In this document: positions 1 to 64,000 of the stretch, piece after piece
Layout: each line of letters begins with the position of its first letter
Position numbering within the stretch: position 1 is the stretch's first letter
DNA from: an uncultured Acidimicrobiaceae bacterium
GTDB taxonomy: Bacteria; Actinomycetota; Acidimicrobiia; Acidimicrobiales; RAAP-2
Assembly: GCA_963787525.1 (NCBI GenBank)
Contig: CAWBDK010000005.1
Span: forward strand, 1,891,331 to 1,955,330
Direction: 5' to 3'
DNA length: 64,000 nucleotides
The notes under the pieces: generated by a model
What the model saw: the letters and a program-made list of their open reading frames with translations, nothing else
Databases searched by the model: none
Told to the model about the DNA's origin: nothing
Position numbers and translations under genes: made by a program

Positions 1-179
1 ATGCGGACGAGATCGGGCCGTCACTGCGCTGGGCGACCGCCCAGGTCACCAAGAACGAGCGGCGGGGTCCAGGCGACGGGTCGGCCCGGGGCGGCAACCG
101 CCCGGCGGCACCCCCGCAACCACCGGCACAACCGGCCGCCGAGGGCGGCGGCTACGGATTCGACGAGGAGCCCTTCTGA
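1..179 (+). CDS. ssb: single-stranded DNA-binding protein, C-terminal fragment (5' end outside window)
   Basis: Frame 3 reads ADEIGPSLRWATAQVTKNERRG...AAEGGGYGFDEEPF*, with a Gly/Pro-rich linker and the acidic DEEPF tail typical of SSB. It is followed by rpsR-rplI-dnaB. It is absent from the ORF track because there is no start codon in the window. Confidence 0.85.
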   Translation, partial: ADEIGPSLRWATAQVTKNERRGPGDGSARGGNRPAAPPQPPAQPAAEGGGYGFDEEPF

Positions 180-701
180 TGGCACGTAACAACCAGCGCG
201 GGGGGACGGCGGCGCGGCGCGCGCCCGAAGGACCTCGGCCGACGGGTCAAGAAGAAGCCCTGTGCGTTGTGCCGCGACAAGGTCGAGTGGGTCGACTACA
301 AGGACGTCCCCATGCTGCGCAAGTACATGAGCGACCGCGGCAAGATCCGCTCGCGCCGGGTGACGGGCAACTGCGCCCAGCACCAGCGGGCACTGGCCAT
401 GGCGATCAAGACGGCGCGCGAGCTCGTGCTGCTGCCCTACACCCAGCGCACCGTGACCGAGCGCCCGGGCGGGCGCGGCGGCGGGCGGGGGGACCGGGGC
501 GAGCGGACGCTGGGCGACTCCATGGCCGCCGAGGCACGGCGTGGGCCGGCGCCGACTCCGGCGCCGACTCCGGCGCCGGTCGAGGCCCCCGTCGAGGTCG
601 CCGAGGCCCTGGCCATCGTCGACGAAGCCGTGGCGGACGCCGAGGCGGGTGTCCCGGTCGAGGTCGTCGTCGAGGCGGACGAGGCGGGTGCGGACGCATG
701 A
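179..701 (+). CDS. rpsR: 30S ribosomal protein S18, with an apparent +1 frameshift in a G6 run (200-205) and an unusually long acidic C-terminal extension
   Basis: The ATG at 179 overlaps the ssb stop (TGATG). The body in the next frame reads [79 protein letters not shown], a classic S18. The stop overlaps the rplI ATG (ATGA at 698-701). Confidence 0.85.
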
Positions 702-1147
702 AGGTCCTCTTGCGCGACGACGTCGCCGGGGTGGGTCGCCGGGGTGACATCGTCAAGGTGGCCGGCGGGTTCGCCCGCAACTACCTGTTCCCCGAGGGTC
801 GGGCCATCGCCGCCACGGAGGGTGTCGAGGGTCAGGCCGAGCTGATGCGGCGCGGCCGCGACCTGCGGGAGGCCCAGGACCGGGGCGCGGCCGAGGCCCA
901 GGCTTCCCTGCTGGCCGGCGCCGTGATCCCGATCACCGCCCGCGCCGCCGGCGGGGGGAGGCTCTTCGGCTCCATCGGCCCGGCCGACGTCGCCGAGGCC
1001 ATCCGGACGGCCAAGGGCGTGGAGGTGGACCGCAAGCACATCGAGCTGCCCGAGCACATAAAGGAGACCGGGACGTTCGAGGTGACGGTGGAACTGTTCC
1101 GCGACGTGGCAACGGTGGTGACGGTGGAGGTCAGCGCCGCCACGTGA
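698..1147 (+). CDS. rplI: 50S ribosomal protein L9
   Basis: [40 protein letters not shown]...[12 protein letters not shown]...[11 protein letters not shown] matches the L9 N- and C-domains. Conserved position between rpsR and dnaB. Confidence 0.9.
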
Positions 1148-1169
1148 GCGGCGCGGGATCCGCGCCGCT
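1147..1169 (+). terminator. GC-rich hairpin directly after the rplI stop (possible intrinsic terminator, no U-tract)
   Basis: AGCGGCGCGG (1147-1156) pairs perfectly with CCGCGCCGCT (1160-1169) around a 3-nt loop. Tail-less hairpin terminators are common in Actinomycetota. Confidence 0.4.
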
Positions 1170-1252
1170 GTCACATCACTGTGCTCATCATGGCGGGGTG
1201 ATGGTGACAGCACCCTCCGCTCGGCCTGCAGGTCCAACCGTTCGTACACGGC

Positions 1253-1315
1253 TTATCCACACCACGGGTGCACTTACACCCTGGGTTACCCACATGCCAG
1301 GTGTCGTTACCCACA
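1253..1315 (+). promoter_or_regulatory. three co-oriented DnaA-box-like 9-mers upstream of dnaB
   Basis: TTATCCACA at 1253-1261 is a perfect E. coli-type DnaA box. TTACCCACA occurs at 1286-1294 and again at 1307-1315. All lie 50-115 bp upstream of the dnaB start. Confidence 0.35.
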
Positions 1316-1366
1316 GCAAGTTCGCCCTTATGGTCCCCAGCTCCGGACGCGTCACAGTAGGGAGCC

Positions 1367-2756
1367 GTGGTCCAAGCCTTCGACGACACCCGCCCCCGCC
1401 CCCTGCGCACGGCCCCCCAGCCTCCGAGCGGTGCGCGTGTGCCCCCGCACGACGTCGAGGCCGAGGAGTCGCTCCTCGGGGCCATGCTGCTCTCCAACGA
1501 CGCCGCGTCGGTCGGCATCGAGAGGTGCTCGTCGGGCGACTTCTACAAGCCGGCCCACGGCCACATCTTCGGTGCGATCCGTGCCCTCATGGAGCGGGGT
1601 GAGGCCATCGACGCGGTGACCGTGACCGACGAGCTCAAGCGCTCGGGGGTGCTCGAGGCGGTCGGCGACCCTTCGATCTTCATCTCCCTGCAGGCCAACA
1701 CGCCCTCGATCGCCAACGCGCGGCACTATGCCGAGATCGTCGAGGAGCACGCACTGTTGCGCAAGCTCATCGGCGTGGCGGGCGAGATCGCCGACATCGG
1801 GTACTCGGTCCCCGAGGACGTGAAAGCGGCGGTCGACCAGTCGGAGCAGCTGGTGTTCAACGTCGGGCGAGCGCCGCACGGCCGACACCATGCGCCCGCT
1901 GCACGAACTGCTGGGCCAGGGGCTGGACCGTATCGAGGAGCTGGGCCAGCGCGGGTCGCACATCACCGGTGTGGCCACGGGCTACCACGAGCTCGACCAC
2001 ATCCTGCTCGGCTTCCAGCCCTCCTCGCTCAACATCGTCGGCGCCCGCCCGGGCATGGGCAAGACGAGCTTCGCGCTCGGGGTCCTGGCCAACGTGGGCC
2101 TCAACGTGCAGCGCCCGGCGCTCCTCTTCTCACTCGAGATGGGCCACCTCGAGCTGACGCAACGCCTCCTCGCCTCGGAGGCCGAGGTGAACGGTCAGAG
2201 CCTGCAGACGGGACGGATCCGCACCCAGGACTGGAGCAAGATCGGGATGGCCGTGACCCGGCTGTCCGGCGCGCCCATCTTCATCGACGACAACCCCAAC
2301 GTCACGGTCATGGACATCAGGGCCCGGGCCCGGCGGCTCAAGAAGTCCGAGGGCGACCTCGGACTCGTCGTCGTCGACTACCTCCAGCTCATGACGGGCC
2401 GGGGCCGGGCGGAGAACCGGCAGACCGAGGTCGCCGAGATCAGCCGCGGCCTCAAGATCCTGGCCCGCGAGCTCGAGGTGCCTGTCGTCGCCCTCTCCCA
2501 GCTCTCCCGGAACCTCGAGTCCCGCCAGGACAAGACGCCGCAGCTGTCCGACCTCCGGGAATCGGGGTCGCTCGAGCAGGACGCCGACGTGGTTCTCTTC
2601 ATCTACCGCGAGTCCGAGTACAACGACGAGGTGCCGATCGACCGGGCCGACGACGCGCTGATAGAGGTGGCCAAGCACCGCAACGGCCCGACGGGGAAGG
2701 CCAACCTGCTGTTCCTCAAGCAGTACGCGCGCTTCGAGAACCACCGGGGCGTGTAG
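1367..2756 (+). CDS. dnaB: replicative DNA helicase DnaB, single frameshift near 1866 as assembled
   Basis: The N-terminus reads PPHDVEAEESLLGAMLLSNDA...HYAEIVEEHALLRKLI. After QLVFNV the frame changes to GERRTADTMRPLHELL...GARPGMGKTSFAL (Walker A)...VVDYLQLM...SQLSRNLE...LRESGSLEQDADVV...AKHRNGPTG. Confidence 0.92.
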
Positions 2757-2798
2757 GAGCCGAGCCGGACCGAGCTCCCCCCGCCGTTTGCGCAGTGG

Positions 2799-3722
2799 TC
2801 ACGGCGCGGGCTCACCCGCACCGGGGCGTGGAGCTCTCACCCGCGAGGCTGGTTGATAGTTCGGTCCGGCCGTCTCGTCGACGCGAGCAAGGAGCAATTC
2901 GCACGGAGGCTCGAGGCGTTCAGCGAACTCCTGAGCGGCGCGCTCGCCCAGGAGGCGCCACGGCAGTGCCGTCAACTGGTCTGTGGTGTCCTCGACCCAT
3001 TGGCGGAGCGCCACCCCTTGGGGGAGAACGGCGCGACCCTCGGCCAATCCCTTGTTGGCCAGGGACGTCCAGCCCTCCTCGATCTCATCGGGGGTATTGC
3101 CCCGCGAACGGCTGAGCCAGTCGACTTCGTAGTCGAGCCAGGCGTTGTGCAGGATCGATGCCTCGGAGTGTGACAGTCCGGCCGCGACGACGATCGCCCA
3201 GTGGGTGTCCCCGCGCCACTCCCGCAGACAGTTGACGGCGTGCCATCCCGACAAGAGCGGGTCGTCGGGACGGGCCATCGACCGCACCGAGGCGAACATC
3301 ACCCGGCCCAGGACCGGCAGCTCGTCGACGATGCGCCACAGGCTCGGACCCATCGCTTCCAGTGGCTCGATGATGGTCGGCACGTACGCGCGCAGGCCCT
3401 CGACCACCGCCTCGTCACGTGCGTGCCAGTACTGCTGAAAATCCCGCGGACCATTGAGGATGTCGAAGACCATGTGGATGCCGATCGAACTGATGGAGCC
3501 GAACGCCGCCACGACCGCGTCGGCCCCGGCCGGCGCCAGGGGAGCACAGCGTGAAGCGATGTAGCCGAGAGGGCCGGGCAAGCCGAGCTTTTCGTACCGG
3601 GCCACCGCACCGGGATCCCAGAAGATCCAACCGATGGTGGTCTGCACCGACCGGCCGTTGCGCCGGCTGATCTCGTGCCACCGCGCAGGACCAGGGTCAA
3701 CCGCCGGCCACGCACTCGTCAC
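2799..3722 (-). CDS. conserved hypothetical protein (reminiscent of actinobacterial SCO6745-like family; unverified)
   Basis: Intact 307-aa ORF with protein-like composition: WIFWDPGAVARYEKLGLPGPLGYIASRCAPLAPAG...WHAVNCLREWRGDTHW. I recognise no catalytic motif. Confidence 0.6.
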   Translation of the reverse strand: MTSAWPAVDPGPARWHEISRRNGRSVQTTIGWIFWDPGAVARYEKLGLPGPLGYIASRCAPLAPAGADAVVAAFGSISSIGIHMVFDILNGPRDFQQYWHARDEAVVEGLRAYVPTIIEPLEAMGPSLWRIVDELPVLGRVMFASVRSMARPDDPLLSGWHAVNCLREWRGDTHWAIVVAAGLSHSEASILHNAWLDYEVDWLSRSRGNTPDEIEEGWTSLANKGLAEGRAVLPQGVALRQWVEDTTDQLTALPWRLLGERAAQEFAERLEPPCELLLARVDETAGPNYQPASRVRAPRPGAGEPAP

Positions 3723-3767
3723 GGGTCAGAAGGTACCCGAGGCCCGAGCTAGAGGAATCCCTCTAAT

Positions 3768-4421
3768 ATGCCCCGGGATCGCCGGAGGTCCGCGACAATC
3801 GTTCGCGTGCGTGCTCCACAACAGACTCGCAGCATTGCGTCCACGGCGCGGATGCTCGATGCGGCCGAGGAGCTCCTCGATCGTGAGGGCCCGGACGCAT
3901 TGACCGTGGAGGCCGTCGTCCGTGAGTCACAGGCGTCGATCGGATCGTTCTATGCCAGGTTCGGGGACCGCTAGGGTCTTCTGTTCGCCCTGCAGGAACG
4001 TTTCCACCAGCGCCTCGACGAGCACGGCGCGCAGACCATGTTGGCTGCGACCGCCGCGGACAGCCTCAGTGAGGCCATTGAGATACTCGTCGAGGGATTC
4101 CGGGACGCCTTCGACACCCTCCGGCCGTCCTTCAACGCCAATCTGCTGCACAACCGGTTCGACCCCACCATTCGGGCGCGGGGCGCCGAGCACCGGCGGA
4201 AGGCGGCGAGCTCGATCCGCCGGCTCATCACCGTTCACTTCGCCGATCGGGTGACGCACCCTGAACCGAAACTTGCAGCGGACCTCGTCTTCCGCGTGCT
4301 GTCGTCCGTGTCGATCCAACGGGCGCTGTTCGAGCACGAGAAGGGCACGAGGCGGGTGAGCGCGAACACGTGGACACAAGAGGTGACGCGGATGCTCGTC
4401 AACTATCTCCAACCACTCTGA
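3768..4421 (+). pseudogene. TetR-family transcriptional regulator interrupted by an in-frame TAG at 3972-3974
   Basis: The N-terminal HTH region reads QTRSIASTARMLDAAEELLDREGPDALTVEAVVRESQASIGSFYARFGDR*. The same frame continues GLLFALQERFHQRL... to 4421. Confidence 0.75.
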
Positions 4422-4596
4422 GCACCCCATCGGGCGGTTGCTCGAAGAGTACGGTGTGACGTAGGTCGATCGGCGGGCCGATGCAGGAGGCGGGTTGTGG
4501 AGCGACGACATGCCGGCCCGTGAGCCCGTGACGCTGCGAGGTCGACGGCCACGTTCGCGCTGCTCCCTCCTTCCGGCGGGGCCGGGGCGGGAAGGC

Positions 4597-6211
4597 ATGA
4601 CGACGCCAGCGGAGGCGACCCGACGCGTTCGCCCGACGCTCACTCTCGTGGCGGTGTGCGCCGGGATGGTCATGGTGCTGTTCGACGCGACCGTCACCGG
4701 ACCGGCGATGCCCACGGTCCAACGACAGCTCCATCTCTCGGTCAACCAGCTGCAGTGGTTCTTCAACGCCTACATGCTCACGACGGCCGCCCTGATGGTG
4801 CCGGCCGGGAGGCTCGGGGATCTCTACGGGCGCAGGCGGCTCTTCGTGGTGGGGATCTGCGTGTACACCGTCGGGGCCATCGGGACCGGGACCGCGCAGA
4901 GCGCAGCGTGGATCATCGGGGCGTCGGTCGTTCAGGGTGTCGGTGGGGCGTTCATCTCCACCCTTTCCCTCTCGATCATCGAAGCGTCCTTCCCGCCGGA
5001 CCGGCGGGGTCGCGCCATCGGGATCTGGACCGGCGTGCTGGGCGCATCGCTGGCGGTGGCCCCCGTGTTGGCCGGCTACCTGACCCAGCACGTCAGCTGG
5101 CGGTTCATCTTCTTCCTCACCGTCCCGATCGGCGCCCTCGCGCTCTGGGCGACGCTGCGAGGGGTCGGCGAGTCAGCGCGACCTCACCGCGGAGGGTGGT
5201 TTCGATTTCCCCGGCGGGATCCTGGCCGCGCTCGGGGTGTTCCTGATCGCCTACGCCGTCATGGAGGGTGAGACCTGGGGATGGGGGAGTCCACTGACGC
5301 TGTGCGTGCTCTTCGGCGGGCTGGCGGTGCTGGGTGCCTTCTGGGTCGTCGAACACCGCGTCCGGTTCCCCCTCGTGCCGCCCGACGTGTTGCACAACGC
5401 GCGGCTGGCGGGCGTGGACACGCTGGCAAGTCTCGTCCAGTTCGGCCAGATCGGCTTCTTCTTCTTCCTTCCGCTCTACCTGCAGAACGTGGAGGGGTAT
5501 TCCCCGACCAAGTACGGCCTCGCCGTGCTGCCGCTGACCATTGCGGCCGCCGTCGTGTCGGTCGTGGCGGGTCGACTGGTCGACCGCGTCGGGTCCCGCC
5601 TCCTTGTCTTCGGGGGCCTCGTGGCGACGGCGGTCGGGTTTGCCCTTCTCACCGGCATCGGTCCCGACACCTCCTTCGCCTCGGTGGTCGGGCCGTTCAC
5701 CTTGCTCGGCATCGGCTTCGGGATGAGCATCGCCCCCCTCACCGCGGCGGCACTGGCGAGCGTGCCCGACGAGCGGGCCGGCGTGGCCTCGGGGCTGCTC
5801 AACATGGCGCGCCAACTCGGGGGCGTCCTCGGGGTGGCCGTCCTCGGGGTGGTAGCGGACGAGCGGGCCAAGTCGGTCGCACGGTCGGAGCTGGCGCAGC
5901 AGGGGGTGCATGCCAGCACCGCCGGGCTGAACGCCGTGACCGATGTCCTGACGATACCGAGCGCGAGCGCCCAGGTCCTCGAGTCGACCTGGCACGTCTC
6001 GACGGCCCAGGCGCAACAGCTGGCCGTGACGCTCTTCACCGACGCGCTCTCCGCGGTCCTGTGGGTGAGCGCCGGGCTGTTCGTTCTCGGGAGCGGCGCC
6101 GCGCTGTGGGTGCTGCGCCGGCGGGCGGCGACGGACTCGGCGGTGCCTGATGACGCGGGACGGGAGGGGGAGGCTCTCGGGGGGCCTCAGGTCGCGGCCG
6201 GGAGCACGTAG
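4597..6211 (+). CDS. DHA2 (EmrB/QacA-like, 14-TMS) MFS efflux transporter, frameshift near 5175
   Basis: VAVCAGMVMVLFDATVTGPAMPTVQRQLHLS...GRLGDLYGRRRLF...SIIEASFPPDRRGRAIGIW, then after GES the frame changes to RDLTAEGGFDFPGGILAALGVFLIAYAV... and runs to the stop at 6211. It lies downstream of the TetR gene. Confidence 0.8.
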
Positions 6212-6981
6212 CGATCGACGGCGATGGCGAAGCCCTCGTCGTCGTTGCTGGCCGTGATCCGCCGGGCCGCCCGCTTCACCTCGGGTTCGGCGTTCCCCAT
6301 CGCGATGCTGAGCCCCGAGTGGGCGAACATCAAGATGTCGTTGGGCATGTCTCCGATGGTGGCGATCTGCGCGGGATCGAGCTCGTAGCGCTCGGGCGAG
6401 GGAGCGGGCGACGACGCCCTTGTTGGCCTGGGGGTGGGTCACGTCGAGGTAGTAGGGCTGGGAGGCCGCCGCCGTCAGGTGGTCGCCGAACTTCTCGCCC
6501 GCCGGCGCGGGCCGCCGCGGCGACGGCATCGTGGTCGTCGCTCACCCCCACCAGCTTCACGACGTTGTCGGTCAGCCCGTCGAACCCCTTCATCACCTTG
6601 GGCTCGAACTTGACCGTCCAGGCCTCCGCGGTCGACGTGCGGCCCCTTCGGGTCGGGCACGTACCACTCGGCGCCGCGGTAGAGCCACACGGCGAGCTTG
6701 AAGGACGTCATGTGGTCGGCGACGGGGACCACGAGGTCTTCGGGCACCACCCGCTGCTCCAACACGTTCATGTCCCGGTCCACCAGCAGTCCGCCGTTGA
6801 AGGCGGCGATCGGCGTCTGCAGGTCGAGGGGGTCCACCAGCATCGCCATGCCCCGCGGCGGGCGGCCGCTGGTCACGGCGAACAGCACGCCGGCGTCGCG
6901 CAGCCTGCCCACCGCGGCGATGGCGCCGTCGGTGAGGACCTTCTCCTGGGTGACCAGCGTCCCGTCCACATCGGCCAGCAT
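6187..6981 (-). pseudogene. Cof-type HAD-superfamily phosphatase, three frameshifts as assembled (~6640, ~6490, ~6395)
   Basis: MLADVDGTLVTQEKVLTDGAIAAVGRLRDAGVLFAVTSGRPPRGM (HAD motifs I/II), then VMKGFDGLTDNVVKLVGVSDD, then GEKFGDHLTAAASQPYYLDVTHPQANKG, then IATIGDMPNDILMFAHSGLSIAMGNAEPEVK...DDEGFA*. The 3' end overlaps the convergent MFS gene by 25 nt. Confidence 0.7.
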
Positions 6982-7058
6982 GAGGCGGATGGGGAGGGGC
7001 GGATGGTCCTCGGTCGGCGCGGCGTGGGAGGCGATGGGGGCGATGGTAGCGGGACCCG

Positions 7059-7834
7059 TCAGGTCCGGACGGTGTGGGAAGGCGCCGGCCGGCGCGCCCC
7101 GGGCCCGGCCGGCGGCGGCGGCGCACCCCAGCGCCACCACAACGACGGCGGCCCAGAACGAGAGGAACGACGCGCCGAGCACGGCCGCCGCCGTCTCGGC
7201 ACGCGACGACGACGCCGAGCATGACGGGCCAGGCGTCGGTGAAGCGCCGGTGGAACACGGCCAGCGAGCGCGCCGAGGTGATGCCACGGCCCAGGAAGAC
7301 GGCGAGGCCGCGCACCAGACCGAAGAGCGCGCCGATCGACAGCGCGACCCAGGGGTCGGCGGTCAGCGCGGCCAGGACGATCATCAGATAGACCGCCGAC
7401 GTCTTGATGTAGGTGACGAGCCCCGCGCCGATCTGCCAGCCGAAGCCTGCTCCGTAGACCCAGGGGCGGAACTGGTCGAGCCAGCGCTCGTTGACCTGGC
7501 GGTGATGGACGGGAAGGCGGAAACCCGCCAGTCGGGCGTCGGCTGCCGCGGCGAGCCCGGACGCGCCGCAGGCGAGCGCGGCGACCAGCACGGTCGAGAT
7601 CCCGAGGGAGCGGACGCCGGCGGCGAGGGCGGCCATGCCGATGCCCAGCGTGGCCCCGCCCAGGATGCTCCCCGCCACGAACCACGTCGCCGTCCTCGTG
7701 TAGCGGTGGCCGCGACCGCGCTCGGCGAGGGGCGTGATGGTGGCCAGCATGGAGACCCCGCAGGGCGACCAGGTCGAGGAGGCCGCCGCCACGACGGCGA
7801 TCGCCACGGCGGCGACGGCGAGGAGGATGGTCAC
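7059..7834 (-). CDS. polytopic membrane protein with CcdA/DsbD-like SPCG motif; frameshift near 7200, 3' end unresolved
   Basis: MTILLAVAAVAIAVVAAASSTWSPCGVSMLATITPL... contains 6 or more hydrophobic segments. After ...AWPVMLGVVVA the hydrophobic sequence continues in another frame (AETAAAVLGASFLSFWAAVVVVALGCAAAAG), and that frame runs stop-free into the HAD gene. A TGA in the third frame lies at 7059. Confidence 0.55.
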
Positions 7835-7859
7835 GGGTACCCCTTTCGTGTGGCGGCCG

Positions 7860-9261
7860 TCACGCCGGCGACCCGAGGAACGGCGCGCCCCCGAAGGCGA
7901 AGATCCCGCCGTCGTGCGCCACCAACCAGTAGCCGGCGTCGTTGCCGTAGGCGGCCATGCCGACGACGGGCTTGTTGAGGTGGATGCCGCCGGTGGATCC
8001 GTCGAAGACGGCGTCGCCGAACGCGAAGATGCCGCCGTCGGCGGCGACGAACCAGTAGCCCCGGCCCGACGGTGTGGCCGCCATCGCCACCACCGGGGCG
8101 TTCAGCGGCTGGCCGCCCATGGAGCCGAGGAAGACGGCGTCGCCGTAGGCGAAGATGCCGCCGTCGGCGGCGACGAGCCAGTAGCCCCGGCCCGACGGCG
8201 TGGCCGCCATCCCCACCACCGGGGCGTTCAGCGGCTGGCCGCCCATGGAGCCGAGGAAGACGGCGTCGCCGTAGTCGAAGATGCCGCCGTCGGCGGCGAC
8301 GAACCAGTAACCCTGGCCCGACGGCGTGGCCGCCATGGCGACCACCGGGGCGTTCAGCTCCTGCCCGCCCGTCGATCCGAGGAACGGCGCGCCGCCGTAG
8401 GCGAAGATGCCGCCGTCGGCACCCAACAGGTAGTAGCCCCCCGTGGGGCACGTCGCCACGGCGACGATCGGCGCTTCGAGCTGCGAGGCCCGAGGCGTCG
8501 CCGTCGTTGGCGAAGTCCCCGTAGCCGAACAGCCTCCCGAACGACGTGAGCACGGCGTACCCCGCATCGTCGGCACTGGGGGCGAGGCCGACCACCTGGC
8601 AGTTCGTGGCGGCCGAGTTGCACGGGGGCATCGGCGGGGCCGGCGTCCAGCAGGGCTCGTTCTGCTCGGCCGTCGCGTTGTCGACGGCCACGGCGGTCGT
8701 GCACGAGGGGTCGACCTGCCAGGGCGGGACGCAGGCCACGACGCGACAGACGATGCGGCCCATGCACGCAACGTCCTGGTTGCACTGGCCGTAGCGGAAC
8801 TGCAGGCAGCCGGTGAGGTACGAATCGCAGCCCTGCGGGCCGCAGCCGCACGCCGTGTCGTCGCACCCCGGCTCGCAGAAAGCGAAGCCGCCGCCGCATC
8901 CGCTGTCGCAGGTACAGGTCGAGTTGCAGTCCATGTAGTACCGCGGCCCGCCGCAGTACGAGGAATTGTCCGCCACCCACCACCCGCCCATCACCGTGTT
9001 CTCGGGGCAGTAGTTGTACCCGCTCACCGAGCAGCAGAAGTCCGAGAAGCCCGAACAGCAGGTGCTGCCGCACCCGCAGCCGGCGTTCCCGCATTCGCAG
9101 ATCGCCCCGTAGGCGGTGCCCGGCTTCAGCGCCAGGTCGAGGCCGGAGCCGATGGCGACGGCGCTGCCGACGAACGCCGACCGGTTGATCAGGCTCCGAC
9201 GGGAGAGGTGTCCCTCGAGGACCTGTGCCGTGCGCGTGACGAGCGCGCTCGGCAGGCTCAC
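7860..9261 (-). CDS. Tat-signal, cysteine-rich (28 Cys) exported protein fused to six ~42-aa propeller-like repeats; MauA-like local pattern; frameshift near 8487
   Basis: The GTG at 9261 overlaps the TGA of another frame (GTGA). The leader is HLSRRSLINRSAFVGSAVAIGSGLDLALKPGTAYG. Then comes AICECGNAGCGCGSTCCSGFSDFCCSVSGYNYCPENTVMGGWWVADNSSYCGGPRYYMDC..., followed by repeats of GYWLVAADGGIFAYGDAVFLGSMGGQPLNAPVVAMAATPSG. Confidence 0.7.
7863..8560 (-). repeat. in-frame tandem coding repeats, 126-bp period (about 6 units; units starting at 8078, 8204 and 8330 are nearly identical)
   Basis: CCGCCAT...GGCGTGG units recur at exactly 126-bp spacing (8078, 8204, 8330) with only a few substitutions. 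The flanking units are more diverged. Confidence 0.85.
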
Positions 9262-9837
9262 GTCGAAGCCGACCGGTATGCCGTTCGGGGGCTGCACCAG
9301 GCGGCGCGCCCCGTCGAGCGCCGCCAGCGCGGAGAGGGCGAGCAGGGTGAGCCACAGGCCCACCGCACTGACGAAGAGGAGGGGGAGGCCGGACCCAGGC
9401 TGGTGCGCCAGCTGCGTGAGGAGGGAGCCGTGGCCCGGTGCGCCGGCGGCGAACGCCACCGCCGCGGCGGCCAGCACGAGGTCGAAGAGGAGGTGTACGA
9501 CGGTGGGCGGCGTATCGGGCCGGCCGAAGCAGCCGCACGTGGCGAGCGGGCCTCCCCGCCGGCGGGCGTAGGCCACGACGCCGAAGAAGCAGACGTAGGA
9601 GAGGGCGACGAGCGCCGCGGTGAGCGGGCGGGGGAGCGCCAAGGCGACGAGGCCCAGCGCGGCCTCCGCCAGCGCACCGGTCCGGACGGCTCGGCGTGCC
9701 ACCCTCGGCGACGTCGCCCGGCGGCCGGGCAGGAGTGCGGCCACCGCGCGGGCGGTGTCGTCGGGCCGGATGGCCTTGGTGATGCCGGCGACCACCAGGA
9801 GTCCCGCCGCGATCAGGTAGAGGCCGATCAGTTCCAC
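9258..9837 (-). CDS. MauE/DoxX-family redox-associated membrane protein (3' end uncertain)
   Basis: The GTG at 9837 overlaps the upstream stop (GTGGAACTGA). The sequence VELIGLYLIAAGLLVVAGITKAIRPDDTARAVAAL...GGPLATCGCFGRPDTPPTVVHLLFDLVLAAAAV carries the CGCFG motif and four hydrophobic helices typical of MauE. There is no in-frame stop before the next gene, and a GTGA junction at 9258-9261 suggests a terminal frameshift. Confidence 0.65.
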
Positions 9838-10314
9838 TGGGGGCCTGCGGTGGCGACGTCGTCCGCCGGGTTCAGCGCCAACGAAGCGATCACCGAGTTG
9901 ACGCGCGGGCACCAGGAGGTTGCGGAGCGCGTGGCTGCCCAGCACCGCGTAGAAGGAGAACGGGCGACCCGCCTCGGTGAAGAACCACTGTGTGCCCGAC
10001 TGCCCCGGGATCCCCCGCCGCAGTGTCATGGGGGAGAAGTCTCCGGCCGAGAAGGCGCCGGGCCGGCCCTGCCGGGCGAACAGCGCGGTTCCCACGCTCT
10101 CGGGCCCGTACTCGAACAGGGTGGCGAACACGTCGGACGCGCCCATGAGGGTCACGGCGCCGCTGCCGAAGTCACCGACGTCGTCGGGGATGGGGAAGGT
10201 GGCGAACTGCGCCACCGGGTAGGTCGCGCCCACCGTGGAGGGCCGCACGAAGATCCTGCCTTCGAAGCCGTCGGGGAGGTGTGCCGTGATGCCGTGCGCG
10301 CCGATGGTGGCCAC
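9828..10314 (-). CDS. hypothetical protein of the Mau-like cluster, frameshift near 9905
   Basis: The GTG overlaps the upstream TAG (TAGTG at 10314). The sequence reads VATIGAHGITAHLPDGFEGRIFVRPSTVGATYPVAQFATFPIPDDVGDFGSG...WFFTEAGRPFSFYAVLGSHALRNLLVP, then RVNSVIASLALNPADDVATAGPQWN* in the +1 frame. No signal peptide or TM segment. Confidence 0.55.
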
Positions 10315-11126
10315 TAGTCGGACTGCACCGGTCGTCCGTTGACGGCGCCCGACGGCACCGCCGCCGCACCGTTGGGGAAGACGTCGTCGAGCGTGCGTGG
10401 GTAGAGGCTGGGGTCGCCCGGATGGATCCCCGCGGCGCGGAGTACCTCGTCGGCGGCCGCCTCGCGCGCCGGCCCGCCCTCGCGGCCGGTGTCGCCGCGC
10501 TCGCGGGCGGGCCGCCGCGGGGAGCGGTCGTACTCGGCCCGCCGCACCAGCTCGGCCAGCTGCCCCACGTGGTTGGCCACCCCCTGGCCGACCTTGCGGC
10601 CGGTGGCGCCGTCGACGAGCACGAAGAAGGGTGAGCCCGGAATCTGGTAGTCCACCCAGGCCTCCGTGGACATCACCACGGGCACGCTCCCCGTCGTCCT
10701 CGCCTGCACCTCGGCGGGCACCTCGCGGTCCGGTCCCTTGGTGACGATCACGATGCGCGTGCGGTCCGGGAGGTCGAGGTGGCCGGGTGCCTGCAGGGCC
10801 TCCCAGAAGCCCGCGCAGGTGGCGCAACCCGAGGAGAGGAAGCCGAGAAGCGTGAGTTGGTCGCCGTTGTCCACCGCGACGGCGCGGGCGTCCCCCGCCG
10901 GGGTGATGCCGGCGACCGCCGGGGCCGGGCCCAGGGCGGGGCCGGCCGTGGGCGCGGCCACGGGGACGGGAGCCGGAGCCGGCCCGGGTCCGGCGGTGGG
11001 GTCGCCGACGCCCACGCCGAGCTCGTGCAGCGAGCGCAGGATGTCGGCGTGGCTGCGCAGCAGGCCCGCGACGAGGATGCCGAGCACCAGGACCACGAAC
11101 GTCGAGACAATGACAAGAGCGACCAC
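10314..11126 (-). CDS. membrane-anchored thioredoxin-fold (TlpA/MauD-like) protein with CxxC
   Basis: N-terminal TM anchor MVALVIVSTFVVLVLGILVAGLL, a Pro/Ala linker, then LTLLGFLSSGCATCAGFWEAL...VVMSTEAWVDYQIPGSPFFVLVD. A strong RBS (GGAGGAGG) precedes the GTG. Confidence 0.75.
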   Translation of the reverse strand: MVALVIVSTFVVLVLGILVAGLLRSHADILRSLHELGVGVGDPTAGPGPAPAPVPVAAPTAGPALGPAPAVAGITPAGDARAVAVDNGDQLTLLGFLSSGCATCAGFWEALQAPGHLDLPDRTRIVIVTKGPDREVPAEVQARTTGSVPVVMSTEAWVDYQIPGSPFFVLVDGATGRKVGQGVANHVGQLAELVRRAEYDRSPRRPARERGDTGREGGPAREAAADEVLRAAGIHPGDPSLYPRTLDDVFPNGAAAVPSGAVNGRPVQSD

Positions 11127-11240
11127 GCCGCCTCCTCCTTCCGTCCGCCCCAGTATTCATCCGGGGCGCGGCGGGGGGTGGGACCACATGGGGCGGAGCG
11201 AGCACGGCAGCGCGCCGCCGCATCCTCGGGCATACTCCCG

Positions 11241-12435
11241 ATGGTGTCTTCTGACGATCTCTTCCTACCCGAGCCCGAGCCCCGGGAGGTGCGCTACACG
11301 GTGATCTCGGTCGACGACCACGTCGTCGAGCCCGCCCACACGTTCGAGGGGCGCCTGCCCGCCGCGCTGGCGGATCGGGCCCCCCGGATCGTCGAGACGC
11401 CCCAGGGCCACCAGGTCTGGGAGTTCGAGGGGGAGCGCTACACCCAGGTCGGGATGAACGCGGTGGCGGGCCGCCGCCCGGAGACCTACGGCCTCGAGCC
11501 CTTCCGCTTCGACCAGATGCGGGCGGGCTGCTACGACGCCGATGCCCGCGTGCGCGACATGGACATCAACGGCGTCTGGGCGTCGGTGAACTTCCCGTCC
11601 ATGATCACCGGGTTCTGTGGCCGGGTCTTCTTCGACGCCAAGGACCGGGACCTGGGCCTGGCCTGCGTCAGGGCCTGGAACGACTGGCTCTTCGAGGAGT
11701 GGTTCACGCCTCATCGTGAGCGGATCGTCCCGCTCGGGATCACTTACCTCGCCGACCCCGCCCTCGCCGTGGCCGAGATCCGCCGCAACGCGGCCCGCGG
11801 ATTCACCTCGGTGACCTTGCCCGAGCGCCCCCACGAGATCGGGCTGCCCTCGCTGTGGGACCGGGCCCACTGGGACCCGATCATGGAGGCCGTGGTCGAG
11901 ACGGACACCGTCGATCTCGCTCCACGTCGGCAGCTCCGGCCTGACCCCGCCGCCACCGGGGGCCGGCATGGACGCCCTGCAGCTCGGGGCGACGCTCTTC
12001 GGACAGCTGTCGCTCATCGCGTGCGCCGAGTGGCTGTGGTCCGGGTACGCGGCGCGCCACCCCACGCTCAAGATCGCCATGAGCGAGGGGGGCATCGGTT
12101 GGGTGGCCATGCTGTGCGACCGGCTCGACAACATCGTCGACCGCTCCGGCTACGGCCTCGGCTGGGACGTGCGGCCGTCCGAGGTGCTGCGGCGCAACTT
12201 CTGGTTCTGCACGATCGACGATCCCTCGACCATCGACACGCGCCATGCGATCGGGGTCGACCACATCATGGTCGAGGTCGACTACCCGCACGGCGACAGC
12301 ACCTGGCCCGACACCCAGGACGTGATCGAGCGGTGCTGGGGCCACATCCCGGCCGACGAGCTGCGCGCCATGTGCTGCGAGAACGCGGCCGCCCTCTACC
12401 GCCACCCGCTGCCCGACCGCGTCCTGCCGCGCTGA
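11241..12435 (+). CDS. amidohydrolase-2 (ACMSD-like) family metal-dependent hydrolase, frameshift near 11912
   Basis: YTVISVDDHVVEPAHTFEGRLP...DMDINGVWASVNFPS...WNDWLFEEW...IVPLGITYL, then ISLHVGSSG...KIAMSEGGIGWV...IMVEVDYPHGDSTWPD. Confidence 0.75.
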
Positions 12436-12447
12436 GAGGAGGCCACC

Positions 12448-13171
12448 GTGTTCACACCGACCGCGGAGAAGCTGATGCCGGACCTGACACCACGCGAGGA
12501 GCTCGTCGTCCTCGCCCGCGCCCTGTGGCGGGAGGGCTACAACGACCACCTGGCCGGGCACATCACGGTCAACCTCGGCGACGGCACGTTGTTGTGCAAC
12601 CCGTGGCTCCTCACCTGGGCGGAGCTGCGCCCCTCGCAGGTGCTGCGCATCGACCTCGACGGGCGCGTCGTGGAGGGGGACTGGCCCGTCCCCCTCGGCA
12701 TCCCCCTCCACCTGCAGCTGCACAAGCTGCGGGCCGACGTGGGGTGGGCGCTGCACAACCACCCGCTCTTCGGCACGGTCTGGGCCGACCTGGCCGAGGT
12801 GCCTCCGATTCTGGACCAGAGCTCCGCGCTGGGCGGTGGCACGCTCGCGCTGGTCGACGAGTACGAAGGCCCGGTGAACGACGCCGGGAGCGCGCGCCGC
12901 GCCGTGGAGCAGATGGGGGACGCGGCCATGGCGCTCCTGGCCGGCCACGGCGTGTTCGTCCTCGGCGGATCGGCCCGGGCCGTGCACCAGCGCGCCGTCG
13001 CGCTGGAGCAGCGCTGCCAGCACGCCTGGTACGCCCGCGCCGCCGGCGGCAGCGGTGCCTCGAGGCTGCCGCAGGCCTTCGTCGACCTGGTGGCGCGGAG
13101 CGACGGCGAGGGTTTCATCGGCTTCTGGGAGGCGGCGGTGCGGGCCGAGCTGGCGGCCGACCCCGACCTGC

Positions 13172-13182
<11 letters not shown>
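12448..13182 (+). CDS. class II aldolase/adducin-domain protein
   Basis: Intact 244-aa ORF: LARALWREGYNDHLAGHITVNLGDG...PLHLQLHKLRADVGWALHNHPLFGTVWA...LLAGHGVFVLGGSARAVHQRAVALEQ. Confidence 0.75.
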
Positions 13183-14245
<1,063 letters not shown>

Positions 14246-14249
<4 letters not shown>

Positions 14250-15271
14250 GCCGCGTCCGCGTGCGTGGTTGCCCAGGCCAGCAGCTCGTCGGCCGGCCGG
14301 CGGTTGACGATGCGTTCGAACGGCACGTCCGCCGCCACCGCGTTGCGGCAGCCGCGCCCGAGCCAGCCGAGTTGGCCCGGGGCGTGGGCGTCGGTGTCGA
14401 TGGCGAAGGAGCACCCGAGGCCGACGGCGTGGCGCAACAGGTCCTCGGGTGGGTCCTGGCGCTCGGGCCGGGAGTTGATCTCGACGGCGGTGCCGGTGCG
14501 GGCGCAGGCGGCGAACACCGCGTCGGCGTCGAACGCCGACTGCGGGCGGCCCTTCCCGGTGATCAGGCGGCCCGTGCAGTGGCCGAGGATGTCGGTGTGC
14601 GGGCTCTCGATGGCGGCCAGCATGCGGGCGGTCATCTGCGGCGCGTCCATGCGCAGCTTGGAGTGCACGCTGGCCACGACGACGTCGAGCTCGGACAGGA
14701 GGTCGAGGTCGAGGTCGAGCGAGCCGTCTTCGAGGATGTCCACCTCCATGCCGGTCAGGATGCGGAACGGCGACAGCTCCTCGTTCAGCTCGCGCACCAC
14801 CTCGAGCTGCTCGCGGAGCCGCTCCTCGTTGAGGCCGTGGGCCACGGTGAGGCGCGCGCTGTGGTCGGTCAGCACCAGGTACTCGCGCCCGAGGTCGCGG
14901 GCCGCCCGCGCCATCTCGCCGATGGGGCTGCCGCCGTCGGACCAGTCCGAGTGGGAGTGGCAGTCGCCCCGCAGCGACGCCAGGAGCTCCGCCGCCGGCC
15001 CGTCGACCACCAGGTCGTCCGGCCCGTCGTCGAGCTTGGACAGGTAGCCCGGGATCTCGCCCCGCAGCGCCTCGGCGATGACCTGCGCGGTCGAGTTGCC
15101 GACGCCCTCGATGCTCTGCAGCCGGCCCGCCTGCGCCAGCGCCGCCAGCTCCCCCGGCGGCACCGACGCGAGGGCCCTGGCCGCGTGCCGGAAGGCACGC
15201 ACCTTGTAGGTGTCGGCCCCGCTGCGCTCCAGGCGGAACGCGATCTCGTTCAGCGCGTCGAGCGGGTCCAT
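14246..15271 (-). CDS. HhH-PHP phosphoesterase (PolX-like 8-kDa/HhH N-domain plus PHP domain, without a nucleotidyltransferase core)
   Basis: Intact 341 aa. It contains NEIAFRLERSGADTYKVRAFRHAARAL, RLQSIEGVGNSTAQVIAEAL (HhH), then LRGDCHSHSDWSDGG...LVLTDHS...VVASVHS...LGHCTGR...FAIDTDAH (PHP metal-ligand motifs). Confidence 0.8.
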
Positions 15272-15274
15272 CCG

Positions 15275-16286
15275 CTACGCCTTCTTGGCCCGGCTCGGGG
15301 CCACCCGCGGTGGCTCGTCGGGCATCTTCGGGTACTGCGGCGGCCAGGGTGCGTCGTGCAACCCGGCCGCCTTGTCCGCGTCGGCCAGCGCCAGCAGGGG
15401 CTCGAGCGACTGGGGCCAGCTCGCCGATGGCGGCCCACGGGTCGCCCCGCCGGCGGACCAGGTCCGGCACCGTGCGGATGGTCAGCTCGTTGGGCGTGAC
15501 CGTCTCGACCTCTTCCCAGGAGAGGGGCGTCGACACCTGCCCACCCGTGCGGGGCCGGGCGAACCAGGCGCCGAAGACCGTCTTGTGCGGCGCGTTCTGG
15601 TTGAAGTCGACGAAGACGCGGCTGCCCCGCTCCTCCTTCCACCAGTTCGCGGTGATCAGGTCCGGGAAGCGACGTTCGAGCTCGCGGGCCAGCGCAACGG
15701 CGGCGGCCCGGACCTGCACGGAGTCCCAGCGCGCCTCGAGGCGCAGGTACACGTGGAGCCCGTTGCTGCCCGTCGTCTTCGGGTACCCCCGCAGGCCCAG
15801 CTCGCCCAGCACGTCGCGGCAGTGGAGCGCCGCGGCGCGCACCTCATCGAAACCGATGCCGGTCGTGGGGTCGAGGTCGATGCGCAGCTCGTCGGCGTGG
15901 TCCGGGTCGGCGGCACGGTACGGCCACAGGTGCAGACCGAGACAGCCGATGTTGACGGCCCACACGACGTGGGCGATGTCGGCGACGACGAGCGCGTTGG
16001 ACGTGGTGCCGTTCGGGGTGGAGACGGTGGTGGACTCCAGCCAGTCGGGGGCGCCGGCAGGGATCCGCTTCTGGTAGAAGGACTTGCCGGTGGCGCCCTC
16101 GGGGAAGCGCTGCAGCATGGCGGGGCGGCCCCCGGCCGTGTTGAGGAGGTGCTCGCCCACCTCGAGGTAGTACGAGACGAGGTCGAACTTGGTGGCGTCG
16201 AGCCCGGGGAAGTACACCTTGTCCGGCCGGGAGATGCGCAGCTCGCGGCCGTCGACCTCCACCGTCCGCTCGTCGTCCCCTGGCAC
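15275..16286 (-). CDS. LigD-type primase-polymerase (AEP family) stand-alone protein, frameshift near 15415
   Basis: VEVDGRELRISRPDKVYFP...LQRFPEG...FYQKR...VWAVNIGCLGLHLWP...ELRIDLDP...YPKTTGSNGLHVYLRL...RVFVDFNQNAPHKTV, then QSLEPLLALADADKAAGLHDAPWPPQYPKMPDEPPRVAPSRAKKA*. Confidence 0.88.
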
Positions 16287-16326
16287 CGCCGTCGACTCTA
16301 CGGCGCCGCCGCCCAGCTCGGAACGG

Positions 16327-16748
16327 CTATGCGGTCTGGAGTTGGGACCCCGCCTCGGGGCTCAGCTCGATTCCGCGGAGCGCCAGCTCCCGCTCGAGCC
16401 GGGAGCGCTCGCGCTGCGGGTTGGCGAAGAGCGCCGGCGTGGTCGCCACCTGGAGGGACACACAGAGCCTGATGAGAGCTCCGTCGTAGGAGAGCTCCCG
16501 GGCCAGCGCCTCGGCAACGGAGGTTGTCAGAACCTCGTCCGTCGCTCGAAGTCTGGCCCGGGAGTACGCGAGTCCGCCAGCAGCAGGTCGTTGGACCTGT
16601 GCTCTTCCTCACCTTTGCCAAGGGCCCGCGTCAGGAGGTCCACGTACATGACCACCCCACGATGGTGCCCTGTCCAGGGGTCGGGCCGGTAGGGCTGAAC
16701 GACCCTCTTTGCGGCCCAACCCCGTTGAAAGTCCTCGTGGGTGACCAC
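16327..16748 (-). CDS. hypothetical protein, frameshift near 16545
   Basis: VVTHEDFQRGWAAKRVVQPYRPDPWTGHHRGVVMYVDLLTRALGKGEEEH... continues in another frame as DEVLTTSVAEALARELSYDGALIRLCVSLQVATTPALFANPQRERSRLERELALRGIEL...*. Protein-like composition, no family recognised. Confidence 0.4.
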
Positions 16749-16796
16749 ATCCGCTCCCGCCCAGGCCGCCCGCCGCGGGCCTCGGCAGACCAGGCA

Positions 16797-17517
16797 TCAG
16801 ACGAGGTCGGCCAGCCCCTCCCACCCCTGCGGGGGCGGCGCCAGGTGCCAGAACTGCTCGGGAACGCGGCCGTCCATGCGCGCCGTGAGCGCGTGGTCGC
16901 GCTCGAGCGGGGGGATCTGCGAGGTGTAGCACCAGATGGCGCGCCGCTTGCGCTCCTCGTCGGGCACGTGGGGGACGATGGCGGGGGTGGGCCACGGGTG
17001 CGAGCGCAGCAGCTTGGCCACCCGCCAGGCCAGCAGCCCAGGGAGGTGCTTGTAGCCGTGGTCCTCGTAGCAGAACCACTCCCGGTCGGGCTGTGCCGCC
17101 CGCACGAGGAGGCTGGCCTCGTGCACCATCACGTGGTCCGGGTTGCCCAGGCCCATGGGGAAGAAGACGGCGGTGGGGTCGAGGTCGGCGATGGTGTCGG
17201 CCGAGGACGGGCGCCACCTCGGCCGGGGTCGGTCGCTCCGCGGGCCGCAGGTACTGGTGGTCGGCGAAGTCGAGCCAGTGGTAACCCGACTCGAGGACGG
17301 ACATGGCGGCGACGTCCTCCTCGCGCCGCACCGCCACCACGTCGTCGCCGGCGACGAAGCCACCCAGGGCGTCCCATTCCGACGGAACGTCGGGGTAGGC
17401 CGGCGGGCGGCCGCCGAGCACCGTCACCACCGTCGTGTTGTGGTAGCTGGCGATGAGGTGGCCGGCCCCCATGGCGGCGTCGTCGAAGTGCGGGGAGAGC
17501 ACGAGGATGCGCGCCAA
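16797..17517 (-). CDS. PIG-L/LmbE-family deacetylase, frameshift near 17210
   Basis: MARILVLSPHFDDAAMGAGHLIA (PIG-L motif)...VRREEDVAAMSVL, then ADTIADLDPTAVFFPMGLGNPDHVMVHEASL... Confidence 0.75.
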
Positions 17518-17576
17518 CGCGCCCGGGTCGACCTCGCCCCAGGTCGGCTGCCGCGAAGGTGTCGCTCACGAACGGA

Positions 17577-18822
17577 TCATACGGGCACGTCGTCGACCTC
17601 GCCCGCCACGTGACGGCGGAACAGCGGCATGAGTGCACCGATGACCGCCGCGCCGACGATGCAGGCGAGACCGCCCGAGACCACCGAGAACTCCACGCTG
17701 GTCAGCGTGGCCACCGCGCCCGACTCCATGTCGCCCACACGCGGGCCGCCCTGGACGACCGCCATCTGAATGGAGGACATGCGGCTGCGGAAGCGCTCGG
17801 GGACCGAGCTCTGGAGAATGGTGTTGCGCAGGACGGCCGAGATCACGTCGGCCCACCCCGCCACCGCCAGCAGGACGAGCCCGATCCAGAGCGTGTCGAC
17901 CAGACCGAACAGCGCGATGGCGGTGCCCCACACCGACGACGGCCACGATCACCGCCCACCCCTGGCGGCGCAGGTTGGCGACCCAGCCCGTGGTGACGGC
18001 GCCGATCAGCGCGCCGACACCGGGCGCCGCGTAGAGGAAGCCGAGGGTGATGGTGCCGCCGCCGAAGACCGAGCCCGCCATGGCGGGGAAGAGCGCCCGC
18101 GGCATGCCGAAGACCATGGCGTTGATGTCGATCAGGTAGACGCCCTGCAGCGCCTGGCGGGAGCGCAGGTAGCGCAGGCCCTCCTTGGTCGACTGCCAGG
18201 GCGAGAGGCCCCCGGCGCTCTCCGCCGGCGGGATGGGCGCCAGCATGGCCGAGGTGACGGCGGCCACCACGAAGGAGGCCGCGTCGAGCCCGTAGACGAG
18301 CGGGAGCCCGATGCCGAGCAGGAGGCCCGAGAGCGCCGGGCCGACGATGACGCCCAGCTGGAAGACGATCTGCATCATCGCCGCCGCGGCCGCCAGGTGC
18401 CGCCGCTCCACCATGCCCGGTATCGCCGCCATGCGGGCGGTGCTGGAGAAGCCCATGAGTCCGGCGGCCACCGAGCTCACGACGTAGAGCGCGACCAGGG
18501 ACGGGTGGGCCAGGCCGGCGTTGACCGCCATGGCGGCGCTGGTGAGGACCATGGCGGCCGACGTCCAGACCATGATGCGGCGCTTGTCGACCGAGTCGCC
18601 GACGGGACCGGCGGACAGGGCCCCGGCCAGGAACGGGATGAGCTGGGCCAGGCTGATCGCACCCACCTGCAGGGAGGAGTGGGTCATGGAGTACACCTGG
18701 TAGGGGATGGCGACGACGGTCAGCTGCGTTCCCACGACGGAGATGAGCTGCCCGGTGAACAGGAGCCGGAAGTCGCGGCTGTCCCGCAGCGGGGTCGTGT
18801 CGACCAGGATCCGGCCCGGCAT
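17577..18822 (-). CDS. MFS transporter (EntS/MFS_3-like), frameshift near 17935
   Basis: FRLLFTGQLISVVGTQLTVVAIPYQVY...GPVGDSVDKRRIM..., then in another frame WGTAIALFGLVDTLWIGLVLLAVAGWADVISAVLRNTILQSSVPERFRSRMSSI... Confidence 0.75.
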
Positions 18823-18873
18823 GCCAGCAGCCTACGGTCGGACCCGGCCGGGCCTCGCCCCGGGCGCCGGTGG

Positions 18874-19700
18874 TCAGGAGAGCTGCCGGCCGAAGTCGCG
18901 CCCGGCGATGTCCCAGGCGGCGGGCCAGTCCCGGGTGCGCAACAGGGCGTCACTGCCACCGTCGCAGAAGATCACCGATCCGCAGAAGAACGCGCTGTCG
19001 GGACCGAGCAGGAACTCGACGAGGGCGGCGATCTCCTCGGGCCGGCCGGGACGCCCGACCGGAATGGGGAGCATGTCGAGCAGAGGGCCCGTCTCGGGGT
19101 CGGCCCGCATGCCCGCCACCATCGGGGTGTCGATCATGCCCGGGGCGATGGCGTTGAGCCGGAGACCCGACCCGGCCCATTCGGGCCCCGTCGCCGAGCG
19201 CCGGACCCAGTGGGCCACCGCCAACTTGGTGGCCGGGTACGCCGCCATCGACCCGGCGGCGTCGGCGCGCCGGGCGCTCGACTCCTCGTCGTGGTCCAGG
19301 CAGGCGTCGACCAGGTCGGCGGGGATCGTCCGGCTGCACCGTCGTCGAGTTCGAGCTGATGGCCACGGCCGCCGCGCCGCGGACGAGCAGGGGCGGAGCC
19401 CGTCGAGCACGTCCACCGTGCCGAAGTAGTTCACCGCGGCGAGCAGCGAGCCGGCGCGGCTCGGTGCGCCGGCCAGCCCGGCGCAGGTCACGATGCCGGC
19501 GAGCTCCCCGCCGCAGCGCTCCGCCGCCTCGGCCACGGCACGCCGGCGGCCCTCGGCGGTCCCCAGGTCCGCCACGACGTCGGCGTCCGGCCTGGTCGAC
19601 GCCGACGACGCGCCATCCGGCGGCGCGCAGCCGGGCCGCGGTGGCGGCGCCGATCCCCGACGCGGAACCCGTGATGACGGCGGCGCGCTCAGGCAGCGCG
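18874..19700 (-). pseudogene. short-chain dehydrogenase/reductase, at least 3 frameshifts as assembled; 5' end approximate
   Basis: The fragments read AAVITGSASGIGAATAARL, then DADVVADLGTAEGRRRAVAEAAERCGGELAGIVTCAGLAG...NYFGTV, then AVAISSNSTTVQP, then SMAAYPATKLAVAHW...LRLNAIAPGMIDTPM...GRPGRPEEIAALVEFLLGPDSAFFCGSVIFCDGG. Confidence 0.65.
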
Positions 19701-20148
19701 GTCGCGCCTTGAGGAGGGCGAGCGCCTTGTCGGCGTGCGAACCCATGGAGACCTCGCTGTGGATGACGTCGAGAAGGGTGCGGTCGGTGTCGATCACGAA
19801 GGTCATCCGCTTGTTCGGGAGGAAGCTCGCGCCGCGCTTCGCCCCCAGCTGGGCCGCCACCGTGCGCTCGGCGTCGGACAGCAGGGGGAAGCCGAGCGAC
19901 TCCTTCTCGTCGAAGCGCTTCTGCTTCTCGACGGGGTCGGCGCTGATGCCGACCGGCTGCGCGCCGACGGCGGCGAACTCGGCCGCCATGTCCCGGAAGT
20001 GGCAGCTCTCCTTCGTGCAGCCGTAGGTCATGGCGGCGGGGTAGAAGAAGAGGACGACCGGGCCGTCCGCCAGGAAGTCGCTCAGCGTGCGGGGAGTGCC
20101 CGTCTGGTCCGGGAGCGTGAAATCGGGAACGACGTCGCCTTTGTGCAT
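19689..20148 (-). CDS. bcp: thiol peroxidase Bcp (1-Cys/atypical 2-Cys peroxiredoxin); 3' end approximate
   Basis: MHKGDVVPDFTLPDQTGTPRTLSDFLADGPVVLFFYPAAMTYGCTKESCHFRD...GISADPVEKQKRFDEKESLGFPLLSD. The frame lacks a stop near 19690, so a terminal frameshift is likely. Confidence 0.8.
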
Positions 20149-20186
20149 ACGCTCAATGTAGGGCGAAGTGCCTGCGTCGTGCCGCG

Positions 20187-20933
20187 CTAGGCCTCGAAAC
20201 GGAAGCCGACGCCGCGCACGGTGACCAGATGGCGCGGGTTCGCCGGGTCCGGCTCGACCTTGCGCCGCAACCGCTTGATGTGGGTGTCGAGGGTGCGGGT
20301 GTCGGTCAGCTCCTGGTCCCACCACAGGCGGTCGATGCACCAGTCACGGGTGACGACCTGGCCGCTGTGCGACATCAGCAGGGCGAGGAGGTCGAATTCC
20401 TTCCGGGACAGGTCGACCGGGGCTTCGTTCACCGTCACCTCGCGCCGGCCGGCATCGAGGCGGACGGGGCCGACCGCGAGGACCTCCTCGTGGTGCTCGG
20501 CGACGGCGACGCCGCGGCGGAGGACCGCACGCATGCGGGCGACCAGCTCGCGCAGGCGGAACGGCTTGGCCACGTAGTCGCTGGCGCCGAGCTCCAGGCC
20601 GAGCACGATGTCGACCTCGGAGTCGCGGGCGGTCACCATGATGATCGGCACCGGCTTCAGGCTCCGCATCTGCTGGCAGATCTCGATGCCGGACTGGTCG
20701 GGCAGCATGACGTCGAGCAGGACAAGGTCGGGGTGCACCCGGTGGAAGACGCGCAGCGCCTCGTGCCCGTCGCCGGCGGCCTCGACGGCGAACCCCTCGC
20801 GGGTAAGGCCCGACGCCAGGGCTTGGCGGTAGGACTCCTCGTCGTCGACGACGAGGACGAGGGGACGGTTGTCCCGGGTCGGCCCGTTGGGCGGGGGCCG
20901 GCCGCTGGTCGCCGGTGTGTCTGCAATCGCCAC
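20187..20933 (-). CDS. OmpR/PhoB-family response regulator (no cognate kinase adjacent)
   Basis: Intact: LVLVVDDEESYRQALASGLTREGFAVEAAGDGHEAL...DLVLLDVMLPDQSGIEICQQMR...PIIMVTARD...GASDYVAKPF...winged helix LTRKEFDLLALLMSH...LDTHIKRLRRKVE...TVRGVGFRFEA. Confidence 0.88.
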   Translation of the reverse strand: MAIADTPATSGRPPPNGPTRDNRPLVLVVDDEESYRQALASGLTREGFAVEAAGDGHEALRVFHRVHPDLVLLDVMLPDQSGIEICQQMRSLKPVPIIMVTARDSEVDIVLGLELGASDYVAKPFRLRELVARMRAVLRRGVAVAEHHEEVLAVGPVRLDAGRREVTVNEAPVDLSRKEFDLLALLMSHSGQVVTRDWCIDRLWWDQELTDTRTLDTHIKRLRRKVEPDPANPRHLVTVRGVGFRFEA

Positions 20934-21366
20934 GCCGTGGTCCGCCTCAGGCAGCGTCGTGGGGGACCCGGGGTGGAATGACCGAGAGAAGGGCAGGCGA
21001 CGACGGCGGACGGGGGGTAGATCGCACCGACGTCGCCTGGGCACGCGGGGAGACGAATACCCGCGCCATGGTGACCAACGACCCGATGAACCCGGGGCGG
21101 TGTGAGCGCGCCGGTCGGATCATGATGACCTCGGCCAGGTTGTCCTGGCCGCGATGGCGGTCGGCGTCGGGACCGGAACGGAGATCCCGGCCGGCTGTGG
21201 CCAATGTCCTGATCCACGGTCGCCATCGAGCCTCACGCTACGGAGCCGAGGTGAACGTGCCGTGAAACCGTTGCAACCAACAAGTGTTCTGAAGATGAAC
21301 TCTTAAGGCTGCGATCCTGCTCACAGCATTACGCTCCCTGGACACACGACTAGGGAGGTACCGGAA

Positions 21367-21867
21367 ATGACCGAGGCCATGGGCCACGGCGTGAATCAGC
21401 GCAAGGCCATACAGATGACGCCCGCCGAGGTGGAGGCGTTCCTCGCCGAGCGGCGGAGCGATGACGATGTGCTCCATGTCCCCCGACGGCTCCATCCATG
21501 CGGTGGCGATGTGGTACGGGTTCCTGGACGGCTGCGTCACCGTGGAGACCAAGGCCAAGTCGCAGAAGGTGCAGAACCTGCGGCGCGACCCCCGGCTCAC
21601 GCTCCTCTTCGAGGACGGCGACTACTACGAGGAGCTCCGGGGCGTGGAGCTGGTCGGGCAGGCGGAGATCGTCGACGACCCCGACAAGCTGTGGCAGCTC
21701 GGCATCAGCGTCTACGAGCGCTACAACGGCCCCTACTCCGACGAGCTGAAGCCGATCCTCGAGATCATGCTGCACAAGCGGGTGGCGGTGAAGCTCAACG
21801 TCGAGCGGACCGTCAGCTGGGACCACCGCAAGCTGGGGCTGCCCTCGACGCGGCCCGCGCCGTGTGA
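21367..21867 (+). CDS. PPOX-class (pyridoxamine 5'-phosphate oxidase-like, probably F420/FMN-binding) protein, two compensating frameshifts (~21455, ~21830)
   Basis: The RBS GGGAGG precedes the ATG. MTPAEVEAFLAERR is followed in the next frame by MTMCSMSPDGSIHAVAMWYGFLDGCVTVETKAKSQKVQNLRRDPRLTLLFEDGDYYEELRGVELVGQAEIV...KLNVERTVSWDHRKLG. Confidence 0.7.
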   Translation: MTEAMGHGVNQRKAIQMTPAEVEAFLAERRSDDDVLHVPRRLHPCGGDVVRVPGRLRHRGDQGQVAEGAEPAARPPAHAPLRGRRLLRGAPGRGAGRAGGDRRRPRQAVAARHQRLRALQRPLLRRAEADPRDHAAQAGGGEAQRRADRQLGPPQAGAALDAARAV

Positions 21868-22360
21868 AATTCGCCATCCGGCAGGCGGTCGCCGTGCCGC
21901 CGGCGCGGGCGATGGCGGCCTACGGTTCGCCCGCCTTCTACGAGGGGCGCCCCGGCCGGGACGACATCGCGGTGCGCGAGGTCGTGCGCCACGACGACAC
22001 GGGGCGAGCGGATCCTCCTCGAGGTCCGCTTCGCGTTCACCGGGTCGGTGTCGCCCGCGGTGCGCGCGGTGATCGACCCCACGAAGATGTCGTGGGTCAC
22101 CCGGACCGAGGTCCGGCCCGCCGAGGCGCGCTCGAGCTGGGTGGTCCTGCCCGACCACTACCCGGACCGGCTCGAGCGCCAGCGGCACCTACCGCTTCGA
22201 GGAGGGTGACGCCGGGCCGGGCAGCACCGTCGTCAAGGTCGAGGGCGATCTCAAGGTGCGCGTCCCGCTCGTCGGGCGCTCCGTCGAGCGGGTCATCGTG
22301 TCGGACTGCGCGCCTACATCGAGGACGAGGTGGCGGGCATCCCCGACCTGGGACGGGTGA
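21864..22360 (+). pseudogene. DUF2505-like (SRPBCC-fold) protein, at least 2 frameshifts; 3' end approximate
   Basis: VKFAIRQAVAVPPARAMAAYGSPAFYEG..., then ERILLEVRFAFTGSVSPAVRAVIDPTKMSWVTRTEV..., then SGTYRFEEGDAGPGSTVVKVEGDLKVRVPLVGRSVERVIVSGLRAYIEDE. Confidence 0.5.
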
Positions 22361-22364
22361 GCGC

Positions 22365-23777
22365 TCAGCCCGCCGGCTGTTCGCACGCCTTGAGCATCTG
22401 CGTCATCCCGTCCTCGATCCCGCCGGCGAGGACGTCGATGTCCGGGGTCGAGTCGTAGTCACCGGTGATCCCGAAGTTCACCTCGCCGTCGTAGGAGAAG
22501 ATGGCGATCCCGAGCCGCATCTGGCCGCCGAGCGGCACGTACGGGAAGGCGCGGATCATGCGCCTCCCGGCGGCGAAGAGCGGGAACTGGGGTCCCGGGA
22601 CGTTCGTGGTGACGGTGTTGACGTTGCGCTGGCCCGCCCTCGTGGCCAGGCGCATGCCCAGGGCCAGCAGCATGGGCGGGGCGAAGCCCGACATGGAGGT
22701 CAGCGCCTCGCCGGCCACCGCCTGCTTGGAGTCCTTGAGGTCCTTCATCTGCTCGGTGATGACGTGGAGCCGCAGGACCGGGTCGTCGATCTCGATCGGG
22801 AGCTCGGCGAACATGGCCGAGACCTTGTTGTCGAACGTGCCGTCACCCACCGCCTTGCCCGACCCGTCACGCGGCCGCACCGAGACGGGCACCAGGGTGC
22901 GCACCACGCGGTCGATGTCCTCGTCGCGTGCCAGCAGCAGCTCGCGGAACCCGTTGGTGATGCTGGCCAGCACCACGTCGTTGAAGGTCCCGCCGAGCGC
23001 CTTGCGCACGCGCTTGATGTCGTCGACGGACGTCGTCGCCCAGGCGTAGCGGCGGTGGGGGCCGAGCGGGCCGTTGAGGCTCGAGAGCGGCATCGGGCGC
23101 ACCAGCCCGCTCAGGGAGAAGAGCCCACCGGCGACCTCCAGCACGTAGCCCGCCATCCGGCGCGCGGCGCGGGCCTGCGCCCGCGCCGCCGCGCAGCTGC
23201 TCGTACGGCGACCGCACGATGTTCTCCAGAGCCTCCGCCACCAGTTCGAGTCCCGATGGCTCCGGGTGGGGTGTCCACGCCGACGGTTCGGGCCGGTGCG
23301 CGTCCGGACCGAGGTCCATGATGACCGCCAGGAGATCCGTACCGGACACGCCGTCGACCAGCGCGTGGTGCGTCTTGGCCAGCATGGCCCACCGTCCGTC
23401 CTCGAGCCCCTCGACCGCCCAGATCTCCCACAGCGGCTTCGAGCGGTCGAGCTGTTGCGCCATGACGCGCCCGACGAGCTTGCGGAGCTCGCTCTCGCCA
23501 CCCGGGGACGGGCAGCGCCGTATGGCGCAGGTGGTACTCGATGTTGAAGTGCGGGTCGTCCACCCACACGGGGCGCCCGAGCTCGAAGGGGACGAAGCGC
23601 ACCTTCTGGCGGTAGCGCGGCACGAGGTCGAGCTTGGCGTCCACCATGCCCACGATGTCGGCGAACGGCGGCGGGGGTCCCTCGAAGATGGCGACCGAGC
23701 GCGATGTGCATGTGCGACACGTGGTCCTCGATGTGGAGGAAGGAGGCGTCCAGTGGGCTCAGGCGGTCAGGACCCAT
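22365..23777 (-). CDS. wax ester synthase/diacylglycerol acyltransferase (WS/DGAT), three frameshifts (~23690, ~23500, ~23170)
   Basis: The RBS GAAGGGAGGG precedes the start. The fragments read MGPDRLSPLDASFLHIEDHVSHMHIA, then VDAKLDLVPRYRQKVRFVPFELGRPVWVDDPHFNIEYHLRHTALP, then LDRSKPLWEIWAVEGLEDGRWAMLAKTHHALVDGVSG (HHxxxDG), then ...NGPLGPHRRYAW...TFNDVVLA...TNVPGPQFPLF... Confidence 0.85.
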   Translation of the reverse strand: MGPDRLSPLDASFLHIEDHVSHMHIALGRHLRGTPAAVRRHRGHGGRQARPRAALPPEGALRPLRARAPRVGGRPALQHRVPPAPYGAARPRVARASSASSSGASWRNSSTARSRCGRSGRSRGSRTDGGPCWPRRTTRWSTACPVRISWRSSWTSVRTRTGPNRRRGHPTRSHRDSNWWRRLWRTSCGRRTSSCAAARAQARAARRMAGYVLEVAGGLFSLSGLVRPMPLSSLNGPLGPHRRYAWATTSVDDIKRVRKALGGTFNDVVLASITNGFRELLLARDEDIDRVVRTLVPVSVRPRDGSGKAVGDGTFDNKVSAMFAELPIEIDDPVLRLHVITEQMKDLKDSKQAVAGEALTSMSGFAPPMLLALGMRLATRAGQRNVNTVTTNVPGPQFPLFAAGRRMIRAFPYVPLGGQMRLGIAIFSYDGEVNFGITGDYDSTPDIDVLAGGIEDGMTQMLKACEQPAG

Positions 23778-23842
23778 CGACCCTCCCTTCGCGGCGTGTC
23801 CGGCCCGAAGGCTACTACCGGGTCGGTCCCGTTCCGCCGGGG

Positions 23843-24862
23843 TCAGCCGGCGCTGGCGGCCGCGCCGGAACCGCCCAGCGAGGCGAGGACGGGGGTGGCG
23901 AGGATCCTCGTCGTGGTCTCCTCGTAGGCGGTCTCGACGATGCGGGGGCTCCGGCCCTCCGCCATGGCGCGCAGCCCCATCGCCCGGCGCGAGTCGGCGC
24001 CGGGCTCCAGGGTGATCACCGTGGTGCCGGCATCCTCGAGGCGGGCGACCTCGTGCTCCATGCGGCGGTGCACGGTGCGCCGGAGCCAGCCGTCGGCACC
24101 GTTCGCCGCGCCCTGGGCGGCCGACATGGACGAGACGATGACGACCACGTCGAGGCCCTCCGACTTGAGCACGTCCGCGTTGGTGACCGAGTGGACGCCG
24201 CCGTCGACGTACTCGGTGCCCTCGATCGTGACCGGTTGGAAGTAGCCGGGAATGGCACACGAGGCCAGCACCGCGGGCGCCAGGCGGGCCGGCGGGGCAC
24301 CGGGCCGCCCGAAGACGACGCGAGCACCGTCGGTGCGGCGGACGGCGCAGATGCGCAGGCCGTCCGGCCAGCGGTCGCCCGTGTGCTGGTCGAGGCCGCG
24401 GGCCCGCTCGGAGATGTCGACCTGTCCGCGCGGGACGAGCGTCATGGCCGCCACCTCGGGACGGAAGGCCAGCGGCCGTCGGGCCACCCGGGCGATGAGG
24501 GCCGGCGACGGCAGGTTCCAGGGGCGCAGGAGGGACCGCAGCGACGGGGTCGGCAACGGTCCCGCGTCGGAGGGGAGGATGCGGCGCAGGATGGCCCCGC
24601 CCCCCGGCGAGGTGGGCACGCCGTAGAGCGACGCGGCGAGGTCGGTGGCCGGCACCCCGACACGCAGCGCGGCACCGGTGACCGAGCCGGCGGAGGTGCC
24701 CACGACGAAGGAGGCCTGGCGCGGGTCCCAGCCGGCCTCGCGCTGCAGCGCCGCCAGGACGCCGGCCTGGTAGGCCTGGCCGACCACGCCCCCGGCGCCG
24801 AGCACCAGCCCGATCGAAGAAGCCCGCCCACTCCCGAATTCCCCACGGATCACGCCCGTCAC
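23843..24862 (-). CDS. patatin-like phospholipase
   Basis: Intact 339 aa with GLVLGAGGVVGQAYQAGVL (GxGxxG), VVGTSAGSVTGA (GxSxG) and YVDGGVHS (DGG/A). Confidence 0.85.
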   Translation of the reverse strand: MTGVIRGEFGSGRASSIGLVLGAGGVVGQAYQAGVLAALQREAGWDPRQASFVVGTSAGSVTGAALRVGVPATDLAASLYGVPTSPGGGAILRRILPSDAGPLPTPSLRSLLRPWNLPSPALIARVARRPLAFRPEVAAMTLVPRGQVDISERARGLDQHTGDRWPDGLRICAVRRTDGARVVFGRPGAPPARLAPAVLASCAIPGYFQPVTIEGTEYVDGGVHSVTNADVLKSEGLDVVVIVSSMSAAQGAANGADGWLRRTVHRRMEHEVARLEDAGTTVITLEPGADSRRAMGLRAMAEGRSPRIVETAYEETTTRILATPVLASLGGSGAAASAG

Positions 24863-24978
24863 GCCCCCTTTCTACCCGGCAGGGCCACCCTTCGCCCCGA
24901 TTTGACCGACCGGGGCCGGTCCAGCGCCGTGGGACCGCTCCCTAAGGTGGGCCGGGCCGGGAGCGGCTGGGGAGGCGC

Positions 24979-25076
24979 ATGACGGAGACTCTCAGGCTCG
25001 TCGCCGCCGTGGGTGGCGTCGTCCTCATCGTCGGGATGCTGAGCGACGCCGTGGCAACGCTGATCGTCACCCAGGG
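24979..25076 (+). pseudogene. 5' fragment of a membrane (ion-channel-like) protein gene split by the IS3 insertion
   Basis: MTETLRLVAAVGGVVLIVGMLSDAVATLIVTQG ends at the IS boundary. Removing the IS and one AGGG copy joins it in frame to 26312 onward (..VTQGTSGWW..). Confidence 0.7.
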
Positions 25077-25105
25077 TGAGCGGACCCCGTTTGTTGAGCC
25101 ACTCC

Positions 25106-25960
25106 CTATGTGAGTGTGAGCTGCTGTCGGTGGAGCCAGGCCTCGACGAACTCGACCGGGGTGAGCCAGCCGTGCGCGCTGTGCGGCCTGTTGATGTTGT
25201 AGTCGATGCGCCAGTCCTCGAGAAGCACCTTGGCCTCGAGCAGGGACTCGAAGCGCTGGCCGTTCAGGAACTCGTCGCGTAGGCGGCCGTTGAAGCTCTC
25301 GATCCAGGCGTTCTGCCACGGCGAGCCCGGGTCGATGAACACCGTGTCGGTCCCGTTGAAGCGGCACCAGTCGGCCACGGCATAGGCGATGAACTCGGGT
25401 CGTGGTCGAACCGTACATAGGCGGGTGCGCCGCGTTCGTCGCAAGCGCTCGAGGCAGGCCACCACCCCGTCGGCGTCGATGGATCGTTCCACCTCGATGG
25501 CCAGGCACTCGCGGCTGTACTCGTCGATGACGTTCAAGAGCTTGAGCATCCTTCCCTCTGCGGTCTGGTCGAACTGGAAGTCGAGGGCCCAGACGACATT
25601 GGGCCGGATCGGGCAGAAGGCGCCGACGGCGACCCCGATGCCGCGCAGCGGGCGCTTCTTCTTTCGATAGGGCACACGCAGGCCTTCGGCACGCCAAAGG
25701 CGGTGGATGCGCTTGTTGTTGACGCGCCAGCCGGCCTTCGCGCGCGGTGGCAGCCCGCCGCCAGCCCCAGCGGGGCCGCCGCCGCGAGAAGTCGCGTCAA
25801 GAAGGCGCGGAGCGCCAGCTCGTCGTCGGAAGGCACGGGCGCGGGGAGGCGTTGGGTGGATCTGGGCTGGCCGACGAGGGCACAGGCTTTGCGTTCACTC
25901 ACCCCGAACTGCTCTCGGAGGGCCACGACGGCCCGCCGGCGGCGGTCCGGGGTCAGAAGT
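25106..25960 (-). pseudogene. IS3 orfB (DDE/rve integrase-core transposase), several frameshifts
   Basis: VVALREQFGVSERKACALVGQPRSTQR..., then RDFSRRRPRWGWRR, then AKAGWRVNNKRIHRLWRAEGLRVPYRKKKR...VWALDFQFDQTAEGRMLKLLNVIDEYSRECLAIEV..., then DERGAPAYVRFDHDP, then EFIAYAVADWC...IDPGSPWQNAWIESFNGRLRDEFLN...WRIDYNINRPHSAHGWLTP. Confidence 0.8.
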
Positions 25961-26231
25961 TTCCCGGTTCACCTCTTTCAACATGTCGATGTCGAGGGCC
26001 TGGTCGGCCACGATCTTCTTCAGCCGGGTGTTCTCGCGCTCGAGCTCTTTGAGGCGTTTGGCGTCGTCGGCCTTCATGCCGCCGTACTGGTTGCGCCAGC
26101 GGTGGAAGGTCTGCTCGGAGATCTCGAGATGACCGCGCCACCTCCTCGACGGTCTTGCCTTGGGCCAAGAGCTTGTCGCCCTCGGCCAGCTTGCGGATCA
26201 CCTGTTCGGGCGTGTGCCGCCGGTTTTTCAT
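25953..26231 (-). pseudogene. IS3 orfA (HTH_Tnp_1 transposase subunit), frameshifted
   Basis: MKNRRHTPEQVIRKLAEGDKLLAQGKTVEEVAR, then MKADDAKRLKELERENTRLKKIVADQALDIDMLKEVNR, then GNF*. This is the coiled-coil/leucine-zipper end typical of IS3 OrfA. Confidence 0.75.
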
Positions 26232-26307
26232 CTGTGCTGTCCTCCTCGTCCCATCTTGGGACATCGGACTCGCACAGGAGGTGGATCAGTTCACGGGGAT
26301 CCGGTCA

Positions 26308-27323
26308 AGGGCACCAGCGGCTGGTGGCGGCCGACGCGGCTCTTCTACGCCGCCACCTGGCGCGCCACGAGGTCGCTGTCGGCGCGCCTGCCCGACCGCC
26401 CGGGCGATTACGTGCTCAACGTCTACCCCGCCCTCTCGCTGCTCGGCCTCCTCGTCCTGTGGCTGGCCGGGCTGATGATCGGCTGGTCGCTCGTGTACTG
26501 GGGTCTCGACCAGCACGTCGGCGGCACCAGGGACTGGGGGACGCTCGTCTACTACGCCGGCACCTCGCTGGTCACCCCTGTCTTCGGGTCGGCGCACGGC
26601 GCACTCGTGCGCATGCTCACGCTGCTCGAGACCTTGACCGGCGTGGTGACGATCGCGCTGATGATCTCGTACCTCCCGGCGCTCTACAGCGCCTACAGCC
26701 GGAGGGAGGCGCGGCTGTTGACTCTCGACGACCCGCACGGCGGGCGCATCACTCCCGTGCGCGTCATCGTCCTCAATGCACCGGGCGGTGACACCGAGAT
26801 GCTGTACCGGTCCCTGGGCGAATGGCAGATGTGGACGGCCGACCTCCTCGAGAGCCATGTGTCGTACCCCATGCTGGCGCTGTTGCGCTCGCAACATCCC
26901 GGCCAGTCATGGGTCACCGCGCTCGGCGTCGTCACCGATGCGGCGACGTTGACGTCGGCCTGCGTCGAGGGGGCGCACGACCGCGAGCCTTATTTCCTCT
27001 ACCGGCGTGGCCGGCGCGCCATCATGGAGATCTCGAGCCGCCTCCACGTCCCCAAGACCGCAGCCCCCGCCAGCTGGCTCGTCGAGGAGAACTTCGAGCT
27101 GGCCTGGCGCCAGCTCGTCGAGCTCGGCGTCCCCCTGCGGGACAAGGGCGAGGCCTGGGCGGACCTGCAGGCTCTGCGCGCCAGCTACGGGGACCAGCTC
27201 GAGCGGCTGATCGACTTCCTGGTTGCCCCACGCGGGTTCTGGGGCCACTCGGCGGAGGAGACGGTGGCCGCCGAGGTGGCGGAGGCCGCCCGCGCGGCCA
27301 GGAGGAACGTCCGCACCTCTTGA
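26308..27323 (+). pseudogene. 3' fragment of the IS-split membrane protein (Ion_trans_2-like, degenerate pore motif)
   Basis: GTSGWWRPTRLFYAATWR...LLGLLVLWLAGLMIGWSLVYWGL...WGTLVYYAGTSLVTPVFGS...LTGVVTIALMISYLPALYSAY resembles TM-pore-TM of K+-channel-family proteins but lacks a canonical TVGYG filter. A soluble C-terminal domain follows. Confidence 0.6.
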
Positions 27324-27368
27324 CGGTGCACGATCCGACGACTCCCGCCGTTACTCTGCGGGACTGGT

Positions 27369-28060
27369 ATGGGCACCACCCGCGGCGAGTTGCACCGGAT
27401 TGCGGCGCACGTGCTCGGTCGTCGGCGCAACGCGGTGAGCGGCCATTTCGGGCTCCGGGCGAGTCCGGGCGGTGTGGCCACCCCCGCGTTCGGACCCGAA
27501 CCCGAGATGGTGCGTGTCGCCGGTCTCTGCCTCATCCGCGAGGTGGGCAAAGAATCCCGCTCGACGCGTCCTGGACGGCGCCACGCTGGCCGAGCTCGCC
27601 GCGTTCGCCGAAGCGGACCTGCACGACGCGTTCTCGGCGGGTCCGGACATGCCGGCGTTGGGCCCGACGGACGAGCCGCTGCGCCTGGACCCGGCGGAGC
27701 TCGACGTGCTCTACCGCTGGTTCGACCTCGGCTGGCGGGTGCTCGACGCCGTCACGGCGGACACCACGGTGGCGGCAGGCCAGATGACGGTGCAGCTCTG
27801 GCCGGAGCACTTCGACGTGGGCACCGCCCTCGACCTCGGATCGGGGGCCGGTGTGAATCTCGGCTTCTCACCCGGCGATGCCTTCTCGGAGGAGCCCTAT
27901 GTGTACGTGGGACCGTGGGGTCCGGAACGGCCGGGCGACCACGCGTTTTGGAACGCACCCTTCGGCGCGTTCGCGCCACGGTCGCGGGCCCCCGACGCGG
28001 CGGTCTGCGGGGCCTTCGTCAGCAGGGGACTCGAGCTCCTGGCGGAGGCCTACGCGCGTG
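27369..28060 (+). CDS. hypothetical protein, frameshift near 27550; 3' end unresolved
   Basis: MGTTRGELHRIAAHVLGRRRNAVSGHFGLRASPGGVATPAFG...VAGLCLIREVG, then NPARRVLDGATLAELAAFAEADL...QLWPEHFDVGTALDLGSGAGVNLGFSPGDAFSEEPYVYVGPWGPERPGDHAFWNAPFGA. Confidence 0.45.
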
Positions 28061-29212
28061 GCCGTTCCTCTCCCCACCGCCGAGACCGTCAATCTCCTGC
28101 CTCCCGACGCCGCGGAGACCCAGCTCCTGGCGGACGGCGTCGCGTCCGCCGTCTCCGGCTCCAACGGATTGCTGCCGATACAGCGCTCGGTCCTGGAGGC
28201 GACGTTCCCGGCCATGACGGGACACCCCGTCACGCTGGCGAACCGACCGGTCCTGAGCGCCAGGGAGTTCGCGGCGGCGCTGGCCCGGCGCGACCTCGGC
28301 TTCCGCTCCCGCATGGTGCAGGCGATGCTCCTCTGCGCGCTCGTCGTTCACCCGATTCCCGACGACGTGGCCGACAAGGTGGCGGCGTTCGCGCTGGAAC
28401 TCGGGGTGGAGGACGGGATGGTCGACGTCGCCCGCGAGTTCGCCGCCGGATCGCTCGGGCTGGCTGCACACGACTTCGCCCGGAACGGGTACGAGGGGAC
28501 CTGGAACGAGGCGGAATCGGCCGTTGCGCTGCACGCGACCCGGGTGTTGCACGACGCCTGGGAGGTCGACGTCGCCGACCGGGAGCTGGCGGCACGGTGG
28601 GCCTCGCTCGAGGCCCTGCCGCGCGATGCACTCGGCCGCAAGGTGTGGGAGCTGTACCAGGCGCGCGGGTTCACGTTCCCGGGGACCCCTGGGTCGGCGC
28701 CGCCGCTGCTGGCGCAGCACGACTGGGTGCACGTGTTGGCCGACTACGGCACGACCGTGGAGTCCGAGGTCGAGGTGTTCGGGCTCATCTCCCGGGCCAA
28801 CGACGACATGCACGCCTTCTCGCTGCTGGCCATGGTGCTCTCGCTCTTCGAGACCGGTTACCTCTCCACCGGGGCCGGACTGTTCCAGTCCTCACCCGGT
28901 CACTTCTCGTCGAGCCCACACATGACCGTCCGCCTGGCGGACGCCATGCGGCGCGGTGCCCTGTGCCACGACGGTGTGACGGGGTCCGACAGCATCGACT
29001 TCCTCAGGATCGACTGGTTCTCCGTGGCCCACCTGTCCTGTCAGGACGTGCGCGCCCGCTTCAATCTGGTCCCCAAGGCGGACGCCGCCGTGGCCGCGGG
29101 GTCGGTCGGGCCATGGGAGCGGGGAGGGATCAGCCCGTTCCAGATGAACTGCGGCCGGGAGCTGGCCGCCGCCCGTGGACTTCCGTACGACGCCCACGGC
29201 GCATCCGTCTGA
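28058..29212 (+). CDS. hypothetical protein with Coq4-like HDxxH...E motif
   Basis: Protein-like sequence from the GTG at 28058. It contains PPLLAQHDWVHVLADYGTTVESEVEVFGLI, which resembles the Coq4 family HDxxHx(10-13)E zinc-ligand motif (from memory). Confidence 0.5.
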   Translation: MAVPLPTAETVNLLPPDAAETQLLADGVASAVSGSNGLLPIQRSVLEATFPAMTGHPVTLANRPVLSAREFAAALARRDLGFRSRMVQAMLLCALVVHPIPDDVADKVAAFALELGVEDGMVDVAREFAAGSLGLAAHDFARNGYEGTWNEAESAVALHATRVLHDAWEVDVADRELAARWASLEALPRDALGRKVWELYQARGFTFPGTPGSAPPLLAQHDWVHVLADYGTTVESEVEVFGLISRANDDMHAFSLLAMVLSLFETGYLSTGAGLFQSSPGHFSSSPHMTVRLADAMRRGALCHDGVTGSDSIDFLRIDWFSVAHLSCQDVRARFNLVPKADAAVAAGSVGPWERGGISPFQMNCGRELAAARGLPYDAHGASV

Positions 29213-29215
29213 GCG

Positions 29216-29872
29216 TCACGACTCCAAGAAGCGCAGGACCGCCAGGACGCGACGGTGGTCCTTGTCCGAGACGGGGAGGTCGAGCTTGGCGAAGATGTTG
29301 GCGACGTGCTTCTCGACGGCTCCCTCGCTGACCACGAGCGCGTGCGCGATGGCCGCGTTCGACCGGCCCTCCGCCATGAGGGAGAGGACCTCGCGCTCGC
29401 GCGACGTCAGCACGGAGAGCGAGTCCGTGCGCCTCGTCGCACCGAGGAGCTGCGTCACCACTTCGGGATCCAAGGCCGTACCTCCTATGGCGACGCGCTC
29501 GAGCGCCTCGACGAAGTCGCTGACGTCCGCCACGCGATCCTTGAGCAGGTAGCCGATGCCGGCGGCGTCGTCGGCCAACAGGTCGGCGGCGTAGCGGGTC
29601 TCGACGTACTGCGAGAACAGCAGGATCCCGAGCCCCTCGTGGCGGGAGCGGAGTTCGAGAGCCAGGCGCAATCCCTCGTCGGTGAACGTCGGCGGCATGC
29701 GGATGTCGATGACCGCGACATCCGGTGGGTGCTGGGCGACCGAGCTGCGCAACGCGTCGGGGTCGCCGACGGCGCCCGTGATGGCGAAGCCGCGATCGAC
29801 CAGCAGCTGGACGAGGCCGTCGCGCAGGATGGCCGAGTCCTCGGCGATGGCGACCCGGAGCGCGCCGACCAT
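29216..29872 (-). CDS. NarL/LuxR-family response regulator
   Basis: Intact: RVAIAEDSAILRDGLVQLLVDRGF...DVAVIDIRMPP...GILLFSQYVE...LLKDRV...LTSREREVLSLMAEGRSNAAIAHALVVSEGAVEKHVANIFAKL. The ATG overlaps the kinase stop (ATGA). Confidence 0.9.
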   Translation of the reverse strand: MVGALRVAIAEDSAILRDGLVQLLVDRGFAITGAVGDPDALRSSVAQHPPDVAVIDIRMPPTFTDEGLRLALELRSRHEGLGILLFSQYVETRYAADLLADDAAGIGYLLKDRVADVSDFVEALERVAIGGTALDPEVVTQLLGATRRTDSLSVLTSREREVLSLMAEGRSNAAIAHALVVSEGAVEKHVANIFAKLDLPVSDKDHRRVLAVLRFLES

Positions 29873-31269
29873 CAGGCGGCCAGCGGGAGGTCGACGGTGA
29901 CGACGGTGGGGCCGCCCGGCGGGCTGACGAGGTGCAACCGCCCGTCCACCGCATGCACCCGATCGGTGAGACCGGTGAGGCCGCTGGAGGTGGAGCCGAC
30001 CCGGGAGAGCGCGGCGGCGCCGCGCCCGTCGTCGCGCACGACGAGACGGAGCCAGGTGCCCTGCTGCGCGCACGAGACCGACGCCCGCGAGGCCTGCGCG
30101 TGCTGGGCCACGTTGGCCAGCAGCTCGGCCACGCAGAAGTAGGCGATGGCCTCGATGGCCGGGGTCGGCCGGGTGCGCAGGTCGAAGGAGATCTCGGTGG
30201 GGACGGCGCTGCGGGCGGCGAGGGTGGTGAGCGCCCCCTCCAGTCCGATGTCGAGCGCGGGCGGGTGGATGCCCCGGGCGATGTCGCGCAGCTCGGCGAT
30301 GGCCTCCTTGGCGCCCCGGTGGGCCTCCTCGACGAGTTGGCGCACCCGGTCGAGGTCGACGGGTTCCGCGTCCTCGAGCTTCTCCTTGGCCATGCCCAGG
30401 CGCATGGCCAGCGCCACCAGCTGCGCCTGGGTGCCGTCGTGCAGGTCGCGCTCGATACGGCGCAGCGTGGCCGCAGAGGCGTCGACGGTCTGGGTCCGCG
30501 TCTGCTCGAGCGTGCGGACCCGGGTGGCCATGGGGTCGGGCCCGAGCAGGTTGCGGACGAGCAGGCGGTCGACGTTGACGAAGCCACGCGTCACCCAGGG
30601 CGCCGCGCAGAGGAAGACGCCGCCGAGGATGAAGATCGCCACCTCGTGCAGGAACCCCGTCGGCTGGAACCAGAACGTGTTGTTCGGGAAGATGACGCGG
30701 GCGAGCCCCCAGACCGGGGGACCGCCGCCGCCCCGGCCGAAGAGCGGTTGGACGAGGCAGGTGAAGGCGTCCCACCACAGGCTGACGGCCACGAGCACGC
30801 CGAGGACCGTCCAGGGCACCTTGATGGCGAGGTAGGCGACGGCACGCCAGCCCACCCGGTCGCGCAGCGAGGACTGCAGCCACCCGAGAAAGCCGTGCCG
30901 GCCCACGAAGGGCTCGGGATCCTCGACGACCTCGCCGAGCATGGCGCGGGCGAGGCCGCGGTTCCAGCCGCCGATGCCGCGGGCGCTCCGGATGGAGAGG
31001 GCCAGGACGGCCAGGCCGAAGAAGGTGATCGCCAGCACCACACCGGCCACCATGGTGATGCCGACGAAGGCCAGGCCGAGCGCGGCCACACCGCCCGACA
31101 CGAGGAAGAAGGCCAGCTCGGTCCAGGGCTGCTTGGTGAAGGGCTCGCGCACGATGCGCCGCACCCAGACCTTGGTGGCCTCCACCTGTTCCTGGCTCAC
31201 GGCGAGCACCATCTCCCGGCTCCCCAGGCGGACGCGCACCTCGCTGTCCTCTGCCTGCTCCACCATCAT
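29872..31269 (-). CDS. sensor histidine kinase (HisKA_3/NarX-type with N-terminal membrane sensor domain)
   Basis: Intact. Multiple TM segments are followed by RRIERDLHDGTQAQLVALAMRL (H-box)...AIAELRDIARGIHPPAL...EAIAYFCVAELLANVAQHA...VVRDDGRGAA...GLTGLTDRVHAVDGRLHLVSPPGGPT. Confidence 0.9.
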   Translation of the reverse strand: MMVEQAEDSEVRVRLGSREMVLAVSQEQVEATKVWVRRIVREPFTKQPWTELAFFLVSGGVAALGLAFVGITMVAGVVLAITFFGLAVLALSIRSARGIGGWNRGLARAMLGEVVEDPEPFVGRHGFLGWLQSSLRDRVGWRAVAYLAIKVPWTVLGVLVAVSLWWDAFTCLVQPLFGRGGGGPPVWGLARVIFPNNTFWFQPTGFLHEVAIFILGGVFLCAAPWVTRGFVNVDRLLVRNLLGPDPMATRVRTLEQTRTQTVDASAATLRRIERDLHDGTQAQLVALAMRLGMAKEKLEDAEPVDLDRVRQLVEEAHRGAKEAIAELRDIARGIHPPALDIGLEGALTTLAARSAVPTEISFDLRTRPTPAIEAIAYFCVAELLANVAQHAQASRASVSCAQQGTWLRLVVRDDGRGAAALSRVGSTSSGLTGLTDRVHAVDGRLHLVSPPGGPTVVTVDLPLAA

Positions 31270-32060
31270 GCGTCCCGCCTGGCCAACAGCGCGCCGCCGA
31301 CGGCCAGCGCCACCGCGGCGTAGAGGGCCATCAGAGAGAAGGCGGCCGCGGGGGACAGCGCGCCGGAGACGGGCACGACGGCGGCCACGGAGTTGCCGAG
31401 CAGCATCACGGGCATGAACCGGCTCGGGTCCCCGGCCACGTTGTGCAGGAGGAGCGGGAGCAGCAGGGTGCATCCCACGAAAGTCGCGATAGCGCCCGCA
31501 CTGTGGCGGATGATCGCGCCGATCCCGATGCCGAACAAGGCGAGGAGGCCCAAGAACACGCCGGATTCGACGAGGGCGCGTAGGACGCCGGGGTCGCCGA
31601 GCGTGGCGGTGGGGGCGGCGCCGGAGAGGACGGCCTGGCCCACGAAGAACGACAGGAAGCTCAGGATGAGACCGAGCCCGAGGGCGAAGCAGCCCATGAC
31701 GAGCGCCTTGGCGCCGTAGAACACCGGGCGCCGTGGCGTCGCCGCCAGCGACGAGCGGATGGTGCCGCTGCCGTACTCGCCGGTCATGCTGAGCACGCTC
31801 AGGATGCCGATCACGAGCGAGGCCAGCGCGAAACCGGCGAGTGCGGCGTTGGTCGGATCGAAGCCGCGGTAGAAGTCTTGTGACTGGTGACGCGCGCCGT
31901 TGGTGGAGAGGAAGCTGACGAGCACGGTGCCCAAGAACGCGATGAGGACGGCCCACTTCGTCGAACGCAGGGTGACGAGCTTGGCCCACTCGGCCCCGAC
32001 GGCCTGTCGGAGCCCGGCCCGGCGCTGAGGCAGCACGAATGTGGTGGTAGCGAGGGTCAT
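31266..32060 (-). CDS. ABC-2-type exporter permease
   Basis: Intact 264 aa, six hydrophobic segments, AEWAKLVTLRSTKWAVLIAF...MTGEYGSGTIRSSLAATPRR motif typical of ABC-2 permeases. Confidence 0.8.
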   Translation of the reverse strand: MTLATTTFVLPQRRAGLRQAVGAEWAKLVTLRSTKWAVLIAFLGTVLVSFLSTNGARHQSQDFYRGFDPTNAALAGFALASLVIGILSVLSMTGEYGSGTIRSSLAATPRRPVFYGAKALVMGCFALGLGLILSFLSFFVGQAVLSGAAPTATLGDPGVLRALVESGVFLGLLALFGIGIGAIIRHSAGAIATFVGCTLLLPLLLHNVAGDPSRFMPVMLLGNSVAAVVPVSGALSPAAAFSLMALYAAVALAVGGALLARRDA

Positions 32061-32088
32061 GGCGTGTCCTTTGCGTGGGGGGAACCGG

Positions 32089-33034
32089 TCAGTGGGAGGG
32101 AACGGGGGAGGACGCCGGCACGAGCTCGCGGTCGGAGGAGCCGTACTCGACGCTGTCGCCGGTGAGCTCCATGAAGGCGTCCTCGAGGGAGGCCCGCACG
32201 GGTGTCAGCTCGTGGACGGTCAGCGACGTCCGCGCCGCCAGCTCGCCGACGTCGGCCGAGCGCATCCCGGTGACGACGATCGATCCGTCGTCGCACACCG
32301 CCGGGCGGCCGCCGGCCCGTCGACAGCGCGCTCACGAAGCGCTGCGGGGTCGGCGTGACGACGCGGACGGAGTCGCCCCGACTTCGCGCGGTGAACTCGT
32401 CCACGCTCGTCTCGGCGATCAGGGTGCCGCGGCCGATGACCACCAGGCGCTCCGCCGTGAGCGCCATCTCGTTGATCAGGTGGCTCGACACCAGCACGGT
32501 GCGCCCTTCGGCGGCGAGCCCGCGCAGCAGGTGGCGGACCCAGCGGATGCCCTCGGGGTCGAGGCCGTTCACGGGCTCGTCGAAGAGAAGGACGCCGGGG
32601 TCGCCGAGGAGTGCGCTGGCGATGCCGAGCCGCTGTCCCATGCCGAGCGAGAACTTCCCGGCGCGGCGGTCGGCCACCTTGGTCAGCCCGACGAGGTCGA
32701 GCACATCGTCGACGCGCCGCTCGGGGATGCCGTTCGTCTTGGCCAGGCAGCGCAGGTGGTTGCGGGCGCTGCGCCCCGGGTGGAACGCCTTCGCGTCGAG
32801 CAGCGCTCCCACCTCGCGCAGCGGCCAGCGCAACGTGGCGTAGGCGGTGCCGTTCACCGTGGCGGATCCCGCGTCGGGCACGTCGAGGCCGAGGATCATG
32901 CGCAGGGTGGTCGACTTGCCCGACCCGTTCGGTCCGAGGAAACCGGTGACCACGCCGGGGGTGACGCTGAAGCTGAGGCTGTCGACCGCCACGGTCTTCC
33001 CGTAGCGCTTCGTCAGTGCGTGGGTGACGATCAT
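32089..33034 (-). CDS. ABC transporter ATP-binding protein (ABC-2/DrrA-like), frameshift near 32300
   Basis: GFLGPNGSGKSTTLRMI (Walker A), FSLGMGQRLGIA (signature), LLFDEPVNGLD (Walker B), VLVSSHL. The C-terminal domain continues in another frame: DDGSIVVTGMRSADVGELAARTSLTVHELTPVRASLEDAFMELT. Confidence 0.88.
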
Positions 33035-33172
33035 GGGGGTGGCTCCTTCCGGCCGGCACGGCTCCGGGCCGTCTGTCCTCCCAGCATGAAGCGGCGTCCG
33101 CGTCGTGGGAATGCCGCTACCGGGCGTCCGGTACTGGTGCCAGCCCCCCTTTCGGGAACGTCGTGCCCGCCG

Positions 33173-34924
33173 TCAGCCTCCCGACGCGGCCGTCGGCGAT
33201 CCGGGCCACGGCGGGTAGGAGGGCGCCCGGTCGGGCGCCGTCGCGTAGCTGGTGACCGACCCCGGTAGGGAGAACATCGGGACCGGGCCGGCGGGTACGA
33301 CGCCCGCCTTGTAGCGCGCCCCACCGTTGACGTAGCGCATCAGGCCGCTGGCGACCACGCCTTCCTCGTCGGGGCCCTTGGCGGTGGCGTCGTACCACAA
33401 GAAGGTGTAGTCGGCGGGCGACGAGTAGGTGGGCAAGGGTGCCGCGCCCTGGTAGCCGAAGGCGTAGAGGGGCGACGTCGGCCCCCCGCCGGCCGGTGGC
33501 GCGCGGAACAGGCCCGTCGTGAACGTCGAGGGTGTGAGATCGGGTCCGGCCAGCTGGACGCCCTCGAAGAACTGCTCATAGGGCGGGACGAGCGCCGGCG
33601 CCGCCAGGGAGGCCGGCGAGGTGTTGGGCCCGTACCACCAGCGATAGAGCCGGTCGGCATCGTCCGCGCCGACGGGCACCGGCACGCCGAGGCTGGTGAC
33701 GCCGAAGGCGTGCGACCACTCGCTCTGGTCGTAGTAGCGCCCGAGGGTGGACGTGTCGGTCAGGACGATCCCCGTGATGATCCACTCGGGGAAGTACCCG
33801 ATGGTGGCGCAGGCCTTGGTGAGGTAGATCGGCATGATGGGGTCACCGGCGAAGATCACGCTGGTCGCACCGGACGCCTTGAGTTTCTCGGCGATCGTCG
33901 CCGCCTGGGTCGGCAGCGTGGTGAGGTCGAGCGTGTACGAGAGCGAGGTCGGCGACGCCATGTTGGCGTGGCCGGCCCGCAATTTCTTGGCGACCGACGC
34001 CGTCAGCTCGGCGCTGCCCGGAGCGGGTGGCTCGGACGTCTCGCTGACGACGATGAAGGTGCGCTTGCGGGTGTGCATAGAGGCGTCACCGGCCCAGATG
34101 GCCGGTTTGCCGTTGAGCTTGGCGATGACGTAGTCGACCGTCTCGTAGAGCGACGTGTCGGCCGTCGGCAGGTTGGCCCATTGGTAGGGGGCGTTGAGCT
34201 TGATCTCGCCGTAGGTGGAGGAATCGCCGCACCCCATGCAGAACACGTGCAGGCGGGCCAACTCCTCCTCGTAGGCGTTCGTCTGGGCCGGTCCCCCGAC
34301 GGAGGCGAACGCGTGGAGCTGCTGGGCCACCGTGACGGCGTCGGCGTGGGCGGCCACCGGGTCGGTCGCCGCGCCGGTGGCGTTGAAGACGATGAGGTTG
34401 ATGTGCCGCCCGTAGAGCTCGTAGACGTGGTTGAACATCGCCACAAAGTTCTGCACGCTGGCAAGCGACTCGGCCGGGGTGCCCGCCGCACTCGAGACGG
34501 CCGCGGTCAGCCCCCCCGGCTGGGCCTGGTAGTAGACGAGGTTGACGGTGCTCCCCGTCACCCCCGGGGAGGTTGCGCCGCCGTTCTTGTCGCCGCTGAC
34601 GACGGGCACGCAGGGCGGGGCGTAGACGCTCGGCATCTTGAGCCGCCCCGTCTTGTGGTCGCACTCGGGTCCCCAGTTGTAGTCGGCCGTCTTCCCCAGC
34701 TTGGCGGCGGCCGCATAGGTGATCGGCACGGTCGTGCGCGCGATCTGCTGCGAGCTGCCGGCGCTCGGCGGGGTGGAGGACGTGGTGGCGTTGTTCTCGT
34801 GCACCGTGGCCGAGATCCCGGCCGCCACGAGTGCGGCCACGATGAGGATGACCGGACCCGCTATCCGCAGCCGGCTCACCCGCGGCCAGGGCCGCTCGGA
34901 CCGTTGCGGATCCGGATCGTTCAT
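33173..34924 (-). CDS. large (583 aa) membrane-anchored ABC substrate-binding protein (Peripla_BP_6/LivK-like)
   Basis: Intact. An N-terminal TM anchor LRIAGPVILIVAALVAAGISA and a Ser/Thr linker are followed by a type-I periplasmic binding fold-like sequence. It is the last gene of the Liv-type operon, and its start overlaps the upstream stop. Confidence 0.7.
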   Translation of the reverse strand: MNDPDPQRSERPWPRVSRLRIAGPVILIVAALVAAGISATVHENNATTSSTPPSAGSSQQIARTTVPITYAAAAKLGKTADYNWGPECDHKTGRLKMPSVYAPPCVPVVSGDKNGGATSPGVTGSTVNLVYYQAQPGGLTAAVSSAAGTPAESLASVQNFVAMFNHVYELYGRHINLIVFNATGAATDPVAAHADAVTVAQQLHAFASVGGPAQTNAYEEELARLHVFCMGCGDSSTYGEIKLNAPYQWANLPTADTSLYETVDYVIAKLNGKPAIWAGDASMHTRKRTFIVVSETSEPPAPGSAELTASVAKKLRAGHANMASPTSLSYTLDLTTLPTQAATIAEKLKASGATSVIFAGDPIMPIYLTKACATIGYFPEWIITGIVLTDTSTLGRYYDQSEWSHAFGVTSLGVPVPVGADDADRLYRWWYGPNTSPASLAAPALVPPYEQFFEGVQLAGPDLTPSTFTTGLFRAPPAGGGPTSPLYAFGYQGAAPLPTYSSPADYTFLWYDATAKGPDEEGVVASGLMRYVNGGARYKAGVVPAGPVPMFSLPGSVTSYATAPDRAPSYPPWPGSPTAASGG

Positions 34925-37899
34925 ACGGGGTCCACCTCCGTGGTCGTGGCTGTCGCGGTGGCGGCCGGACCCGATCGCGACAGCGCCAGCGGGTCGGAGC
35001 CGAGGAACGCCTCGCCGACTTCCGGCGACTCGAGCACGTCCCGCGGGGTCCCGCTCGTGAGCACGGCGCCGCGATCCATCGCCACCAGGCGGTCGGCCAG
35101 TTCGGCGATGAAGGCGATGTCGTGCTCCACGACGAGCAGCGTGGCGTCGAGCCGGTCCCGGACGTTGCGCAGCAGCCCGACCATGGCCTCGACCTCGCGC
35201 TGGGCGACGCCCGAGGACGGCTCGTCGAGGAGGACGACGGCCGGCTGGTGGGCCACCACGGCGGCCAGGTCGACCAGGCGGCGGGAGCCGGTCGACAGCT
35301 CGCTCACCAGGTTGTCGGCGTAGAGGTCGAGACCGAACATCTCGAGCAGCTCGTCCACCCGCCGCATGACGGCTGCCTCGGTCCGCACCTGGGCCGGAAG
35401 GCGCAGGATCGCGTTGAAGGGGTCGCTCACGTCGGTGAAGCGCTCCAGCGAGACGGCCAGTGCGTCGCGGACGGTCAACCCGGAGAACAGGCGCGAGTCC
35501 TGGAAGGAGCGGCCCAGGCCGAGCCGGGCGCGGGCCGACGCGGTGCGGTTGGTGACGTCGACGCCGGCGAGCTCGACCCGTCCCGCGTCGGGAGCGAGGA
35601 ATCCGGAGATGACGTCGAACAGCGTGGTCTTGCCGGCGCCGTTGGGCCCGATGATCCCGACGATCTCACCGTGGTCCGCGTGGAGTGACACGTCGTCGAG
35701 GGCGGCGTTTCCTCCGAACTGGACCGAGATCCCCCTGACCTCCAGCTCGGAACCGCCGGCGCGCGCCGTGCCGGCGGCGAGGGCCTGGGTCCCGATCGAC
35801 TCCGAGGCCTTCTGGAGGTAGACGGACCACAGGAGTTCGGGATGCGCCGCCAGCTCCTCGGCCGTGCCCGAGAAGCGCACGGCCCCGGTCTCCATCACGT
35901 AGACGCGGTCGGCCACCGCCACCGCCACGTTCATCGACTGCTCGACCAGCAGGATGGCCGTCCCGGCCTGGCGCATCGACTCAATGGCGCGGAGCAGCTG
36001 CTCGACCACGATGGGTGACAGCCCGAGCGAGAGCTCGTCGATCAGGAACAGCTTGGGGCGGGTGATGGTCGCCATGGCGAGCGCCAGCATCTGTTGCTGG
36101 CCGCCGGAGAGGTTGGCGGCCCGTTCACCGCGGCGCGAGACCAGGGTGGGGAACGCGGTCAGTGCCTCGTCGATCATGTCGGCGTCGTGCTCGCCGCGCC
36201 GGCGGCCCTGCCAGGCCGCGACGCGCAGGTTGTCCTCGACGCGCAGGTTGGGGAAGATGCCCTCGCCGCCCGGCACCTGGGCCACGCCGAGCCGGGCGAT
36301 CTCGTCCGGTGGCAGGTGCGTGATGTCGCGCCCGTCGAAGACGATGGCACCGTGATCGGCCTCGACCACCCCGCCGATGGCGCGCAGCAGGGTCGACTTG
36401 CCGGCCCCGTTGGTGCCGACGAGGGCGACGATCTCGCCTTCGCCGACTTCGATCTCCACGTCACCGAGCACCTCGACGCCGTCGTAGGAGACGCTGAGCC
36501 CGCGCACGGCGAGGAGCGGGAGCTGGCCGGCCTGGCGGTCGATCAGCATCTGGGCCCGGGTGCGCATGGAGGTCCACACGTTCTGGACGTCGCGCTCAAT
36601 GAGGCTGCCGGCGCTGGCCACGATCAGCCCACCGATGGTGAAGATGGGGACCAGGATCAGAAGTCCGTAGCGGAACCCGACCGCGTCGCCGAGCGCGCCG
36701 ACGCTCGGGAGCACGAGGAACCCCGGCAGGATGAACAGCGCCCCGATGGAGAACCCCACCGAGCGCACCCGGGCCGGGATGGCCAGGGAGAGGGAGGCCA
36801 GGACGCCCGGTCCGACGATGGCCAGCGAGGCGTCGATGCCGGCGTTGCCGACGAAGGCCAGCGGGACGTTCGGGGCCAGCGCGAAGAGGACGGCGAAGGC
36901 CGCCGCGACGACCGATGCCACGGCGAGCATGCGGAAGACGAGCCCGATGTCACGCCGGGCGAGGCGGGTGGCAATGACGGCGCCCACGGCGAGGCCCAGC
37001 AGGTCGAAGACCTGAATGGGCGCGATGAGGTAGGCGCGCTGCACCGCGTCGAGGTGGAACGTCTCTTGGTACTGCAGCGAGGCCAGCGAGGTGAAGCCGG
37101 CGATGGCGGCGGCCAGGAACGGCAGGGCGATGAAGATGCGGCGCAGCACGCCGATCTTCCAGACCGTCCGCCAGGCCTCGCCGAGCGACGGCGGGGCCTC
37201 GACAGGGACGTCGACCGCGACCGTCGCCGGGGCGGGTTCCGCGACGTCGGCCAGCGGCACCGGCTCGCCCCGCTCGGAGGCCAGCATCTGCTCGCTCAGT
37301 TCGAGCTGCTCGTGCCGGCCCCGACTGGGCTCGCGCAGGCGCACGCCGATGATGACGACGACCACGATGGGCACGGCGAAGAAGAAGAAGGGGGCGCGCC
37401 ACGACCAGATCGACGCCAGCCCGGCGCCGAGCAGGACCCCGACGATGGCGCCGATGCTGATGCCGGAGCGGTGGGCCGAGTAGATGCGGGGCCGGGCCGG
37501 GACCGGGTAGTAGTCCGCCAGCAGCGAGTTGTGGGTGGGGAAGATCACGGCCTGCCCCATGGAGACGCCGACCAGCATGATGGTGGCCACCACGACGCCC
37601 TGCGCGACGCCGAGGCCGATGGAGAAGGCGGCGCCGACCAGGGCGCCGATGAGGGCGATGCGCACCCGGTTGGTGCGGTCGGCCAGGACCGCGATGGGGA
37701 GGGTGCAGGCCAACGCGGCGGCACCGGCGATGGCGACGATCAAGAGGATGCCGGCGTTGGTCAGGTGGAAGGCGTCGCGGATGTTCGGCGTGAGCACGTT
37801 GAAGGCGCTCTGCGTGGCCTGGTCGAGCAGCTCGATCGAAAAGAGCACGCCGAGGGGGAACAAGGAGGCGCCGGCGCCGAGTTTGGCCAGGCGGCTCAT
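34921..37899 (-). CDS. tripartite fusion protein: MFS-like 12-TMS domain + LivF-like ABC ATPase + LivG-like ABC ATPase (992 aa, uninterrupted)
   Basis: One frame with no stop. Residues 1-435 are MFS-like (LADRTNRVRIALIGALVG..., 12 hydrophobic segments). Residues 462-697 carry GTNGAGKSTLL, LSGGQQQMLALA and LFLIDELSLGLSP. Residues 718-992 carry GPNGAGKTTLF, LSTGSRRLVDLA and VLLDEPSSGV. The ATG overlaps the livHM stop (ATGA). Confidence 0.8.
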   Translation of the reverse strand: MSRLAKLGAGASLFPLGVLFSIELLDQATQSAFNVLTPNIRDAFHLTNAGILLIVAIAGAAALACTLPIAVLADRTNRVRIALIGALVGAAFSIGLGVAQGVVVATIMLVGVSMGQAVIFPTHNSLLADYYPVPARPRIYSAHRSGISIGAIVGVLLGAGLASIWSWRAPFFFFAVPIVVVVIIGVRLREPSRGRHEQLELSEQMLASERGEPVPLADVAEPAPATVAVDVPVEAPPSLGEAWRTVWKIGVLRRIFIALPFLAAAIAGFTSLASLQYQETFHLDAVQRAYLIAPIQVFDLLGLAVGAVIATRLARRDIGLVFRMLAVASVVAAAFAVLFALAPNVPLAFVGNAGIDASLAIVGPGVLASLSLAIPARVRSVGFSIGALFILPGFLVLPSVGALGDAVGFRYGLLILVPIFTIGGLIVASAGSLIERDVQNVWTSMRTRAQMLIDRQAGQLPLLAVRGLSVSYDGVEVLGDVEIEVGEGEIVALVGTNGAGKSTLLRAIGGVVEADHGAIVFDGRDITHLPPDEIARLGVAQVPGGEGIFPNLRVEDNLRVAAWQGRRRGEHDADMIDEALTAFPTLVSRRGERAANLSGGQQQMLALAMATITRPKLFLIDELSLGLSPIVVEQLLRAIESMRQAGTAILLVEQSMNVAVAVADRVYVMETGAVRFSGTAEELAAHPELLWSVYLQKASESIGTQALAAGTARAGGSELEVRGISVQFGGNAALDDVSLHADHGEIVGIIGPNGAGKTTLFDVISGFLAPDAGRVELAGVDVTNRTASARARLGLGRSFQDSRLFSGLTVRDALAVSLERFTDVSDPFNAILRLPAQVRTEAAVMRRVDELLEMFGLDLYADNLVSELSTGSRRLVDLAAVVAHQPAVVLLDEPSSGVAQREVEAMVGLLRNVRDRLDATLLVVEHDIAFIAELADRLVAMDRGAVLTSGTPRDVLESPEVGEAFLGSDPLALSRSGPAATATATTTEVDPV

Positions 37900-39899
37900 G
37901 GCACCAGCGCCGGCTCGACGGAGCCGGGGGCGCCCGGCGCGGCGGCCCGGTGGCGCCGGGCCAGCCCGTCGAGGGCCCAGTCGCGCACGTCGTAACAGAG
38001 GCCGGCCAGCCCGCGGGGGAAGAGGATGAGGACGAGCAGCACACCGAGGGCGGAGGGGAAGAGCTGCCAGCTGGGCGGCAGGTAGATGGTGCTGCCCTCC
38101 ACGATGGCGGCACCGAGGATGGCACCGAAGGCCGACCCCAACCCACCGACGGCCGTCGAGGTGAACACGACGAGGCTGACCGGCACCAGGAAGGACGTCT
38201 CCTCGTACTGCTGGTTCACCACGATGAGGAGGCAACCGGCGAGCCCGGCGATGAAGCCCGAGATGGCGAAGGCGGTCAGCTTCGCCCACACCACACGGAC
38301 GCCGTACCCCGAGGCCGCCCGCTGGTTCGCCGGCAGCGCGCGCAGCACGCGTCCGGTGCGGCTGTGGCGCAGGCCGTGCAGGGCGACGAGCACGAGCACC
38401 AGCACGCCCAGGCACAGTTCGAAGACCGAGGTCTGCGACGTCATGGAGACCCCGAAGAGGTAGGGGACCCCGATCTGGCTCTGCGGGATCCACGAGAATT
38501 CCTCGCGGACGAGCAGATAGCCCGAGGCGGCCAGGCTGAAGGCCAGCGTCGTGACGGCGGCGAACATGCCGTCGAGGCGCAGGGTCGGGATGCCCACCGC
38601 GACGGCCACGACCGCCGCCGCCGCGCCGGCCACCAGGAGGGCCAGGCTCAGGTCCCAGTGCCAGTCCAACAGGGCCACCGCGCTGACGGTGGCGCCCACG
38701 GCCGCGAAGGACATCTGGCCCAGGCTGACTTGGCCCGACCATCCCGTGAGGACGACCACGGAGCAGCCGACGATGGCCAGCACGATGAGCGAGGAGGCCC
38801 GGATGACCTCGCCGGGTCCCATCCACAGCGGCAGCGTGCAGACGGCGGCGAAGGCGATGAGCGCGCCGACCGGGGTCCCGACCCGGACCTCGGTGAGATC
38901 GCGCAACGAGGTGGGCAGGTCGCGCACGCTGCCGGCCAGTGTGAGGGCCGTCTCGGCCTCGCGGTCGGTGCGGTTGGCCAACAGCTGGCGCACGACGATG
39001 GCCCCGAACACGACGGCGGCCAGCACGGCCAGCCCGAGCGCGGGATTGGTCGGGTCGTCCCACGCCACCCCCTGCTCGAGGACGCCCAGCGCCACCGCGG
39101 AGGCGGCGATGGTGGGCAGCTCGGTGAAATTGCCCAGGGCCAGTGCGGCCAGGGCCGTGACCAGCGCGGTCAGCCCGTAGGTTGGATCGAGGGGCAGGCC
39201 CAGGATCGTCGCCTGGAAGAAGATGCTGACGAAGGACAGGACACCGGCGACCACCCAGGTGACCGACTGCAGGCGACCGACCGGGATGCCGAGCATGGAA
39301 GCGCGGTCGCGCCGGTCGCCCACGGCCTGCACGGCGATGCCGATGTCGCTGCGGGTGAACCAGATGGAGACGGCGGCCAGGCAGACCACGGAGACGATGA
39401 CCGCCACCAGGTCGTTGGCGTTGAAGACGACGGGCCCGATGTGCCAGGTGAACTGCCAGGGGAAGCTCACCACGGCGCTGCCGATGGGCGTCTGGCCCCA
39501 GATGCGGGGGATCAGGAGGCTCAGGACGACCAGGAGCTGGGAGAGCCCGATGGTCGCCACGGTCAGGATGAGGCGCGGTGAGCGCCGGAACCTGCGCACC
39601 ACGACGATCTCGACGGTCGCGGTCAGGAGGACCGAGGCCACCAGTCCGGTGGCCAGCCCGGCGAAGTAGTTGACCCCGGAGAAGGCCACCAGGCCGACGG
39701 CGAGGACCGCGGGCGCCGTGCCCAGGTCGCCCTGTGCGAAGTTGATCACCTTGTTCAGGCGGAAGGTGAGCCCGAGTCCCACCGCCATGAGAGAGCCGAG
39801 CAGGCCGAGCACGACGCCCTGGATCCACACTCCCAACGGCATCGGGAAGAGGATGAGTTGCACGGCGAGGACGGCCGCGACGGAGACGACCGCCGCCAC
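37896..39899 (-). CDS. fused LivH/LivM-type branched-chain-amino-acid ABC permease (667 aa)
   Basis: Intact. The LivH-like half reads GLGLTFRLNKVINFAQGDLGT...SDIGIAVQAVGDRRDRASMLGI. The LivM-like half reads LTGWSGQVSLGQMSFAAVGA...RTGRVLRALPANQRAASGYGV... Confidence 0.85.
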   Translation of the reverse strand: MAAVVSVAAVLAVQLILFPMPLGVWIQGVVLGLLGSLMAVGLGLTFRLNKVINFAQGDLGTAPAVLAVGLVAFSGVNYFAGLATGLVASVLLTATVEIVVVRRFRRSPRLILTVATIGLSQLLVVLSLLIPRIWGQTPIGSAVVSFPWQFTWHIGPVVFNANDLVAVIVSVVCLAAVSIWFTRSDIGIAVQAVGDRRDRASMLGIPVGRLQSVTWVVAGVLSFVSIFFQATILGLPLDPTYGLTALVTALAALALGNFTELPTIAASAVALGVLEQGVAWDDPTNPALGLAVLAAVVFGAIVVRQLLANRTDREAETALTLAGSVRDLPTSLRDLTEVRVGTPVGALIAFAAVCTLPLWMGPGEVIRASSLIVLAIVGCSVVVLTGWSGQVSLGQMSFAAVGATVSAVALLDWHWDLSLALLVAGAAAAVVAVAVGIPTLRLDGMFAAVTTLAFSLAASGYLLVREEFSWIPQSQIGVPYLFGVSMTSQTSVFELCLGVLVLVLVALHGLRHSRTGRVLRALPANQRAASGYGVRVVWAKLTAFAISGFIAGLAGCLLIVVNQQYEETSFLVPVSLVVFTSTAVGGLGSAFGAILGAAIVEGSTIYLPPSWQLFPSALGVLLVLILFPRGLAGLCYDVRDWALDGLARRHRAAAPGAPGSVEPALVP

Positions 39900-40048
39900 C
39901 GCGGTCGAGGTGCGCCCAGGCAGCCGCAGGTGGGTGTTCAGCGACTCATGCCCTTCTCATGGCGTCATGCCCCATGGCGAACCGGCCCCCCCGGGTAGCT
40001 CACTTGACTGTCGTGGTCGTGCGGGGCCTCAGGGTACTGGTCCGGCGT

Positions 40049-40086
40049 GGGTGTGCAAAGGGTTCCTTCTCCCGGGTTGCACACCC
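40049..40086. promoter_or_regulatory. perfect 10-bp inverted repeat in the divergent intergenic region between livHM and the MacB-type ABC operon
   Basis: GGGTGTGCAA (40049-40058) and TTGCACACCC (40077-40086) are separated by 18 nt. Confidence 0.3.
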
Positions 40087-40204
40087 ATGGTCTTCCCGGT
40101 TGCGTCACGCGGAGGCGGATCGGCGGCGGTCACACGTTGTATCGTGCTGGTGAGCCGGGACAGTGTGGAAGTGCGAGCGCGGGCTCCCCCGTCCCTCCCT
40201 GTCG

Positions 40205-40985
40205 ATGAAACGAGGCATCGTGGCGCTCACCGACGAAGTCCCTCCTCCGGCACGCCCGGCTGTCCCGGCGGCCCACGCCGTCGACCTCACGCAAGACGTA
40301 CGGCACGGGGCAGGCGACGGTGCACGCCGTGGCCGGCATCGACGTGACGTTCGAGCGCGGCCGCTTCACAGCCGTCATGGGCCCGTCGGGGTCGGGCAAG
40401 TCCACCCTCATGCACTGCATGGCCGGCCTCGATCGGCCGACCTCGGGCGAGACCTACGTCGGCGACGTCGACATCGGGAGCCTCGATGACAAGGGCCTCA
40501 CCCAGATGCGGCGGGACCACATCGGCTTCGTCTTCCAGTCGTTCAACCTCGTCCCCACGCTCACCGCCGCCGAGAACATCACGCTGCCGGCCGACCTGGC
40601 CGGCAAGAAGGTGGACAAGGAGTGGTTCGACTACCTGGTGGCTGCCCTGGGCATCGGGGACCGGCTCTCGCACCGTCCCAACGAGATGTCGGGCGGCCAG
40701 CAGCAGCGCTGCGCCTGCGCCCGGGCGCTCATCAACCGGCCCGACCTCATCTTCGCCGACGAGCCCACTGGCAACCTCGACTCGAACTCCTCGGCGGAGA
40801 TGCTGTCGTTCCTGCGGCGGTCGGTGACCGAGTTCGGCCAGTCCATCGTCATGGTGACCCACGATCCCCACGGCGCGGCCTACGCCGACCGGGTGATCTT
40901 CCTGGCCGACGGCAACGTCGTCGGCGAGCTGGCCGACCCCACGGCGGACTCGGTTCTGGAGCGCATCCGGACGGTCGGTACCTGA
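40205..40985 (+). CDS. ABC transporter ATP-binding protein (MacB/LolD/FtsE-like), frameshift near 40290
   Basis: AVDLT, then KTYGTGQATVHAVAGIDVTFERGRFTAVMGPSGSGKSTLMHCMAGLD...FVFQSFNLVPTLTAAENI...MSGGQQQRCACARAL...IFADEPTGNLD...VMVTHD. Confidence 0.88.
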
Positions 40986-40986
40986 C

Positions 40987-43515
40987 ATGTGGCGGGTCAC
41001 CGTCAAGGGGCTGCTTGGCCCACAAGCTCCGCCTCGCCCTGACGGCGCTGGCCATCGTCCTCGGGGTGACCTTCATCGCGGGGACGTTCGTGCTCACCGA
41101 CACGCTGCACAACACGTTCGACACGCTCTTCGGGAACATCTACCAGAACATCGACTTCCAGGTGCGCGGGGTGGCCCAGTTCGGTAGCGGTGGCACCGCC
41201 ACGCGCAACCCCGTCCCCGAGTCGCTCGTCGCCACGGTGCGGGCCGTTCCGGGCGTGGAGGCCGCCGAGGGCTCGGTCACGGAGACGGCGTGCAGTTCAT
41301 CGCGCCGGACGGCAAGGCCATCTCGAACGGGGGAGCGCCCGGGATCGGCATCTCCTTCGACCCCGATCAGCAGATCTCGGCCCTGCGCATCGTCGCAGGG
41401 CACGCAGCCGACCACCCCGAACGACGTCGTGATGGACCTCGGCACCGCGCAGAAGTACGACTTCAAGGTCGGCCAGCAGGTGCGCATCCTCCTGCCCGGG
41501 CCGACGCGGACGTTCACCATCACCGGCCTCGCCCGTTTCGGGACGGCCGACAACCTGGCGGGAGCCACGCTGGCCGCCTTCGACATACCGACGGCCCAGG
41601 CGCTCCTGGGCGAGGTGGGCCAATTCGACGACATCAACGTCGTCGACCCGACCCGGCGCGGACAAGGCGGCCGTCCAGCGCGACATCGCACGGGCGCTGC
41701 CGCGCGGCGTCGAGGTGGTCACCGGTCAGACCGTCGTCAACGAGGCGACGAGCGCCATCGGCCAGGCGCTCGGCTTCTTCAACACCGCGCTGCTCATCTT
41801 CGGCTTCATCGCGCTCTTCGTCGGCGGCTTCACCATCATGAACACGTTCTCCATCACGGTGGGGCAGCGCACGCGGGAGCTGGCGCTCCTGCGCATCGTC
41901 GGGGCGAGCCGCCGCCAGGTGTTCCGGTCGGTCCTCGCGGAGGCGGCCATCGTCGGGCTGGTGTCGTCGCTGATCGGCCTCGGACTGGGCGTGCTGGCGG
42001 CCCTCGGGCTCGAGGCGCTCCTCAGCGGCTTCGGGGTCTCGCTGCCGTCGGGTCCGATCGTGTTCGAGGCCCGCACCGTCATCGTCTGCCTCGTCGTCGG
42101 TGTCGGCGTGACGCTGGTCTCCGCCATCAGCCCGGCCCGCCGCGCCGTGCGCATCGCCCCGGTGGCGGCGGTCTCCGACCAACCGACCGAGGAGGAGATC
42201 CCGCTGCGCCGCCGGTTCACCCGGGGCGGCATCATCACCCTGATCGGGGTGCTGGCGCTCGCCTTCGGGCTCACCAAGCCGGCCATCGCGCTGGTCGGCC
42301 TGGGCGCGGTGCTGCTCTTCGTCGGCGTGACCATGCTGTCGCCCGCGGTGGCGCGGCCCATGTCGAGCGTCATCGGGCGCCCGCTCGCCCGCCTGCTCGG
42401 CGTCTCGGGCCGGCTGGGACGGGAGAACTCCATGCGCAGCCCACGGCGCACGGCCCAGACGGCGGCAGCGCTGATGGTGGGGCTGGCACTCGTCTCGGCC
42501 ATCGCCGTGTTCGGCGCATCGCTGTCGCGCTCGGCCACCAGCAGCGTCGACAACGCCATCAGTGCCGACCTGATCGTCTCGGCGACGAGCAAGAACGGTC
42601 CCGGGAAGTTCAGCAACACCGTGCCGAAGCTGGCGTCCGCCGTCCCCGGCGTCACCGCCTCCAATACCATCTACAGCGGCCAGTTCGAGGTCCGGCAGTC
42701 ACTCGTGTCGCTGCTGGCCGCCGATACGAACAATCTGTCCCAGACGGTCATTCTGGACATGACGGCGGGGAGCACCCGGGCGGCCGCCGCCGGCGACCTG
42801 CTCATCGATACCACCACGGCCAACTCCGACCACCTCGTCGTCGGCGACACGGTCCCCGTGAAGTTCGCGCTCACGGGCTCCTCCACCATGCGCATCGGAG
42901 GGATCTACCAGACCAACTCCCTGGTCGGGAGCTACTTCGTCAGCGACGCGTTCTACCTGGCCCACTACCGGAACCCGCTTCCCGACGCCGTCCTTCTCAA
43001 GACCGACGGCAGCCCCGGCGTGGGTCCGGCGGTCCAGCACGTGCTGGCGCCCTACCCGAACGTCGAGGTCCAGACCCGCGGCGCAGTTCGAGGCGTCGCA
43101 GGCGGCCAAGGTCAACCAACTGCTCGGCATCGTCTACGCGCTGCTCGCCCTGGCCGTGATCATCGCCCTCATCGGGATCGTGAACACGCTCATGCTGTCG
43201 GTGTTCGAGCGCACCCACGAAATCGGATTGTTACGGGCAGTGGGCATGATCCGACGCCAGATCCGCGCCATGATCCGCTCCGAGTCGGTGATCCTCGCCG
43301 TCTTCGGCGCCGTCATCGGCATCGTCGTCGGGACGGGTCTGGGCATCGCCCTGGTGTGGGCGCTCCGTGCGCAGGGCGTCACGAGCACCGTGGTGCCGTT
43401 CTCGAATCTCGTGATCTTCCTCATCCTGGCCGCCCTGCTCGGCCTGCTGGCCGCCAGCTGGCCGGCGCGGCGCGCCGCCAAGCTCGACGTGCTGGCGGCC
43501 ATCGCCGCCGACTGA
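40987..43515 (+). pseudogene. FtsX/MacB-family ABC permease (~840 aa), five frameshifts as assembled (~41015, ~41285, ~41400, ~41640, ~43080)
   Basis: MWRVTVKGLL, then AHKLRLALTALAIVLGVTFIAGTFVLTD..., then FIAPDGKAISNGGAPGIGISF..., then PNDVVMDLGTAQKYDFKVGQ..., then ADKAAVQRDIARALPRGVEVVTGQ...NTFSITVGQRTRELALLRIVGASRRQV..., then AQFEASQAAKVNQLLGIVYALLALAVIIALIGIVNTLMLSVFERTHEIGLLRAVGM.... Confidence 0.8.
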
Positions 43516-43529
43516 ACCACGCGTCGGCT

Positions 43530-43787
43530 TCAGAGGTTGATCCGCCACCTGACGGTGACCCGTTCGACGGGTCGGTCCGTAAAGAGGGCGATGGTCTTGC
43601 GCAGCGCCGGGTCGAGATCCTCGAGGGTCTCACAGGCCGACATGGCGAAGACGTCGACGAAGAGGACGCCGCCCCAGCCGAGACTGGCGGTGGTCCGCGT
43701 GACGCGGAGGCGGTCGTCGACGCCCGCCACCTCGTCGATGGCGTTACGCACCGATCGCTGCAGCGCGGCGTCGCCCGTCACCGTCAT
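43530..43787 (-). CDS. small hypothetical protein (85 aa)
   Basis: MTVTGDAALQRSVRNAIDEVAGVDDRLRVTRTTASLGWGGVLFVDVFAMSACETLEDLDPALRKTIALFTDRPVERVTVRWRINL. Protein-like composition, no family recognised. Confidence 0.45.
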   Translation of the reverse strand: MTVTGDAALQRSVRNAIDEVAGVDDRLRVTRTTASLGWGGVLFVDVFAMSACETLEDLDPALRKTIALFTDRPVERVTVRWRINL

Positions 43788-44008
43788 GGGCTGGTCACGA
43801 GGCGGATGCGGCACCGGTGCGGCGCGACCGTAGGACGGCGCGGTCGGAAACGCGGACCCGAGCCACTGCCACACGCCTTTCGTTCTATCGGTCAAGGTTT
43901 CATCTCGTCGGGGATGTCGGTGCGCTTTCGTAGAGTTGCGCCTGATTTGGGCAGGGCACGGCTCCGGTCGGGACGAACCCGGCTCCGGTGCTTCGGTACA
44001 GTACCGAT

Positions 44009-44977
44009 ATGGCGACAACGACCGCTGGGGCGTCGAAGCCCGGCGCCTTCCGGCTCCCGGGGTACCCGGTGGCGGTCGGGCCCTTCACCCACGTGGCGGC
44101 GGAGCGGGACCGGCTGGCTTCGCTGCGCTGGCACGCCTTCGACGCCCGCCAGATCGGTGCGACGGTGGGGGCGGAGATCACCGGTGTCGACCTCACTGCC
44201 CCGCTGCCCGACGAGGTCATCGCGGAGCTGCGCCAGGCGTTGCACGACTACAAGGTCATCTTCTTCCGCAACCAGCCGATGACCACCCACCAGCACGTCG
44301 CCTTCGCGCGCCGGTTCGGCGACCTGGAGGTCCATCCCTTCCTGCCGTCGAACACGGGGGAGCCCGAGCTCGTCCGCTTCGAGAAGACGGCGCAGGTCAG
44401 CGGGTACGAGAACTCGTGGCACCACGACGTCACGTGGCGGGAGCGCCCGTCCATGGGCGCCATCCTGCATGCGCTGTCGGTGCCCGACCACGGTGGTGAC
44501 ACGCTCTTCTCCGACATGTACGCCGCCTACGACGCCCTGGACGACACGACCAAGGAGGAGATCGACGGGCTCGATGCGGTGCACGACTTCACGCAGACCT
44601 TCGGGCCCACCATGAGCGCCGAGGAGCGCCGGAAGGCGCAGGAGCAGTACCCTCCGGTCCTCCATCCCGTCGTGTGCACGCACCCCGCCACCGGGAAGGA
44701 GCACCTCTACGTCAACCGTCCGTTCGTCAGCCACATCGACGGGCTCGATCGTGCCGCCAGCCTCGCCCTGCTCGATCGCCTCTGCCGTCAGGCCGATTCC
44801 CCCGAGCACCAGTGCCGGTTCACCTGGACGAAGGATGCGGTCGCGTTCTGGGACAACCGGGCCGTGCAGCACTACGCGTCGAGCGACTACTGGCCCCAGC
44901 GTCGGTCGATGGAGCGGGCGTCCGTCATCGGTTCGCGGCCAACCCGTCGACGGCACCTCGTCGGCGCTGAGGGGTGA
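44009..44977 (+). CDS. TauD/TfdA-family Fe(II)/2-oxoglutarate-dependent dioxygenase
   Basis: Intact: GAEITGVDLTAPLPDEVIAELRQALHDYKVIFFRNQPMT...WHHDVTWRERPSMGAILHALSVPDHGGDTLFSDM (HxD facial triad)...LHPVVCTHPATGKEHLYVN...WDNRAVQHYA. Confidence 0.85.
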   Translation: MATTTAGASKPGAFRLPGYPVAVGPFTHVAAERDRLASLRWHAFDARQIGATVGAEITGVDLTAPLPDEVIAELRQALHDYKVIFFRNQPMTTHQHVAFARRFGDLEVHPFLPSNTGEPELVRFEKTAQVSGYENSWHHDVTWRERPSMGAILHALSVPDHGGDTLFSDMYAAYDALDDTTKEEIDGLDAVHDFTQTFGPTMSAEERRKAQEQYPPVLHPVVCTHPATGKEHLYVNRPFVSHIDGLDRAASLALLDRLCRQADSPEHQCRFTWTKDAVAFWDNRAVQHYASSDYWPQRRSMERASVIGSRPTRRRHLVGAEG

Positions 44978-45083
44978 CTCCACCGTCGCGATGATCCGGA
45001 GGTGTCGCCCGGCGCCGTTGTGGTCCCGCCGACGCCAGCCCCGCATGCACCCTTTCGCATCGGCCTCCTCGTATGCTCGCCCG

Positions 45084-45701
45084 ATGGCCGGAGCGCTGCG
45101 AACGTGGTCGGGCCGGCTGCTGATCCTTTCGGTGTGCGCCGTTGCGCTCGCCGCTTGCTCGAGCAGCCCGTCGTCCCAGTCGACGACCACGACCTCCAGC
45201 GCGGCCTCGACATCGACCACGTCACGCTCGACGACCTCGAGCACCTCCCACACGACGGGCACGCTGGCACCGCAGACGGCGACGGTCACCGAGTTCTACT
45301 CCCCCTCGAAGAACATCAGCTGCGAGATCGACAACAACGTCGGGTCCACTTCCATCACCTCCACCCTCTGCTTGACCATCTCCCCGCCGAAGTCGGTGAC
45401 GTTGAAGACCGACGGCACCCTGACCGAGTGCACCGGGGTCCAGTGCCTCTCGAATGCGGGCGAGAACACGCCCACCCTCGGCTACGGCATGTCGATCACT
45501 CTCGGGCCCTTCACCTGTGCGTCGTCGACGGCGGGCATCAAGTGCACGTTGGCCAACGGGGGCGGGTTCCTCATCTCGAGCTCGGCCGTCACCCCGCTGG
45601 GCGGCGCCACCGTGGCACCGAGTACGGGCGCACCCAGTGCGGGCGCACCGAACTCGGGTACACCGAACTCGGGTACACCGTCCTCGAGCACACCGGGTTA
45701 G
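45084..45701 (+). CDS. secreted lipoprotein of unknown function
   Basis: MAGALRTWSGRLLILSVCAVALAACSSS is a signal peptide with an L-A-A-C lipobox. A Ser/Thr-rich linker, a Cys-containing domain and a GAPSAGAPNSGTPNSGTPSS tail follow. Confidence 0.65.
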   Translation: MAGALRTWSGRLLILSVCAVALAACSSSPSSQSTTTTSSAASTSTTSRSTTSSTSHTTGTLAPQTATVTEFYSPSKNISCEIDNNVGSTSITSTLCLTISPPKSVTLKTDGTLTECTGVQCLSNAGENTPTLGYGMSITLGPFTCASSTAGIKCTLANGGGFLISSSAVTPLGGATVAPSTGAPSAGAPNSGTPNSGTPSSSTPG

Positions 45702-45810
45702 AGCACACCGACCTCGGGCTGAGCGCAACGCGTCTCTGCGGGTTCCTAGCCCCGAAGTCAGAAAGCCGGCAACGGCCCGGCAGGGGACCCGATGATGCGG
45801 ACCACTGGCG

Positions 45811-46781
45811 TCAGGCCAGTGCGCCGGACGCGGCCAACGAGGGGAGGCCAGTTCTGGCGGGTTCGCCATGGAGCGGGCCGGGGCGCGGTTGGGGTAGACG
45901 GCCAGCGCCAGCAGGACGAGCAGCGGCCCCGTGTTGGGGTCGGTGGCGATGCCGGTGAAGGGCTGTCCGAACGCCTCCCCGAACATCCAGTAGTCGAGTG
46001 CGACCGCGGCGCCGGCGACCAGGAAGACGGTCGTGTGGCGCGAGACGAGTGGGCCGAGGCCGATCACGAAGGACAGGACCGCGCAGGCGACGGCGACCGA
46101 GCCGCCGCCGTTCCCGAAGGCGTGGGCGACCGACAGCTGCACGTGCGCCAGCCAGCCCGGCTCGCCGGCGACCGCGCCGCTGATGGCGCCCGAGATGCTC
46201 CCGCCGGCCCGGTTCGCCGGCAGCAGCCACAGGGCGCCCATGCCGCACCACACCGCGGCCCATATGGCTTTGCCGCCCCGTTTTCCCAGCGGCCCTTCGG
46301 AGGCGGCCGCACCCGTCGCGTCCGCCGACCCGGCGCGGGGCCAGACCAGGATGCCGATGAGGGCGTAGAGCAGGGCGCCCCCCGGTGCACCGGTGAGCGG
46401 GGAGGCCATGCCGGTGAAGAGCATGCCGACGCCCTCACCGAGCACCCAGACGCCGAGCGCCCACACGAAGGAGAGGACGAGCGCCGGTCGGACCGTCTCC
46501 CGTATCAGCAGCCCCACCCCGATGAGGATCTGGATGCTGGCGAAGACGCCGTTGGTCAACGCCGGCTGCGCGGCGATCAGGTGCGCCATGTGGGTGATCA
46601 CGCCGGAGAGGAAAACCGGCTGGCCCTGGGCCGAGGGGAGGATCACGCCGCTGGCGAAGTCGGTCCCGAACATCTTCGGTTGCAGCTGCAGGAGCCCGTC
46701 GAGCAACCAGATGATGCCCAGGCCGATCTGGATGGAGCGGGCGGTCACCCGACCGGACCGCGGTGCCCGCTCCGTGTTCAT
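45811..46781 (-). CDS. integral membrane protein of unknown function; 3' end unresolved
   Basis: MNTERAPRSGRVTARSIQIGLGIIWLLDGLLQLQPKMF...7-8 hydrophobic segments...LLVLLALAVYPNR. The ATG overlaps the upstream stop (ATGA at 46778-46781). Confidence 0.6.
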
Positions 46782-47642
46782 TGCTGCCCCTTGATGATCG
46801 GCGCCAGCTCGGCCCGGGTCAGGTCGGGTTGGAACTGATGGGAGGCGGCCAGCGAGGGCTCGGTCCAGACGTGGAGCATGAAGTAGGTGTCGGTGTTGTG
46901 CACCCCCGCGGCAGCACGTGCCGGCGGCACTGGTCTTTCCGACGACCTGGCCTCCGGCGAGGCAGAGGTTGTCGTGGGCGTGCCACTGGGTCAGCGACCC
47001 GCCGACATCAGGCCCCGGCGTGCAGGGCGCCGGTCCGAGGTACATGGCGCCCAGGAGCTCGGGCCCGTTCACCGTGTTGGCGTACATCAAGAACGCGGGG
47101 TTCGACGGATCGAACCCGTCGATCCGGGCGATCGACCAGTTGGCATAGTGGACCATGTACCCGTTCGGGTTGGTGGCCGGCGTGTACCCGGCCGCAGTGG
47201 CGGAAGAGAGGCTCGTGTACTTCGTCAACGTGGCCCTGGTCTGCGCCACCAGCTGGTCGGCCGCCGCCTGCTGGGCCGCGGTCGGGGGCCCCGACGGCAC
47301 CGGCGCCATCACCATCCCGTTCGCCATGGTCGTCGCCCCCTTGACGTTCGAGCAGACCGACGAGGTCGTCTGCGCCGTCCCGGTCGACCCTGTCGACGAC
47401 GACGAATTTGAGCCGGCCATCGACATGCCGGCCATCGACTTCGAGCCGTCGGCCGTGGTCGAGCCACCGCTCTTGGCGGCCGCGGCGTTGGCAGCCGAAT
47501 GTGACGAGGCGTCGGACACCGTCGTGGCGGCCAGGACCAGCACGGCCGCGACGCCGACGGTGGCCAGGCCCACCCACCACAACCTGGCGGCGGTGCCCAT
47601 GGACGACACCCGCTGCGACATCTTCTGCCTGAGACTCGACAT
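46778..47642 (-). CDS. membrane-anchored or exported protein of unknown function, frameshift near 46890 in a G-run
   Basis: The RBS AGGAGGGG precedes the ATG. MSSLRQKMSQRVSSMGTAARLWWVGLATVGVAAVLVLAA is a signal anchor, followed by a Ser-rich linker and ...GYMVHYANWSIARIDGFDPSNPAFLMYANTVNGPELLGAMYLGP...LTQWHAHDNLCLAGG..., then HNTDTYFMLHVWTEPSLAASHQFQPDLTRAELAPIIKGQQ*. Confidence 0.6.
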
Positions 47643-47698
47643 GGCCGACCCCTCCTGACTGTCCACCGTGCAGTCTCGGCTCGAGATGTCACCGCCGG

Positions 47699-50203
47699 GT
47701 GACCCGGGTATTAGGGAAGTGCGAGCCCCGCGGGTTCGTCCCACCACCACTCGGACCGGCGCCGTACAATCGACCGCTTGACCTGGTTCGGAAGCCGGCA
47801 TCGACCAAAGGCGCAACGGTGACGGGGCCGTCAGGCGGGGTCACCGAATCCGTGCCTCCCCGCGCCGGTGAGCAGCGATACGGCGACCAACGCCCGGCCG
47901 GACCGTCGGCCCGGTTCGTCGCCTGGGCCCGCCAGCGCGACCCGGGTCTGCTCGCCATCAAGAAGGCGGCGCGGGCCGCCATCGTCCTGCCGGCCAGCTT
48001 CGCCCTCTCCGAGGCCCTGTTCCACACCGAGCAACTGAGCCTGTTCACTGCCTTCGGTGGCATGGCGCTGCTGCTCTTCGTGGAGTTTCCCGGGCGCCCG
48101 CGGACCCGATGTACCGCCTACCTCGTGCTCGTCGGCGTCGGCGCGGCCTTCGTCGTCGCCGGCACCGTGGCCTCGACGCACAAGGTGGTGGCGGTGGCGT
48201 CCATGGCCGTGGTCGCCTTCGCCGTGCTCTTCGCCGGTGTCGCGGTACCGCAGATCAGCGCGGGGTCGACGTCCGCGCTGTTGGCCTTCGTCCTGTCTGT
48301 CTCCGTTGCCGCACCGACGAGCGAGATCGGGAACCGGCTCGCCGGCTGGGGCATCGCGTGCCTTGCGAGCATTCCGGCCATCTTCTTGCTCTGGCCGCGC
48401 CCATGGCATGACGACCTCCGCCTCCGGTTGGCCTCGACCATCAGGGCGGTGGCCCGGTTGGCCGGGGCGCGGGCGGACACGACGATTCCCGACGACGCGG
48501 TGGTGGCGGCCCGCGACGAGGTGGCCGCGCTCGGCGTCCACTTCGCCACCACGCCCTACCCCCTGGTCGGTGCCGCCGGGCGCGACGCCGCGCTCGCCAC
48601 GTTGGTGGGCCGGGTCGAGTGGGCAGCCGCCAACGCCGGTCTGCGCGCCGGTCCGCGCTCGGACTCCCAGGACCTGGCGACGCTGCACCGCGAGGTGGCG
48701 CGCACCCTCGAACAGTCGGCGGATGTCCTGAGCGACGACGCCGGCCATCCCGTCGAGAACGCGACGACCATGGCCGCTCTGGCCGCGTCAGCCCGCCAGC
48801 TCAATGACTCGATGCGCCAACTCCGCCACGCCGACATCGCGGACATGATCGTGTCCGCCCAGACTCGCGAGGACGCGGGGATCGACCAGGGGCCGGCCGG
48901 AGGCGATGTGAGGCCGGGTGAGGGCATCGACCTGTGCGAGCTCGACCCCATGTTCCACGCCCGGACGCTGGCGATCGCGACCGGGATGGTGGCCGAGGCC
49001 ACGTTGGTCGCCGCGGGCGCCAAACCGGTCGACGAGCTGCCGGGGACCGTCGATTCGGGAGCGCACCGGGTGTGGTCCCGGCTGGCCACGCATCTGAGCC
49101 TGCAGTCGCTGTGGTGCCGCAACGCCCTGCGCGGCGCGGTCGGCCTGGCCATTGCGGTGGGCGTCGTCGAGGCGACCGACGTCAGCCACGGCTTCTGGGT
49201 AGTGCTTGGCACCCTGTCGGTGTTGCGCTCAAACGCATTGGGCACCGGGCTGACCGCGCTGCACGCGGTGGCGGGCACGCTGGTCGGGTTCGTCATGGGG
49301 ACGGCCCTCATGATCGCGGTCGGCGACCACCACGGCGTGTTGTGGGTCCTGCTGCCGCTGGCCGTCTTCGCGGCGGGGGCCGCGCCGTCCCTGGCGTCGT
49401 TCACCGCGGGCCAAACCGGGTTTACCGTGACGGTGATCATCATCTTCAACCTGCTCGTGCTGACCGGGTGGAGGGTGGGCCTGGCCAGGCTCGAGGACGT
49501 GATCATCGGAAGCCTGGTGAGCGTGGTGGTAGGACTGCTCTTCTGGCCCCGCGGCGCCACCGCTGCCCTCGGTAGGGCGCTGGCCGAGGCCTTCGTGGCC
49601 AGCTCGGGCTATCTGGGCGATGCCGTGCGGCGGATCACCACGGCCTCCCACGAGGTCGACACGTCGGCCGGCCAGATGATGGCCAACGCCGCGTTCTTGC
49701 GCCTCGACGACGAGTTCCGCCAGCTGCTCACCGAACGGGGCGCCAAACGTGTGCCCATCGCAACGGTCTCTCACCTGTGTAACGGCTCGAACCGGATCCG
49801 TCTGGCCGCCTACACCCTGGCCAGCCTTCCTCCTGTGGACTTTGACGAGGGGCTCGCCCCGCTGGAGTCCACCGTTGCCGCCGGCGCGCTCCTGCGCGAC
49901 GCAGCGGCCATGAACCACCGCTGGTACGAGCAACTGGGCGAATGCATGGACAGCGCGGACGCGCCGGGACCCCCCGCGCCCGACGAGGATCCAGACGACG
50001 AGACCCTCGTCCTGCAGCGGGGTTTGATGACCGCGTTCGGGGATGCGTTGTCCGCCGGGCGGGCCGACCTGGCCCAGCGGGACCTGCGCATGCTGTGGGC
50101 CGACGAGATCCTCTGCGAGCAGCGGAGCATCCAGACGGAGCTGGCGGCCGAAGCCGGGCACTTCCCCCGGCCACCGCTGCGGGCCACGCGCCGGTCGCTA
50201 TGA
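47699..50203 (+). CDS. FUSC/ArAE-family (fusaric-acid-resistance-like) membrane protein; true start possibly downstream (e.g. GTG 47819)
   Basis: Intact 834-aa frame with two hydrophobic blocks (LSLFTAFGGMALLLFVEFPG... and HGFWVVLGTLSVLRSNALGTGLTALHAVAGTLVGF...) separated by a soluble domain, as in FUSC proteins. Confidence 0.7.
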   Translation: MTRVLGKCEPRGFVPPPLGPAPYNRPLDLVRKPASTKGATVTGPSGGVTESVPPRAGEQRYGDQRPAGPSARFVAWARQRDPGLLAIKKAARAAIVLPASFALSEALFHTEQLSLFTAFGGMALLLFVEFPGRPRTRCTAYLVLVGVGAAFVVAGTVASTHKVVAVASMAVVAFAVLFAGVAVPQISAGSTSALLAFVLSVSVAAPTSEIGNRLAGWGIACLASIPAIFLLWPRPWHDDLRLRLASTIRAVARLAGARADTTIPDDAVVAARDEVAALGVHFATTPYPLVGAAGRDAALATLVGRVEWAAANAGLRAGPRSDSQDLATLHREVARTLEQSADVLSDDAGHPVENATTMAALAASARQLNDSMRQLRHADIADMIVSAQTREDAGIDQGPAGGDVRPGEGIDLCELDPMFHARTLAIATGMVAEATLVAAGAKPVDELPGTVDSGAHRVWSRLATHLSLQSLWCRNALRGAVGLAIAVGVVEATDVSHGFWVVLGTLSVLRSNALGTGLTALHAVAGTLVGFVMGTALMIAVGDHHGVLWVLLPLAVFAAGAAPSLASFTAGQTGFTVTVIIIFNLLVLTGWRVGLARLEDVIIGSLVSVVVGLLFWPRGATAALGRALAEAFVASSGYLGDAVRRITTASHEVDTSAGQMMANAAFLRLDDEFRQLLTERGAKRVPIATVSHLCNGSNRIRLAAYTLASLPPVDFDEGLAPLESTVAAGALLRDAAAMNHRWYEQLGECMDSADAPGPPAPDEDPDDETLVLQRGLMTAFGDALSAGRADLAQRDLRMLWADEILCEQRSIQTELAAEAGHFPRPPLRATRRSL

Positions 50204-52310
50204 CTGGTCGAACGACGACACTTCGGGTCCGTCCGTGCCATCGGCCGGCCCCAGCACCCAGATCCGAGCGGTGCAGGCCGCGGTGAGCGGCCAGGCCAGG
50301 CCCCGCTCCATCAGGTCGGCACCGCTCCACTGCTCCGCGTTGCGTTCGGGACCGGGCGCGGCGAGGTCGACAGCAGTGACCTCGTACCTCTGGCCCGGGT
50401 CGAGCCCGCCCAGGCGCAGCGCGCCGGCGCCGGCCGTGCCGTCGGCCAGCTGGTAGCCGAACACGACGGCCCGGTGGCCGTCGGGTGACAGGTACGAGAG
50501 CGCGGCGCGCTCGTCCGGAGGGAGCAACCGCCACAGGTCACCCAGTTGGACGAGCGGTCGAACGTCGCGGTAGAGCGCGACTGCCCGCCGACACACACGG
50601 CGCTCCGCGTCGGTGAGTCCCTCGAGGTCGACGTCGAAGCCGAACCGCGCGCTCATGGCCACCGCACATCCGAAGGCGATGGGCCGTTGGCCCAACCGGG
50701 TCACATGAGCCGCCACCACGTTGGCGGGGAGGAAGTGTGAGGCAGCCCACTGCATGCGCACCCGGTCGACCGGATCGGTGTTGTCCGACAGCCAGACCTC
50801 GTGGAACCAGCGCAGGGACCCGAGGTCGACGCGACCGCCTCCCGATGCACACAGCATGAGCGTCTGCTCGGGATGGCGCTCGGCGACCGTCGCCATCAGA
50901 TCCCACGTCGAGCGCGCGTGGTCGACCCAGTAGTTGGCCTGCCGGCCGGCGGCCAACGTCGGTGACCCGGGATCGGTGAGGAAGCGGTTGGCGTCCCACT
51001 TGAGGTAGCTGATGCCCGGGTTCTCGGCCAGGGTGCGATCGACGACGTCGAGGACGAAGTCGGCCACGGCGGGCTGCAGGACGTCGAGCACGAGCTGGTG
51101 GCGCATCTCGCGCCGGCGCCGCTTCGGGTGGCCGACGACCCAGTCGGGATGGTCGCCGTACAGCGTCGAGCGCGGGTTCACCATCTCGGGCTCCACCCAC
51201 AACCCGAACCGGATCCCACGCTCGCCGGCTCGCTCGATCAGCGGACGGAGGCCCCCCGGCAGCCTGGCCTCGTTCACCTGCCAGTCGCCCAGGCCGGCAG
51301 AGTCGTCGTCGCGAGGGTGCGACGTGCCGAACCAGCCGTCGTCGAGCAGGAAGAGCTCGGCGCCGAGGTCCGCCGCCTCGTCGATCAGACCGAGGAGGCG
51401 ATTGGTGTCGAAGGAGAAGAAGGTGGCCTCCCAGTTGTTGACCACGATCGGGCGCAGCTCGTCACCGTCACGCACGGCACCGGCGCGCACCCAGCGGTGG
51501 AATCGCCGGCTCAGGGGCCCGACCCCCTCGCTCGACCAGGCCCAGATCTGCTCGGGTGTACTGAACGTGGAACCGGGGTCGAGCACGTACTCGGCCGCCA
51601 TGGGGTTGTGTCCACACCAGGCCCGTACCGTGGCGGCCGTGGTCCGTTCGAAGGCAAAGCGCATGTTGCCGCCCCAGGCCAATGCGCCGGCGACGACGGT
51701 CCCGCTCGCCTCCTGTGGCGGCCCCTCGGGGGCGAGGAGGAAGAAGGGGCACGCCCGCAGGTGGGGCTGGACGCCACCGCGCGAGTCGACGAGCTTGGTG
51801 CCGGGAGTGAGCAGCTCGGTGGTCGTGGTCCACTCCGCCGACCAGTCGCCCCCGCCGTAGTGTGTCAGGTGGGGCGAGGCGGCGCCCAGGAGCGGCGAGG
51901 CCGCCGCCACCTCGAAGAGGGTGACCGCGTCGGGCTGCCGGTTGGTGACCGTCACCCACTGACGCAGCACGCCGTGGTTCTCGCTGTCGAAGTAGAGCCG
52001 GACCTCGAGCGGGTAGTCGGGGTCGACCAGCCGTATCTCGGTGCGCGGCACCGGTCTGCCGGGCGTCCTCCACCACCAGCCGGGTCGTCGTGGTGCCGTC
52101 GCCGTGGGTGACCCGCAGCGCGGGCGCCCGGGTCGGCTCCTCGTCGTAGGCCGGGTAGGCCAGCGGGTATGCCTGTGCCGGCACGCCGGCCGGCAATCGC
52201 TCCATGTGCGCCTCGATGTCCGGCCCGAATCCCGCCTGGCGCAGGTGCCCGCGATCATCGACGAGGAACCCGTAGCCGGCGCCAGCGGCCGAGACGACGA
52301 TGCTGCGCAT
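50198..52310 (-). CDS. GH36 alpha-galactosidase, frameshift near 52050
   Basis: MRSIVVSAAGAGYGFLVDDRG...RLVVEDARQTG, then ...VVNNWEATFFSFD...FLLDDGWFG...GLGDWQV...FGLWVEPEMVNP...PDWV...YLKWDANR...CASGGGR...EVWLSDNTD (GH36 catalytic-region motifs). It overlaps the convergent FUSC gene by 6 nt. Confidence 0.85.
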
Positions 52311-52414
52311 GCGCTCACCATTGCAGAAGCCCGGGCGCGCCACCCGGCCCGGGCCGGGGCTCCCGACTGCACCGCGAGGAGAGAGGACTCCGGCCCAGGC
52401 GCGATGATGCCCCC

Positions 52415-53500
52415 ATGGCAGAGAAGGAAGAGAAGAAAAGGGTCGTCGTCTGGGGCACCGGGTTCGTGGGGAAGATGGTCATCCCCGAGGTGCTGCGTCA
52501 CCCGAACTTCGAACTGGTCGGCGTCGGCGTCAACGACAAGGACAAGGTCGGCCGCGACGTCGGTGACATCTGCGGCATCGCGCCGATCGGCATCAGCGCG
52601 ACGGACGACCTCGATGCGCTGATCGCCCTCCGCCCCGATGCCCTGGTGCACTACGGGCCCACCGCCGGCAACGCCGACGCCAACATCCGGGACATGGGCG
52701 CCTTCCTGCGCGCCGGCATCGACGTGTGCTCGACGGCCATGACGCCGTGGGTCTGGCCGCACATGAAGCTCAACCCGCCGTCGTGGATCGACCCCATCAC
52801 CGAGGCCTGCGCGGAGGGCGGCGCCACCTGCTTCACCACCGGCATCGATCCGGGCTTCGCCAACGATCTCTTTCCTATGACGCTGATGGGCCTCTGCGCC
52901 GAGGTGCGCAAGGTCAAGGCTCTCGAGCTCGTTGACTACATCAATTACACGGGTGCCTACGAGGACGAGATGGGCATCGGCCGCTCGCCCGAGTTCACGC
53001 CCCTCCTCGAGCACACCGACATCCTGGTCATGTCGTGGGGCGCCACGGTGCCGATGATGGCCTACGCCGCGGGCATCGAGCTCGATGCGATCACGAGCAC
53101 CTGGGACAAGTGGGTCACCGATGCCCCCATCACGACCGCCAAGGGTGTCATCAACCCCGGCGAGGTGGCGGCCATCCACTTCACCATCAACGGGATGTAC
53201 AAGGGCGAGCCCCGCATCTGCCTCGAGCACGTCAACCGGGTGGGCACCGACGCCGCACCGGACTGGCCCCGGGGCACCCAGGACGACGTCTACCGGGTCG
53301 AGATCGAGGGCACGCCGTCGATCACCCAGGAGACCGCCTTCCGCTTCACCGACGGCAGCGGGCGCGACGCCGCCGCAGCGGGTTGCCTGGCCACCGGGCT
53401 CCGGGCCCTCAACGCGGTGCCGGCCGTCAACGACCTTCCGGCCGGGTGGGCCACCGCCCTCGACCTGCCGCTCATCCCTGGGGCGGGAACCATTCGCTGA
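52415..53500 (+). CDS. NAD(P)-binding oxidoreductase of the DapB-N/amine-dehydrogenase-like family
   Basis: Intact 361 aa. KRVVVWGTGFVGKMVIPEVLRHPNFELVGVGVND is a Rossmann GxGxxG region, followed by ...CFTTGIDPGFANDLFPMTL... This resembles dihydrodipicolinate-reductase-like or 2,4-diaminopentanoate-dehydrogenase-like proteins. Confidence 0.65.
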   Translation: MAEKEEKKRVVVWGTGFVGKMVIPEVLRHPNFELVGVGVNDKDKVGRDVGDICGIAPIGISATDDLDALIALRPDALVHYGPTAGNADANIRDMGAFLRAGIDVCSTAMTPWVWPHMKLNPPSWIDPITEACAEGGATCFTTGIDPGFANDLFPMTLMGLCAEVRKVKALELVDYINYTGAYEDEMGIGRSPEFTPLLEHTDILVMSWGATVPMMAYAAGIELDAITSTWDKWVTDAPITTAKGVINPGEVAAIHFTINGMYKGEPRICLEHVNRVGTDAAPDWPRGTQDDVYRVEIEGTPSITQETAFRFTDGSGRDAAAAGCLATGLRALNAVPAVNDLPAGWATALDLPLIPGAGTIR

Positions 53501-53842
53501 TGGGTCGGGGGAGGGCGTCGCGGCGTCCCCCGAAGCCGGCCGCGGAGAACCTCAGGAGCCCCTTCGGCGAGCCGGCCGACGACCGGCGTCGATGGGACCG
53601 CGTGGCATGTGCTCCGCGCCTGGTGAAAACACACGGGCTGCAGGGCCAGACATTCCACAACACATCCACAATTACGCTCAAGGAATTCGGTGGTTCTGCC
53701 GAAGAGGGCGCCCGCCATTTTCGCCCTCTCGCAGTGTCCGCCCGCGCAGCACGAGGCGAGCACGAGGCGACCGGGGGTCGATGTCGGCAAGCTAACTGGC
53801 CTCGCCCGCGAGCGGTAGAGCCGTTCGTCGCAATTGCCCGAT

Positions 53843-53931
53843 GCTGTTAACACCGGAAGCGGCGGCAACACGCCTCCGTCAGAACGTCCTGTGCAGGTTG
53901 CTGTTAACACCCGCTCCGTGGTGTTAACACC
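53843..53931. promoter_or_regulatory. three copies of a palindromic TGTTAACA core (GCTGTTAACACC x2, GGTGTTAACACC x1) in a long intergenic region
   Basis: The copies lie at 53843-53854, 53900-53911 and 53920-53931. They are AT-rich palindromes in a ~70% GC background, ~400-490 bp upstream of the 54329 ATG. Confidence 0.4.
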
Positions 53932-54328
53932 AGGCCGGCACCCGTGAAGGATCATCCGGCGGCCTGTCCGAAGCACGAAAGCCGCCACGCTGAAGTCGAT
54001 CCCCCGGCGCGGACCGCCCGGCAGTTCGTGAGCGAACGCCCGTCACCCGTCCCCCAGCACGGGTGCGTCGAACGGCAGCGTCTCGGACGCGTCGGGGTCG
54101 GTTTTCGGCCGAGCGGGCGTGAAAAACGGATGGTTGAATGCTGGCGTTGGTAGCGCGAAGCCCATCGGAAGCACGATGGGCAGGCGGTCACAAGCATGGC
54201 GAGAAACTCAAGAAGTTGCCCACCCGGGCGACCGTGTCGGCAGCGGGCAAGTGGTGCCGCTGGCCGGTCGATCGAACCCCGGGTGGGCGCCCCCCCACCC
54301 CTGATGTGCGACGACGGAGGATTGAGGC

Positions 54329-57091
54329 ATGCGACGACTGGCTTTGTTGGATTGGACTTCTTCACGTCGACCTGAGGGCCGCCGCCGGAGCCGGCGGGCC
54401 AGCCGGGTGCGCGGGGTCGTCACCGGTGGTCTGGCCTCAGCCCTTGGCATCGTCGGGCTCGTCGCCTTCGCGACCCCGGCCTTCGCACAGGACAACGCCA
54501 TCACCGCAACCGCGTCCTGCTCCAGCCCGCTCGGAACGGGCGCCCAGATCACCTGGACCATCGCCAACACCTCCGACCAGCCGGAGACGGGCTCGGTCAG
54601 CACGGTCACCGGCGGTCTCGGCACGTTGAACACCACCACCTACACCATCCCCTCCTCGCCGGGCCAGCCCTCCCAGACCTCGACGCTCACGCAGACGCTG
54701 CCCGCCGGCGCGACCGGCGTCATCACCCTCGACGTCTCGAGCACGTGGTCCGACGGCAGCTCCGGCACCGACAGCGGCACCTTCGACCTCTCGACGATCA
54801 ACTGTGCCGCGCCCCAGCAGACGATCACGGGGAACGCGACCCCATCGTCGGTCACGCCGTCGTCGGTAACTCCGTCCCCGGTGAGCCCGTCCCCGGTGAG
54901 CCCGTCGTCGGTGAGCGCATCTTCGGTAGCCCCATCGTCGGTAACTCCGTCCCCGGTAACTCCATCCCCGGTAACTCCATCCCCGGTGAGCCCGTCGTCG
55001 GTGAGCTCGCCGTCGATTGCCCACTCGTCGGTCACGCCCTCCTCGGTGAAACCCTCGTGGTCATCCAGCTCGTCGTACCCCTCCATCTGGATGAAGAAGT
55101 CCGCCAGCGTCAGCTCGTTCTCGGCTCCGGGCACACTGATCACCTACTCGTACAAGGTGACCAACACGGGCAACGTGACGCTGAACCCGGTGACGGTGAC
55201 CGATCCGATGGTGGGCCTCTCGCCCATCTCGTGCCCCGCGACCTCGCTCGCACCCTGGGTCAGCGAGACCTGCACGGCCACCTACACGACCACGCAGAGC
55301 GACGTGGACAATGGGTCGCTGCAGAACACGGGAACGGCGACCGGCACCCCACCCACCGGGCCCAACGTGACCGCGCAGTCCACGGTGTGCATCCCGGTTT
55401 GCTCGTACCCGTCGATCTGGATGAAGAAGTCGGCCAGCGTGAGCTCGTTCTCGGCTGCGGGCACACTGATCACCTACTCCTACAAGGTGACCAACACCGG
55501 CAACGTGACGCTGAACCCGGTGACGGTGACCGATCCGATGGTGGGCCTCTCGCCCATCTCGTGCCCCGCGACCTCGCTCGCACCCTGGGTCAGTGAGACC
55601 TGCACGGCCACCTACACGACCACGCAGAGCGACGTGGACAATGGGTCGTTGAAGAACACGGGCACGGCCACAGGCACCCCACCAAGCGGGCCCCCCGTGA
55701 CCGCCCAGTCCACGGTGTGCATCCCGGTCTGCCCGTACCCGTCGATCTCACTGAAGAAGTCGGCCAGCGTGAGCTCGTTCTCGGCTGCGGGCACACTGAT
55801 CACCTACTCCTACAAGGTGACCAACACCGGCAACGTGATCCTGAACCCCGTGACGGTGACGGATCCGATGGTGGGCCTCTCGCCCATCTCGTGCCCCGCC
55901 ACCTCCCTGGCGCCCTCGGTCAGCGAGACCTGCACGGCCACCTACACCACCACCCAGGGCGACGTGGACAATGGGTCGTTGAAGAACACGGGCACGGCCA
56001 CCGGTACCCCGCCCAGCGGACCTCCCGTCACCGCCCAGTCCACCGTGTGCATCCCCGCCGTCCAGACACCGTCCATCTCGGTGGTCAAGACGGCCGACGT
56101 TCCCACCGTGAGCGCGGTCGGCCAGGTGGTGACCTACACCTTCACGATCACCAACACCGGCAACGTGACGCTGTCCGACGTGGATGTCACGGACGCGCAA
56201 GCGCCCCCGTCGCTCGACTCGAGCCTCGGGCCGATCACCTGCACGACGGGCACGAACGGCTCCATCACCTTGGCGCCTCAGGCTACGGACACGTGTTCGG
56301 CCATCTACATCGTCACGCAGGACGATTTGCTCAACAACGCCATCACGGACACAGCGACGGTCACGGGTCAACCGCCGAACGGGCTCCCACCGGTGATGGG
56401 CAAGTGGACTCTGATGTTGAACGTGACCAAGGTGAGCGTCGTCAAGGCGGCCAGTCCGGCCGGCGGCGTCGTTGCCGGCTCGACCACTCCGATCGTCTAC
56501 ACGCTCACGGTGACGAACACCGGCAGCGCGACGACGACTGCTCCGATCGTGGTCACCGACTCGGCCCCACCCGGCACCACCCTGGTGGCGAACTCGCCAG
56601 CGTGCGTCACGGGTGGACCTCCGACGTGCACGGTGGCGGTGGCCAATGGCTCGATCAGCTGGACGATTCCGGCCGGTGTCGCACCCCGTGCGAGCTACAC
56701 GCTCACGTACTCGGTGACGGCCAACGCGTCGGACGCCACCGGCGTCATCACCAACACGGCCTCGTTCAGCGGCCCGGGCTGTGGCCCACCCGTGGCGACT
56801 CTCCCCGTCACGACGTGCGCCACCAACACCGTGACGACGCCGGTGACTGCAGCGCCGGTCACCGCACCTGTCGTGGTCACACCGACGGCGACGCCGACCG
56901 TCACCAGCACGCCGACGACGCCAACCCCGACGTCGCCCGTCACCTCGCCGGCGACCACCCAAGCGATCGCCTTCACCGGTGCGCCACTGACGCTGGAGGG
57001 GATCGTCGACCTGGCGGCGTTCCTGTTGGGTACTGCGCTCGTGGTTCTCGTCCGCTGGCCTCGGCGCAGAGCCAATCGCACAGCCTCGTAG
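54329..57091 (+). CDS. large cell-surface protein: signal peptide, N-domain, PSxV linker, DUF11-type repeat domains, C-terminal LAxTG-like (IAFTG) sorting signal
   Basis: Intact 920 aa. The signal ...GLASALGIVGLVAFATPAFA|QD is followed by (P-S-S/P-V-T/S)n and five domains with ...TYSYKVTNTGNVTLNPVTVTDP...C....ETCTATYTVTQ.DVD.G...NTATATG... (TIGR01451/DUF11 style). The end reads QAIAFTGAPLTLEGIVDLAAFLLGTALVVLVRWPRRRANR. Confidence 0.85.
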   Translation: MRRLALLDWTSSRRPEGRRRSRRASRVRGVVTGGLASALGIVGLVAFATPAFAQDNAITATASCSSPLGTGAQITWTIANTSDQPETGSVSTVTGGLGTLNTTTYTIPSSPGQPSQTSTLTQTLPAGATGVITLDVSSTWSDGSSGTDSGTFDLSTINCAAPQQTITGNATPSSVTPSSVTPSPVSPSPVSPSSVSASSVAPSSVTPSPVTPSPVTPSPVSPSSVSSPSIAHSSVTPSSVKPSWSSSSSYPSIWMKKSASVSSFSAPGTLITYSYKVTNTGNVTLNPVTVTDPMVGLSPISCPATSLAPWVSETCTATYTTTQSDVDNGSLQNTGTATGTPPTGPNVTAQSTVCIPVCSYPSIWMKKSASVSSFSAAGTLITYSYKVTNTGNVTLNPVTVTDPMVGLSPISCPATSLAPWVSETCTATYTTTQSDVDNGSLKNTGTATGTPPSGPPVTAQSTVCIPVCPYPSISLKKSASVSSFSAAGTLITYSYKVTNTGNVILNPVTVTDPMVGLSPISCPATSLAPSVSETCTATYTTTQGDVDNGSLKNTGTATGTPPSGPPVTAQSTVCIPAVQTPSISVVKTADVPTVSAVGQVVTYTFTITNTGNVTLSDVDVTDAQAPPSLDSSLGPITCTTGTNGSITLAPQATDTCSAIYIVTQDDLLNNAITDTATVTGQPPNGLPPVMGKWTLMLNVTKVSVVKAASPAGGVVAGSTTPIVYTLTVTNTGSATTTAPIVVTDSAPPGTTLVANSPACVTGGPPTCTVAVANGSISWTIPAGVAPRASYTLTYSVTANASDATGVITNTASFSGPGCGPPVATLPVTTCATNTVTTPVTAAPVTAPVVVTPTATPTVTSTPTTPTPTSPVTSPATTQAIAFTGAPLTLEGIVDLAAFLLGTALVVLVRWPRRRANRTAS
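54838..55035 (+). repeat. 15-bp (5-aa, P-S-x-V-x) tandem coding repeats forming a linker
   Basis: TPSSVTPSSVTPSPVSPSPVSPSSVSASSVAPSSVTPSPVTPSPVTPSPVSPSSVSSPS, encoded by ccgtcgtcggtNacN-type units. Confidence 0.8.
55072..56064 (+). repeat. three near-identical 330-bp tandem coding repeats (110-aa DUF11-type domains)
   Basis: The landmarks ctccatctgg at 55081, gtcgatctgg at 55411 and gtcgatctca at 55741 give an exact 330-bp period. Only scattered substitutions separate the copies. Confidence 0.9.
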
Positions 57092-57335
57092 AGGATCGGA
57101 GCCTCAGAGCGGAGAGGGCTCGTCGATCAGCGACGTGCCGCGCCGCAGCGCGGAGAGGAACCGCACCGGGGACAGATGCAGGCGGTGGCAGCCCAGGAGG
57201 CAGGTCCAGTGAGCCGGTGACGGCGGCGAGGGGACCTCGAGCACCTCGCGCCGGCGGGAGAGGCTGGCTCACTCCCGAGTCGGGACTATCAGCTAAGAAG
57301 GTCCGAGTGCGGAGTCAACCAATGCGGGGACGGAC

Positions 57336-58325
57336 GTGACGGACTCGTCGGCATCTGCCCCGCCCACCGTCGCTCCATTCGATCCGCGATCGGTCTCCAT
57401 CCGGCTCTACCCGCACAATGAACTTCCCGCCGCCGTCATTGTCAGCGAGCTCTGCGCACAAGCTGGGCTCGCGCTCAGCAGTGGGTTCGACGGCGTCATG
57501 ACCAGCGAGCACCACGGCGGCTTTGCCGGCTACATGGCGCAGCCGCTGCAGATGGCCTCCTTCGTCTTGGCCGAGCACGCGACGGGGTGGGCCGCGCCCG
57601 CACCCCTTCTCCTTCCTCTGCGGTCCACCGCACTCGTTGCCGAGGAGGTGGCGTGGCTCCGGGCTCGTTATTGCGGCCGCGTCGGGCTCGGCGTGGCTGC
57701 GGGCGCCCTGCCACTGGACTTCGAGGTGGCTGGCGTCAGCCAGGCCGATGCCATCGACCGCTTCAAGTCGGAGCTTCCGCGGCTCGTCGCGATGCTCCGA
57801 GGTGAGAATCTGGGCGAGCTCGACGGGGATCCGGCGCTGCGGGCCTGCCACGAGGCTCCGGTTCCGGTGCTCAGCGCGGCCGTGTCGACCGCCGCCGCCG
57901 TTCGAGCGGCCCGGTGCGGAGCCGGGATCCTCATGGAGGGGATGTCAACGCCGCAGAGGCTCGCCCGACTGACCCGGGCCTTCGATCAGACCGGGGGAAA
58001 GGGCTCCAAGGTTCTCATACGCAGGGTGTGGCTGGGCCAGATGCCCTCTGGGCTGATTGACAGGCAGCGGGCCGTCTATGAGTCCTACGCCGCGAGCGCC
58101 AGCTCATTCGGTGCGGATCAGACGATCGCGTCGGATGAACCGGACGAGATGGTGGAAGAGCTGGCGGCAACCGTGACGGAAGTCGGCGCTGACGCGCTCA
58201 ACCTCAGGGTGCAGCTTCCCGGCATGTCGCCCGAGCAGGTACGGGAGCAGATCGCGCGGATCGGGTCCACCGTCGTTGCGCCGCTGAAGAAGATCTGGTC
58301 CTCACCGGGACGAGGAGCCCCGTGA
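57336..58325 (+). CDS. LLM-class (luciferase-like) flavin-dependent oxidoreductase
   Basis: Intact 329 aa: GFDGVMTSEHHGGFAGYMAQPLQMASFVLA...VGLGVAAGALPLDFEVAG...NLRVQLPGMSPEQVREQIARIG. Confidence 0.75.
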   Translation: MTDSSASAPPTVAPFDPRSVSIRLYPHNELPAAVIVSELCAQAGLALSSGFDGVMTSEHHGGFAGYMAQPLQMASFVLAEHATGWAAPAPLLLPLRSTALVAEEVAWLRARYCGRVGLGVAAGALPLDFEVAGVSQADAIDRFKSELPRLVAMLRGENLGELDGDPALRACHEAPVPVLSAAVSTAAAVRAARCGAGILMEGMSTPQRLARLTRAFDQTGGKGSKVLIRRVWLGQMPSGLIDRQRAVYESYAASASSFGADQTIASDEPDEMVEELAATVTEVGADALNLRVQLPGMSPEQVREQIARIGSTVVAPLKKIWSSPGRGAP

Positions 58326-59171
58326 TCACCGGATAGGCGTCCAGCCGCTCGAGAGATGGTTCCCGCCGTCGACGTCCAGGGTGATCCCGGTGATCTGCCG
58401 TGCGTCGTCGGACAACAGGAAGCACACGGCGGCGGCGATGTCCTCGGCCTCGGTGAGCCGGCCGAGCGGGAGAGCCGAGCCCGCGGCCGCACCTGCGTCG
58501 GTTTGCCAGATGGGCCGGGTCGCCGTGGTGCGCACCAGGCCGGGGCTCACCGCGTTCACCCGCACGCCCCGACCGGCCAGGTCGGCCGCAATGGTGCGGG
58601 TCATGGCATTCAGCGCCGCCTTGGCCGATGCATAGGACACCATGGCGGAGGTGGTCTTGCGCGGTGAGCCGCTCGAAATGGTCACCACCGAGCCAGCGTT
58701 GTCACCTAGACCCTGGGCAAGCGCGGCACGGATCAGGGCGACGGCCGGCCAGGTGTTGAGCCGGTACGTCTCGAGGAGCTGCTCCTCGCTGATGGCATCG
58801 AAGGAGAACGGGTACGGGGCGCCGCCCACTGTGCTGACGACGTGGTCGATGCGTCCGAACGCTTCCATGGCCCGCTCCGTGAGCGTTGCCACGGCTGGTT
58901 CGGTATCCATGGACCCGACGACACCGACGACGTCAAGGCCCTCGGCACGGAGGGCAGTCTCCGCTGACGCCACCCGATCCTCGTTGCGGCCGTTGATGAC
59001 CACCGACGCACCTTCTCGCGCCAGACGGAGCGCACAGGATCTTCCGATGCTCGGGTCGGCGGTCGAACCGGTGACGATGGCCACGCGACCGGAGAACCGT
59101 GGGGCTCCACCCACTGTGGTCGCGTCATCGCGCGACCCGCGTGATCCGGTCGGTTGGGTCCACACGCTCAT
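58326..59171 (-). CDS. short-chain dehydrogenase/reductase (SDR)
   Basis: Intact: GRVAIVTGSTADPSIGRSCALRLAREGASVVINGRN...NAGSVVTISSGS...MVSYASAKAALNAMTRTIAADL...VRVNAVSPGLV...ITGITLDVDGG. It abuts the convergent LLM gene stop-to-stop. Confidence 0.85.
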   Translation of the reverse strand: MSVWTQPTGSRGSRDDATTVGGAPRFSGRVAIVTGSTADPSIGRSCALRLAREGASVVINGRNEDRVASAETALRAEGLDVVGVVGSMDTEPAVATLTERAMEAFGRIDHVVSTVGGAPYPFSFDAISEEQLLETYRLNTWPAVALIRAALAQGLGDNAGSVVTISSGSPRKTTSAMVSYASAKAALNAMTRTIAADLAGRGVRVNAVSPGLVRTTATRPIWQTDAGAAAGSALPLGRLTEAEDIAAAVCFLLSDDARQITGITLDVDGGNHLSSGWTPIR

Positions 59172-59351
59172 CTTGTCCCACGACGTCGATGGGGCGCTCG
59201 TGCAGTCGACCTCGCTCGTCCCGGGGCAGGGACCATGCGCAAACTCACCGGGCCCGCTTGCCCACGCGAACGGCTCGCTAGTGTGGGTGACACACACGGC
59301 GCAGCCTTCGGTGGGCGGACCTCCACGCTCGGCCCGACCGAAGGGACCCAC

Positions 59352-60515
59352 GTGACAGATCTCGGTGGCTTCGCGGAGCCCGGATACGGCCCGGTGGCCG
59401 ATGCGCTGGCGTCTACTTTCGATCACGGCGATCTGGGTGCCGGCTGCGCCCTCTACATCGACGGGCAGCCGGCCGTCGATCTGTGGGGCGGGGTGGCCGA
59501 CAAGGCGACAGGTCGGGCGTGGGACCGCGACACCTTGACCCTGGTGTTCTCCGTCACCAAGGGCGTGTCGTCCATCTGCGCCCACATGCTGGTCGAGCGG
59601 GGCCAGCTCGACCTCGATGCGCCCGTCACGACCTACTGGCCCGAATTCGGCGCCGCGGGTAAAGGGGCCACCACCGTCCGCGACGTTCTCAGCCACCGGA
59701 CCGGGCTGCCCGTGGTCGACGGCCCGGTCACGCTGGAGGACCTGGCCGACCCTGCCGGCATGGCCGCCCGCATCGCTGCCCAGGCACCGCTGTTCGAGCC
59801 CGGGACCCAGCACGTCTACCAGGCGGTGACCTTCAGCTGGACCTTCGGTGAGATCGTCCGGCGCATCACCGGTGAGACGGTGGCCGTGTTCGTCGCCCGG
59901 GAGCTCGCCGGTCCGCTGGAGCTCGACCTCTACATCGGGCTTCCCCCCGAGCTCGAAGCGCGGGTGGCGACGATTGAACCGCCCGACGCCCCGCCCGAGC
60001 TCGTCGCCCTGGTGTTCCCCGAGGACAGCCTTCCCTGGCGCGCCATCACACTGAACGGTTTGTTGCCGGTGACCATGGCCGGCGGTGAGCTCGGCTTCAA
60101 CTCTCCCGAGATCCATCAGGTCCAGCTGCCTGCCGCCAACGGCATCACCAACGCCCGGTCCCTGGCCCGCCTCTACGCCGCCACTATCGGCGGGGTCGAC
60201 GGCATCCGGCTGCTGCGTCCCGAGACCGTCGCGGCTGCCTCGGTGGTCCGCTCAGAGGGCAAGCCGTGGGGAGAGCCGTTCGACGGACCCACCTGGGGCA
60301 CCGGCTTCCTGCGGCCGTTCCCCCGCCAGCCCATGCTGGGCGGCGCGTCCTTCGGCCACGACGGCGCCGGAGGATCCATCGCCTTCGCCGACCCCGGCCT
60401 CGGTGTCGCATTCAGCCACGTCATCAACCGGATGGTCGCGACGCCCGAACAGGATCGACGCACGGCAGCGCTGACGGCCGCCGTAGGCGAGTGCGTCGAG
60501 CGCCGGTCTGCCTAA
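59352..60515 (+). CDS. serine hydrolase of the beta-lactamase/esterase (class C-like, EstA/LovD-like) family
   Basis: Intact from GTG: LVFSVTKGVSSICAHML (SxxK)...VLSHRTGLP...HVYQAVTFSWTFGEIV...FGHDGAGGSIAFADP (HxG-type motif III). Confidence 0.85.
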   Translation: MTDLGGFAEPGYGPVADALASTFDHGDLGAGCALYIDGQPAVDLWGGVADKATGRAWDRDTLTLVFSVTKGVSSICAHMLVERGQLDLDAPVTTYWPEFGAAGKGATTVRDVLSHRTGLPVVDGPVTLEDLADPAGMAARIAAQAPLFEPGTQHVYQAVTFSWTFGEIVRRITGETVAVFVARELAGPLELDLYIGLPPELEARVATIEPPDAPPELVALVFPEDSLPWRAITLNGLLPVTMAGGELGFNSPEIHQVQLPAANGITNARSLARLYAATIGGVDGIRLLRPETVAAASVVRSEGKPWGEPFDGPTWGTGFLRPFPRQPMLGGASFGHDGAGGSIAFADPGLGVAFSHVINRMVATPEQDRRTAALTAAVGECVERRSA

Positions 60516-60603
60516 AGGTCTGGCCGGAGAGGCGTTCGTTCACGCGCCGCCCGGCAGGCAAGGTTTGGGACATGGGATGGCGCGGCGCACGGGCGACTCG
60601 TCA

Positions 60604-63600
60604 TCAGACGCCGAGCAGGTCCAGCGCCTCCGCGAATTCGGGGCTCGAGGAATTGGGAGGGAACCGCTCGAGCACGGCGCGGATCCGGTCAGTCCAATCC
60701 GCCGGGCGGTCGTCGTGGGGAAGCCGGGCCAGGTCGTTCGCCGCCCGCAACGCCAGGACGAGTGAACCCTGGGCCAGGCCGATCTCGATGGCGGTGACGA
60801 GATCCTTGACCACCTCGTCCATCCGGTCCGGAAACGCAGCAGTCGTGATCTCGGCGCGCAGGCGCAGCAAGTCAGGCTGGTGGACCAGCTCCCCTGACGT
60901 GCGGGTTCGGTCCATGGCGTCGTCGAGCGCACGGAGCGCCGGCTCGGCGTCCCCGTGGAAGTGGTGGTTCTGAGCCACGATGCCGAGGTACGTCGGACGG
61001 AACGCCGCGTGGCCGACGAGATCCATCCCCGCTCCGTACTCCTCGAGCTCCGCCACGTCACAGGGCCGGCCGGGCTCGGGCATCAGGACGTACTGGCGGC
61101 CGAGCAGCTGGAAGTAGTCGAATCGGCATCGTTCTGCGATCTCGATCGTGCGCCGCCCGAACTCGCGCGCCTCAGCCGGATTGCCCGTGATCATCCGGAT
61201 CCAGGCCAGATAGACCGCGACGAAGACCGCACTGAACGGACCGGACGGGAAGTCGAGCTCCTCCGCGGTGGCGAGAGCCCGTCGCTCCCACAGCGCGCTC
61301 TCCTCCGTACGGCCCCGCAGCGCGGCGACGCAGGCGAGCGCGACCGCCGTAACCGGCACGGGGTCGTGCGGGAGGGGCCAGAACGGGGAGGCGGCCGCAT
61401 CGACCGACCGCGAGCGGTACCCCTCCCACGCCTCGAGGAGCCATCGGTCGGCCTCGTCGAGCCGGCCTTGGTAGAACGCGCCGTAGCCCATGCAGGACTT
61501 GATCTCGGGGGCGAACCAGGCTGTCGCGGGGTCGTCGAGCACGTCGGTCAAGGGTTCGAGCACCACGCCGGCAGCGTCAACGGAGCCGCGTACCAGCAGA
61601 TAGCTCCAGATTCCGACCTGAGCCGGCATGATCTCGGGGCGGTTCGTGAGCCTCCGGCAGATCTCCTCGGCAATCGTGAAGTCCTCGAACACCTCGGGAT
61701 AGCCGTACCCGAAGAGAGAACTCGTACTGACGGTGCGTTGCGCCCGGATCATGAGCTCGGTCAGATCCCGCTCGTCGCCCTCGGGCGTCGTTGCCGCCAG
61801 CTCCAGCGCGCGGTCGAGTTGTCGGCGGGCTTCGGTGTGGCTGGCCGTCGACTGCGCCGCCTGAGCCGCCGCGACGTAGGCCGGAATTGATTGCGAGACG
61901 TCGCCTGCCAGGTCCCAGTGTTGGGCCACGACGGCGAGATCGCCGGGTGAGGCCGCACGGGAGCCGAGGAGTTCCGCGATACTGCGGTGGGTCTCCTGGC
62001 GGGTGGGCCGGACCTGCGTCTCGTAGGCGGCGTCGCGCAGGAGGCCATGCCGGAAGCGCCACCGTCCGAGCCGGACCTCAAGGACCGTCTCAATGAGCGC
62101 GGCGTCCTCGAGACGGGCCAGCGCTTCGTCGACCGCCCGCCCAGCCAACTGGCGTAGCGGCTCCTCGTCGAACTCGGCGCCGAGCGTGGCCGCCAGTTGC
62201 GCGACGCGCAGGTCGATACCGGGAGCCCGGAGACGCGCCGTGAGGATCTCGTGGATCCGGGGAGGAAGCACTTCACCGGGATCGGCGCTGACCGCGCTGC
62301 GGGTCAGCTCCTGGAGGAAGAGGGGGAGACCGGCGCCGCGCTCGACGATCAGGCGACGCTGCTTCGAATCCAGCTCGCCGTCGGTCAGCGCGGCGACCAG
62401 CCCCACCGCCTCCTTCTCCGTGAGCGGTTCCAACTCGATGTCGAGAACCGACGACGCCCATGGCGCATCGAGCGGGAGCCGGCTCGTGATCAGGATCATT
62501 GTGCCGGAGAGGCGCTCGGCCGCCAGGAGCCCCAGCAGGTCGACGGTGGTGGGGTCAGCCCAGTGGAGGTCCTCGACCAACACCAAGGTCGGTGTCGACG
62601 CGGCCGTGTGGGCGAGCCAGGCGACCAGGGTCCCGAGCGTCTCTTGGCGGAGCGCCAGTGCGTCCACCTCCGGGCGCGACCACTGCTCGGTGGCGAGTCC
62701 GAGCAGAGGGGCCAGCAAGGGCAGGGTGTCCCTCTCGAGACCGGCATCGTCCAGTTGGGTCACGAATTGGGCGAGCCGCTCCTCCTCCGGCTGGTCCGGG
62801 TAGAACCCGAGGAGTTGCTCGAGCATGCGCCCGACGGGCCACAGCGCGACGTTGCCGTGATAGGGCGAACAGTGGGCCTCGAGCACGGCACCGCCCTCGA
62901 GGTGCACGTGCGCGGCGAGCTCTCCGGCCAGCGCCGACTTCCCGATGCCGGAAACGCCACGAACGACAACGACAGCCTGCTCGGGTCGCACGGCGCCCTC
63001 AGTGGCGTGGACGAGGCGCTTCCAGGTGAAACGGAGGAGGCGGCTCTGATTCTCGCGGCCGACCAGGGCCACCGACTCGGGCAGCCTTTGACCCGATTGC
63101 GCAACGGCCTGGTTCGACCGCACCACGTGGTGCAGTTCCATCGGACGGGCGATTCCCTTCAGCGTTCGCGTTCCCATCGGTTTCAGCTCGAAATGCGATT
63201 CGACGAGCTGTCTCGTGGTGTCGCTGATGACCACGGTGCCGGGCTCCGCCTCCCCCTGCAGACGCGCCGTCACGTTGGGGGCCGAGCCCGCGAGGGCGGA
63301 GCCGTCGAGGACCCCCGACGCCAGCCCGGCGACCACGACGGTGCCCGAGTGGACACCCACACGGATCGCCGGCTCGATGCGGTGACGACGATTCAGTTCC
63401 GTAGCTGCGTGCGCCATGCGTTCGATAAGCCGAAGCGCAGCCAGGACCGCGCGCCGCGCGTCGTCCTCGTGGGCGATGGGGTAGCCGAAGCACGCCACGA
63501 CGCCGTCACCCTGGAACTGGAGCACGCGACCGCCCAGTTCCTCGATGGTCTCCGCCGCCACCCGTCGGTAGAGGACGAAGACGTCCTGGACGACCTCCGG

Positions 63601-63885
63601 CTCGGCCACGTCCGCCATGTCGGTCGACTGGACGATGTCGGCGAACACCAGGCTGACGAACGCCCTCTGGCCTCCGGGGAGCGAACGTTCGAGCGTCGCC
63701 CGCTCGATCATCGCAGCGGCGCGCCGGTTCGGAGGATCGACGGCCAACACGTCGTCAGCGAGCTCCACCACGCGGTCCCAGGTGCCGAGAGACGCAGCGG
63801 CATCCATGGACGTGAGAAGCCGATCGATCAGCAGCGACAGGCGTTCATCCGCCGACACCGCCTGCCGTTCCGAGGCCGATGTCAT
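60604..63885 (-). CDS. class III adenylate/guanylate cyclase fused to an AAA/STAND ATPase and a TPR-like C-terminal region (1093 aa)
   Basis: Intact. The cyclase region is RAFVSLVFADIVQSTDMA...LQFQGDGVVACFGYP...IRVGVHSGTVVVAG...GSAPNVTARLQGEAEPGTVVIS. The P-loop is VVVRGVSGIGKSALAGEL, with ...LVLVEDLHWADPTT (Walker B) and a long helical repeat region. Confidence 0.88.
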   Translation of the reverse strand: MTSASERQAVSADERLSLLIDRLLTSMDAAASLGTWDRVVELADDVLAVDPPNRRAAAMIERATLERSLPGGQRAFVSLVFADIVQSTDMADVAEPEVVQDVFVLYRRVAAETIEELGGRVLQFQGDGVVACFGYPIAHEDDARRAVLAALRLIERMAHAATELNRRHRIEPAIRVGVHSGTVVVAGLASGVLDGSALAGSAPNVTARLQGEAEPGTVVISDTTRQLVESHFELKPMGTRTLKGIARPMELHHVVRSNQAVAQSGQRLPESVALVGRENQSRLLRFTWKRLVHATEGAVRPEQAVVVVRGVSGIGKSALAGELAAHVHLEGGAVLEAHCSPYHGNVALWPVGRMLEQLLGFYPDQPEEERLAQFVTQLDDAGLERDTLPLLAPLLGLATEQWSRPEVDALALRQETLGTLVAWLAHTAASTPTLVLVEDLHWADPTTVDLLGLLAAERLSGTMILITSRLPLDAPWASSVLDIELEPLTEKEAVGLVAALTDGELDSKQRRLIVERGAGLPLFLQELTRSAVSADPGEVLPPRIHEILTARLRAPGIDLRVAQLAATLGAEFDEEPLRQLAGRAVDEALARLEDAALIETVLEVRLGRWRFRHGLLRDAAYETQVRPTRQETHRSIAELLGSRAASPGDLAVVAQHWDLAGDVSQSIPAYVAAAQAAQSTASHTEARRQLDRALELAATTPEGDERDLTELMIRAQRTVSTSSLFGYGYPEVFEDFTIAEEICRRLTNRPEIMPAQVGIWSYLLVRGSVDAAGVVLEPLTDVLDDPATAWFAPEIKSCMGYGAFYQGRLDEADRWLLEAWEGYRSRSVDAAASPFWPLPHDPVPVTAVALACVAALRGRTEESALWERRALATAEELDFPSGPFSAVFVAVYLAWIRMITGNPAEAREFGRRTIEIAERCRFDYFQLLGRQYVLMPEPGRPCDVAELEEYGAGMDLVGHAAFRPTYLGIVAQNHHFHGDAEPALRALDDAMDRTRTSGELVHQPDLLRLRAEITTAAFPDRMDEVVKDLVTAIEIGLAQGSLVLALRAANDLARLPHDDRPADWTDRIRAVLERFPPNSSSPEFAEALDLLGV

Positions 63886-63965
63886 CGCGTCGGCCTCCGC
63901 ACGGCCCCGCGGCCACTCGCCTCGGAGCTGCTGAGCGGCTCGTCCCGGTCGCCAGCGTTCGTCAT
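63882..63965 (-). CDS. possible 27-codon upstream ORF translationally coupled to the cyclase gene
   Basis: AGGAGGCGGC-ATG encodes MTNAGDRDEPLSSSEASGRGAVRRPTR*, and its TGA overlaps the cyclase ATG (ATGA at 63882-63885). The good RBS is the only other support. Confidence 0.25.
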   Translation of the reverse strand: MTNAGDRDEPLSSSEASGRGAVRRPTR

Positions 63966-64000
63966 GCCGCCTCCTGCGTGTTGGGCAGCTCTTTTGACCC

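Follow-up and report, generated by a model that had tools for sequence, protein, structure and literature searches.

A conserved gene cluster pairs relatives of MauF, MauE and MauD with a Tat-exported, cysteine-rich propeller protein in an uncultured soil actinobacterium

We describe a conserved operon of five genes (g1 to g5, minus strand, ~11126-7059) from an uncultured soil actinobacterium, found in a window that comprises the whole stretch of DNA analyzed, 64 kb of the host genome. The fourth gene, g4 (7860..9261, minus strand), encodes a Tat-exported protein of 466 aa in which a Cys-rich head is followed by a six-bladed beta-propeller, and it is flanked by relatives of mau maturation genes. 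We consider that the operon probably specifies a MauFED-type pathway, dedicated to g4, for oxidative folding and export; g4 would be a surface-anchored, disulfide-dense protein. Of the alternatives offered by an earlier note on this DNA, the one that fits best is an extracytoplasmic protein rich in disulfides and served by redox maturation machinery of its own.

The earlier note described six tightly packed minus-strand genes, and we reproduced the overlaps it listed. The TAG stop of g1 (10316-10314) overlaps the GTG start of g2 (10314-10312), the sequence GTGGAACTGA (9837-9828) contains both the TGA stop of g2 and the GTG start of g3, and a GTGA at 9261-9258 contains the start of g4 and the expected stop of g3. 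The g4 stop (7862-7860) is separated from the GTG start of g5 (7834) by a 25-nt spacer carrying AAAGGGG, which resembles a ribosome-binding site. Among 80 related loci from Acidimicrobiales genomes, 79-80 have the five genes colinear in the order g1-g2-g3-g4-g5, an arrangement beyond chance, and g1 and g2 are each found in 80/81 loci. The conserved unit is these five genes. The sixth (6187..6981, minus strand) encodes a Cof-type HAD-IIB phosphatase (PF08282, 180 bits; TIGR00099, 164 bits against a cutoff of 137) and was rejected as part of the module: it occurs in only 51/81 loci and at variable distance, is separated from g5 by an inserted PNPOx gene in L001, and is absent beside distant members of the g4 family.

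In this assembly, g4 is split into two frames by a single-base insertion (8483..8487, minus strand). A shift had been suspected at ~8487, and DNA alignment against four homologous loci (L014, L002, L005 and L008), in each of which the g4 region is one open frame, located the extra base at ~8483-8486. At least six more frameshifts have to be corrected across the same 5 kb, among them minus-strand shifts in g2 (~9907), at the C-terminus of g3 (~9283) and in g5 (~7196, leaving its 3' end uncertain), as well as three in the HAD gene. The indel near 9283 removes the stop of g3 from its frame, which here runs into g4; in L027, g3 has a stop of its own that overlaps g4 at a GTGA. With at least seven frameshifts between 6187 and 10314, the locus could be viewed as decaying and g4 and its neighbors as pseudogenes, a reading we find scarcely credible. 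Unrelated flanking genes (encoding an MFS transporter, an amidohydrolase and a LigD-like protein) show a similar frameshift density, the same type of damage is seen on a closely related noisy contig (P0001/L001), and the genes are intact in clean assemblies such as L027, which carries a complete 162-aa g2 ORF; the g4 shift is one inserted base only, and long-read soil MAG projects are the source of many relatives. Because genes in the flanks are split as well, we attribute the indels to assembly errors and not to decay of the locus.

The corrected g4 product has 29 Cys, 28 of which lie within 167 residues (55-221), and the Tat leader, the 28 Cys and the six 42-aa repeats reported earlier are all present. 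That the Cys-rich part and the propeller belong to one polypeptide is confirmed by relatives that encode g4 as an intact single ORF, and AlphaFold models the six-bladed propeller with pLDDT > 90 across residues 212-466. The leader (9106..9261, minus strand; alignments A1, A3 and A7), LSRRSLINRSAFVGSAVAIGSG, is made of a conserved n-region helix xLVxRxxxxLExxLSRR, the twin-arginine motif SRRSLI and a hydrophobic region, and is likely cleaved at an AxA-type site between AYG and A. NCBI names the relatives of g4 [quoted passage not shown]

The head (residues 53-221; 8599..9105, minus strand) is a member of an undescribed domain family, which forms 450 clusters at 50% identity and has no sequence relative in Pfam, NCBIfam or PDB. 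Across 127 diverse sequences, ~16-20 of its Cys are invariant or nearly so, and invariant elements of the family include N-x-C-P, G-W-W, D-C (RYYxDC), F-R-Y-G-x-C and C-R-x-x-x-C. The AlphaFold model of the head (pLDDT 87, pTM 0.80) contains a predicted long beta-hairpin that bears the GWW and DC motifs. When compared with the PDB using Foldseek, this confident model gave no match, and the methylamine dehydrogenase (MADH) light chain was absent from its 29 weak matches. The 28 Cys of the head could form 14 disulfides.

The earlier note had seen in the head a MauA-like module. Were it a true MauA homologue with a TTQ- or CTQ-like cofactor, and the fused propeller in the role of MauB, g4 would be a divergent tryptophylquinone enzyme, a single-chain quinoprotein amine dehydrogenase or oxidase at the cell surface; we regard this as decidedly unlikely. 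The relatives of MauF, MauE and MauD are the set tied to small-subunit biogenesis, and a comparison of mature-domain profiles finds a local match on G-x-N-x-C-P-P-G-T whose score, 22.8 vs 13.9 +/- 2.9 for column-shuffled MauA profiles, was reached by 1/200 shuffles. Low-confidence extended alignments pair the quinone Trp57 of MauA with the second Trp of GWW, and its Asp76-Cys77 with the D-C of RYYxDC; the head residues are invariant in both cases, and both motifs lie in the predicted hairpin. With a database of five sequences, blastp matches the Paracoccus MauA precursor to family member P0160 over 145 aa (E=0.001). However, PF02975 (MauA) does not match the head even at E=10, profiles of the head family searched against PDB sequences recover no MADH or AADH light chain, the Foldseek result above likewise lacks this fold, and the head position aligned with the MauA cross-link partner Trp108 is not conserved. 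A 96% hhalign probability between the precursors is largely generic Tat-leader similarity: the MauA leader scores highest (29.4) against the leader profile, but generic Tat leaders score 13-25, with unrelated ones reaching 24.9, and the best PDB leader matches are NosZ. The similarity between head and MauA is suggestive, marginal and not significant. As the note had recognized, this is not a canonical MADH cluster: the window, like the +/-10 kb around 80 loci, contains no MauB, MauG, amicyanin or other acceptor, and no MauJ, MauM or MauN.

The propeller (7863..8598, minus strand) is built of 42-aa repeats, GYWLVAADGGIFAFGDAxFxGS..., visible in the DNA as a 126-bp tandem repeat (4.2 copies, 86% matches) that corresponds to five DGGIF repeats plus a degenerate first blade. 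Foldseek matches it to WD40-type propellers (E about 1e-10), and the blade count, six and not the seven that a MauB role would call for, is the same in 68/81 loci. Elsewhere in the family the tail is instead LGFP (16), FG-GAP (6), CWB2 (4), SLH (4), ricin-B (2) or tectonin (1), which are wall- or carbohydrate-binding modules. Because such anchoring or lectin modules take its place, we take the propeller to be, most likely, an anchor that binds the wall or a glycan, and not the equivalent of MauB. The exchange of C-terminal modules among family members leaves the notion of a light chain fused to a heavy chain unsupported.

Turning to the accessory genes, g3 (9258..9837, minus strand) matches PF07291 with 58.2 bits (cutoff 27; E 1.4e-15) and has its CGCFG (CXC) motif in the stretch that joins membrane helices 3 and 4; judged by this profile match it is MauE, in agreement with the earlier identification. 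MauE is reported to have a CXC active site and to work like DsbB: it can replace E. coli DsbB, depends on the CXC motif to do so, and would operate, as proposed, through a thioredoxin-fold partner (bioRxiv 10.64898/2026.03.05.709764). Here, g1 (10314..11126, minus strand) encodes a 270-aa thioredoxin-fold protein with an N-terminal membrane anchor, the CxxC (SSGCATC) already noted, a cis-Pro motif, and conserved motifs after the anchor (LLRSHAxILRxLHxLG) and in the C-terminal tail (AGIxPGDPSLYP; alignment A8). It appears most similar to MauD, though below the equivalog cutoff (TIGR02661, E=0.0017, 17.9 bits against 188.6; Paracoccus MauD by blastp, E=4.5e-5; profile A8 vs MauD by hhalign, 88%, E 3.1e-6), with weak thioredoxin-fold matches in PDB. 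The polytopic membrane protein g5 (7059..7834, minus strand), correctly noted to carry SPCG, had been called CcdA/DsbD-like, an assignment we reject: it has no match in Pfam or PDB and a single conserved Cys, which is invariant and intramembrane. Sequence comparison instead identifies it as a MauF homologue (Paracoccus MauF by blastp, E 7.7e-10; profile A6 by hhalign, 98.3%, E 1.7e-14), sharing STWSPCG with MauF and displaying the further motifs LPVHHRQVNERWLDxFRPW and FHRRF; tblastn places MauF at 7777-7298 of the window (E 1.4e-9), and MauF matches 77/81 loci. With a MauF homologue in it, the cluster is closer to mau clusters than the earlier note had it. Finally, g2 (9828..10314, minus strand) encodes a ~162-aa protein of no known family that has neither signal peptide nor membrane segment, no relative in Pfam, NCBIfam or PDB, and no likeness to MauJ; its more than 3400 homologues are all annotated "hypothetical."

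MauE has been argued to be a generalist oxidase that complements DsbB, MauA occurring in only 10% of MauE-bearing species (bioRxiv 10.64898/2026.03.05.709764), so g3 could serve the whole cell. The proximity might then be coincidental, with MauE and the thioredoxin-like protein performing housekeeping oxidative folding, the Cys-rich protein a heavy user, and g2 and g5 unrelated; our view of the host is limited to the 64-kb window, but we judge this unlikely. MauE, the MauD-like protein and g2 accompany the head down to ~45% identity, despite different tails and gene orders, and a chance neighborhood would not survive such changes. Among five distant members (head identity 44-54%; tails SLH, LGFP in two, CWB2 and one unassigned), four have a Pfam-annotated MauE adjoining or at most two genes from the client, in rearranged order; blastp finds g1- and g2-like genes at L082, L084 and L086, and MauF-like genes are confirmed at L082 and L086. 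Moreover, MauF is otherwise known from mau clusters, and g1 bears family-specific motifs at both ends.

Tat substrates are often loaded with a cofactor before export, which would explain the choice of pathway if the 28 Cys bound Cu(I)/Zn thiolate clusters or Fe-S in the cytoplasm, with the thioredoxin-like protein and the MauE and MauF homologues keeping thiols reduced or delivering metal. The spacing of the CxC, CC and CGC patterns resembles that of metallothioneins, g2 looks cytoplasmic, g5 has its lone intramembrane Cys, and a positive-inside tally puts the MauE CGC loop, the g1 thioredoxin domain and the conserved g5 loops on the K/R-rich side of the membrane, normally the cytoplasmic one. 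This placement is at odds with a simple DsbB/DsbA-type scheme outside the cytoplasm. We nevertheless hold metal loading to be very improbable: ferredoxin-type CxxCxxCxxxCP motifs are absent, known metal-binding families give no match, MauE experimentally oxidizes thioredoxin-fold partners, and the even Cys count and compact, hairpin-rich model suit a disulfide-stabilized fold, as in the closest analogue, the MADH small subunit, whose Cys form six disulfides.

We therefore favor disulfides over metal sites, and a MauFED-type pathway that may be devoted to g4. Its twin-arginine leader would direct the protein to the Tat pathway. MauE (g3), using its CGC motif and membrane quinone, would act as a DsbB-like oxidant and re-oxidize the CxxC of membrane-anchored g1, which in turn would introduce or shuffle disulfides in the head. 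The MauF-like g5 and the soluble g2 would belong to the same pathway, possibly handling or escorting the leader-bearing precursor, and the propeller would most likely fix the head to the cell envelope or a glycan.

In methylotrophs, mauF, mauE and mauD are needed for the disulfide-dense small subunit of MADH, and three of the four accessory genes described here are their relatives. Since this helper set lies beside a new Cys-rich Tat protein, it is probable that such relatives of MauF, MauE and MauD have clients besides methylamine dehydrogenase.

The earlier note described six consecutive minus-strand genes, and three-frame translation of that strand between 11300 and 6100, together with the ORF list, bears this out. 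We call them g1 (MauD-like, membrane-anchored thioredoxin), g2 (a protein of ~162 aa), g3 (MauE), g4 (the cysteine-rich client), g5 (MauF-like) and g6 (HAD phosphatase). The junctions, all on the minus strand, were checked base by base: g1 and g2 share a TAG/GTG overlap (10316-10312), GTGGAACTGA at 9837-9828 holds the g3 start and the g2 stop, GTGA at 9261-9258 contains the start of g4 along with the position where g3 should stop, and a 25-nt spacer containing AAAGGGG precedes the g5 GTG at 7834. A promoter and terminator scan returned nothing useful.

Frameshifts are frequent across the window, which has a G+C content of 72%. Using tblastn with clean orthologues, we located frame changes on the minus strand at ~9907 (g2), ~9283 (g3 C-terminus), ~8487 (g4) and ~7196 (g5), as well as three in the HAD gene; at least seven fall within the studied 5 kb (6187-10314, minus strand). 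The flanking MFS transporter, amidohydrolase and LigD-like ligase/primase are each split across two or three frames, the other affected stretches being 4495-6211 (plus), 11265-13250 (plus) and 12537-16286 (minus). This frequency points to an under-polished long-read assembly. Single-ORF readings in the window require frame correction, and clean gene models were taken from a relative, locus L027. The shift near 8487 that the earlier note had suspected in g4 is a single extra base at ~8483-8486 when the DNA is aligned with four orthologous loci, and is an assembly error rather than a gene boundary. The window also reads g3 in frame into g4 without a stop (9258-9300, minus strand), an apparent MauE-client fusion, while L027 and other clean relatives have a separate g3 stop with a GTGA overlap with g4; MauE fused to the g4 head also occurs in database proteins P0091 and P0188 and in 3 of 98 scanned family members, probably through the same artefact. 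Beyond the ~7196 shift, g5 runs into the HAD gene without a stop (6981-7200, minus strand), so where it ends at the 3' side in the window is uncertain; the stop codon at 7061-7059 is out of frame with it, and in L027 g5 ends ~100 nt ahead of the HAD start.

The g3 product is a MauE. It scores 58.2 bits with PF07291 (MauE, DoxX clan), whose gathering threshold is 27, aligns to positions 9-126 of the 128-position model (E 1.4e-15), and carries a CXC motif followed by F-G (CGCFG) between membrane helices 3 and 4 (...PLATCGCFGRPD...), as the earlier note had proposed. We found no Pfam match for g1, g2, g5 or the g4 head, and compared proteins directly with those of the canonical Paracoccus cluster mauR-F-B-E-D-A-C-J-G-M-N (L085). 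Ten Paracoccus Mau proteins gave one tblastn match in the 64-kb window, MauF at 7777-7298, within g5. The g5 protein matches MauF by blastp (E 7.7e-10, 31% over 172 aa), and its 21-sequence profile does so by hhalign (98.3%, E 1.7e-14), with STWSPCG common to both; g5 is a MauF homologue. The earlier reading of g5 as CcdA/DsbD-like fails, with no Pfam or NCBIfam match and C25 the sole invariant cysteine in the 21 sequences, where that family has two conserved cysteines within the membrane. MauB, MauC, MauG, MauJ, MauM and MauN have no tblastn match in the window or in 81 related loci, in agreement with the earlier statement that the heavy chain MauB, the di-haem MauG and amicyanin are missing from the window.

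More distant is the likeness of g1 to MauD (blastp E 4.5e-5; profile hhalign 88%, E 3.1e-6). The NCBIfam MauD equivalog TIGR02661 scores 17.9 bits (E 0.0017), under its 188.6-bit cutoff, and thioredoxin folds in the PDB match weakly (E 0.03-0.9). The protein nonetheless has an N-terminal membrane anchor, a CxxC in SSGCATC and a cis-Pro in PGSPFF, and its N-terminus resembles that of MauD, with an uncharged anchor followed by a basic L-L-R...L-H-E stretch; these features and the MauD similarity uphold its description as a membrane-anchored CxxC thioredoxin-fold protein. We also observed an invariant C-terminal tail in g1, R-E-x-x-x-D-x-x-L-x-x-A-G-I-x-P-G-D-P-S-L-Y-P (10314-10450, minus strand; alignment A8), which loci as distant as L082, L084 and L086 retain and Paracoccus MauD lacks. 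MauJ was ruled out as an identity for g2 (hhalign 0.2%). The g6 product is solidly a Cof-type HAD-IIB phosphatase (TIGR00099, 164 bits against a cutoff of 137).

These genes travel together. Around g4, g1, g2, g3 and g5 occur in one order in 79-80 of 80 loci (75-92% head identity), and tblastn detects MauF-like genes in 77 of 81. The association of the cysteine-rich gene with MauE- and MauD-like genes, noted earlier in the window, extends to L082, L084 and L086. There the order changes, as do the client tails: L082 (SLH tail) has MauE, client, MauD-like and g2, with the MauF-like gene on the opposite strand; L084 (LGFP tail) has MauE, MauD-like, g2 and client; and L086 (CWB2 tail) has MauD-like, MauF-like, g2, MauE and client. 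Genes of matching sizes surround P0200, a member with no recognised tail that also has MauE, and P0251, an LGFP-tailed member with no DNA record and no Pfam-annotated MauE. Such linkage, kept through rearrangement in distant members, favours a five-gene functional module. The HAD phosphatase, previously counted as a member of the operon, is found in 51 of 81 loci and is missing beside distant members, and we leave it outside.

The surroundings of the module (window flanks; L001 10201-10665; L027 12852-14237) are also shared among relatives. LigD-like genes, a class II aldolase and an amidohydrolase lie upstream; downstream, the HAD phosphatase is followed by DnaB, SSB and ribosomal protein L9. 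A PNPOx-family gene lies between g5 and the HAD gene in L001. Two metagenome bins hold the region twice. L056 and L059 (MAG MFD04434.bin.2.146) might have been paralogous systems, which is ruled out by their colinearity over 20 kb at 82-85% identity; they are therefore two strains in one bin. L049 and L050 (MFD01716.bin.2.94) are likewise colinear, at 99% identity, and these two-copy bins indicate mixed strains or duplicate contigs, not paralogous operons.

The frame-corrected g4 client comprises 466 residues and 29 cysteines, 28 of them within residues 55-221. Its leader (LSRRSLINRSAFVGSAVAIGSG...AYG|A) is kept across the family, with an S/T-R-R-x-F-L-type motif, a hydrophobic region and an AxA-type cleavage site, and NCBI names its relatives as Tat-signal proteins; g4 thus has the sequence features of Tat substrates and is predicted to be exported by this route. 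Searches with the head recovered 504 proteins, all named 'hypothetical' or 'Tat-signal' and all from Acidimicrobiales metagenome bins, while a head profile run against 1.84 billion cluster representatives recovered 450 clusters (50% identity). The head lies at the N-terminus, directly behind the RR leader, in the sequences examined. Our genome scan found relatives in 312 contig stretches, the best 80 of which come from uncultured Acidimicrobiaceae or Acidimicrobiales MAGs; Iamia sp. was the only other named taxon with a relative. Among 127 diverse sequences the invariant positions (head numbering) are C35, N42, C44, P45, G52, W53, W54, C62, D70, C71, C104, F114, R115, Y116, G117, C119, C131, R132, C136 and C146. 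The head matches nothing in Pfam or NCBIfam, even at E=10, and our literature search found no description of the family. AlphaFold gave the head a pLDDT <50 with 76 close relatives, and a pLDDT of 87 (pTM 0.80) with the 127 diverse sequences.

Behind the head, Tandem Repeats Finder reports a 126-bp tandem unit (4.2 copies, 86% matches), and AlphaFold models residues 212-466 as a six-bladed propeller with pLDDT >90, in six repeats of three or four strands. Its Foldseek matches are generic WD40-type propellers (E 2.5e-10), and the 42-aa repeat matches no Pfam propeller or repeat family. The earlier note had raised the idea of fused light and heavy chains, with this domain in the place of MauB. 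A Pfam scan of 98 diverse family members instead shows the tail swapped for LGFP (16 members), FG-GAP types (6), CWB2 (4), SLH (4), DUF4214 (3), ricin-B (2), tectonin (1), Hyd_WA (1) or DUF346 (1), modules that are wall-anchoring or carbohydrate-binding. By analogy with these tails, the window propeller is most simply an anchor or lectin-like module and not a fused MauB. Six blades are found in 68 of 81 genome loci, as in the window, and the shorter forms are mainly on short contigs; we therefore rejected variable blade number as a sign of an oligomeric lectin. Some close relatives have short unrelated C-terminal regions in place of the propeller, either in proteins of ~265-276 aa (P0085, P0089, P0118, P0119) or, likewise without 42-aa repeats, in proteins of ~305 aa (P0043, P0082, P0088, P0097, P0107, P0112, P0116, P0117). 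Alternative short tails of close Acidimicrobiales relatives end in motifs such as WGVxELP.

Is the head a form of MauA, the client of the canonical pathway? Direct recognition speaks against the proposal. Six diverse heads have no match to PF02975 at E up to 10, and when PDB sequences are searched with HMMs, MADH goes undetected, including the full-length precursor 3C75_L; profiles A2 and A7 find no MADH/AADH chain there, only NosZ Tat leaders. No likeness to the fold of PDB 2BBK chain L emerged either: with the confident head model, Foldseek lists no PDB entry at an E-value under 4 and no MADH/AADH light chain, in a type of search where small, irregular, disulfide-rich folds are hard to match. 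On the other side, hhalign of mature domains gives a local match around G-x-N-x-C-P-P-G-T (score 22.8, P 0.0057, probability 6%), against 13.9 +/- 2.9 for 200 column-shuffled MauA profiles, one of which reaches 22.8. In relaxed, low-confidence alignments, MauA Trp57 coincides with the second Trp of GWW and Asp76-Cys77 with the D-C of RYYxDC, both of them invariant in the head, whereas Trp108 meets a variable head position (A, D, E, G...). In TTQ, Trp57 is the quinone and Trp108 the cross-link residue. Precursor comparisons give a blastp match between the Paracoccus MauA precursor and member P0160 (E 0.001, 145 residues aligned, database of five sequences) and an hhalign probability of 96% (E 2.7e-9) for leader-plus-domain profiles against MauA precursors. 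We gave that 96% less weight because ten unrelated Tat leaders score 13-25 against 29.4 for MauA, and because the precursor HMM prefers NosZ leaders, its top PDB matches; the 96% is mostly generic Tat-signal similarity.

From these comparisons we would put the chances of true homology to MauA at roughly even, and consider a canonical TTQ site unlikely. It is improbable, though conceivable, that the head is a deeply diverged MauA-type domain with a Trp-derived quinone or Cys/Trp cross-linked cofactor at GWW...DC, matured by MauF, MauE, MauD and g2 in a MauG-free manner. Such a cofactor-bearing head, if real, would establish single-chain quinoproteins anchored to the wall as a new class in Acidimicrobiia.

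Mutants in mauF, mauE or mauD are without the MADH small subunit. A recent preprint defined the CXC active-site motif of MauE and showed that MauE substitutes for DsbB in E. coli in a manner that requires this motif; the protein probably binds quinone, a thioredoxin-fold partner was proposed, and MauE was termed a generalist because few MauE-bearing species have MauA (bioRxiv 10.64898/2026.03.05.709764). Taken together with the mutant phenotypes, this work suggests that the operon most likely serves one dedicated purpose, to fold the g4 head oxidatively and to export it. Electrons would pass from the client to the CxxC of g1, then to the CGC of MauE and on to quinone, and MauF-like g5 and g2 may be further components of the folding and export pathway. 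Membrane topology complicates the scheme. In a positive-inside tally, the CGC loop of MauE, the g1/MauD thioredoxin domain and the conserved g5/MauF loops all fall on the K/R-rich side, and they do so for the canonical Paracoccus cluster as well as for the window; this side is normally cytoplasmic, opposite to the outward-facing topology expected, and the tally conflicts with the DsbB-complementation result. Combined with Tat export, it leaves room for g4 to fold before export, and hints at oxidative folding of the head on the cytoplasmic face. The oxidative-folding model leaves g2, which looks cytoplasmic, unexplained.

To our knowledge, MauF, MauE and MauD were for about thirty years known only as genes needed for the MADH small subunit, and little of their biochemistry has been worked out. 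The DsbB-like oxidase activity of MauE dates from a 2026 preprint (bioRxiv 10.64898/2026.03.05.709764). Tat export, propellers and the three Mau families were already known; what is new is the apparent operon-level dedication of MauF/MauE/MauD to a client family that is missing from the catalogues and whose probable surface-anchoring tails can be exchanged, together with the conserved partner g2. Here the trio and this one further protein are operon-locked to a different client, Tat-targeted and probably disulfide-dense, that lies outside domain databases. This provides another, independent setting in which to study the roles of MauF and MauD, and it suggests that clients of their own exist for some 'orphan' MauE genes. 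Two families without earlier characterisation, the head domain and g2, also emerge from the locus.

Like the Paracoccus mau cluster, this operon has counterparts of MauF (98% by hhalign), MauE (by Pfam) and, more weakly, MauD beside a Tat-targeted, predicted disulfide-dense client, whose short CPPGT-centred motif and GWW/DC pattern recall the Trp57/Asp76 region of MauA. It differs in having g2 as an extra conserved gene, in being without MauB, MauG, amicyanin, MauJ, MauM and MauN in the window, and in its host, which belongs to a monoderm lineage of Acidimicrobiia and not to the proteobacterial methylotrophs. Unlike MauA, the client goes unrecognised by PF02975, PDB sequence search and Foldseek, has 28 cysteines against 12, does not conserve the Trp108 position, and continues into a six-bladed propeller or into another module of the wall- or glycan-binding kind. 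Streptomyces candidate RiPP clusters likewise pair mauE, with or without mauD, with a Cys-rich product and no mau pathway (decRiPPter, PMC7794033), but their precursors are 46-66-aa peptides with no RR motif and neither the FRYGQC nor the GGWW of the g4 family; we excluded them as relatives, and they represent a different client family.

The modules found C-terminal to the head are those of Gram-positive surface proteins (SLH, CWB2 and LGFP anchors; tectonin, FG-GAP and ricin lectins), and the window propeller holds the same position with a 42-aa repeat outside Pfam propeller families. The proposed logic is that of DsbB-DsbA and VKOR-DsbA, where a quinone-linked membrane oxidase keeps a CxxC thioredoxin-fold carrier oxidised and this carrier in turn oxidises exported proteins. 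Here, however, the membrane protein belongs to the unrelated DoxX/MauE family, the client uses Tat instead of Sec and is the one substrate linked to the operon, and there are two more obligatory-looking partners, MauF-like g5 and g2. A further parallel is the MauE-centred pathway, with which this operon shares the CGC-FG motif, a thioredoxin-superfamily partner and occurrence in a species without recognisable MauA (bioRxiv 10.64898/2026.03.05.709764). Its loops have their K and R residues distributed the other way round from what an outward-facing CXC loop would predict. Whereas MauE is presented there as a generalist oxidase, here it is operon-bound to one Cys-rich client, a MauF-like protein and g2, and this locking suggests a dedicated system and a hidden class of MauA-like clients.
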